From: Rhina ancylostomus
Taxonomy: Eukaryota
Assembly (NCBI GenBank): GCA_030265395.1
Contig: JARFYF010000017.1
Span: forward strand, 30,599,684 to 30,663,683
DNA: 64,000 nt
Direction of reading: 5' to 3'
The notes beneath the pieces are model-generated. The model worked only from the letters and a program-made list of their open reading frames with translations. It had not been told where the DNA came from and searched no databases. Below are positions 1 through 64,000 of this stretch, in pieces (within the stretch, counting starts at the first letter, position 1; the number at the start of each line of letters is the position of its first letter). The position numbers and the translations under genes were made by a program.

Positions 1-640
1 ATACTGGTAGATAAGGTGGTGAAGAAGACATATGGCATTCTTGGACAGGAGACTGAGTACAAGAGTTGGACATCATGTTACAAATTTACAAGGCCGCACC
101 TAGAATATTGTGTAGAATTCTGCTTGCCATACTGGAGTAAGGTTGTGATCAAGCTTGAGACGATGCAGAAAAGATTCACAAGGATGTTGCTGGCACTGAA
201 AGGCTTGAGTTACATGGAAAGACTGGAAAAGCTAGACCTTTTTTCCATGGAGTGAAAGAGGCTGAGGGGTGATCTTATGGAGGTTTATAAAATCATGAGT
301 AGCATAGATAAGGTGAATGGTCATAATCTTTTTCCAGTGTAGGGATGTCTAAATCTAGAGGGCATAGATTTAAGAAGAGAAGGGAAAGACTTAAAGGGGA
401 CCTGAGAGGCAAGTTTTTCCACACAGAATGTGGTGGGTATATGGAATGAGCTGCCAGAGGAAGTGATAGAGGTGGATGCAATTACAATGTTTAAAAGACA
501 TTTGGACAGGTTCATGGATTGGAAAGATTTAAAGAGATATGGGCCAAATGCAAGGACATGGGACAAGCTCAGGAAGGCACCTTGGGCGGCACGGACAAGT
601 TGGGCCAAAGGGCCTGTTTCTGTGCTGCGTAAATCTACAA
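1..640 (+). mobile_element. CR1-clade LINE (HER1-like) 3' fragment: ORF2 C-terminus and 3' UTR
   Basis: Translations RPHLEYCVEFCLPY..KLETMQKRFTRML and VGIWNELPEEVIE..FKRHLDRFM match the CR1 ORF2 C-terminus. Typical tail gggcctgtttctgtgctg. Stops and frameshifts present. Confidence 0.92.
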
Positions 641-759
641 TTTGAAATTTTGTTTGATAACATTCTGATGACCTTGGGTCATTTTGCTACATTAAGGACA
701 CTATAAATGCATTGGTGGTTTTGAAATCCACTTCTGTGATGAAGCCTTTGCTCATCATA

Positions 760-1560
760 TTCTCTTTTCTACATCAGTGTCCATTTTATTTAATTTTACT
801 GAAGAGATTTGGGGCACATTTCTATGTTGAACATGCTGGATATAAGCAAGTTGCTTTGTTATTAGGTGGTAATTCTTGCCATTAAAATGGTAAATGATTT
901 TTGGGAGTCTTAGTTGAGGGAAGAATGGTGAACAGTTGCTGGAAACATTCTGGACTTCTACAAGTAGTACTGGCAGGTCTGGAACTGGAAGAACAGAGAT
1001 CAAGATCTCACCTGAAGGACACCACATCAAAAAATGCAGACGACCAATGAGAGCTTTAAAATTAAGGTACTGCTGCATCAGGAACCAATACAATAAATGA
1101 GTAGAGGGGAAATGCATGCATGATCTGGCCTTGATACACGCTGCGAGCAGAGTTTTACATGAGTTCACATTCTTCAAAATTATCAATCAAAATGTACACT
1201 GATGCAGGGTGGAAGGTGGGAGGCCTTTGGTTTGGAGGTAACAAGGACGTTTCTGAGAGTTTTAACAGCAGATAGGCTGTGGTGGCAGGGAGATGGGTTG
1301 GTATTGAGAAGTTAGTTCAGATGATGAAACAAATAAATGGTCAGATACTCACCATAGAACTAAATACAATACCAAGGTATGGATTGCCCAGTTCAGAGTC
1401 AATGGTGGTCAGGGAGAGACAGATTCAGTGGCTTGAGAACAGCACTTATAAATGAGACCTGAAGAGAATGGCTTTTATCTTTCCAACATTTAGCTAGAAA
1501 TATTCCTGCTTATCCACAGCTGGATGTTGGAAAAGCAGTGTAACAATTAGAAATAGTGAC
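760..1560 (-). mobile_element. Old L2 LINE remnant (3' part of ORF2)
   Basis: Minus translations HLLYWFLMQQYLNFKALI (L2 LHWLPVxQRxxFKIL) and CFSNIQLWISRN..LNVGKIKAILF (L2 CLSDIxxWMSxNFLxLNxxKTE). Confidence 0.75.
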
Positions 1561-1827
1561 TGAGTCCTATGTTCATAGAAATACACTTACAATGCAAGTT
1601 TCTGCTTCCCTTTCCCACAGCTGCATATTTGAATGTTCAACCCCACTTCAGAACTGAAACACCCTGACCAAAATTGCACAATATACAATTGTGATTTTCA
1701 TCTTCTCAGTCTGTCTGCAGCATTCTAAACACTGTTTCAGCAAGATGGGAGTTGCCGCTCTCCTCTCTCCTGGGGTAGAGCTGGATTTCATCGGTGTAGA
1801 CCACAGTCAAGTAAAACCCAGCTAAAG

Positions 1828-2546
1828 TGTTACGAACCAGCAACAAAAGAAACAAACCAAGACATGTATAAGTGTTAAAAACTACTTTATTAATAACTAC
1901 TTATGATAATATGGAAAATAAAAGTAAAAATGGTAGAATGTTAGAAGTAAAAGTGTTAAACCTTGAANNNNNNNNNNNNNNNNNNNNNNNNNNNNNNNNN
2001 NNNNNNNNNNNNNNNNNNNNNNNNNNNNNNNNNNNNNNNNNNNNNNNNNNNNNNNNNNNNNNNNNNNTAGAGAGTATCGTGGCCGTCCACACCAACTACC
2101 TGTTTTCTTCTACAGGTCAACAACCAAGTGAACTCCACTTCTTCGTTTCGACGTGTCTGCCACCCCCTAGAGCATCCGTAACATGGCCGTCCACCCCAAA
2201 TACCTGTTTACCTCTACATGTAACCGACAAAGTGAACTCTACTGGATTACTCTCAACAGTCCATACGTGGATTGCAGTGACAGTCACAGTTATCGTTTCT
2301 CATCCATCGATAGGGAAAACAAGCAGGTGAGCGTCTCTCTCTCTCTCTCTCTTGTGTCTCTCTCTCTCCTTCAAACTGACTCTGACTGGCTGTTCCAACA
2401 ATGTCATGACATCCTTTATCTCTGTTGACATAAGCACCACACACACACAGACACACACACATGCAAGCACGCGCGCGCGCACACACACACACACACACAA
2501 ACCTATCTTAAAGGGACCTTCACTAATATTAACCTAGTCCATAACA
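1828..2546 (-). mobile_element. Solo LTR, probably Gypsy-type
   Basis: Starts TGTTACG and ends CATAACA (terminal inverted repeat 6/7). Flanks AAAG/GAAG look like a 4-bp TSD with one mismatch. Minus-strand AATAAA near 1887. More CpG than flanks. Contains a 100-N gap. Confidence 0.72.
2334..2499. repeat. Compound microsatellites (CT)n and (CA)n/(CG)n inside the LTR
   Basis: (CT)n at 2334-2368; (CA)n..(CG)n(CA)n at 2438-2499. Confidence 0.95.
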
Positions 2547-2789
2547 GAAGTCCAAGGACACAACACAAACCTGAGCCACAAAGTCAGGTTCCATCACACT
2601 TGGGCTGAGTCTAAAGTAAAGCCATACATTGAGAATCAGTTGACCTATCTGTACTCTCCAAGCTACTTTAGAGCAGTCAGCACAGTGTTCAGCTTTGGTG
2701 CATTATACTTATAAACCATTAGCCTGACCAAATCCAACCTAAGTCCAAGTGCATAATTTTTTTTGACCTCCATCCTTACTGCAACACAC

Positions 2790-3390
2790 AGAGTCAGAAC
2801 CAGTTGCGCTTGGGTCACCTAACCAGTGTGCATGTGGAATCTGAGGGGCAACAGAGGATGAGAAATAGGAAGGCCCAAATGATAATTCCTTGGAAGTCTT
2901 CAGAGGACTTGGAGTAGCAGGAGAAGGAGTTACTGCAAATGAGTCCCCAACCATGACCGATAAGGTTAGAATAGAATCGGGGAGAGAAGTACCTCCTGGC
3001 GGAGGGAAGCAATGTTGCAGGATGTTGCATGCAGACTGGGGAGGATGAAATTAACTTATTCACCATGGTCACAGTTGCATAACATTAGAATTTAATAAGG
3101 GACATTTCAGTTCTGAGATAGGTGTTAACATTCAACCACAAAAATTTGGAAGGCAAGAGTACTGCCTCAAACTTTGGAGAGGGAAGTTTGGTCAGAGACA
3201 GCCTCTATCTTAGTGATAACAAAGACCTTGTGGTCCTTGCACTTACTTGTGGCTTGACAGATGGAGTAAACAATGGGAGAAGAAGCAGAATAATTAGAGG
3301 AGTGGGAGAAAATGGAGGAAAATGGAATTGTTCCCAAGGGAAGGCCTGGGAAGCAATGTTAAAGTGTTTTGCTGGTTGTTTATTGTTAAC
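2790..3390 (-). mobile_element. L2 LINE remnant, RT core (likely the same copy as 760-1560)
   Basis: RFYSNLIGHGWGLICSNSFSCYSKSSEDFQGIIIWAFLFLILCCP aligns to L2 WFxSYLSxRxQxIxCNGFSS..GVPQGSILGPLLFLIYxLP, followed by a decayed FHMYADDTQL region. Confidence 0.7.
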
Positions 3391-4156
3391 ATTCTAGCAA
3401 TTCTGCATAAAATATGGGCAGCACAGTGAACATCTTGGTAAAGCATGGTGTTTTATCTTCCAGTAAAACAATCCCTCCCAATACATAAAAAGACTAGTTT
3501 ATTTTCCTGTAAACCCATACCTCCTGTCACACTACGATAAAAATAACAAATCCTGGCTGCCAAGATGGCAGGCGGTGACAGTAACAGGGGAAAAAAAAGT
3601 GATAGCAAACATAAGATGGTAACTCAAAGTGGCAAACATAGATAGAGAAAGCTTTACTCACATGCACATAAACAATTCAAAAATAAAGTGGTACCCACAA
3701 AACATTCTGCAACTGCAATACAATCTTAGAATTTTAATGATTATAGAAACAGATTTTTGACATCACTATTTTCAATACCAGAAAGCTAAAACAGCATAAC
3801 AACATTTAACATGTACTGACAACTTCCAATTTTTTCACGATGTAAACAGTGCAACTTTCAGCATAAATACAAAAGAAAAAATAAAACAAGATGCAAAACA
3901 GTGCTTGAAATATACGGTATCAAAAAGTTTCAAAAGTGAACTTTTATTAGTTAAAGCACTAACTATGGACCATGGTTTCAATTCTGGCTGAGAAATTAGT
4001 AAAACAAACATAAAAACATCATCATCCAGCTCATTGGCAAAAAGACAGAATTGTATTTATATAATACCTTCCACATCTACTTCAGGACAATCTAAGGCAA
4101 TCAGAGATAAGGAAGTACTAATGTAGTGTAGACACAGTTGTAAGAAGTGCAGCAAT

Positions 4157-4290
4157 CATAGAAAATGTATGACACAAAAGAGGCAGTTGCCCCGTCATGT
4201 CTGCGCCAGTCCAGCCTAATGTCATTTTCCTGGATTTGGTCCATGGAACTGCAGATCCTCTTAAAGCATATATCTAAATACTTTTAAATT
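4157..4290 (-). mobile_element. Short CR1 3'-end fragment
   Basis: catagaaaatgtatgacacaaaagaggc..cccgtcatgtctgcgccag resembles the reverse CR1 tail seen elsewhere in the window. Confidence 0.6.
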
Positions 4291-4536
4291 AGTCCACATT
4301 AAGATTCCATAAAAAGTTATGTGGTAACGGCTTGGTAATCTTGTTAGTCATGAGATAAATATTGGTGGGATACTGGGGATGACTCCCCTGCTCTTCAAAA
4401 TAGTCCTTTTGCATCCACCCAAGAAAGAAGACAGGGTTTTCATTTAAAATTGCATCCAAAAATAGGTATTCCCTGGGTCCTGCCACTGGTTCAAGTCCCA
4501 CTGTCTACTTTTTTGTGCTCAACCTCTGAGAGAGGA

Positions 4537-4662
4537 GACATAAGAGAATGCAAATATTGGAATCTGGAGCAAAAACACATTGCTGGAGGAACTCAGGGTG
4601 TCCATTTCCCTCCACAGATGCTGCCTGACCTGCTGAGTTCATCCAGCAGTTATTTTTTTGTG
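4537..4662. mobile_element. PLE-terminus-derived fold-back mini-element (internally deleted)
   Basis: Arms ttgctggaggaactcag / ctgagttcatccagcag; shares ggaatctggagcaa and tccacagatgctgcctgacc with the copies at 11.5 and 30.7 kb. Confidence 0.75.
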
Positions 4663-6884
4663 CTTTTGTGGGGGGGGGGGGGGCTGGAGAGAGTTGGACC
4701 AATGGCAACAGTGTTACCAACTGAGCCACAGCTGACACAGTATATATGATCACTTATAGAATTCATTCAATGTTACATTGGTCAATGAAAGTTCAATGGT
4801 TACTTTCCATACAACAAATGTGCTGATATTAAAAAATCAACTCCAAGTGCCTCTGCAACCAAGTTTTTGAACCAACCCACCCACCATAACATCACATCTA
4901 AAATCAAAGCTAAGAAGAAAGGCTACCTGCTCTGCTATTTCTATGTTCTCCACTTCTCAAGGATCCTCAGCCCCTTTGCCCATTCTCACCTGCTTTAATG
5001 GACAGAATGAAGTAAATTTTCGAAAAGTGATTTGTCACCTGCTTTTGGACACAAAATTTTCTTTCCATTTATTTCAAAGGAAATGAAAGTCTTGTAGATT
5101 CTGTAACNNNNNNNNNNTGGTCAATATGCTCTGTTACTTCAACACGCAACAGTCGGTGAGAATTGTGCCATTCATTGCTGGTCTAGCTCACTAATGCTTG
5201 TTTCACAATATGCACTTTTCCCTTGAAAGAAGCACAATGCCGACACAAACATCATTCATTCAGCCCACTGCAGAACTGTCATGTTAGGTAGCTGTCATGC
5301 ACAGCTGAGCAGAGCATTGGACATGCAGTAAGACTGCAAAATACGAAACAGAACAAAATCTCAAAATAAAACATCATGGAACAAAAGACTATTTCCAAAA
5401 CCACCAGCCCATGTGATAGGATGAAATTTTCTATATATTTGTTTGAGTTGAGGCAATGACACCAGAAACATTTTTATTTTAAAGGAACCAAGATGTTTCC
5501 ACATGCATGGATCTGGAAAATTGTAGTTATAGCACGCTGAAGAATCAGAACAAAATGCTAGTTACTTTTAGTAATAATGATTCTTTATTTACACTATTTA
5601 GGAATATATTCATGGTAGTACCACATATATGATACAGCTGGTGGCAAGTCAACTTTACTGATTCGCTTGGGTTGTTCTGATACTCAACTGTAAATCCAGG
5701 TTGTTAGTACATTTACCGTCAGAACTTCAGCCATTGCACCAAAGCTTTGACATTTTCTTTTTATCAGTGATGTGCTGAAAGAGTGCATGGATTTTTTTTT
5801 CAAACTGTGAGAATGACCTTCCATATCAGAGGCTTTTTTTAAAAAAGGAGTTAGATCAGCACTATTATTATTGCATTCTATTGCTTTTTTGACTTTCCTC
5901 TCTGTCAATCTTCTTCCCTCCTTTCCTGGAGGCACTGAAACCTTCAAATGAATGATTCCAAAGACATTATCCATTACCTTGCCAAAAGAGAAACTATTCG
6001 AGTTGCTAGACAGTCAAGTATTTGTTCCTATTTCCTGAAAGGTCGAGTAATGATGACTTCATGCAGGAACTAGCTTGGAAGCTGCTCTGAAGTTGACAGC
6101 ATGGGGAAGATCACATATGGCCCACATTTTGCAGATGTAATGACAGCAAAACTATTAGCATTCACTGTCATTATACTGTGAAACTGACAGAAACTTTGGG
6201 ATTTCTTGCACGTGCGTTGTTTAACACAGAACTCCCAAAGCTGCTATCAGCAATTCAACACTCTTCCAGAGTTTTGCAACCTTCTCTACTGTAATGAAGA
6301 AAGGAATTGTGGAAACTTTTTTGGTATTCACAAGCTAATTTTTGCTGTAAAATTCCTTAAAAATATTAAGCATGAGGTGGAAAGTGAATTTTCTGTGGTG
6401 TACTGAGCCCTTATTATTGCTCAGCAACCTCTTTGGCACAAAAAAATCTAATATATGTGTGTGGATTTTAATTGACCAAAGTAAACATTTCAAAATAAAA
6501 ACTTTGTAATATAAATTCAGTTGTTATTGTTCAGAAAGACTATTTCTACATTTCAGATTCTTCCTGATTTTTTTATATATGTGTTCCAGTCTTTTTCTTG
6601 CATACTGCACAATGTAATCTGTCAGAATTCAAGGTGACTGGCTGCTTAGCCAACTTAATGTTATCAAGAATACTGCATGTTGGGGATCACTCGTAGATCA
6701 TATTGGCAATAGCGGTTTTAAAGGGATAAGGCTTTAGGTTACAGTTTTTGACTAAAATTTTTGCTACAGATTCAGCAAAATACATATCTTATCATGAATG
6801 CTCAAGTTACATTAACATTATGCCCAAATTACATATTGATGCATTAACAGTTTGCTATAACATTAGGTCTGTAATCAGATCAAG

Positions 6885-7775
6885 GTAATCATACAGGATG
6901 GATTTTCAGTTCATCGTGTCCATGCTGATGACAAAAGAGCTTCTTTAGGTGAATCCTACTTCCCAGCTCCCTGCCTACAGCCCTGCAAGTTGCAGGACAT
7001 CAAGAGTTCACCTGGATACTTTTTAAACGTGGTGAGGGTTTTTGCTTCCAGCACGCTTTCAGGCAGTGGGTTTCATACTACCAACGTCCTTGGGGGAATC
7101 TTTTTTCCCTCAAGTCCACTCTAATCCTTCTACCAATTAACTCAAATATATGCCTCTAGTTATTGAGCATCTGTAAAGCAAATTGGTCTTTCCTATTCAG
7201 CCTGAAGAGTCGCATAATTTCTCAATCTCAATTAAATCTCCTCTTAGCCTCCAAATAAAACAATCTAAGACGAGACAATATCTCCTCATCACTAAAATTC
7301 TTCAGTACTCACAACCTATCTCAAATCTGCTCTGCGCCTCTCCAGAGTGACCACATTCTACTTGTGATGTGGTGACCAGAACTATACATATTATTTGACC
7401 TGTGGGCGAACTAATGCTTTGTATAATTCCAGCATGACTTCCCTGCTCTTACATTCCAAGTCTCTGGCTTCTAACCATCTTATTCACTTGTCCTGCAGTC
7501 TTCAATGATCTATGAGACCTCCCTGTTCCCATTCACTTTTCAGTATCTTGTTATTTATTGTGCATGTTCTTTACTTGTTTACTTTTTCCCAAATGTTTAT
7601 CTCTCACATCACCAGCTTGAATTCTATTTGCCAATTTTTTGCCCACCTGACTGATCCACTGATGTCTCCCTGCAGCCACATTTTCTTCCTCACTATCAAT
7701 TATAACGCAAATTTTAATATCACCTGGAAACCTTTTAATCATGGTTCCAACATTTAACTTCGGATCCAAAGCCAA
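6885..7775 (-). mobile_element. CR1 LINE fragment (RT C-terminal half to 3' end)
   Basis: KRFPGDIKICVIIDSEEEN.. resembles CR1 KFADDTKIGGVVDSEED; decayed downstream CR1 motifs and tail. Confidence 0.8.
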
Positions 7776-8039
7776 GTCCACATCACAAAAGACAACTACG
7801 TCAAATGACATGAACTCATTGCTTATTTATGTTCTTGCACTGTCAAGATTAATGGCTCCTTCCTTCAAGGCATTTCTCGAAATTATCTTGAGTTAGATTT
7901 ATGCAGTCCATTTAATGTAGCACAACAACCCATGCTACTTCACAGATGGGACCAAAAATGATTTAGGAAGGATGACCAAAATATTTAGTCAAGATTTTAC
8001 AAGAGATTTAAATTCCAGAGCCTACTTNNNNNNNNNNTG

Positions 8040-8860
8040 TACAGTGTGGCAAAAGCTATGGAAAATGGACGGAAGGCAGAATTGGAAGAATGGGGAGCTC
8101 TGGAGGGTTGTGGGGGTGGATAAGGCAACTGGGAATGCAACAGACCAAGGCCACAAAGTGATTTAAGTGTAAGGGTGTCAATTTTAAACAGTAAGCTTTG
8201 GTAGACAGCCGTGTCTATGTAGTGGGAAATGCTACAGGATAGCAAAATGAGCAACAGAGTGTGGATGAAACTATGTTTACATGACCAGGGAGAATGAGAG
8301 GCATTGATGAAGGAAAGACATGTTTGATAGTTTCAGCTAGAGGAAACTCTAGGTCAAAAAAAAGGTAGATGCTTGACTGTCAAAGAACATGACAATACAA
8401 CAATAAATTCGACATTGACATTGTAGTAGTGTAGAAGCTGAGGGAATAGAACTGGGTGTTGTCACCAATATGTGAAAGCTGAAGCCATGGTTTCTAATGT
8501 TATTGTTGAGAGCAGTGCTCTCAAGAGAAAAAGGGACTGAGAACAAATCTTTGGGGAACACTGGAACTAAAGGCTTGGGGGCGATGGCAGAAGTGGCTGC
8601 CGTGAGATCTTCCCAAAATCAATTTAGTAACATTGGGATCAAGCCCATCAAGCTGGACAAGAGTGAAAAGGTGTTAGCGGATGGTGGAATCAAAATGGAG
8701 ATAGTGGGCCACTATCACAGACACAGCGGGTGTCATTTATGAAATTTAGAACAGCTTCAGTGCTGTAATGAGAGTAGAACTTGACATGACATTCATACAG
8801 AAAACTATGAGGAAAATGGGCAAGGAGCTAGGTGGGGGGGGATCAACATGGTAACTACAT
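8040..8860 (-). mobile_element. L2 LINE remnant (RT region)
   Basis: Minus strand gttccccaaagatttgttctcagtccc (VPQxxVLSP) and LNNNIRNHGFSFHI (L2 LGxIIRxHGxSFHxYADD). Confidence 0.72.
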
Positions 8861-11487
8861 ACGGAGTCAACAGTGCTGCTAGTTTGAATAGGAAATAATA
8901 ATTCTTTGCAATTATTCAATCTTAAAAAGCTATTGGTATTGAAGTACAAGGGACCCATGTTGCGAGGGAGGTTTGCATTCCCAGAAAACCATCCATATCA
9001 CAATTTTTCTCAACGCAAAGCCACGTCCAAGTCATCTGCACGTGTCAAGAAACACAAGTTTATAAAAAAAATTGTATTTACTTATTTACTATTCCCCGCA
9101 TAAGTTTAGATTGAATCAACTTTGCATATTACAGAGAAAATAAAAGGATATATCCCCACCACTCAATTTAAATCAATGGAAAACAAGTTGTCCTCGCATT
9201 TGGTTTTTACACTCTTAGCAAGTCTGATTTTCCCCTATTCAATGGGTTCAGATAGTCTAGACACAGGAACAGAAACATCTTTACAATATTTAACTTGTAG
9301 AAATATCTTTGTGCAGTCAATACTGTGAAATATAACCCTTGAAATAACTTATGTTTATTCTGAAAATTAAAAACCATTCGATGGTTCCCTAAAATATCCT
9401 AGTTGTAATTCATGATGCTTCTCAGAAGAACTAAAAATTTATTTTGGTATTTGATATAAATGCTTATGCCAAAATTGAAGGTAGTGTATTGACATGTGGT
9501 GTATTTTTTTCTAACTATATAATAATCTAAATTTTGAGTTTATAGGTTTTGCCAATTTTCAGAAACATCCGTAATTGTTCTCCAAGATCAAAGAGAGTTA
9601 GGGTGTTTTAAAATTTTAAGCTATGAATTTAAAGTCATTTCAAACCCACTAAGACAATACTACTGAAATAAACACTGTTCAGACACACTTAAGATCCACT
9701 TACTGCTTGGACATACGGGCCTCAATACAGTCAAGTGATAATCTATGATGTTATCCTGTTTACATATTGCCAATCTTTTTTAGCATCAGTATTTAAAGTA
9801 TTCAAACTGCCAAATAGCTTTTCTGGGCCAAGAGAGAGCTCATGCAGTTGAATAAAAGCTTCAGGAAACAGAAGTCTTTCAGTACAAAGATTTGGCTGGT
9901 TCAGTCTTATTTTGTATTTTTGATTTTCGCTACCCAAGAGCCAATATATTTCAGAAGAAAAAGAAAACACATAAGCACAATGACTAATGAAACTATTTGG
10001 GACATAGTGAATTAAAACTGCAGTTGATAGTTTTGTTGACAAACTCTTCTAATGGTATCTTATGAATGTTGGTATTTATTCTGGATAACATGCATCCAGT
10101 CTCTTTGAAGCTTCCTGGTATCTGAAGGGCTGGATGTAGACACTCCAGTATTCCATTGTTTAACCTTATAAATATTGTCTGTTGTTATGCATTTTTCATA
10201 ACCAACTATAATAATCAATTGTTCAATTCTGAAGACATGTTAGAAATGTATATAAAACTGATTTTTCATTGCTTGCTTTATTATTTGTTTAATATATAGC
10301 CATATAACAGCGCATAAATTATCCAAACTGAAATTACATTTTATTATGTTGCTTTTCTTACTAATTTTTGTATTTTACTTGTGTTGGTAACAAGATAAAT
10401 ATGATGATGAATACTAAAACAGATGTATGCTCAAGATTATATTCTGGTTTTATCATTGCAAAAATAATGCAGAACTCATTTTCCAAACTTACATAATATA
10501 ATTATTTTGAAATATAAAAGTAGTTTTCTTTTGAGTTTTTGGAATATCTTTTTTTAGCCTGTAGTTTGAAGCATGGCCTAAACGACAGCTGTGAAGGCCT
10601 CTCCCCAGCTCAGCCCTGCAGGAGCTCTAATGTACTTCATTCAGGGGCTGGGAGCTGCTTTTAATCTATCAGCATGACTCCGCAGCTGCTGTAAGCTAGC
10701 TGAAAATGGTCTGCACTTGGGGCTTAACTTTTGTAACCCTTTATGTACAACACATGTTCAAAAATATATCAAAACAGCAAAAAGCTTTGGAAAAATACTT
10801 CAGGATACTGTGTAAACAAATAAAGATGGACAACAATAAAGAAAATTGCAATCTTTTTAATACCCCTACATTTTATCAGATGAATTGTTATGAACTGCCT
10901 AGAAACTCACCTATATCATAACTGCTGATTACGAACAAATAATAGATGTGTGTGCAGTCCTCAGTTGTTCTCCAGCCAGTACGTACATGAGCACACAGTC
11001 ATGAATGTACATGCAAGCCCAAAAACAACTGAGACCACACACAGGGTTGTAATTTGTCCCTGGCCATCTGCTGTACTGTATAATGCACACAGGTTATTCC
11101 CTCTCTCTTCATTTCTGCTTGTGAAAAATGACTTGTGTCACGTCAATGTAAGGTGATTGTACAGGTGAAATAAGCACTGCCCACAAACAATAATAGGGAA
11201 GACTGGTTGGCACACTGTCTTTCAGTGGTAGGATTAAATTGAGTTCAAGTCCAGTGCAGAATCGAAGTGATGAATGGCTCCTCCCATTCAAAGATTTTAT
11301 GGTGAAATGCAATTGGAATGTCTCCACCTGTAATTTTATGGGTTGACAGCACCAAGTCAGTCCTAAACTGGCACATAAAGGTTGCACAACAAAGGGCACA
11401 GCAGCAGAATTTTTATTTGAATGGTGCATCACTAGAGAAGACAAGAGAATCTACCATACACTGGCCAATATTTTTCCTAAGCTATGG

Positions 11488-11672
11488 AGACACAAAAGAC
11501 TGCAAATGCTGGAATCTGGAGCAAAAAAAAAGAGCTGTTGGAGGAACTCAGTGGGTTAGGCAGCATCTGGACTGATGAAGGGTCACAAACTGAAATGATG
11601 ACTGTCCATTTCCCTCCACAGATGCTGCCTGACCCATTGAGTTCTGCCATTAGCTTGTTTTTTTTTTGCTGG
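11488..11672. mobile_element. PLE-terminus-derived fold-back mini-element retaining a hammerhead-like core
   Basis: Arms gaactcagtgggttaggcagcatctg / cagatgctgcctgacccattgagttc; central CTGATGA-agggtcacaaact-GAAA at 11572-11595. Confidence 0.8.
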
Positions 11673-11845
11673 ACCTAGGAGATCTTGATGCAGACACTAG
11701 ATGCTTAGAGAGGAAGAATGTTAAATTTACAACAGCAACAACTTCCTCAAAATGGAAGGAGAGCAAATGCTTTGAATATAATGAAGTTCTACAATCACAT
11801 TTTCATATAATGAATTACTCTGGCATTCCTGCATCCTAAACTTGA

Positions 11846-12250
11846 ATTGTGGCTCAGTTGTTTGCATTCTTGCTTGTCAGTTAGAAGAGTGAACACAAGA
11901 TTGAAGCTGAAGTACATTGCCAAAGTAGTACTGCAGTGCTAGAAGTGCCATCTTTTGACTAAATTGTTACACAGTGGCACATTGCTTTCCTCTTGGCTGA
12001 AAGTATATGATCACATGGTCTTATTTTCAATAGTTTTACCTGCTGCCCTGAAAAATATTTATCTATTAACCATACTCACTAAAACTGATTACTTGATTAA
12101 TATTACTTTACTGTTGAAGCTTACTGTATGCAAATTATCCAGCTTCCTATATGACAAGAGTCATTCCATTACAAAAGTACCTTAATGGTTGTACACTGTC
12201 TTAGCATGTACCAAGGTCATGAAAGGAATTATATAATTGCAAAATTTCCT
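11846..12250 (+). mobile_element. Deu-domain SINE, near full length, diverged
   Basis: Head gtggctcagttg; Deu core gtactgcagtgctagaagtgccatcttt..ccctgaaaaatatttatc; tail aggtcatgaaaggaattatataattgcaa. Confidence 0.72.
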
Positions 12251-13959
12251 TTTATTTTTCCAAATGAAGTTCTTTAGTCCATACTAAAGAAATTTAACAA
12301 TAATGACTGTGCTATAATTGAAAAGTATTTAATGTCTATAAAGTCAAATGCTCGAACAAATGATCCACATTATTCAGATATTATGAAATCCATACTAGAG
12401 AAAGCATTAAAAAGCATTGACACATACCATGACAGTACTCGATGCATTTTTGTTTCCATATATATGCAGAGGATTTCTCTGTTAAGGACTAGTGGGCAAT
12501 CTCAGATCATTAAAAAATCTATTTTGGTTTGTAAATTGCCTAATGGATTACCATTTTGTTCCCAAATTATGCAAGTTAGCTTGCTTGCAATTCTGAACTC
12601 CAGATTTGCATCAGAGTCCAGAGTCTTCCCTTCAATTATGCAATCAATGAAAAGCAGTAAATATATGATGGTGTAACTGTATTGTTAGCCATCAACCCTT
12701 TAGTTGTCATCAAACCCATTGTCTTTTCTTCCGCTTTGTTCGTTTCATATCTTTTCATCACAATACTTTGGTTCTTTGCTAACTTTATTACCTTTGCTTC
12801 ATTATTAGTATGCTTTTGTTAGCGAAAGCTGCACTAATCAAAATCACAAAAGAGGCCAATTAAATATAGGTGATGGAGTCCTCTGAACTACTTGGCTGTA
12901 TACTGCTTGTAGCTGCTTCAGTTGTGGGTAATATTTTAGTAATTATTCAGTGTTGAGCTCAGCTGTACATTTTTTTTGGAAATCAATCCGAGGAAAATTC
13001 ATCAATTATGATATAAGATTATCAGATTTGCCAAGATGACTTGTTTCTGAACATGTATTTATGTATTTTCCAGTTTGATTATTTTCTATTGAAACTAAGG
13101 CCTTGGAAAGATAACGTCACTTAAAGATATTACCAAAATAAAATATTGCTTCTAATCCTCTGATGACGAATGTAATAGATTTTGGTCCCAGTACACATTT
13201 TTTTTAAACAGGCTTTTTTTCCAGAAAGGATATTAAAGGAACTCACTTTATCAAGTACAGATAAATTTTTAAAAATTAAAATGTTATGATGGAATAAAGT
13301 AGACATATTGTGAAGTTTATAATTGGATCAAAGTATAGACAGCTACTGAGAAACGCACAACTATTGTCAATTTTTGAAGTTTTCTCTTCAAATTTTTACT
13401 GTGGCTGTTACTGAAAGCAGCAAATTCAACATCCTTAATGAGTACTTTGCTGATCTATCTGCCTCAATACCACAAAATATAATGCATTTACCAACAAAGC
13501 TGGGAAACTGGGTGGATAGCTGTTCCTCCTTTGATCTAAGGGTTTTGAAAACCCTTTAAATCTAACACTAAAACATATTAGCAATCAATGCAGCATAACA
13601 GGTCTGAATTTGTTACCTTAGTATGCAATTTCACTGAGGCAACAGGTCACNNNNNNNNNNCCATATTTGACAGGGCTGCACCATATAGTCCTTCAATGGC
13701 AAGATGGAATATGCTCAGAAGAACTACTTCCTATTCCAGAATATATCAATCTTCAGCCACCCTGACTTTCAGTATATTTTTGCAATCACTGGTGGTTAAT
13801 CATGGACCCATGAGAAGAAAAATTATTCAGTCATCAGATCAAAGATAGAAAGAAATATTCACTGGGCCAAGTTCCAGCTGTATTATGTTGTGACTTAGTA
13901 AATGGGGCCAATTCTGTTGCCCATTGAGGTAGTATCTACCCAAATGATGAGGGGCATTT

Positions 13960-14185
13960 GCTGTTAAGTGTTGGCCAGAACACTGGACATACTCCGCTGT
14001 TGTTCAAGTCTATGGGATCCTTTTCATCTCAGTGAGGTAACATTTTAACCTTTGATTAACATTTCATTCAAAAGTGAGCTCCTCCAACAATGCAGCACCA
14101 TCAGCCTTGATTATATGTTCAGGTCCGTGAGTGCAGCTTAGAATCACAACATTCTCATTTTAAAACAAGAGAGCTAAACACTGGC
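13960..14185 (-). mobile_element. Deu-domain SINE fragment
   Basis: gttggccagaacactgg..atgggatccttttcatc..ctccaacaatgcagcac..tcagccttgattatatgttca, homologous to 4350-4530. Confidence 0.68.
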
Positions 14186-15674
14186 GTTAAATTAGTAGAG
14201 CCTTTTGAGAGAACACGGTAGAAGAAGTAACAAATCTGGATACTGCCTACAAGGGATAACACTTCCAAATAGGGCTGGTGGATTTTCACCGAACAAATTA
14301 AATTGTGATAAATAGGCTGTTGAAGAGGCAACTCACACTGAGGAACATTTTCATTGAGATTTTCCCTCCCTAATAGAAGTGCGGTCCTCAACAGATCTGG
14401 AGGTTAAGTTAATGGAACTGTCAAGTCAACACTCCTGACCTCACTAATACCAAAGATTTTAATTCTCAGTGATTTTCAACCTCCAGAGAAACTTAAAAAT
14501 AAGAAGTACTGCAGGTATTTAATGTAATTGATAAAGGATGTGATGTCCAGAGGAGAAAATCCCAACCATTCCTCTTGGGACTAGTCAAGTAGGATTGCAT
14601 TTCCTCTCATTCCTTTTGATATTCAAACATCACCAAGACCTCAGGAACTTTATGTGTACATGTTTGTCTCTGTGTGTTGTGTGGGGATGAGGGGATGAAG
14701 GAAGCAGGATTGCTTGATTCTAGGCAAAAACAAACCTATGATCACATCCTAAGATTCTCTTTAAAGTCCTCCTGCACTGCACCCACAGAGACTGGTGATG
14801 TCTAAGGTCCAGGTTCCAGTCCAGCAAAATGCTTTTTTTTAAACATTTGGTGGCTCCTACCTGGCTGGAATTTTAACACTGTCCAGCAGAGAACTCTCCA
14901 AATGATTTGCTAATGCATGCCCAGAGCTCTTTCGCAACTGTTAGAAATGTTAATACTTCATAGCATTAGGAGGAGAATCCCAGCTCTTTCAATGTTTGAA
15001 AGGTCAGGCAAGTTTTAAAAAAATGCTCAGAAATCCAAGGCAAACTGTGATCCAAGCCTGACATCTTATGTGATGTACATTTAGTTCAGTGTCAAACTGA
15101 AGTGTTTAGACTCCTGTCTCCAGAGAGTTTCACTTTACTTCATCATGACATCAGTCAAATTGCGCCTTGACTCCAGACTTGCACAGCACGTCAGCACTGA
15201 GTGGAATTACTCCTTTTGAACACTAATCTAACCTTGGAATTTTCACTTGGTCTTGGGCCACTATATTGGTTGATTAGGTAAGGGAAAAAAACCGTGACAA
15301 TTCTCATATCCATTTGTAAAGGCTAAAATAGAATACCTTGACTGTACCAAAGGCTGTGCCTTGGAGGAAAAGGTATCTTTCTTTGAATAAAGAAAAGGGT
15401 TCACAGTGGAGACATTACTGATGTAACAATTCCCAAATGGAATACCTGCGAATTTTGAGTGTACAAGGCTTCACAGACTAGGTCTGTTAAAATTACAGGG
15501 GTGTAACTTTCTTAATGGAAACAATGGTTTTGATACCCAAAATGACTAATTTTGCTCGATTAATGAAACAAAAACTCTTGCCCCAAGAAGTTGGTTTTAA
15601 CAAAATTCCACTGAAGGAATCAAGGGGAAGCAGTTAATTAATTGTTATGAGAAAAGTGTAACATAGATAGGTAA

Positions 15675-15808
15675 CACAGACATTTAGACAAGTATATGGA
15701 TAAGAAATGGGCCAAATGCAGGGAAATGGGACTAGCTCAGGTAGGCAACTTGGTTGGCAAAGTTGGGTCAAAGCATCTGCTTTCATGCTATACAAGTCTA
15801 TGACTTTG
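15675..15808 (+). mobile_element. CR1 3'-end fragment
   Basis: gacatttagacaagtatatggat..gggccaaatgcagg..catgctatacaagtctatgact, homologous to 495-640. Confidence 0.8.
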
Positions 15809-15810
15809 TA

Positions 15811-16497
15811 GGGCACAGCACGGGACAGGACCATACCCTTCAGCCCACCATGTCTGTGCTGACCACAATGCCAAATTAAGCTCATCCCATCAGCCCAACC
15901 TATTGTCCATATGCCTCTATTCCCTGGTTCATTTTTCTGTCTAAATGCCTTTTAAACATTGCTATCGTATCTGCTCTACCACCTGCCCAGGCACCTACCA
16001 CTCTGTTTAAAACAAAACTTACCTTGCAAATCTCCCTTAAGCTTTACCCCCTCATCTTAAACCTATGTCCTCTACCCTTCCTATCTATTTCTCTCGTAAT
16101 TTTATACATCTCTCAGCCTCCGACACTGGAGAAAACATTCCAAGTTTGTCCAACCTCTCCTTATTGCTAATACATTCTAATCAAGGCAACAATCTGGTGA
16201 ATCCTCTCCAAAGCCTCCATATCCTTCCAGAACTGCACAATGTGGCCAGATCAAAGTTTTATACAATTGTCACGTGATCTCCTGACTTTTATACTCAGTA
16301 CCCTGACCAATGAGGGCAAGCATGCTGTTTGTCTTCCTTCCCAACTTATCTACTTATGTTGCCATTTTTAGAGAGCAATGGACTTGCACCCCAAGGTCCC
16401 TTTGTACATAAAGGCTCCTGCTATTTACTGTATACTTTCCTCCTGCATTTGACCTCCCAAAATGCAACACCTCACACTTGTCCAAATTAAGTTCCAA
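15811..16497 (-). mobile_element. CR1 LINE fragment, tail-to-tail with the previous copy
   Basis: Reverse tail cacagcacgggacagg..ttcagcccaccatgtctgtgctgacc; body homologous to 55543-56208. Confidence 0.85.
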
Positions 16498-17184
16498 TTA
16501 AGTAATTACATTAAAAACTTCCTCTCTCTTATAATTTTGTAGGGCTTGTGTCCTGAATAAGAGTAATATTTGGAGTCTTCCAAATACTGGAGATAAATAG
16601 CCATCATGCTGCTCCTTGGCCTATAGATAGGACATTGCAGGTGCAAAATGAAGGTTGCCCCTCTGATAAATGGATAAAAAGATGTTGCATACAATATTTC
16701 AGAACTAATCAAAAATGTGTAAATTCAGACTACTGTGAAAGATCCCTAAATGAACAGCATACAGTTATTAGTCCCAGTAAGTAAACTGCCAACTTACTGT
16801 GAAATCCAACATATAGATCACAATGTATGTATGAGTGGCTTTGCCAAAGCTGAGGGAGGGGAGCAAAGAGAAAAAGGAAGAATACAAATCATACCACAAA
16901 TGTCAGAATGCTTTCAATGCAATAGATATACTGAATTATCACTGAATCACACAACACCCCTTATAAATTACCTTTGGGAGATGAACCATAAAAATAGTAA
17001 TAAAGACTGGATTATGTGGGAGTAGGTAAAGTTACCTCACTCAGCAACTCTATAAAGTGGACAGGGCAGAAAGGAAGAAAGGGAAACGTGTACATTTGAT
17101 TTTTACTTACATTATTATATTAGAAAAATACATTTTCCCAGCACCACTACTTAACCTCAGCACCGACTGACATCTAATGTACTA

Positions 17185-17460
17185 AATGTCAGTTCCATTT
17201 AATAGTAGCACTTTCATCTCAATAGGTCATGGGTTCAAGCCTCAGCATAAGGCTTGAACACTTTGACATGGTCTGGACTGGCATTTCAGTGCAATTCTAA
17301 ATAGGGGCAGAATTGTTGAAGGGGCCATGGTCCCTTTCAATTCTTCATGGTCACATGGAACGATCCAAATAAGGGCAAGAAAATCTGCTGTTCTCTGACA
17401 GCAACACGACCAAGATAAAACAAATTAATTATTTACTTTGATTATTTTTATGGATCCATG
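17185..17460 (+). mobile_element. Deu-domain SINE, degenerate
   Basis: B-box-like gggttcaagcc, then ggcttgaacac..ttcagtgcaattct..gaaggggccat. Confidence 0.5.
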
Positions 17461-17519
17461 CTATTCATAAAAAGGATCCTATTTTTACCTTAATTTTACT
17501 GATTAGTTTTATATAAAGT

Positions 17520-17800
17520 AATTCAGTGCTCTGAGGATCGCCTGAGAACATAGGGTGCTTATGTAAATCCAAGCTCCTTCTTCGCCTGCTCTTACTGAGA
17601 GTATTGTTGATTCTTGGCAGGACCTGTGATAAAACACAATATGGCAGTGAAGAATCAGGACAGACAAAAACCTGCCAAGGCCAAGCCAGAATGGACAAAT
17701 TGTCAAACAAGCAGAGCATATCACCAATATGTATCACTGAACAATCCTTTCACTTGTTGCAGGAAGCATTGTGGCAGTAGTCGAGATTGCAAACATACAA
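17520..17800 (+). mobile_element. Ancient RTE-clade LINE C-terminal remnant
   Basis: Frameshifted ESIVDSWQDL..IWQ followed by PFTCCRKHCGSSR..H resembles the RTE C-terminus (WExLAxDRxxWR..FxCxxCGRxCxSRIGLxSH). Confidence 0.45.
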
Positions 17801-17851
17801 ACACATCATGGGCAGTTGAACTTTAAGGAATATATCACACAAGTGAAAAGA

Positions 17852-18430
17852 GTCAAGGATGTTGGAAAACTGAAATAAAAACAGAAACTGCTGGAAATAC
17901 TTAGCAAGCAGACAACATCTGTGGAGAGAGAAACAGTGTTAACATTTCAGGTCAATGACCTTTCATCAAACCTGAGATTAAGTTAGAGGTAAATAGTTTT
18001 AAATTGCAGAGAAAGGGATAGCGGAGAAGGTGGGGATGTAAAGGAGAGAACAAACTGCCAAGCCCTTGATAGGATGGAAAGCGAAACAGATTGAACAACC
18101 AAAAAGGATGATGGTACAATGTAACAAAAATGCATAGCCATTATCAAAAATTACTGAAGGAATTTACAAAGGATATTGTAAATCTGGAATAAAACTATTG
18201 GAAAGCACACCATCTGAAACTGCTGAACTGAACATTAAGTACCTCATCTGAAAATGAGGTGTTGTTCTTCAAGCTTTTGTTGAAAGACTATAGGAGGCCA
18301 AGGACAGAAAGATGGGAGTTTAAGTGAGACAGAATTAAAGTGACAGGCAATGGGAATCTTGTGGTCATGCTAGCAGATTGAACAGAGGTGTTATGCAAAG
18401 CTGTCACCCAATCTGCATTTGATCTCCATT
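17852..18430 (-). mobile_element. Penelope-like element 3' fragment: GIY-YIG C-terminus and terminal repeat
   Basis: Minus translation GEIKCRLGDSFA*HLCSIC..PIACHFNS..KLEEQHLIFR matches PLE GETKRRLGDRFAEH..PVAxHFNS..KLEEQHLIFRLG. Confidence 0.85.
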
Positions 18431-18840
18431 GCTCTCTGTGGTACATGTCCACAGAAATCAAGAAACATCTACTTAGATCCCTACTATTACAACTTTAAAC
18501 CAAATGTTAAGACCACCTGGTGACTGCTTTATTTCTGATTTTGCCCTTCTGCAGAAAATTGCTCATGTCCCACACGATTTTACAGAAAATGCAAGGAATT
18601 CAGCAAGGCAAAACATTGCAAATGTGTGATACCACTCTATGGCATCAAGTGTTTATGCTCTAATGTACCTCTTCTTTTAAAAGTAAAGAAGTTTAATAGG
18701 CTAACAGTAAAATATTTTCCTCAGGATAACTATCACATACAATTAAAAAGGAAGCTATTGATTACAGAACACTTCTATTTTTATTTAAGCATTTGAGTTC
18801 AATTACAAACTCTAGTTTTGAAGATTCTGTTGTAATATAT

Positions 18841-18908
18841 GGATTGTAGAAGTATCCTAAGCTGTATTACAAGTCATGTCAATACAGCTTAGGATACTTC
18901 TGCAATCC
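18841..18908. repeat. Inverted repeat / hairpin with 28-bp arms and a 12-nt loop
   Basis: ggattgtagaagtatcctaagctgtatt-acaagtcatgtc-aatacagcttaggatacttctgcaatcc; 27/28 Watson-Crick pairs, the remaining one a U-G wobble on the plus strand. Confidence 0.95.
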
Positions 18909-21900
18909 TTAACTCTAAATACCTTTCAAGTTAATAAAGTAATTGTACAAGGCCTGTTTACAAACTGTGCAACAGAACCATCATGGAGGCTATGGAAATC
19001 CTCAAAAGATTTCTGTTGGAAATTTCTAACAATTAAGATAAATATTGACCATTATTTCAGTCCCTAATAATGTGGGATGCAAGCAAGAATTCCACTGCTA
19101 AAACTATTTTAAATGTCCGTGAGAAAAGTAATTTATTATCTGAAGTTTAGACTGTATTTCTTAGTAGCCCTGACATGTCAGAGGTTTGAAGTGCAAAGAA
19201 TTTCAAATCCATTAAGCCTAAGTAAAAGTACCACAAATAAACTGTTCATCACCTTTGTATTCCTTTATCTGAATGTCGCTACATGATAGTTTGAGGAAAT
19301 ACAAAATCATTTATCCTTCTTAAGTGAATTAAATGCTTTTTAAATGTACGCTATGAGTTAAATTTCTGTAACCATGTACTTGAATTATAGGTGGTAAAGC
19401 AATATATCTGTTAAGTTTGTATGTTAGGTTCTGCTTCCAAATAATTATGAGCAATTTTGTTGCATGTTATTCTCCATAATTAATAGCTCAGTATGAAGTT
19501 TGTTTAATATCATAATTTTAACCACAGGGTTGGAAGGTAGTCCTTTCCATTCAGTGCAACTTTAACACAATTCCACAACACATACAGTAGAAGGAAGAAG
19601 CAGCAGGACTTTAGGATATGAGACATTTTCTATAGTAATAAAAAGTATGTGCAAGATTTATATTGCTAGAGCAAAAATTAAGTTATATGTGAGCTCAGTC
19701 TCAACAGTAAAAGTAACAGAAACTTAATACACTGTCAGAAAATGTTTTCTGACAAAATCCTTGCAGATGTGCTGTAATGCCCATAGCTCATTCTGTTTTT
19801 AGTGCTGCACTCCAGCAGGCTCAGTTCTGATCCATTTTCTTTCTCTTAGGAAGACACTCTGCCGCAACCAGACATTTATCATTAGTCTCTGGTATAATTT
19901 TGCTCTGATTTTTCCACTTGCATTAAAAAAAGTAATTTTTGTTTTAATTACCCTCTTCAGTAGAATGTTGATGAAGTAACGGGGTCCCGCGCTTTGGGGG
20001 CCTTACCTCATTCCTGTGCTTTAATGAGTATAATCCTTAAGGAGCTTTAAAACAACCAATGCTGGGCTCAGGCCTGCAGCTGCCAAATACATTATACACT
20101 CTGACAAAAGGCACGAGTTTGATAACCGTTACCAGAATCCATCTTTGTCAGATACATTAAAAAATGACTTAACTCTTTTACTTCGAAGAATTTCAGGAAT
20201 TTCCAACATTTTCATTGGAANNNNNNNNNNATGGAGGGGTTGATTTACAACAGTTTCATAGTGAAGGGTTAAAGAAATACTAAGAAAACCAAACAACAAC
20301 CAGGAAAAAACCTCTGATCCCCAAGACAGGGTATATAGTACCATCTGCACATTTTTTATTTGAGTAATTATCAGATAATTAAGTGCATGATTTGTGAGAG
20401 AGCCAAAGCATACCATTAAAATATTTAATGCTTGTAGTTCTGAGACTGAAAACTACATTAGCTCACGTGCAATCAACATTCTATCCAAAAAAGGCATTCC
20501 ATATTGAAAAATCAAGAGTTTTAAAACAGTGATGTCAAGGAAGTGCAAAACAACTGAATTAATAGAAACATACAGTGCAAGATCTTCATAGGGCAACTGG
20601 AAAGGTTGCAGTCAACTCAGTAATTGAAGTAACTTTTCAATCTACATTTTAATTTCATTTAGATATTTAAAAGTTAAATTGTCTTTTCAAAAAACATAAT
20701 TACATCAAAGGAAAAGAGTGGTTAGAAAGTGCTTTGCATTTGTCCTCTTAAAAAAATACTAGCATGTGCTTATTTGGCCAACCAGGAATGACAATGCCTT
20801 ATACTGCATCTTTAAAAGGTAACAATAAAAATGTAACCTTACTGCTCCAGCTTCTACAATATGCTCTGCTTCTCTGTAGCCAATACTTTTGCTTGAAAGT
20901 TTTAAACTTCTTTTCCAGTGCATTGCAGAGCTAATCAATTACTCAAGTACTAACAGAGGCCTAAATCCCACCCAATGCGCAATGGAAATGATGTGAGGCT
21001 TGTAATCGGACCTCTAACATCTCCTGCTCTGCCAAAACAAGGCCTACAAACACATGTAGACAATCACGTATCAAGAGAACAAAGAGCTAAGAAATCTGTA
21101 CTTTAAGCTGTATAATTTTACAAAATGTACTTGCAGAAATCCCACTGTTCAGAGAAATCTTACGATATATGAAACTCAGTGGTTCTCTTTGTAAAGCATT
21201 TATAAACAATTAAAACTCATTCGTGCATATTTAATTTAATCTGCTCTGGAACTGCAGGAGATTTAGACTGCAACCAATTTTAATAGAAGATTATGAATAA
21301 ACAAGCATCAAAATTTACGGAAGAGACGAAATAATACTTAAATACATCAACTGTTAAAAATTAGGGTGAAATTGGATAAATAGGGTGTGGTTATTTTTCT
21401 CAACCTGTACCTTTCTATTTTCTGAGTCATATATAACATTCCACATGTGGAATATGCCTTTCACTGTAACTTCTTTGTCAGTGTCTAATATTCCAGTAGG
21501 TGATGCTGCGTTTAGCTAGTTTCAATGTTATGTGTGTTACATTGTACAATGGCTGCTGTTTCATAATACATTTATTACCCTGTGATTCCACAAATGAGGC
21601 ACTGTGCTCTCTTAAAGAAATTTATGGCGACTTCTTCTCATTCAACTTTTCCCACCTCACCTCAATACCTCGTATGTCTATTGCCTCCAAATAAATGGTT
21701 TAATCAAGATAATATGATTAAATTTTTAAGTAGTTTATCTTTTCTGCCTTTTAATGGCTTCTGTAAATATTTCTTGTTTCAAAAATGGGTTGTGACTTGA
21801 TATAAGATTATCTAGTTCAGGTGCGCTGGTCTTAACCAATTCAGCTGCTATGCTCCCAGTTTTCTGACTCCAGATTCAGGTAAATATGTTGAAAGACTAA

Positions 21901-22029
21901 TCTTCTTTGGAGCAATACTTTAAGGAAATTCTGATAGGTTGTATGTAGGGCAGCTTTCCCTTAAGGCAATGTTTGCTGGGTGCCTCAGGCTAAACCAGAC
22001 TTGAAGAAGGAGTTATAGTTCTGCAGTGC

Positions 22030-22226
22030 AATTTTTTGGTATTTACCGGTGTGGAAGAAAATGAATTTCTGGCCAAAAATGATGAATCTCTATTTCACAC
22101 CCTCAGAGTTGAAGGCTAAGGAAGTTGGTTTGCACCTGAAAATAGGTACAGCATGATAATCAAGATCAGCACAACATCGTGGGCTGAATGGCGTATCCAT
22201 TGCTGTACTGTTCCATGTTGTTCTAA
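22030..22226 (+). mobile_element. CR1 3'-end fragment
   Basis: Tail cagcacaacatcgtgggctgaatggc..tgctgtactgttccatgttgttcta. Confidence 0.7.
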
Positions 22227-24613
22227 CCTTTGTATATATTTATTCTGCAGTAAGGACTCTGCCACATCTTCCACTAGATCAACTTTTAACTTGTATAAAA
22301 ACTGACTCGAAGTATTTTTTATGCATTTTTAACTGGAAAGTACTAATTTAAATGTTCTATGAATGCATTTGTGTAATCAGATCAAATCCTATTTAGAAGG
22401 TGGTGCGAAGGACTTAGATTTACTTTTTGTACATTTTATTTTATTTCAGTGCTATCATCACTGTCCTTCTCATTAGGGCAATTTTGACTTTGCACACATT
22501 CCTCATGGGGTTTGGCTTCTTGGTGAGTAGATGCTTCAGATTCAACAACATTAGTTGCCATTTATCAGTGGATCCCACTTCGTTTAGAATAGCGTACAGA
22601 ACCATCTCACCATTTCCTTATTTTTCTATTAATTCACTTTACTAGATCAGGAAACATAATAAAATTCACTTTCTTATTTTAGTCTCTGTCTACGTATATT
22701 TAACACCATTTCAATGCCCCAAAAAATATAAGTGTTATACCAAGCAAAAAGAATCATGTCAATGCAACAAAAATATTGTAGTCCTCATTTCTTTTTGCAC
22801 TTTTTAGTAAGAATAAAAAGGGCATTAACTAACAATTTCCTACTTGACAATGACCAAAAGCATTATTCTGCATTTCACTGGGGAAATATTGCTGGTTGGA
22901 GCCAATAGTTCCAATTGGATTAACCAATTTTCAGCTGTTGAACCTTCAGAAAATCTTGGACTTCCATGCATGTGTTGCTGATTGCAGAAATCCAGGGGTT
23001 ATTGAGTGGCAGGTGGTGTCACATCTGTCACTAAGCTCCAGCAGCAGGGCCTACTTTTACTAGGGAAATGCCTCTCCAGTCCTACACTGGGTAGTGCCTA
23101 TGATCAGAGACCCCTTTGCTTCATTGGGGATTCCAGGTCTGCTGATAGGGAAGCAATGAAGAAGGCAATTTATTTTTATTTTACGTTAGTTAAATGTCTT
23201 AGCATACCATGTTTTTAATTATTTCAAAGTATTTGTATATTTTAATTAACTTTTATAATAATAAATTTTATTTACTTCAATTTTATTAACTTTTAAATGT
23301 CTCTCAACGTTGGAGGCTATGTAAATGGTTCACAATCTTTGCCTTTCATGAGTGGGTTCCAAGGGTAGTCTCTCTGCACCCAGCCACCTGAGATCATCCC
23401 TCTGATCCAGGCCAGGTAAGTGTGGCGGGCAGGTTCCACAGGTGATAATTCTTGGTTCAGTAGGATTCCAACCAACAAATGTTTTACTTCTCCTTGGATC
23501 CCCAGAATCATTGGGAGAATGACCTCAAAGAATTCAAAAGGCACTGTGAATATCAACCATTATCAGTCTTTTGCTGGAAAGGTCTCCTTGCAAGACCTGA
23601 CTAAAACTGGGGAAATTTTAAGTAAATACTTGGTTATATTAATTTATTAAACTTTGATGTATAGCAGCAAACAAACAGTATTCTAGAAAGAGACAGACAG
23701 ACAGATAGAAGGAAAACACGGATCATGTATGGAGTTTTGTAGAATCATCATATGGTATGAAAAGTATCATCTCTTAAGAGAATGCACCCCTAGTGATTTC
23801 CCCACTGGATCACCTACCTATGCATACTGAGGTGATAAATAAAGAATTTTAGGAATAACAGCTGCTGTTATTATTAAACAGATAGTTCTGGCAGAGACCC
23901 ACCACTGTATGTAGTGTCAGCTGATGTAATCATAACTGGTCTAAGGACCAATGCATCATTTTTCCACAAACCAACACTGGTAGCAGCAAAAGAAAGCAAG
24001 CTTCCAGTCTCTAACCAATTCATCTCTTTAATGGCTTTTGCTTGCTTGCCACTTTCTTTCTCTTTTTAACCATCACTGCCTATAGACTTCCAACCTTTTT
24101 CTTGGTTTCCCTGAACAGTCATCTGACAAAAAGAACTGTCAAAAAGCAGCATCTTGTAAATTCTTTGCACAAACTCCTGCCCCAGGGTTTGCAGATCATG
24201 AATTCACTTAAGTTTTGTGTTGAGCTTCAATCACATATATGAAAATGTAAATGATAAGGTAAGAAAGAAAATCATGATGAATTCAATAGAAACTCAACTG
24301 TCACACTGCCATAATGGCATATTTAATAATATCACAGTAAACTAACACTGTTCTATTTGATAAAACAGTTTCCCTCCTTTCATTCACTAACCATTGCTTT
24401 ACAATTCTGTTATGTCTTTGTTAATAATTGCACAGTGTCAATCATAGGACAGTCCTCATGTAAAAATAATTTATAACGTATGTTCCACAGACAACTGATG
24501 TACCATAAAATTCATTATATTATTGACAGATAATTAGACTTTATTTCATTTGAGAACATGTTGAATAGAGAACAGCTGAAGTAATTTCTTTCTATGCACT
24601 TTGCATTGATAAC

Positions 24614-24665
24614 ATGTATTCAAAATATTCCTGACTCCAATGTATTCAAAATATTCCTGACTCCA
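24614..24665. repeat. Perfect 26-bp tandem duplication
   Basis: atgtattcaaaatattcctgactcca twice (24614-24639, 24640-24665). Confidence 0.95.
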
Positions 24666-27359
24666 GCTTACTTTCCACCTATTTCGTAGTTTACAATCTT
24701 AAAATAACTACTCATTTTCTGTTAAAAATTATGCACAGATTAATTTACTAGAAACTTATCAAAATTGCTCATTTAGAACACATACTGTTTTCATTTTCAT
24801 TAGACTGTTACTAATAACTGAGTATTATTTTGTGCAAAATAATTCAATGAGCATGAATTAGCAGACTCTATTCAGATCCCATATTTTCCACTTTGCAACA
24901 TCCAAACGACTGAGCTAGTTAGCAAGACTCCACAGTAGGAGGTAAAGTACTTGCATGGTAAGTGGATATGACAAAACTAAAATTATGTTTTTTCTTATTT
25001 TCCTCTATGCCACTTTAATGAAATCCAAAAGCTATCTCTACACTAATTCAGGATTCATTATGCATTGAATATTTCTGTATTCCAGGCTAATAATGGTTGA
25101 GGCAGAGTTGTTTTATTTTATTCCATTCTAAAGTATACTGTTGAAGTGCACTAGAATGTTTGAACTAGTAATGCCTGAGGTAAAAGTAATTAATGGTCAC
25201 ATACTGGAAGACTAACCACTAGATTCCAAAGGGGGAGGAGGAAAAAAAGAATTAACAGGGGGCTTTGTTTATAAAGCAACTGTCGGTCCTTAGCCTCCAG
25301 CTGTTTTCAAATGAAACCCCAAGCTATACGGGTATGTACAAAAACCCATTGCCTCAAATTTCATAGCATTGAGTTCCAGCACTCTGCCTTCACACTATGC
25401 AGGTCATATATGGAATCTATGGTAAGTTCTTGGGGAATGAGCAGACTTTATGTTCATAACAACTTCATCTTGAAAACCTCTTAAATTTCCCTTGTTTCTC
25501 TATTTAGTCAATTCATGGCACAGTCTGTTACTTCATCAGCTACTGCCCCCAACGCCCTCACAACAGCTGTGGGCTTAATTATCAAAATAGCAGTTTAATA
25601 GTCTCATAACTGAACTCACTTCACAACACACTAATGGAGATGCTACACAGATTTCTTTTACACCTTTCCCCAAATTTACTAATAAGATATGCATAAGTAG
25701 AGCTATCTGTGTAATTACTATTTACTAATAAAAGCATCCTCCCCCACCGCCATTAATTCCATGTATACTGTTTTTATTCAAAAGACTATCAGATCCACGT
25801 ACATTTAAATGGTCAAGGTTCCTACGCACAAAATCTCAGTAGGTACTGCATTATCAGAGTATCATTAGAAAAGTCTAATATATTTGTTTCTTTATTAGTT
25901 AAGACAATGTCAATAACTCTTTCATGGCCAGACCTCCTCTCTCAAGAATGAAGTGCGGGGAGAAAAAAGAGCTTTATTTCTCCAAGACGTTTCTGCAAAT
26001 ACATTCATGCATCTATTTCAGCTTTGGATTTACAGTGATGTTAGTCTGAAAATGGCTAGAATCACTGACATAAACAGAACCTATAACTCTTAATGTCAAC
26101 TTTATAAATATATTCCTTTTGCACATGGTTATGTCTTAGTAACCATCTAATGGGGACTATATTCTATGTCTCAAAATACACTGATTTCTAACTCAAAGAA
26201 AATATGTCTATATTTAAAATCATGACATTAGAATTTTGAGTATCAAAACCCCATACTGATCTTTCAGAAATTTTGAAACAAATTTTAGTTCCTCTAATTT
26301 CAGTAGTGCAATGTTTAGTAACCATTTTAAAATGGCATTGTATTTGGCAAATCAGAGGATTTATTGTTTCAGAAGGACAACTGTATTAAATCATTCTTTA
26401 CACAATAGCACTGTTGTAACATTTGTTGAAAAGGATCCATATTGTTCTCAAGGTGTCCAAAAGCATTTTATAACCATTGTATTATCTTTTGAAATTGTAG
26501 AAAGAAATATAAAATAAACAATTTACACATTGCAATATCTAACAAATAGCAAATAAATGAATAACTGCATGTTTTATTTGAAAGAGGAATATTGGCCAGG
26601 TTACAACAATGCAGCCGTTATGGAGCAAGATTAACAATACATTGCTCAAGAATTCACATTATAACATGATGAAGCTACTGACAATCTTTTATGGGTTTTT
26701 GTAGAAATGTAGCATTTTCTATTGATATGAAACTATGTAGAATTCCCTTTCATCTAAATATTGCACATTTTCTCAAATAAATTTGAAAAGTGAGAATTTT
26801 CCAAAAGTCACATTGAAAATTCTTTGTATTAAATGGGAGGTGCAAAATTGCAGTGTAATTATGACTATTTTAAACAGTAATTCTGGTCATGAAGCTTAAT
26901 TTTCTTGCTAATGTTCATGAACATGAAGTCAATATTTAAAAAAGCAATGCAACTGTTCAATAAAATTACATTCTTCAAAATGAAATGCTATTCAAACTAT
27001 AACTGACACTTCAGAATCAGACTGTCATCACTTTTCTTGCATTAAACAGGTAATTATTTAATTATTACTTTAGACCATGTAACTTAAGTACAAAATTCAG
27101 CACAGGAATGTACAATTCCCTCGTGCAGGTTTACACAAGAAGAAAATATTAGCTAGAATTTTCCACTTGTTCATAGCTGTGCTACAAGGAATGTATGGGG
27201 CAAGAGATGGGGGAACTGATGATCACCATGGCAGAAACTCTACTCCTCCCCCCTTCTCACCAATTAACTTTACATTTCTGAATAAGGATTTTTCAATCAT
27301 TTTTAGAAATAGCAGTCATTGCAAATGTTATACCAATAATAAAAGAAATAAGAACTCAG

Positions 27360-27897
27360 CAAAGATTTGGTTCATACATCCCTAGGTTTGTCTGTTTTTC
27401 CATTGCACCATTTACGTTATACTGTCTTTCCTCATTCTTCCTAACAAAAGGGATCATTTCACTGGGTTCAATTCCATGATGATATGACTGCCCNNNNNNN
27501 NNNNNNNNNNNNNNNNNNNNNNNNNNNNNNNNNNNNNNNNNNNNNNNNNNNNNNNNNNNNNNNNNNNNNNNNNNNNNNNNNNNNNNNNNNNNNNNNNNNN
27601 NNNNNNNNNNNNNNNNNNNNNNNNNNNNNNNNNNNNNNNNNNNNNNNNNNNNNNNNNNNNNNNNNNNNNNNNNNNNNNNNNNNNNNNNNNNNNNNNNNNN
27701 NNNNNNNNNNNNNNNNNNNNNNNNNNNNNNNNNNNNNNNNNNNNNNAGATGGACTAGTGAAATGGGCAGTCATATCATCATGGAATTGAACCCAGTGAAA
27801 TGATCCCTTTTGTTAGGAAGAATGAGGAAAGACAGTATAATGTAAATGGTGCAATGGAAAAACAGACAAACCTAGGGATGTATGAACCAAATCTTTG
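27360..27897. repeat. 134-bp inverted repeat flanking a 253-N gap
   Basis: 27360-27493 is the reverse complement of 27764-27897 with one visible mismatch. Confidence 0.93.
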
Positions 27898-28520
27898 ACA
27901 ACGAAAGAGCAGGTTGAGAATGATGCCAAAATCTGCATGGGACCCTTGGCTTTATTAAAGTAGGCATTGAGAATAAAGATAACAAATTTATATCAGATCT
28001 TTACAGCATGTTTTGGTCTTTACCAGAGTTTTATGGCAAACCCTGAAATATATATTTTAGGAAGCTTGTCAAGACCTTGCAGAAATTTACTAAAATGGTA
28101 TCTGGGAATGAGGATCGTCTGCTCAGTGCTGCAACTAGAAAGCTTCAGATTGTTCACCTTAAACCTGAGAAAATTAAGAAGAAATGTGATGGTATTCAAA
28201 ATTATAAACAGCTCTGATACAGGAAATAAAGAGAAACTAATTATAGTCACTGAGGCAATGCTGATCATGGGACTAAAAATGACTTCAGGAGAAAAATAAT
28301 TTCAGTAATTTGATGTTTTCTGGACTACTTTGTCTGAAAGTGTTTTGGAAGATTCAATGCTAATTTTTCAAAGGGCATTGGGAAAGCTCTTGAAGAAAAA
28401 AAGCAGTTAAGGTGGTTACAGTGACACAGCAATGGACTAAAACTAATTTAACAGGTATTTGAAGGTGTGGATATAGGAGAGATGGGCTGAATGGCCGATT
28501 TCTGCCCCATATATGATTTT
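27747..28520 (+). mobile_element. Decayed CR1 LINE 3' fragment
   Basis: DGLVKWA..MELNPVKxx..GRMRKDS resembles CR1 DxLVKWAxxWQMEFNPEKC..FGRKN; tail gatgggctgaatggccgatttctg. Confidence 0.78.
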
Positions 28521-30621
28521 CCCTCCACCTGCAGAAAAAGAAGTCATGAAAAGAAAGTTACAATTAAGCTGCTCTGATAAGTCTCCCTGGTGATTTTATA
28601 GAGGGCCATTTGGCATGTCAACCTTGACTGGCGGCAGTATTTCAGCCCTGATCTCACAGCTGAGACACTAAGACAGTTGGGGTAAAAACCTTAATATTTT
28701 TAAAAAACTCAAAATACAGCACTGAGGTAATAAAAACATCATTCAGTGTAGCTTCTATTGTCCTGATAATATTAACAACCCGTTTACTAAGAACAATTAA
28801 GACACATGGTATAATCTAATACCCAGACTTTTACTGAGACAAATCTGTTGACTCACACTGAAAATATTCTCATTGACATTGATGTTAACACAATAAACTT
28901 GTAATAAAACAAAAAATGCAGTACATTGTAATAAAGAATCAAATACATACATGTAATTAATACAGCAAATTAATATATTATTTGAAAAATATGCTGCTTA
29001 ACGAGTTTTAAGAAGAAGCCCAGTGCAATTAATTTTCTATGTGCATTTCTCTCTTTTGAACTGATTTACAAATAATTTTTTAGGTATTTTCAAGTACCCC
29101 TACACTATAATATGCAAATAGAGATAGGGAAATTATATTAAATAATTCTTTATTAAAAATTCAATGGCACTTCAATGCTGTTAATTACAAAATAAATACA
29201 GGGGAAGGAGCAAGGATGTCTAAATGTGGCAGCAGGTAAGAAGGCACAGGTGGGAAAATGATATTATTTAATTGTGAAACATGGACTGTGTGACATGATA
29301 GGTTATAGTGGCTTGTGGAAGTCATATTGTGTTGTTCCTGTTAATCATTATTGCCTATAACCCAGATATTCCGAATAAAATACATGCAGTATTTTAATCC
29401 TAAGGTTTCATGACCTGAACCATGGTATAATATGTGACATGTAGTTTTGAATCAACTCTTATGATTTTTCTATTATAAGTTATTATAAAATATTGTGAGA
29501 CAGTTACTAAACCTTAAACCTAATTTTATGATGTTGAACTTTAGGTGGTAATATGGGCATCCAACAAAAGAGCGCAATGCAAACTGACAGCCTGTTTTAC
29601 ACCACTTTCAGTGGAAAAAGAAATAGAGGTTTTATAAAATGCACTGCCAATTTTCTACCATCCATTTTGCACTTTAGCCAAAGTGTATTTGACATCACTT
29701 TTACCTTTCTTGTTTCAGAGCTGAGGGAGTTAAGCTAACAATGAAAATAGTATTAAGTGAAACAATACAAGTTTTCCTTTCATAAAACAGAATGTTAAAT
29801 GTAAAGGTTTTTTAGAAAACAGTACACTGCAAAAAATAATATACATTTTGCAATAAATACTTCAAATGTTTAAAATTAGATGCAGAACCTTAAATAGGAG
29901 CTTTCAAAGCATAAGTCAAAGTTTCAGAACAACCAATTAATGACATAAGTCCATTTTATAAACACTCCAGCATATTAAATAATCTTTGATCTGAATTTGT
30001 TCTGGAAAGGTTTGTTCCCATCACTCTTCAAACCTCTAGTTAACCTATGAACACATTGAGTCTTTGTAATGTGACCAAACCATTACTGTTTGATGAATGG
30101 CACGGTGTGCAGAACAATGAGGTGCAAGGTCATTTCGGCTCACTAGAGTGCACTGAAGGTGAAAAGGGAAATTGTGTACTATCAAAAAGAACAGCTCTTA
30201 AACAAAGTTACTGCTCCCAAATTAATGTTGTGGAGGGAGGAAAGATAATTCACACAGATCAAATCTGCAGTTTAAGAAAATGTATTTTTTTGAATGGTAA
30301 AACTGAACTTCATTTCCACATGAAACTTGTTTAAGACAAAGCAACAATAGAGATTAAAAGAAAAGGTACGTAACTAAAGGAGGAAAAGAAAACCCAGTGG
30401 GTTGTAAAGAGCTAGCCCTGGCTGGCAGTACTGAAGGGAACGGCCAGCTTTTAGTCACTCCCAGGTAAGACCTGAGCATATTCAAACCCACTGAAGGTCT
30501 AAGACAAACTGAGTGACAGATGCCAGCACAGCTGTTACTCTGCTCCATCGCTGGACTCTATCTCAAGTCCAGTGGCAGAAACTGATTACACTGGAGAATC
30601 TGCCCATGCAATCCTAACGGA

Positions 30622-30810
30622 TTCAAGAGACTGCAGATACTGGAATCTGGAGCAACAAATAAAATGCTAGAGGAACTCAGTGCGTCAGGCAGCATCTGTA
30701 GACGGAAATGGGCAGTCAATGCTTTAGATTGAGACCTGAAACTTTGACTGTCCATTTCCCTCCACAGATGCTGCCTGACCCACTGAGTTCCTCCGACATT
30801 TTGTTTGTTG
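30622..30810. mobile_element. PLE-terminus-derived fold-back mini-element with arms of about 67 bp
   Basis: caacaaataaaatgctagaggaactcagtgcgtcaggcagcatctgtagacggaaatgggcagtcaa pairs with ttgactgtccatttccctccacagatgctgcctgacccactgagttcctccgacattttgtttgttg. Confidence 0.85.
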
Positions 30811-31814
30811 TGCAATCTTAAGCCTTCTTGGTGAAGGACTAGCAACTCATTGACTTGAATGGTGATTCTCAGCCCTGTAGAATGTGGGAGTAGTATGTAG
30901 GTTCAGTAACTTTATTTTCCTTATTTTACTTTATTTGTTTTTGTTTAATGATTTGAAGTAACCTTTATAGTCAGACATTAAAATCTGTGACAGGTCGACT
31001 GGAGACAAAGCTCCATCTCCTGCCTTGCCTCCTGGCAGGATGATCGAGGGGCAAGGCCTCAGAAGTAAACCATCCTAGACTGGCTACACCTTGCTGATGC
31101 CTTCCAGGTACAGAAGGTCATGTCCTTTGGTCCTACTCAGCTGTCCCAGGTAAGTGCAAAACAAAACCACCATGATTTAGCCCAATGTAACATTTAATGT
31201 AATATATCTTTCAACTAACCCATGTAGCATTGCTCTGTGATGCAACATCAACAATTTAAATTATATTGATTAATATCACAGTGTATAAAGATAAATTGGT
31301 AATCAATAAATCCAGAGTGCAATGCACACAAGCTTCATAGAGAGTTTACAAGGGCATCAAGATGATTCAGTTAAACAACAAAAATAGGCAGCAAATTCCC
31401 TTTCCACAGTACACCAATACCAGATCTACAATCAGTAAAAAAAACATAGAAACAAGGACATTAATGAACATTTACACTGCTGCACCAGAGTTGCAGCTTC
31501 CCCCCCCCCAACTACTATCCCTTTTTGACATTGTTGTCAATATCCAGCATTTGTGGCTGCAGGCTCTTATTGGTCCTGGTAAATACCAAGAAGCTTCAAG
31601 AAGAATAAAATGTTTAAATGCTTTTACAGATGCTGCAGCTCTCAGATTTTGTGACCTCTCTCATAGAGCAGTTTCAAATAACAATGGTTTATAAATAAAG
31701 GCAAGTTGGAGTCCTTAAATAAAATGTTATTTTATTTCAAAGAACAGAATTTTTAAGTTGGTCAGTTGCAATTTATTCCTGACCATTTACAACAAATCCA
31801 ACTTGGCATTTTCC

Positions 31815-32115
31815 ACACAACAAAGTAAGCCCTTTTGGCTCATCGAGTCTTTGCTGGCTCTCAGAGCAATCCCATTCTCCCATTAAATCTCCCATCAACA
31901 TTCCCCAGGTCCTCTATATTATTTGAACATAACAGGTAATTTACAATGGTTAATTAACCTACATCTTTGCAATGAGAGAGAAAACTGGAGCACCTGACGG
32001 AAACCCATGCAGTTACTGAACATGCAAACTCTGCACAGACAGCACCCGAGGTTGGGATTGAACCTGGGTTTCTGGAGCTGAGAGGCAGCAGCTCCACTAG
32101 CTGCATCACTGTGCC
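31815..32115 (-). mobile_element. HE1-like tRNA-derived V-SINE with a CR1-type tail
   Basis: Minus head ggcacagtgatgcagctagtgg (A box), ggttcaatccc (B box), V-domain gagtttgcatgttc..gggtttccgtcaggtgctccagttttc, tail gactcgatgagccaaaagggc. Confidence 0.85.
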
Positions 32116-32245
32116 ACGCACTTGTTTGCCAACAATGTATTTTGATTTAGTTTGCAAAGATTTTATGGCCATTAAATTTCACACCCTTGGCAAATACTCA
32201 GCTTTCAGATGTAAAGGAATGGAGGTGCAGGGTGTTTTCTCTGTA

Positions 32246-32737
32246 GCACAAACAAGGTGCTGGAGGAACTCTGCTGGCCAGGCAGCATCTGTGGAGAGAA
32301 ATGGACAGTCAATGTTCTGGGTGGAGACCCTGAATCTGGACTGAAAGATCAAGGGGAGGTAAATAGTATCAAGATGTGAAGGGGTGGAGCAAGAGCTGGC
32401 AAGCAACAGGTGTTAGGCAGATGGAGGAGGAAAAGAGTGGAAATAGTGACAGAGGCTAGGAGGTGATAGGTGGAGGTAACGAAGGGCTGAAGATGATGGA
32501 ATTTGATCGGTAAGGGAGGTGGGAAGGGCAGATGGGAACAGAGGAAGGAGGGGATTGAGTGTAAGTGATGGGCAGATGGAGTGGTGGAGGGAAGCAAAGA
32601 AAAAGTGTATTGGCAGGCTGGGATAAGCATTGGAGGACCTGAGTAGATCAGGAGAGAGAAAAGGGATAAAGGAGGAGCAGTTTGCCTGAAATTGGAGAAT
32701 TCAATGTTCATGCCATCAGGTTGTACACAACCTTAGT
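32246..32737 (-). mobile_element. Penelope-like element 3' end
   Basis: Minus translation QPDGMNIEFSNFR (PLE ORF end), pyrimidine-rich 3' region and terminal repeat shared with the mini-elements. Confidence 0.85.
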
Positions 32738-32894
32738 ACCCTTCTTACAACAGTCCATAGATTGCTTCCAGAAAGGCACCTGTCCCTAAAACATGGATTG
32801 TTTTTTTACCACTGAAATGGTAAAAAAAGCCCTGTCACTGACTACCAGTGCTCTTTTTCTCACAAGGGCAGTTGTGTTCATTAACAACTAAATT

Positions 32895-33122
32895 ATCAGA
32901 GGGGAAATTTTTTCTTAAAAGTAGTAACTTGTGATCTGCAATGTAGAGTGTGGAAGGAAGCAGATTCAACAGTAACTTTCCAGGGGCTATTGGGTCTGAA
33001 TGAAATCTAGACAGTTAAAGGGCTATGGAAAATGAGCAGTGGAGTGGGACTAATTAGAGAGCCCTTCAAAGGCGGGCATAGGGTCAGTGGACCGAATGGC
33101 CTCCTTCTGCTCTGTGTGATTT
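32895..33122 (+). mobile_element. CR1 3'-end fragment
   Basis: ggaagcagattcaacagtaactttc..gggctatggaaaatgagcag..ggaccgaatggcctccttctgctctgtgtgatt. Confidence 0.75.
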
Positions 33123-34317
33123 TTTTCATTAACATTCTACCATTGGAGCTGTGCAAGGCATTTCCCGAACAAATGCCATTATAGTCAGATTAGGTAATGA
33201 CTGTTTTAAGATTCCATCTACGTGAATTCCTCAATAGTTGATTCTGGTAAATGGCTTCCAGTTTCCACGAGTATTAATGACAATAGGTGCTCATTTAGAG
33301 CTCCGTGTTAAGAGGCTGGCAATAGCCCTTGTAACTGCCAACACCAGCCACTCCCAGCTGCTGTAAGGTTCAAGATTGTGTGATCCAAGTGACTCCAGCA
33401 GAAAGTTCAAAGGTCTGAAAAGGTAAGCCAAATGTTTTGTTCCCAAGTGCTTCATTTCTTCTTCTAGGTTGGGAACTCTGTTCTCTGTTTGCTGTAGAGT
33501 CCCATAACCAGCAGCCTTTAGCACTTCTGCTGGATTCCAACATTGGCAATCACTTCTGCAGGTTTGGGCACTGGCCCCAAAGGTGCTGAACGAGTGCCGA
33601 GAACAAGTCAGAACAACAATGATAACCAGTGCCTACAAAACGAGTAGAGACAGAATACTTTAGGTGCATTCCATTTGACCTGCACTCAGATACAGGTGGG
33701 AGGTTGGAAGGAAGTATTAATATTCGGACTAAGATTTCTAAATTTATCATATACACCAGAATAAACTTTCAATTTTCCAAAATAAATTTTCAATAAAACT
33801 GTAAGATTTGCTTTTACCACTTCATAATAAATGAACAAATTTGGAAAAGTTGTTCTACACTACTGTACATTCTCCAGTACAAAAATGATATTTGCCATAG
33901 AGAGAAAAGTACCAAAATCAGAGAAATAGGGACATCTTTGACAGTTTGGCATCCTTGTGGATTACTTGCCCAAACTTCTTTTCATGAGGAACATTTCCTG
34001 CTGTAAAGTTAACTTCTTATGTAACAATTCAAATTGACTGTTATGTGTAAAAAGACATTTCTCTGAATATGCGTTTATGATTCAAGTAAAACATGATGCT
34101 TTGGATCGGTTGTATAATTTTATTTAATTATCATGAAAATATGACTATGAGTTACATCAGCAGGACATGTTAGATTCACAGTTTCAACACTATGAATTTT
34201 ATCATAGTTTCACTTTGTCAACTTCTCTGTTACCTCATCAAAAATTCAGTCAAATGATTCAAAAACCATTTGCCCTTAAAAAAATCTAAACTTCTCCAGG
34301 AGCTTATTTTAATTACA

Positions 34318-34470
34318 TAAAACAGAAAATACTTGAAATATTCAGCAGGTCAAGCAGCATTTGTGGAAAAAAAAAGTTAACATTTCAAGCCAATGATCAG
34401 AGCACTTCAGATCAGTGAGCTGAAATATTAGCTGCTTCTTTCTCCACAGGTGCTGCCTGATCTCCTTAGC
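34318..34470. mobile_element. Older PLE-terminus fold-back mini-element
   Basis: aggtcaagcagcatttgtgga / tccacaggtgctgcctgatct arms; same terminus type as 17880 and 34980. Confidence 0.7.
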
Positions 34471-34939
34471 CCTTTGCTCTACTATTATCCCAATAATCAC
34501 TATGGTAACTGAAGTTCTGCAGTATTACCAATCTACATACAGGTTTGCACATCTAGTATTTTCATTGAAAGTTTATTCCTCAGTTTCCCTCATTAGTTGT
34601 GGCCTACAGAATATCCTCATAGTATGATGGTACTCCTCTTGCCTCTTATCACTATTATGACATATTTGCATCTTTGAGTTTTAGATTGTGGAAACTGATA
34701 AAGGAGATCAATCCATCATCTTCAATGAAATAAAGCTTAATGAAAATCAAGTGGTCCTTGACTGTACATTTAACTTTTTTCAAAGAGTATTGTCTGCATC
34801 AGATGTCCTAATTGATTATCTAAAGGCAAGTTAGCTCGGTTCACTATGCTGGCATGTTTAATCTATGATTTCTGAATGTTGGAACCCCTGCCAAGAAATC
34901 CAAAGCAATCCTGATGTTCACAGATATATTTCTTATGCA

Positions 34940-36110
34940 AAAGTAGAAAAGCTGCAGATGTTGGAAATCAGAAATAGAAACAGGAAATGTTCAAAATACT
35001 CAAAATACTCAGCAGGTCATGTAGCATATGCAGGGAAAGAAAACAGCTAACGTTTCAGGTCACCACCTTTCATCAAAACTGAGAAAACTCAGAAATCAAA
35101 CATGTTGTAAGTTGCAAAGAAGCAGAAGGAATGTTGAGAACAAAGGGAATGTCTGTGATTCAGTGGAGACCAAGAGAGACTGAATGACACAATTGGTAGT
35201 GGTGTGCGTTGAGAGAGGATGGTGAAGATTTGTTAATCACAGCGGATCAACCTGGAGAAGGTGTAAATAGAATTCAACAAATGAAAACAGAGGAGGATAG
35301 AGAAAAGAAACCAATGCCGAAACAGTAATATGTGCAGAGGAGAAGTTAAACTGCAAATGCTAGAAATCTGAAATAAATACAGAGAATGCTCTTACCACTC
35401 AGCAGGTCAAGCAGCATGAGTGGTATTGGTATTTCAGATGAACTAGCCTGTGCTGATATGAACTGGAAAATTTAGTTATCTGAAATTGTTGAATTCAATG
35501 TTAAGTCCACAGGGCTCTAATCTGCCAAGCTCTCAATTTCCACCCCATAAACTCCACCAGCTTCAAAATGATCCCACGACTAGATCACCCTTCTACCTTC
35601 AACATTCAATAGGGACCACTTCCTTTATGCTGTTCTGGTTCAATCTTCCACCTTCACTGACATATATTCCTTTTCTCAAAGCCAGTTTTTCTGCCTTTTC
35701 ATCTTTTCCCTCTCCCACCACCCAGGTACCCAAACACTCATTCCAGGTGAAACAGCAATTCACTTGCATCTCTTATAATTTAGTGCTGTGCATTCAGTGC
35801 ATATGAACATGGTCTTCTCTGCACCAAGCACAGACTGGGTTACTGCTTTTAGAATACCTCTGTTCAGTCTGCAGGGGTAACCCTGAACTTCCATTTGCCT
35901 GTCATTTTAATTCTCCATCCTGCTCCTACTCTGACCTCTCCAGCTTTAGCCTCTTAAACAAACAAAACCCAATGCATTGCACCTTCTGACTAAACATGTT
36001 TCAGCCCTCAGGACTCAACAATAAATTCAACATGTTCAGGACTCTTTCTCTCTGAACAAATGCTTCTTGAGCTGCTGCTTGCTTCCAGCATTTCCTACTT
36101 TTATTTTGCA
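34940..36110. mobile_element. Penelope-like element with an inverted partial copy (minus 3' end joined to a plus GIY-YIG domain)
   Basis: Minus LGRLEPCGLNIEFNNFR* near 35480-35530. Plus QVPKHSFQVKQQFTCISYNLVLCIQC..HRLGYCF..PELPFACHFNSPS..SGLNNKFNMF at about 35720-36040. Terminal repeats at both ends. Confidence 0.82.
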
Positions 36111-49779: not shown

Positions 49780-50940
49780 GGCATCACTGGTAAATAAGAT
49801 TAAGGAAAGTCCTAAAACATGTTACATATTTATTGATAGCAGGAGGGTAACCCTGAGGCCAACTAAGGAATAAAATGGCAATCTGTGCATGGAGCTGGAG
49901 GTGTTGGTAGGTCTTAAATCAATACTTCCCATTTGTACTCACTAATGTACAAGTCCAAAAATCCTTGAGGGTGGTAGCAGAGGCAGATAAGGTGACAAAG
50001 AGGGCATATCAAATACTTGCCTTCATTAACTGGAACATAGAACACGAAAGCAGGGAAGTTATATGCAACTTTATAAAATGTTGGTAAGGCTCTAGTTGTG
50101 TTACACATGTCTGGTGGCAACATCGTAGGATTCACTAGGATATTAGAGCCATAGAGAAATACAGCATGGAAACAGGTCTTTCGGTCCAACTTGCCTATGC
50201 CGACCAATATCTAAGCTCGTCCCATTAGCCCACATTTTGCACATATCCCTCTAAACCTTTCCTATCCATCTACATGTGCAAGTGACTTTTAAATGTTTCT
50301 ATTGTACCTGCCTCAACCTCTTCCTCTGGCAGCTTATTCAAAATACACACCAAGGGAGTTGTCAATTGGATTCCTTTTAAATCTTTCCCTTCTCACATAA
50401 ACCTGTGCCCTGCAGTTTATGATTCCCTTTCCCTGAAAAAAAGACTGTGTGCATTCATTAGCTTAATGCTCCTCATGATTTTATATACTACTGTAAGGTC
50501 ACCCCTCAGTCTCATACACTCCAATGCATAAAGTCCTAGCCTGCCCAATCTCTCCTTTGAGTCCTGGAAACAATCTTGTGATTTTGCCTGGAATGGAGTA
50601 TAAAGGTACACAATATTATGAGGGGCATCAGAGGGGTTAACAGTAGGAAATTTTTCTCAATAGAAGACTGGAGGGCATAAGTTTAAGATGAGGTGTGAGA
50701 TGCTTGGGGGGATCGGAGGAAGAACTTTTCCACCCAGAGGGTGGTTGGAATCTGGAACACACTGCCTGACTAAGTGGTGGAGGTCGGTACTTCTACAACA
50801 TTAATAAGTACCTTGATGAGCACTTGTATGCATAGAAAGCTGATGCTGGTAAATGGGATTAGTACAGATAGCATTTTGTGATCCTCATGGACATGGTGGG
50901 CTGTGTGCCCTGCTTCTGTGCTGCATGAGTCTATGACTTC
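49780..50940 (+). mobile_element. CR1 LINE fragment(s) split by an antisense CR1
   Basis: YKMLVR..RFTRIL before 50145; LPGME..ttttccacccagagggtggttggaatctggaacacactgcct (FTQRVVGIWNTLP) and tail gtgctgcatgagtctatgac after 50580. Confidence 0.78.
50148..50581 (-). mobile_element. CR1 (HER1-like) 3' fragment
   Basis: KERLGRLGLYALECMRLRGDLTVVYKIMRSI; reverse tail atagagaaatacagcatggaaacagg. Confidence 0.88.
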
Positions 50941-51412
50941 GATCAGTTACGATTATTCTATTATCAAGACTCATCACAAGATCACTCTTGCATTCGCTCT
51001 CTCTGCCGTCATCCTCCTTAGAGCATTAGGATTTAGGTAATCAGATAGAGGGCATTTGTTGGCTTTTGCCTGCCCCCCTCACCCCCGAATTCCCCTGTTA
51101 ATTTCTGTGTACTAAAGCTAATTATTTCAAATTCCTCACTATCATTAGATACTTGGTTCTCCATTTCTAGTACATTTATTATATCTTTTGAAGGGAAGAC
51201 TAATTCGAAATGTTGCTGTTAAATGTCTCATCCATCTTTATTTTCCTGTACAAATTTCTTCTTCACCTGCCTCTAAGGGGCCCACATTTACTTTTGTCAT
51301 TCTCCTTTTTATAAACCTGCAGAAACTCTTAAAATTATTTTGAGTTTATTCCCAATTCAAGTTTGATTTATTTGTTGCTGGTGTTTTTATATCCCAATGG
51401 AATATACATTTA

Positions 51413-51500
51413 GATTCATAGAATTATACAGAATGGAAATAGTTCCCTTCGGCCCAACCTGTTCATGCTGACCAAGATGTCTGTCTGAGCTAATCCCATT
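51413..51500 (-). mobile_element. Short CR1 tail
   Basis: catagaattatacagaatggaaatag..cccttcggcccaacctgttcatgctgaccaag. Confidence 0.75.
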
Positions 51501-52384
51501 CGTTGTGAATTCACAATTATTTCTTGAAATGTTGGCAGTTGCTGATCCACTGGCAAATTTTTAATCTGATTTCACATTGTACCTTTGCCAGTTCAACCTT
51601 TTTACCTCAGCAACAGCCTTAAGTTCAGGGCTCTATGTTCTGATTAAAATGTGTGCTCCTTGAACAGAATATGAAATTCATTCATATTATGATTACTTTT
51701 TCCTTACTAATTAAACCTTTTGAATTGCACAATCAATGTTCGTAATAGTCTATTCCGAGTTGTTTTGGGACATTTTGTCAAGCTTCTGAGTTCTGGCCCT
51801 CAATTTGGCTCCATTAATGCATTGTTGTCCAGCACATGNNNNNNNNNNNNNNNNNNNNNNNNNNNNNNNNNNNNNNNNNNNNNNNNNNNNNNNNNNNNNN
51901 NNNNNNNNNNNNNNNNNNNNNNNNNNNNNNNNNNNNNNGTGTTTGTCCTGAGGAAGTATCCTGACTCCAGTCTTGTATCAGTGTGCTGCATTTGTGTTCT
52001 CTGTGAGTTTGCTCTCTATCAACATTTGTTCCATTAAATTGTCCTGAATGCATTAAAGGAACTCATTCTCTAAACTTTAAGCTTTAATACATCTCTTGTT
52101 ACTTCTTGATTAATACTCTCTCCAAGTGTTCTGTTTTATAAGGGACCAATGCTCATTGGTGTCTTTTTATTGTTTTTTATATACTTTTTCTCTAGCCTTC
52201 CTTATCTTCCTGATCTTCCAATCTAAGATTATTCCCTATTTCTGCTAATAGTCATCCTTTTTATTATCAAGTCTAGTATTTAGTTGTCCTTTCTACTTTC
52301 AAGTACCTTGGAATATTTAATTTCCAGGCTCAGCTACCACATAACCACAGCTTGGCTATGCCTATTAAGTGAAAACAATGCAGC

Positions 52385-52480
52385 TCTTTGTTCATCCATT
52401 ACTAGGGACCCTCACCATTTGGGACATGCCCTCCTCTCGTTACTACCACTGGGGAGGAGGTACAGGAGCCTGAAGACCCA
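52385..52480 (+). mobile_element. Rex1/Babar-like LINE C-terminal scrap
   Basis: SITRDPHHLGHALLSLLPLGRRYRSLKT matches Rex1-type IIKDPxHPGHxLFxLLPSGRRYRS. Confidence 0.75.
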
Positions 52481-54214
52481 GAAAGAGGTGATGCTTTAAA
52501 TTTTAACTTTTTAAACCATGGTTCCTCAATTGACCAGGCTCTGTAATGTATGCTCAAAGTTAAACCCTGCTCATTACACTCTGGTTATTATTATCCATTT
52601 TTATAGGGACCACATAAAATCTCTAATTTTCCCTCACTCAACCTTCCCACTACTTAATTTATCGTCTAATCCACTGCTTTAGATATTTGATTCACCAAGG
52701 TAAAAGGTTTATTTATCTGGAGTGATCCACTCAAAGACTGCACATATATTTATTCCATTCCATTATCTGGGCATTACCACATTTCTACCTGTAAGACCTT
52801 GATTTGAGAAAACTTCCCAAGGTACAACAGAAACTTCACTTCCAAGGAATTTATTTGGCTTTAAAGCACCTTGCAATTGAAGAAAGGCACCTATGGATGC
52901 AAGTCTTTCATATTGGTCCATTTCCTGGCTAACTAAAGTGTGGTAACTAATACAAAAAAAGGAAGTGAAACTATTTTCTTGGCCTGAATTTTTTAGGAGA
53001 GGCAGCTGGCTATCAGAAACTACATAGGCTAGAAGTGACCCAGTGTTCGAACAAACATTGCTCAATGTCAAAAATAAAAGCAGCTGGGAGCAAAAGCAAT
53101 CTACATTTGTCCCTTCTGATTACAAAAAAGGGTCCTTTGTCCAGATAAAGAAACTTATAAATATATAGATGTCAGAAATATGAATGCAAAGTGTACAAGA
53201 TAAAGCTATTCCTGCAAGCTTCACATTATATTGTGCCAAGGCACTCTAATCTCCCAAGTCCTTTTTGAAATAATTCTTTCCTTTTCAAAAAGGACATCAT
53301 CAGATTACATTAATATAACAAAGAAAGGAAGCGTGGTGGAGAGAATGATCCAAGTTGGGTCCATTTGAGACAGAAAGCAAAAAGATGCAGGTGCAGAGGG
53401 AACTTTATGTGAAAAACAAGTCATATTAAAAACAAAACTACTATCTGAACAGTCCTGCAGATGATGGAGTAATCACTATTGTTGACTGATGAAACCTGAG
53501 TTACAGATTTTTCAATATCAAGTTTGAGTACATTGAAGAACGATATGAATTATCAAAAAAAAACAGATACACAAGACTGTGGAAAAACACTGGGATGATG
53601 CAGAACTGGAACAAAATAATTGGAGTAGTATATGAATAGAAAGCCTGCCCAGGACAGGTAAATTTTCTGTCAAAACATTTCAGGTTTCGGTCAGCTTGGG
53701 CCATTTGTACAGGCCTGGTTCAGACCTTTATCCAGATGATTTACTTAGAATTACCACTTGTGTCATCTGTTCATCATCAACAATAAAGTATGTGCAGCAA
53801 AAAATTCCTTTTTTCCAGCTTTCTGCAAATACCCCGGGACAACCTGGGTTGGGTATGGGAAGGAATATGAGTATTCAGGTTGAGTTCTAATTGCTCGTGG
53901 TGATGTCAGGTTTAGATTCTATATCTGAGCAGACCTCGAGAACAATGGGTGACACATGGTCAATTTAAGATACTGCCTAAGGCAAATTCTAGTCCTTACA
54001 TTCTAAAGCTGCACCAGTCTCTATGTCAGCATAATCTACAGAAATGTTTCTTCAGACTAACATATTAAGGGGATAGTTATCACTCGCATCTCAAATCTGT
54101 GCCTTCTTCAGGAAAAATAAGCAATGAGTTGTGCAGTGGAATCACATGAGAGGTTTTTGTCTATGCTGCCTAGTTAGAGGTCTCTATAGAGTTCAAGTCA
54201 TGTATTTAATGTAT

Positions 54215-54680
54215 AAAAACACAAGAAATTAAGAGGTTAGGAAAAGCCATCTGGGCTCTTCAAACTTGTGCTGCCACTCAGTAAGTTTATGACTGTTCCT
54301 TTAGCTCACATCCACATCCTCTCAGTTCCCATGGCACCCTCAAATATATCAATGTCAGCCTTGAACATACTCAGTGACTGAGCACCCACTACCCTCCTTG
54401 ATTAGAGAATTCCAAAGAATTGCATGCCATTGAGTAAATACATTTCTTCACATCTCAGTCCTAAATGGCTAAACACTTAACCCGATTCAATGTCCTAACC
54501 CCAAGACTCTCCAGCCTGAGGAAACAGCAGATTATGCATGTAGCCTGTCAATCATTCTCTGAATCTTTTATGTTTCAAAGGAGATCATTCTTCTTAAGTC
54601 TAATGATGTAAGCAAATCTTACTATGTCTTTCCTCGTCAGATAATTTTGCAATCCTCTTAGTCAATCCAGTGAATCTATA
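54215..54680 (-). mobile_element. CR1 3' fragment
   Basis: Reverse tail aacacaagaaatt..gccatctgggctcttcaaacttgtgctgccactcagtaag; homologous to 49380-49700. Confidence 0.7.
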
Positions 54681-54899
54681 ATTCACCATTGGTAATTTTT
54701 TGATTTACTCCAAAGCTCTATTCTCCAAATAAAATAAGGACAAATAGATTGCATTAAGGGATAATACCAATGAACCAGCTGTCTAGATAATTACAGACAT
54801 GAAAACGTTAGCTTCATTGACTTCACACTTTATAAGCTGATTAAGTACTGATGTTTGGTCCAAAGAAAGCACTTGAATGTACACAACTGTTTGATTCTT

Positions 54900-56550
54900 G
54901 GATCTCTTTGTTAAAACAATACATAGTTGAATTACCAAAGAACTGATAATATATGAATGCATTCTTTGAAATAAAAATTGGTGAGAAGAACATATTGATG
55001 GTCAAAGTTAATAAATACAGACATAAAAACTGCAATGAATTGATTGGGCATTGTTACAAAAATGGAAAATGGTAGTCTTGATAGGTAAAATGAAATTGTG
55101 TTAAGGGTAAAGGTACAGATCTTCCATTGCCCCAAAAATTACTAGCCACTGCCCATGCTATGCCCTGTCAATAGGCAATAAGGTGGTAGTTAGAGTATAA
55201 TGTTATAATATGTTAGGCATTCAATTTTGGTAAGAAGACAAAGTTTTTGTTTTAAATGTTGAATAACTAATAGATGCTGAACCCAAATGTGCCATTTCAA
55301 GAAAGACAGGAAATTAACACTGAGCTACAGCAAGCAGTTCAAAAACTGAACAATATTTTGCCCTTCACCACAAGCATTTAAGTACGAGAGTAAAAACCTT
55401 GTTGTGATTGCGTATTGCTTAATAAGACTACCCCTGGATTTTGGTCTCCATAACAAAGGAAGGACAATTTTGTCTTGGTGACACAGAATAGAATTATTGG
55501 ATTAATTCCTGAGAACAGGGTATTGTTCTGTGGGAACGTAAAAGATAGAACAGTTCAGCAAAGGAACAGGTTCTTGTCTATGATAACCATGATGCCAAAT
55601 TAAAATAATCCCTCCATTGCCTGCCTAAATACCCCTTAAATGTCACTAACATATCTGCTTCTACCACCTCCCCGGTGGTGCATTCTAGTCATCTAGCACT
55701 ATCTTTGTAAAAAAAAAAGAACTTGCCCTGGACATCTCCGTTAAACTTTCCCTTTCTCCTCTAGCATTTGACATTTCCACCCTGGGAAAGAGAGGCTATC
55801 TACCCTATCTCTGCCTCCCTTAATTTTATACACTTCTATCATGTTGCCCCATAGAGTTCAACACTCCACAGAAAACAATCCAAGTTTGTCCAATCTCTCC
55901 TTACAGACAATGCTCTCTTATCCACGCAACATCCTGGTGAACCTCTTCCGCACCCTCTCCAAAGCCTCCAGATCCTTCCTGTAATGTGATGAGCAGAACT
56001 TCACACGATATTCCAAATATAGCCTAATCAAAGTTTTGTACTGCTGCAACATGATTTCCCAACTTTTATACTCAACGCCCTGACTGATGAAGGCAAGTAT
56101 GCCATACGCCTTCTTTACCACCCTTTCTATTTGTGTTGCCACTTTCAGGGAGCTATGGACCTGCACCCCAAGGTTCCCCTGTATATAAATGCAGTCTCAG
56201 GTTCCTGCCATGAGATTTTACTGAGTTAGAAGGAAGAGAGGCAATCACATTGAACCAAGATTCTGAGAAGGATTGACAAGATAGATATCACCTTCTGGCT
56301 GGACAACATAATGAGAGAGCATCGTATCAGTTTAAGAAATCGACCATGCAGGATTGAGACGAATGGAAATGTCTTTACTCAGAAAACTGTAATCCTATGG
56401 AATTTTCCACCTCAATATCTGCAAGAATATTTAAGGCTGAGACCAACAGATTTTGCACACAAACGAAATGGAACTAGGTGGAAAAATGGACCTGAGGTAC
56501 AGTATTGGCTATAATCTTATTGAATTTGGAGTTAGCTTCAGGGATTCCTG
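54900..56550 (+). mobile_element. Old CR1 fragment split by an antisense CR1
   Basis: Decayed motifs cattcaattttggtaagaag (HFGxK), ttttggtctccataacaaaggaaggac (FWSPxxRKD), ttagaaggaagagaggcaatcacattgaa (RRxRGxxIE), FTQKTVILWNF. Confidence 0.68.
55543..56208 (-). mobile_element. CR1 (HER1-like) 3' fragment, relatively well preserved
   Basis: QVHSSLKVATQIERVVKKAYGILAFISQGVEYKSWEIMLQQYKTLIRLYLEYRVKFCSSHYRKDLEALERVRKRFTRML. Confidence 0.93.
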
Positions 56551-56919
56551 CTTCTGAAATTATTCCTATATTTTTGTGATGGAAGCAGATGGAGTTCAGG
56601 AATGGGAAGAGAAGCCACTGTCAAGAATATACTGTTACTTTATTCTCCTCACGTTCCCATCAACCCTTGCCATGAAACTGAGATCTTTCTATAAAAGTTA
56701 TTCAAAAAAATAAGACATTAGAGATAAAACAAACATTGGAAAACTAAATTAGTCTTGACCTGTAATGTGATTGATGAAATAGTGCAATCAGGAGTCTGAC
56801 TGGCATGGTACAGTATAGCACGGTATTATCTGGCACAATACAGGAATGTTACAGCAATAGTCTAATTGGTCAGAGGGAATAGGTATTCCCATTTGATAAG
56901 GACTGGCAAAACGTAAAAG

Positions 56920-57605
56920 ACATCACAGCAAAGTAAATGGGCAAGAACATGGCAGGTGGAATATAACATGGAAAAATTTGAGGTCATCTGCCTCGGTAAA
57001 AAGAATGGCAAAGCAGAGCATTTTTAAGTTTTGAGAAAATGAATGGTATCTGAGTCCGGGGATCTGGGTTTACACGAATCACTAAAAGTCAGTCTGCAGG
57101 TACCACAAGCAATTAGAAATACAATTATATTGGCCCTGGAACTGCCTCTAGAATCTTGTATAGGTCTTCTCTCTCTCTCTCCCTCTCTCAGGAAGGATGT
57201 CCTTGTTGTAAGGAGTGTAATAAATGCTTACCATGAATACAAGGGTGGAAAATTTGTAATATGTGGAGAGATTAACCAGACCTGGCCTGTATTCTCTTGA
57301 GTATAGAAACATAAGAAATTCCGACAAATCAAGGTAGAATGCAGATCTGATGTATTCCCTGACTAGAACCAGGAATCTACTTTCCAGGACATAGTTTCTT
57401 CGTCCAGATAGTCTTGAATCTTTGGAATTCATGGCCCAAGAGGGTTGTAGAGGGTTAGCTGCTAACATATTCAAGATAGAGATCAATATATTTTAGGGAA
57501 GAGGGATTAGTGCAAGAAAGTACTGACGGAAAAGATCAGCTATGATCTTAATGAATGACAGAGCAAGTGCAATGGGATAAAGAGCACACTCCTGCTCCTT
57601 GTTTT
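56920..57605 (+). mobile_element. CR1 LINE 3' fragment
   Basis: KWARTWQVEYNMEKFEVICLGKKNGKAE matches CR1 EWAxxWQMEYNVEKCEVIHFGRKN; tail actcctgctcct. Confidence 0.8.
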
Positions 57606-58489
57606 TAAGTTTGCACTAATTAGGGCAGCAACCCTGCATTCCTCCCATTAAAGTAACAAATTGCATCTTACTGTTGCACTTTATTCGTGGCTGCCTAACT
57701 CTGTTGCCAAAACACAGGATCCTCCACGTGGGAATCTCATCAATCCCAACCACAAAACAAAGAGACCCATCACAGCTCTGTTGGACGGCAAAAGTATACA
57801 ATTAGATTATAGTCCATTGCCTTGTGACACATACCCAAGATTGTAGAAATTTCATCTTTACATAACATTGTTTACTTGTCACAAAGTATGCTTTTGTACA
57901 TTTCGTGAGTAGCCAGTGTTGAGCTCTGCTTGGATTAGGTTTGTGTAAAATCCTATTATGCTAATTTATTTCTCTAGTTGAGAATGGGGTCTATCAGTTT
58001 CAATCTTCCACCTCCCACTTGGTGCTTTCTCTGTTGTGCTAGACTTAGCTGGATTTGACAAAACTTTGGTGGTAAAACAGTCAAGACAGAATACAATTAA
58101 ATTTAATTTTGATTGCTGAAAGTTCTGCTATCACAGTCTGCGTCATTGATTTTTTTTCCTCTCTTGTAGGCAGTCCCTCAGGAGAGGATGACTTGCATCC
58201 TCTCTGGTTCTGAGGATTCTGAGGTGGAATACAACTGATGTTCAGCTGACTGGCTGCTGTTCAGTAAATCCCCTTCTACAATTCACAATTGCAGCAGAAA
58301 CCGTGTTGGTACGTGCACAGAGAGAAATGGGGATTGAGCAAAAGAGAGCATCTTATGAGTGATTTCTCTAATTTTTCCTTAAACCGCATACACAGACAAA
58401 TCAATATTGGACTCAAAAACATGAAGAGCTGGCAAAAGAACAAAAAAAAAACAGTTGCAATGATAGCCACAATAGCTCATGGAGCTTAC

Positions 58490-58835
58490 TTGCTGTTGAT
58501 CCTCTACGTCATTCATTTTCCCATCTAATTCCTGTATACTTTGCCCAAAAATATATGGATCACTGCCATGAATATATCAATAACAAGGGACCCACAACTT
58601 CTGGGGTACAGCATTACAAGGAACCATGACCCTTTGAGTAATGAAGTTTCTCTTCATCCCTGTCCAAATGACCAGGCTCAAATTCTGAGAAAATGCATCC
58701 TAGTTCTAAACTCACCAGAGGAAAATGTGCCTCTCTGTCAATTCCTCTCACAACTTTATATATTTCAATGAGATCATCTCTCACTCTTCTGAACTCCACT
58801 GAGTATAAGGCATTGGTATGCACATTACCTATACT
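58490..58835 (-). mobile_element. CR1 3' fragment
   Basis: LYSVEFRRVRDDLIEIYKVVRGIDR..FPLV. Confidence 0.82.
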
Positions 58836-61800
58836 CTTTGGATTGTTAAAAAACACAATCTGATTCTCAAAATTAGCAATCCAGAGCACTGCTGTATGTG
58901 CTGAAGCAGATTCAGAGACTCCAGAGAGTCTTCATCGATAATCCTACAAAAATAGGAACACTGAAATCCTCAAGAAAAAAGCCTTCAGATGTTATTACAA
59001 ATTTAAAACATTATCACATTAATTTTTCTTATCCCTCAATTGGTTCCCTCATCATCATACAATGCACCTCTACAATCCACCTGCACTACCTCACCAGTAA
59101 ACCAATTCCATGAATTCACCGCCTAATTCTGCACATTCCTCCTTCCTTTTCTTATGTTAAGTCCAAATTCACTTATAATTTTTAGTCAACCTCATATTCT
59201 AAGAGTTCAATTTTGCGACTACTTCCTCTTTCTTTAATGGCTATACTGGCAGCTTGTGTAGAGAAATAAAAAAACGTTTGTATTCCTTGCTACCAATACT
59301 ATAAATATTCAATCAACAGGTATGACTAAATCAAATGGGACACTTTTCTCCACTGAGGTGGAAATAGTCTAGAGATCTATTTCCGTATCTTTAACTGCAC
59401 TGAAAGAGGCAATTAAGGCTCACTGCATTTCACAGAAGATAATGCAAAGGGAAAAGTACAGCATACCCTTAATTTTTACAAGCAATAAGAGACANNNNNN
59501 NNNNNNNNNNNNNNNNNNNNNNNNNNNNNCAATTTTTATGTGTAATAAGTAACAATGGAAATGTATTAATAAGCTTAATATCATACAATAATATATTCTA
59601 TAATGGTAAAGTGGAGTAAACATAACAAGCCTAGCACCCATTTTACAAACTAAACAAGAACATTGAGCAAATGGAACATGGATATTGTAGCTAGTACTAT
59701 TTGTTGGAAACATGATTAATTTTACTGCTGCAGGTAATACATTGTTTTGAGAGTTATTAAACATTCCAATTTAAATAACCACGCAGGTTTCTACAGTATC
59801 ATCAAATTCATTTCTTACCATGAGCAGCGTTACCCTTGTTTTCACTCCTAGTAATTTCAGATACGGAACATGGCAAAGTACCAAATCTCTGCTGCCTACT
59901 GTATTTCATTGTTAAATAGGGCCTCACTATTAAGATCTACTATTGAAATAAATCGGCATTCAAAGTAAAAGAGAATAAAGATGTTGAGGGTGCCATTGTA
60001 GGCTTTGAAGGCAGTGGTGTCTGGTATTTCCACATTTCTTTCAAGAGGTCATTTAACACCTGTTCCAACTGCCACATGTGCTGTAGACATTTTAACCATG
60101 TTTGGTGCAGTGAAGGCTGTGCTTTGGTCCAGCTTATAAGTGGACTTTCTCGTTTCTAGCAATGAATCGCATTACCTGTGTGCCATGGGAGACTTTGTAC
60201 TTCAATGAACAGCAAAGAAAATCTTCATGACCTGTCAACCTATCATCTCTTCATGTTATATAAGCTCTGTATTATAAGACTACACTTAATACATTTTTAC
60301 ATTAATACATATTAATATTATTACATATTTTAATACACATGATAGATCATTCTCTCCCTGACAATCACATTTTAAATAAACCGCATTAATCAAATTTTCT
60401 GCATCGAGTTTTAATTTTGTACTGCAAATTAATCTATTGATTTCCCAGAAATCTTTGGATATTTTATTGTTGAAATAAACGAACATCTGATAAATTAAGA
60501 AATACAGTTTGTTTTATTGTTTTTTCTGAGTGCATATCCACCTCAAAAGTCAATGGCAGAAGCTAAGCGAGAATAAACTGCATATATTGCATATTATGAA
60601 AATCTTACTGAATGAGTTTCCTTATTAATAGTGGGGTAATTATCAATACACTTTATGCCAGAGTTTAAATCATTATCTTGGGTCAGCTAAAAACACCTGA
60701 TTATCTCATCAATTGAATGGGTATATCCACAGCACTGGATTTACACTCATGTGCTGCTGAAATTGCCCCCCAATATAACTGAATTTCTTTCCGATGGAAA
60801 GGTGCAAGACTGAAAAGCTAAATTTCTACTTTTGCACCAATATATAACCAGAATAGAAATTAACATTATCAAGTCAAAATTATTCCTAACCATTGTTGAA
60901 CAGACAAATGTATTATTAGAGAATCAATAATATTAGACAGCAATTAATAAGTCATAAATTTGTCCCATAAATGACACAGATTTTTCAGTTATAATTATGA
61001 ATAAGAATGTAACCTTTTGTTATATCTGTATGGGAACACTTGAGCACATAACATTGGCAAAGTGAAATGTGAAGTGGTATGCTTTTAGAAGAAATTGCTA
61101 TAATAAAATTGGTGGCAAAGGCGGCTCTCAAGAAATGGCATGAACTTCATTTGTTTTGTGCACCATTAAAATGTAATGTAAAAGCATATAGAAAACTCGA
61201 AGCTTAATAGCAGTCCCTCCACTTAATGCAGTGTATGGAAATGGAAAATGCTAATTCATGTTTCTCTCCATGTACAACTCTCCAGAGTGCAACAAAATAC
61301 AAATACACTTGCATACCTTAGTTCAATTTTATAAATACGATATAGTCCCCCTGAGTAATCCCCAAAGGCTTGTCTTTTTATCTCCCAAAGCTACAGAGGA
61401 AGAAATCACAGAAACACTTTCACATCATCTGCACAGGAAGTTCTCCCCTGTGCTGCTAGTTTGGCAGACTAATGTGAGACTATGTTAGCTATTGCTGCGC
61501 AAACTGGAATGTAAGCACTAAATTCCAGCACTGTTTTTACACAGGAAACAAAATACCAAATATATTCTAAGTGGAGCTGAACACAAAAACAAAATTCACC
61601 AGCTTGAAATAGATACATGAACATCTTTATGCCACAGTTAATTCCTAACACTATTACATTCAATTAACTCATTCATTGCACCTTATGACTATGCAAACAA
61701 TCATAATGGGACAATTTTTTTTATAGCAAGCAGCTATGTTTGACAGTTACATCAAAAAATAAACATTCATTTGTTCACATCTTTAGTCCTTCCAATGAAA

Positions 61801-64000
61801 CATTACAATCTACAATTAGAAAAATATACAATGACATTCTTCCAACTTCACAATATTCTTTGTACAAATTATATTCTGATACTGTTATTCTTCAGAAATA
61901 TTTCAGGAGCTCTTCAAGCTATTTAATTGATCTGCTGATTATATCACTATCTGTACTTTTATTAAATTGTGCCATTCTCACTGCATAAAATTAAGCTCAC
62001 AAAATGGCATTTGAAGCCAAAGAAAAACTAAAAGGATGTCAACAGCATTGTGCTTTAATTCTAAACACAATCTTATATAACCAGGTGAAAGGATTAAATG
62101 TGACAAACATGTTAGTGTGCATTAATTAATATCCAAAAATGCTAAATATAAAATGTACACAATATTGTACATACCATTATTTTCATGCTTTGTGTAAAGA
62201 GAACCGCAAATAACATGAACAGATACTTAATTTTCAGCCCAAACTCCAACATGTGCAGTATGACAGCAAAGCAAAATACCACTATCTCAGTCAGTTCTGT
62301 TTAGATAAACATTTGTCGCACAACTGACTGAATGCAATCATGACCATAATGTTTGAAGTCAGAATTAATCTTCATGTATGTAAATCATAATTACAACACA
62401 AAAATTTTCAAGGTTAATTATGTGACAAAAATGATACAGTATTGTAAGCTTCAACGCACAGTAAATGAACTAAGCGTTAGTATGAAGTGTTTTCTCTGAT
62501 GCATGAGCTAACAGATGTTTTAAGGCTGTGAATTGATTGAGGCATGCTGTCAGTCCAGTGCTAATGACAACTAGAAACATCACACCTTGACAGCCACTGT
62601 CACAGCTCAAACTAGTGTTACAGAAAAGGTGTTGTGTCAATGTTCTTGTACACATATAAATACAATATATTACACTGTAAATTAAACAAGTGTAATCACA
62701 GCCAGATAGAAGAATGCTGTCAAAACCTTCAAACCTCTTATCACCATTTATAAAGAAAAATCTTGAAACTGAGATCACAACTTAACACAAAAGGTACCAA
62801 GAAAATTATAAACTGTTATAATACTGTAACATTGACAAAAATAACAAAAATACAAAAAATGCAAGCAGTTCCTGTGCTAGCCATCAAATACGATTACAAG
62901 GCTGAAACTGATTTTATCAGCTGAATCAGAAGATACTTGTTATATATTTATATAATAAACAGATGTCATCAAGAAATGAAAAATATTAAAAAGTAAATGT
63001 CATTATTTGTAGTTACCTTATCAACACTGGACAAATTAGGTACAGAACAAGTTAACAAGATGTTATCAATGACAAAATAATGCTCCTTTCGAGACTAATT
63101 GTGGAGAAAAATGCTTCATGTCTGATCTTATATCAGTGCTCAGTGCACTCTTAGCCCAAATGACAGTGAAAGTGCTTTGACGGACTTTATCAGCCAGAGC
63201 ATTCCTCTTGATTGATATCCAGTTAAGCTTTTGCAAAACACAAAAGTAAGGACAACAATGAAACAGGTTCAGAGTAAAAAAAACTTTGCTGTCAAGTTTC
63301 AAGCATGAACAATGGTGATTTGAGTGAGATGTTAGCAGCCACCTGTTGTCTAAGGAATTTGTAAAGAATTCAATCCCTAATGGGAAATGAGGAAATTAGT
63401 AGAGAATACTGGAAGAAAAATGCATAGAACAAAGTGCACTCCTGACATGTGAATACCAAATTTAATCTTTTGCAGCATTTCTGCAAGATAACTGTCCAAG
63501 TCTGTTATAGAAATATACAATCCCTTTCAGGACTTGATTAGATATTGGTTAATTTCACAAAAGTTTATTACACTCTCATTATCGGCAGGCAACAAGCAGA
63601 AGCATTTTATTTTAAACCACCAGCACTGTGAAGAAGCAGATGAGTTTGGGGCTCTCACAGCTTTACAAAACAATAGCAATGCAAAAGCAATATTTTAGAA
63701 AGATTAATATTTTGCAAATAAGGAAATAAACACTGGAGAAAGATTATTCTTCAACAAGTGAGGCAGGTTTGCTCATATTTACCAACTGCTTACAGTTTTA
63801 AATCTGAATTACTTCCTCTTCTATTAATTCAACTTTGAAGGAAATAGTCTCACAATGGTACATTTGGAACTTCATTAATACAATAAAAAAATCTGCATCT
63901 CTTACTGACCACTACTTTTGACTTCAGAATATTCATGATTTTTTATCATCAGAACCTATAATAATACACAATTTTAATTAAACTTGTTTGCTCATTTTCT

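Follow-up and report, generated by a model that had tools for sequence, protein, structure and literature searches.

A decayed minimal hammerhead motif in a Penelope-like terminal repeat, and related subfamilies with altered ribozyme cores

Minimal hammerhead ribozymes of Penelope-like elements (PLEs) are inactive as monomers, and their dimers or trimers are weakly active (Cervera and de la Pena 2014, PMC4209133). The ribozyme of the anole PLE cleaved only with the element's own protein, and the changes C3G or G8C abolished cleavage; insertion in vitro was unaffected by ribozyme mutants, making the ribozyme dispensable in that setting (Frangieh et al. 2024, PMC11167929). In a type III hammerhead every single change in the CUGA-turn region gave low activity (PMC9901934), the natural variant described at the 3-8 pair is the compensated U3-A8 (PMC4209133; PMC3088659), and some naturally occurring core variants are weakly but genuinely active (PMC3088659). 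Naiad PLEs thrive without a hammerhead motif, and the role of PLE hammerheads has been called unclear (Craig et al. 2021, PMC8557442). Non-LTR retrozymes and PLEs have been reported in one cartilaginous fish (bioRxiv 10.64898/2026.07.22.740005); the sections of PMC4209133 consulted for this work name no cartilaginous fish.

In this report we analyse a motif of this class on the minus strand of a 64-kb stretch of Rhina ancylostomus DNA (the window, meaning that whole stretch), together with the genomic family to which it belongs and an intact relative. The reading that we consider very probable is that the motif lies in the PLE terminal repeat (pLTR) of an old 5'-truncated copy and is likely inactive and neutrally decaying.

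The motif and its surroundings

Read from 35080 down to 35045, the motif matches the layout given in an earlier note on this DNA base for base. Its parts are as follows; the first line rests on the sequence reading and a descriptor, the others on the sequence, and hammerhead position numbers follow standard usage.

35045..35080, minus strand: type I minimal hammerhead motif, decayed
35080-35077, minus strand: 5' strand of helix I
35076-35070, minus strand: CUGANGA-type box with U at position 3
35069, minus strand: extra A between positions 9 and 10.1
35068-35065 with 35060-35057, minus strand: helix II, 4 bp
35056-35053, minus strand: GAAA
35052-35051, minus strand: palindromic CG
35050-35049, minus strand: UU
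35048-35045, minus strand: 3' strand of helix I, with one U.G wobble

The predicted cut falls between 35049 and 35048, at a GUU triplet, and a palindromic ACGU replaces helix III. Position 3 has changed from C to U with G8 unchanged, leaving neither C3-G8 nor U3-A8. Helix II is closed by A10.1-U11.1, the typical G10.1-C11.1 being absent, and its fifth pair is lost; the 4-bp helix II of the earlier note thus describes this copy but not the family, in which the helix has 5 bp and a 3-nt loop. A full type I minimal descriptor (at most one box mismatch, helices I and II of at least 4 bp, and GAAA-NN'-UH) matched the window once, at 35045..35080, and 40 dinucleotide shuffles (2.54 Mb) not at all; in 696 kb of unselected genome it matched three times, one match being apparently unrelated to the family. 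As the sole match to the full descriptor this core is the best preserved in the window, as had been proposed; the same note counted four recognisable cores, of which a looser scan finds three clear ones (11572 plus, 17969 minus and 35076 minus). An Rfam search of the window with E up to 10 gave 13 matches, none of them to a hammerhead family. Because of the C3-to-U change, the missing fifth pair of helix II and the lack of an intact neighbour, the hammerhead of this copy is likely inactive and decaying neutrally, with residual activity possible through the U.G wobble that C3-to-U leaves. Our literature searches found no measurement of C3-to-U alone in a PLE hammerhead.

The surroundings of the motif, and two further termini, are given below, with the basis of each assignment in brackets. 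Subfamily labels (A, B, D, U4A and A9C) were coined in this analysis, A being the type of the window copy; C2762 is the intact relative described in the next section.

34947..35082, minus strand: family-A PLE terminal repeat holding the motif (profile search; 110/125 aligned bases equal to the family majority)
35083..35265, minus strand: 3' UTR of the same PLE copy (68-74% identity to other genomic copies)
35349-35424, minus strand: second, more decayed terminus (profile search)
35479-35526, minus strand: end of a PLE ORF (protein comparison)
35691..36043, plus strand: broken GIY-YIG end of a PLE ORF, inverted to the motif (comparison with the C2762 frame)
36045..36114, plus strand: remnant of a terminus that closes the inverted arm, without a recognised ribozyme core (profile search)
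17857..17974, minus strand: second family-A terminus (profile search)
18237-18426: GIY-YIG remnant upstream of the 17857..17974 terminus (comparison with the C2762 frame)
32240-32346, minus strand: terminus of the U4A subfamily (subfamily assignment)

Since the 3' UTR continues past the motif to 35265, this copy did not end at the ribozyme. The piece at 35349..35526 (minus) is either a partial tandem or a separate insertion. Two opposed arms result, 34947-35526 (minus) and 35691-36114 (plus); the broken GIY-YIG end in the latter matches the intact C2762 frame with 50% amino acid identity across 120 aa (E 8e-24), and the GIY-YIG fragments of the window gave no match in Pfam. By its layout, the arrangement around the motif fits the pattern of partial tandems and inverted copies described for PLE insertions. 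With profile HMMs built from other genomic copies the window yields 13 termini of the family, the cores of several being worn; a reversed control yields 0. The terminus at 17857..17974 likewise carries C3-to-U and has a full 5-bp helix II, a broken helix I and no palindromic CpG. Further opposed pairs of termini lie at 11498-11683, 30629-30815 and 34318-34470; these fold-back pairs cause weak Rfam matches to microRNA precursors, and at 11566-11580 the arm junction itself appears to form a canonical box, with helix I broken. No host exon was recognised, none of the 138 open frames of at least 68 aa in the window having reached a Pfam cut-off, and no contig spans 34895-35136 among the listed pieces of the species' own run.

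Several features lie beside this account. Directly downstream of the ribozyme, at 35015-35044 (minus) and in all subfamilies, a pyrimidine tract ending in CAG is followed by ATG; tract and CAG resemble a splice acceptor, and PLEs are known to retain introns in the pLTR. At 27360-27897 a 134-nt inverted repeat of 99% identity surrounds a run of N and is likely an assembly artefact, and a 31-bp hairpin with 94% complementarity at 18838-18911 falls outside the PLE terminus family.

The genomic family and its parent element

The family was sampled in 80 stretches of 10 kb, taken at fixed steps from 11 large contigs and holding 696,031 non-N bases. Of the 163 termini in them, 89 belong to type A and 74 to type B; reversed controls gave 0. 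The density of 234 per Mb extrapolates to about 4.5e5 termini in the 2.2-Gb genome if the sample is representative and the N fraction similar. Exact searches of the genome with four patterns returned 28, 300, 238 and 75 matches, and 0 for each reversed pattern. For a sample independent of the ribozyme, searches were anchored on the part downstream of it only; 157 matches were obtained, 132 with usable upstream sequence (77 A and 55 B), of which 70 family-A and 51 family-B copies could be aligned through the motif. Thus 70/77 and 51/55 of these copies extend through the core, and most 5' ends are therefore not at the cut site. Judged by eye, family similarity is lost within a few bases upstream of the box in about 20 of 28 loci (L031-L058) and about half of 26 others (L338-L363), both sets having been chosen by pattern; this truncation hot spot lies on the side opposite the cut site and is present in the A9C lineage too.

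In the 70 unbiased family-A copies each fixed core position of CUGANGA, GAAA and UH is canonical in the majority. The earlier note had made an active consensus depend on the core boxes and on helix I-II pairing, and in the majority sequence of the family the core is complete and both helices are present. At position 3, 55 of 69 copies have C, 9 have T and 5 have another base; across the genome, 27 of the 28 family copies that are otherwise perfect have C. The C3-to-U change is therefore private decay of the window copy, in agreement with the earlier suggestion that it is peculiar to this copy. A U3 subfamily was considered, about half of 30 loci picked by BLAST having U3, but the query itself had U3, and the pattern and downstream-anchored counts refute it. 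The extra A between positions 9 and 10.1 is present in 56/69 family-A copies.

Individual copies are much worn. Identity to the family is 0.80 in the core against 0.82 downstream for family A, and 0.77 against 0.80 for family B, the downstream values being biased upward because that part anchored the search; on these figures inserted copies decay without constraint, their cores as fast as their flanks. The full core together with H17 is kept by 8/70 family-A and 3/51 family-B copies, and a strict descriptor is passed by 1 copy in 696 kb. The high copy number claimed for the ribozyme accordingly holds for the terminus but not for working ribozymes, the two abundant sister subfamilies U4A and A9C having non-canonical cores as well. 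All 11 fixed core bases are kept by 11/70 family-A copies, against 5.9 expected under independence; age spread would explain this excess, and slight constraint is also possible. The ACGU palindrome is part of all subfamily patterns, and CpG decay has removed it from most old copies: only 51% and 38% of family-A copies retain the CpG at 15.2/16.2.

The proposal that the motif belongs to a PLE terminal repeat is borne out by an unplaced contig, C2762 (locus L279, C2762:1-3287), which holds one 3,210-bp PLE unit with an intact frame and an intact motif. Its order is GIY-YIG end, 3' UTR, pLTR terminus with the intact motif, and a 738-aa open frame with RVT_1. The GIY-YIG match (Pfam E 7.8e-5) lies above the curated cut-off and the RVT_1 match (E 4.6e-5) below it. 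The contig ends overlap by 77 bp, and the frame read across the overlap has 925 aa comprising RT, a CX4CxxC linker (residue 791) and GIY-YIG; the RT frame starts some 110 bases downstream of it, counted from the motif. Two elasmobranchs supply the named proteins closest to the element (69%, 66% and 74%), and its protein homologues carry RT and, in part, GIY-YIG domains. A PDB sequence search with the intact ORF gave no match at E up to 0.1. In the unbiased sample a GIY-YIG lies upstream, on the same strand, of 8/70 family-A termini. Apparent open frames of 998-2276 aa were set aside as mostly runs of N. Because the C2762 terminus stands between a GIY-YIG end and an RT frame, the terminus of the motif belongs to a PLE, and we assign the motif family on this order to an EN+ PLE. 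Neptune is the likely clade, the CX2-5CxxC linker being common to Neptune and Nematis.

The view that C2762 is the master from which the old copies stem was rejected. Against the majority of the 9 nearest fetched copies its identity is 78%, and 69 of the 99 differences fall at third codon positions, which marks it as a sister lineage. Its CpG observed/expected ratio is 0.67, that of the window 0.19; among 40 scored of 1000 candidates no relative exceeds 73%. Among 22 listed runs, 14, under 11 organism labels, hold at least half of its sampled words. Two of the four runs compared, X1 and X5, each hold one contig (1,989 and 1,916 bases, respectively) that shows 7 differences from C2762, an identity of about 99.6% over 1.9-2.0 kb. 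Runs X1, X3 and X7 contain no piece longer than about 55 bases of the window DNA at 33-39 kb at 80% and almost no old termini; run X10 matches window DNA exactly at a depth of 6-9. The C2762 element would thus occur in organisms without the window DNA, and horizontal transfer and contamination of the assembly both fit. No RNA run was listed with the C2762 stretch, and our literature searches found no earlier report of the near-identity of this element across organisms.

Subfamilies with altered cores and selection on masters

A B-type pattern with positions 4 and 9 left free gave the 238 exact matches mentioned above. By hand count, the first 100 comprise 45 canonical cores, 27 U4A, 21 A9C, 4 U4C, 1 U4G and 2 double variants. 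The A9-to-C change is present in 26/26 exact matches with its diagnostic flank (loci L172, L179, L183 and L338-L363). It is concentrated in the flank class in the unbiased sample (10/12 against 7/61, p 2e-6) and among ORF-selected loci (10/12 against 7/65), and the 26-30 termini with the A9C flank in 696 kb extrapolate to roughly 7-8e4 genome-wide. The U4-to-A change (loci L174, L184 and L187) occurs in 14/49 unbiased B-type copies, or roughly 4e4 genome-wide, and carries a flank marker in 32/34 cases against 15/60 canonical ones (p 4e-11; hand counts on the first 100 of 230 listed matches). Its association with the flank class was not significant in the unbiased sample (4/9 against 10/62, p 0.07) or among ORF-selected loci (1/4 against 10/74, p 0.46). 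In a tree of the 96 downstream bases of 65 loci the subfamilies cluster roughly, with U4A a grade; the subfamily assignments therefore rest on linkage at diagnostic sites instead. From this linkage we conclude firmly that A9C is an inherited master state, and less firmly that U4A is one. Both changes are predicted to cripple the core. In locus L176, at about 1460-1640, about five copies of the bare A9C ribozyme unit of about 35 nt stand head to tail. Our searches of the literature found neither U4A or A9C subfamilies nor PLE hammerhead families of cartilaginous fish; Luense et al. 2017, on PLE hammerhead dimers, or the supplements of the 2026 preprint may contain them.

Across subfamilies the first pair of helix I is U-A, C-G or U.G, that of helix II is A-U, G.U or G-C, and the free position N7 is U, A, C or G; pair 10.1-11.1 is A-U or G.U in the subfamily of the window copy and G-C in families B and D and in C2762. 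The 121 unbiased copies show covariation between 2.1 and 1.1 (p 5e-5) and between 10.1 and 11.1 (p 7e-5), and none between position 17 and 1.1 (p 0.5); these counts are confounded by subfamily structure and reflect few independent events. A second count agrees but is circular, since its loci were picked by patterns that assume the pairing. Because helices I and II covary between subfamilies, and because subfamily changes fall where the hammerhead tolerates them, the ribozyme in the masters is likely under selection.

How cleavage in a master may proceed can be outlined from published PLE hammerheads, from which we infer a ribozyme that is weak, slow, and dependent on a dimer and on protein. 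A master pLTR transcript would present two motifs, as tandem units or on two RNAs, whose ACGU palindromes would pair with each other to form helix III; each RNA would then be cut after GUH, probably slowly and with the help of the element's own protein. A monomer RNA would form a long, inactive hairpin with the cleavage triplet buried in it. Such a hairpin, pairing the box with the triplet, is what monomer folding predicts, with weak z-scores (-0.05 to -1.84), cofolding prediction being a method that does not model the hammerhead core. Reverse transcription starting just downstream of the ribozyme may scatter short 3'-end copies, often as inverted pairs, and the inserted copies would mutate unconstrained, C3-to-U here removing the C3-G8 pair without a compensating A8.

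Two alternatives concern the motif in the window itself. Chance agreement with a short motif, which the Rfam search without a hammerhead match and the one descriptor match of three in the genome sample that looks like chance might suggest, is refuted by the family data: the shuffles held no descriptor match, and the exact genome matches of every pattern stand against none for its reverse, leaving this explanation a negligible probability. Co-option of the window copy by the host, as a working or regulatory ribozyme, is highly improbable. This copy does have the best-preserved core of the 13 termini and keeps the CpG palindrome that most copies have lost, but it also has a core change, a missing helix II pair and a wobble in helix I; at 88% identity to the family majority it stays inside the range of a sample whose median is 80% and whose maximum is 91%, some of several hundred thousand copies will be equally well kept by chance, and the search for a host exon described above recognised none.

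The other two alternatives concern the family, and we regard each as a minority view. On one, which we hold to be rather unlikely, the motif is retained chiefly for its structure, as a hairpin that binds the PLE protein or terminates reverse transcription, while retrotransposition can dispense with self-cleavage. The wide spread of the A9C and U4A subfamilies argues for it, as do the positions of their changes: 4 and 9 are unpaired in the predicted monomer hairpin, U4A leaves predicted fold and energy unchanged, and A9C keeps the hairpin at nearly the same energy. The indifference of anole PLE insertion in vitro to ribozyme mutants (PMC11167929), the success of Naiad (PMC8557442) and the many 5' ends that run through the core point the same way. 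Against this, C3, G5, A6, G8 and GAAA are fixed in all five subfamily majorities though C3 and GAAA are unpaired in the predicted hairpin; the N7=A of subfamily D breaks a predicted hairpin pair and suits the ribozyme; and the link between U4A and the flank class is the non-significant one noted above. It is about equally doubtful that the variant cores still get cut, A9C by a shift of register (the C bulged after G8 and the next A serving as A9) or the variant RNAs in trans by canonical partners. The substrate half of the variants (ACGU palindrome, GUC triplet and helix I) matches family B, weakly active natural core variants are on record (PMC3088659), and the B and A9C majorities differ at 3/36 positions in the motif against 10/55 in the next 55 bases, a weak hint of continued constraint; this contrast is, however, slight and results in part from the patterns by which the loci were selected, and in the published alignment the extra base follows A9 (PMC4209133 supplement). 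A9C termini follow a same-strand GIY-YIG in 7/17 ORF-selected and 2/26 unbiased cases, which would make the A9C lineage a PLE with its own 3' end, but 0/27 of the best-preserved A9C loci reach back to a GIY-YIG.

Significance and comparison with known systems

On the evidence of its sequence the window copy is ordinary, a decayed representative of a class already known. The U4A and A9C subfamilies indicate that a canonical core is not needed for wide spread; should the variant cores be dead, a retrotransposon of a vertebrate would have multiplied to tens of thousands of copies with no functional ribozyme. Five related subfamilies differing at single core positions, together with an intact element, make cleavage directly comparable with transposition success. 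A bolder interpretation, to which we give somewhat less than even credence, is that two PLE lineages (U4A and A9C) spread with crippled cores but an unchanged substrate half, self-cleavage in cis being dispensable for retrotransposition in vivo or cleavage being supplied in trans by canonical partners, and that the intact relative of 3.2 kb, whose ribozyme is perfect, has recently passed between distant hosts. Were this so, the genome would hold a natural experiment on the purpose of the Penelope hammerhead, with C2762 as a live element for testing.

Among described systems, animal non-LTR retrozymes (bioRxiv 10.64898/2026.07.22.740005) share type I hammerheads derived from PLE pLTRs. They are tandem repeats without an ORF, whereas the window copy is a dispersed 3' fragment, continuous with a PLE 3' UTR and beside GIY-YIG remnants; a tandem of bare units was seen at L176 only. 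Neptune-clade EN+ PLEs (PMC8557442) are similar in their single ORF with RT, CX2-5CxxC linker and C-terminal GIY-YIG, in the partial tandems that form pLTRs, in inverted 5'-truncated copies and in the pLTR hammerhead. The Poseidon element PAc of Anolis carolinensis (PMC11167929) also has its hammerhead at the junction of pLTR and ORF and copies that end a short way downstream of the hammerhead; it differs in having no zinc linker and an ORF that starts inside the ribozyme, whereas the C2762 frame starts downstream of it.

The closest likeness is to the minimal hammerheads of metazoan PLEs (PMC4209133), with which the motif shares type I topology, a 4-bp helix I, the extra base between A9 and 10.1, a palindromic 15.2-16.2 without helix III and location in the pLTR, and the family shares the presence of several consensus families per genome, mostly as solitary truncated copies, and pairs on opposite strands. 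The family described here departs from them in its 5-bp helix II and, in the subfamily of the window copy, in A-U or G.U instead of G10.1-C11.1. Its roughly 4.5e5 termini are far above the 4,000-9,000 descriptor hits of coelacanth and Xenopus, termini and hits not being counted like for like. Finally, the core variant recorded in those elements is the compensated U3-A8, whereas here whole subfamilies carry an uncompensated U4A or A9C.
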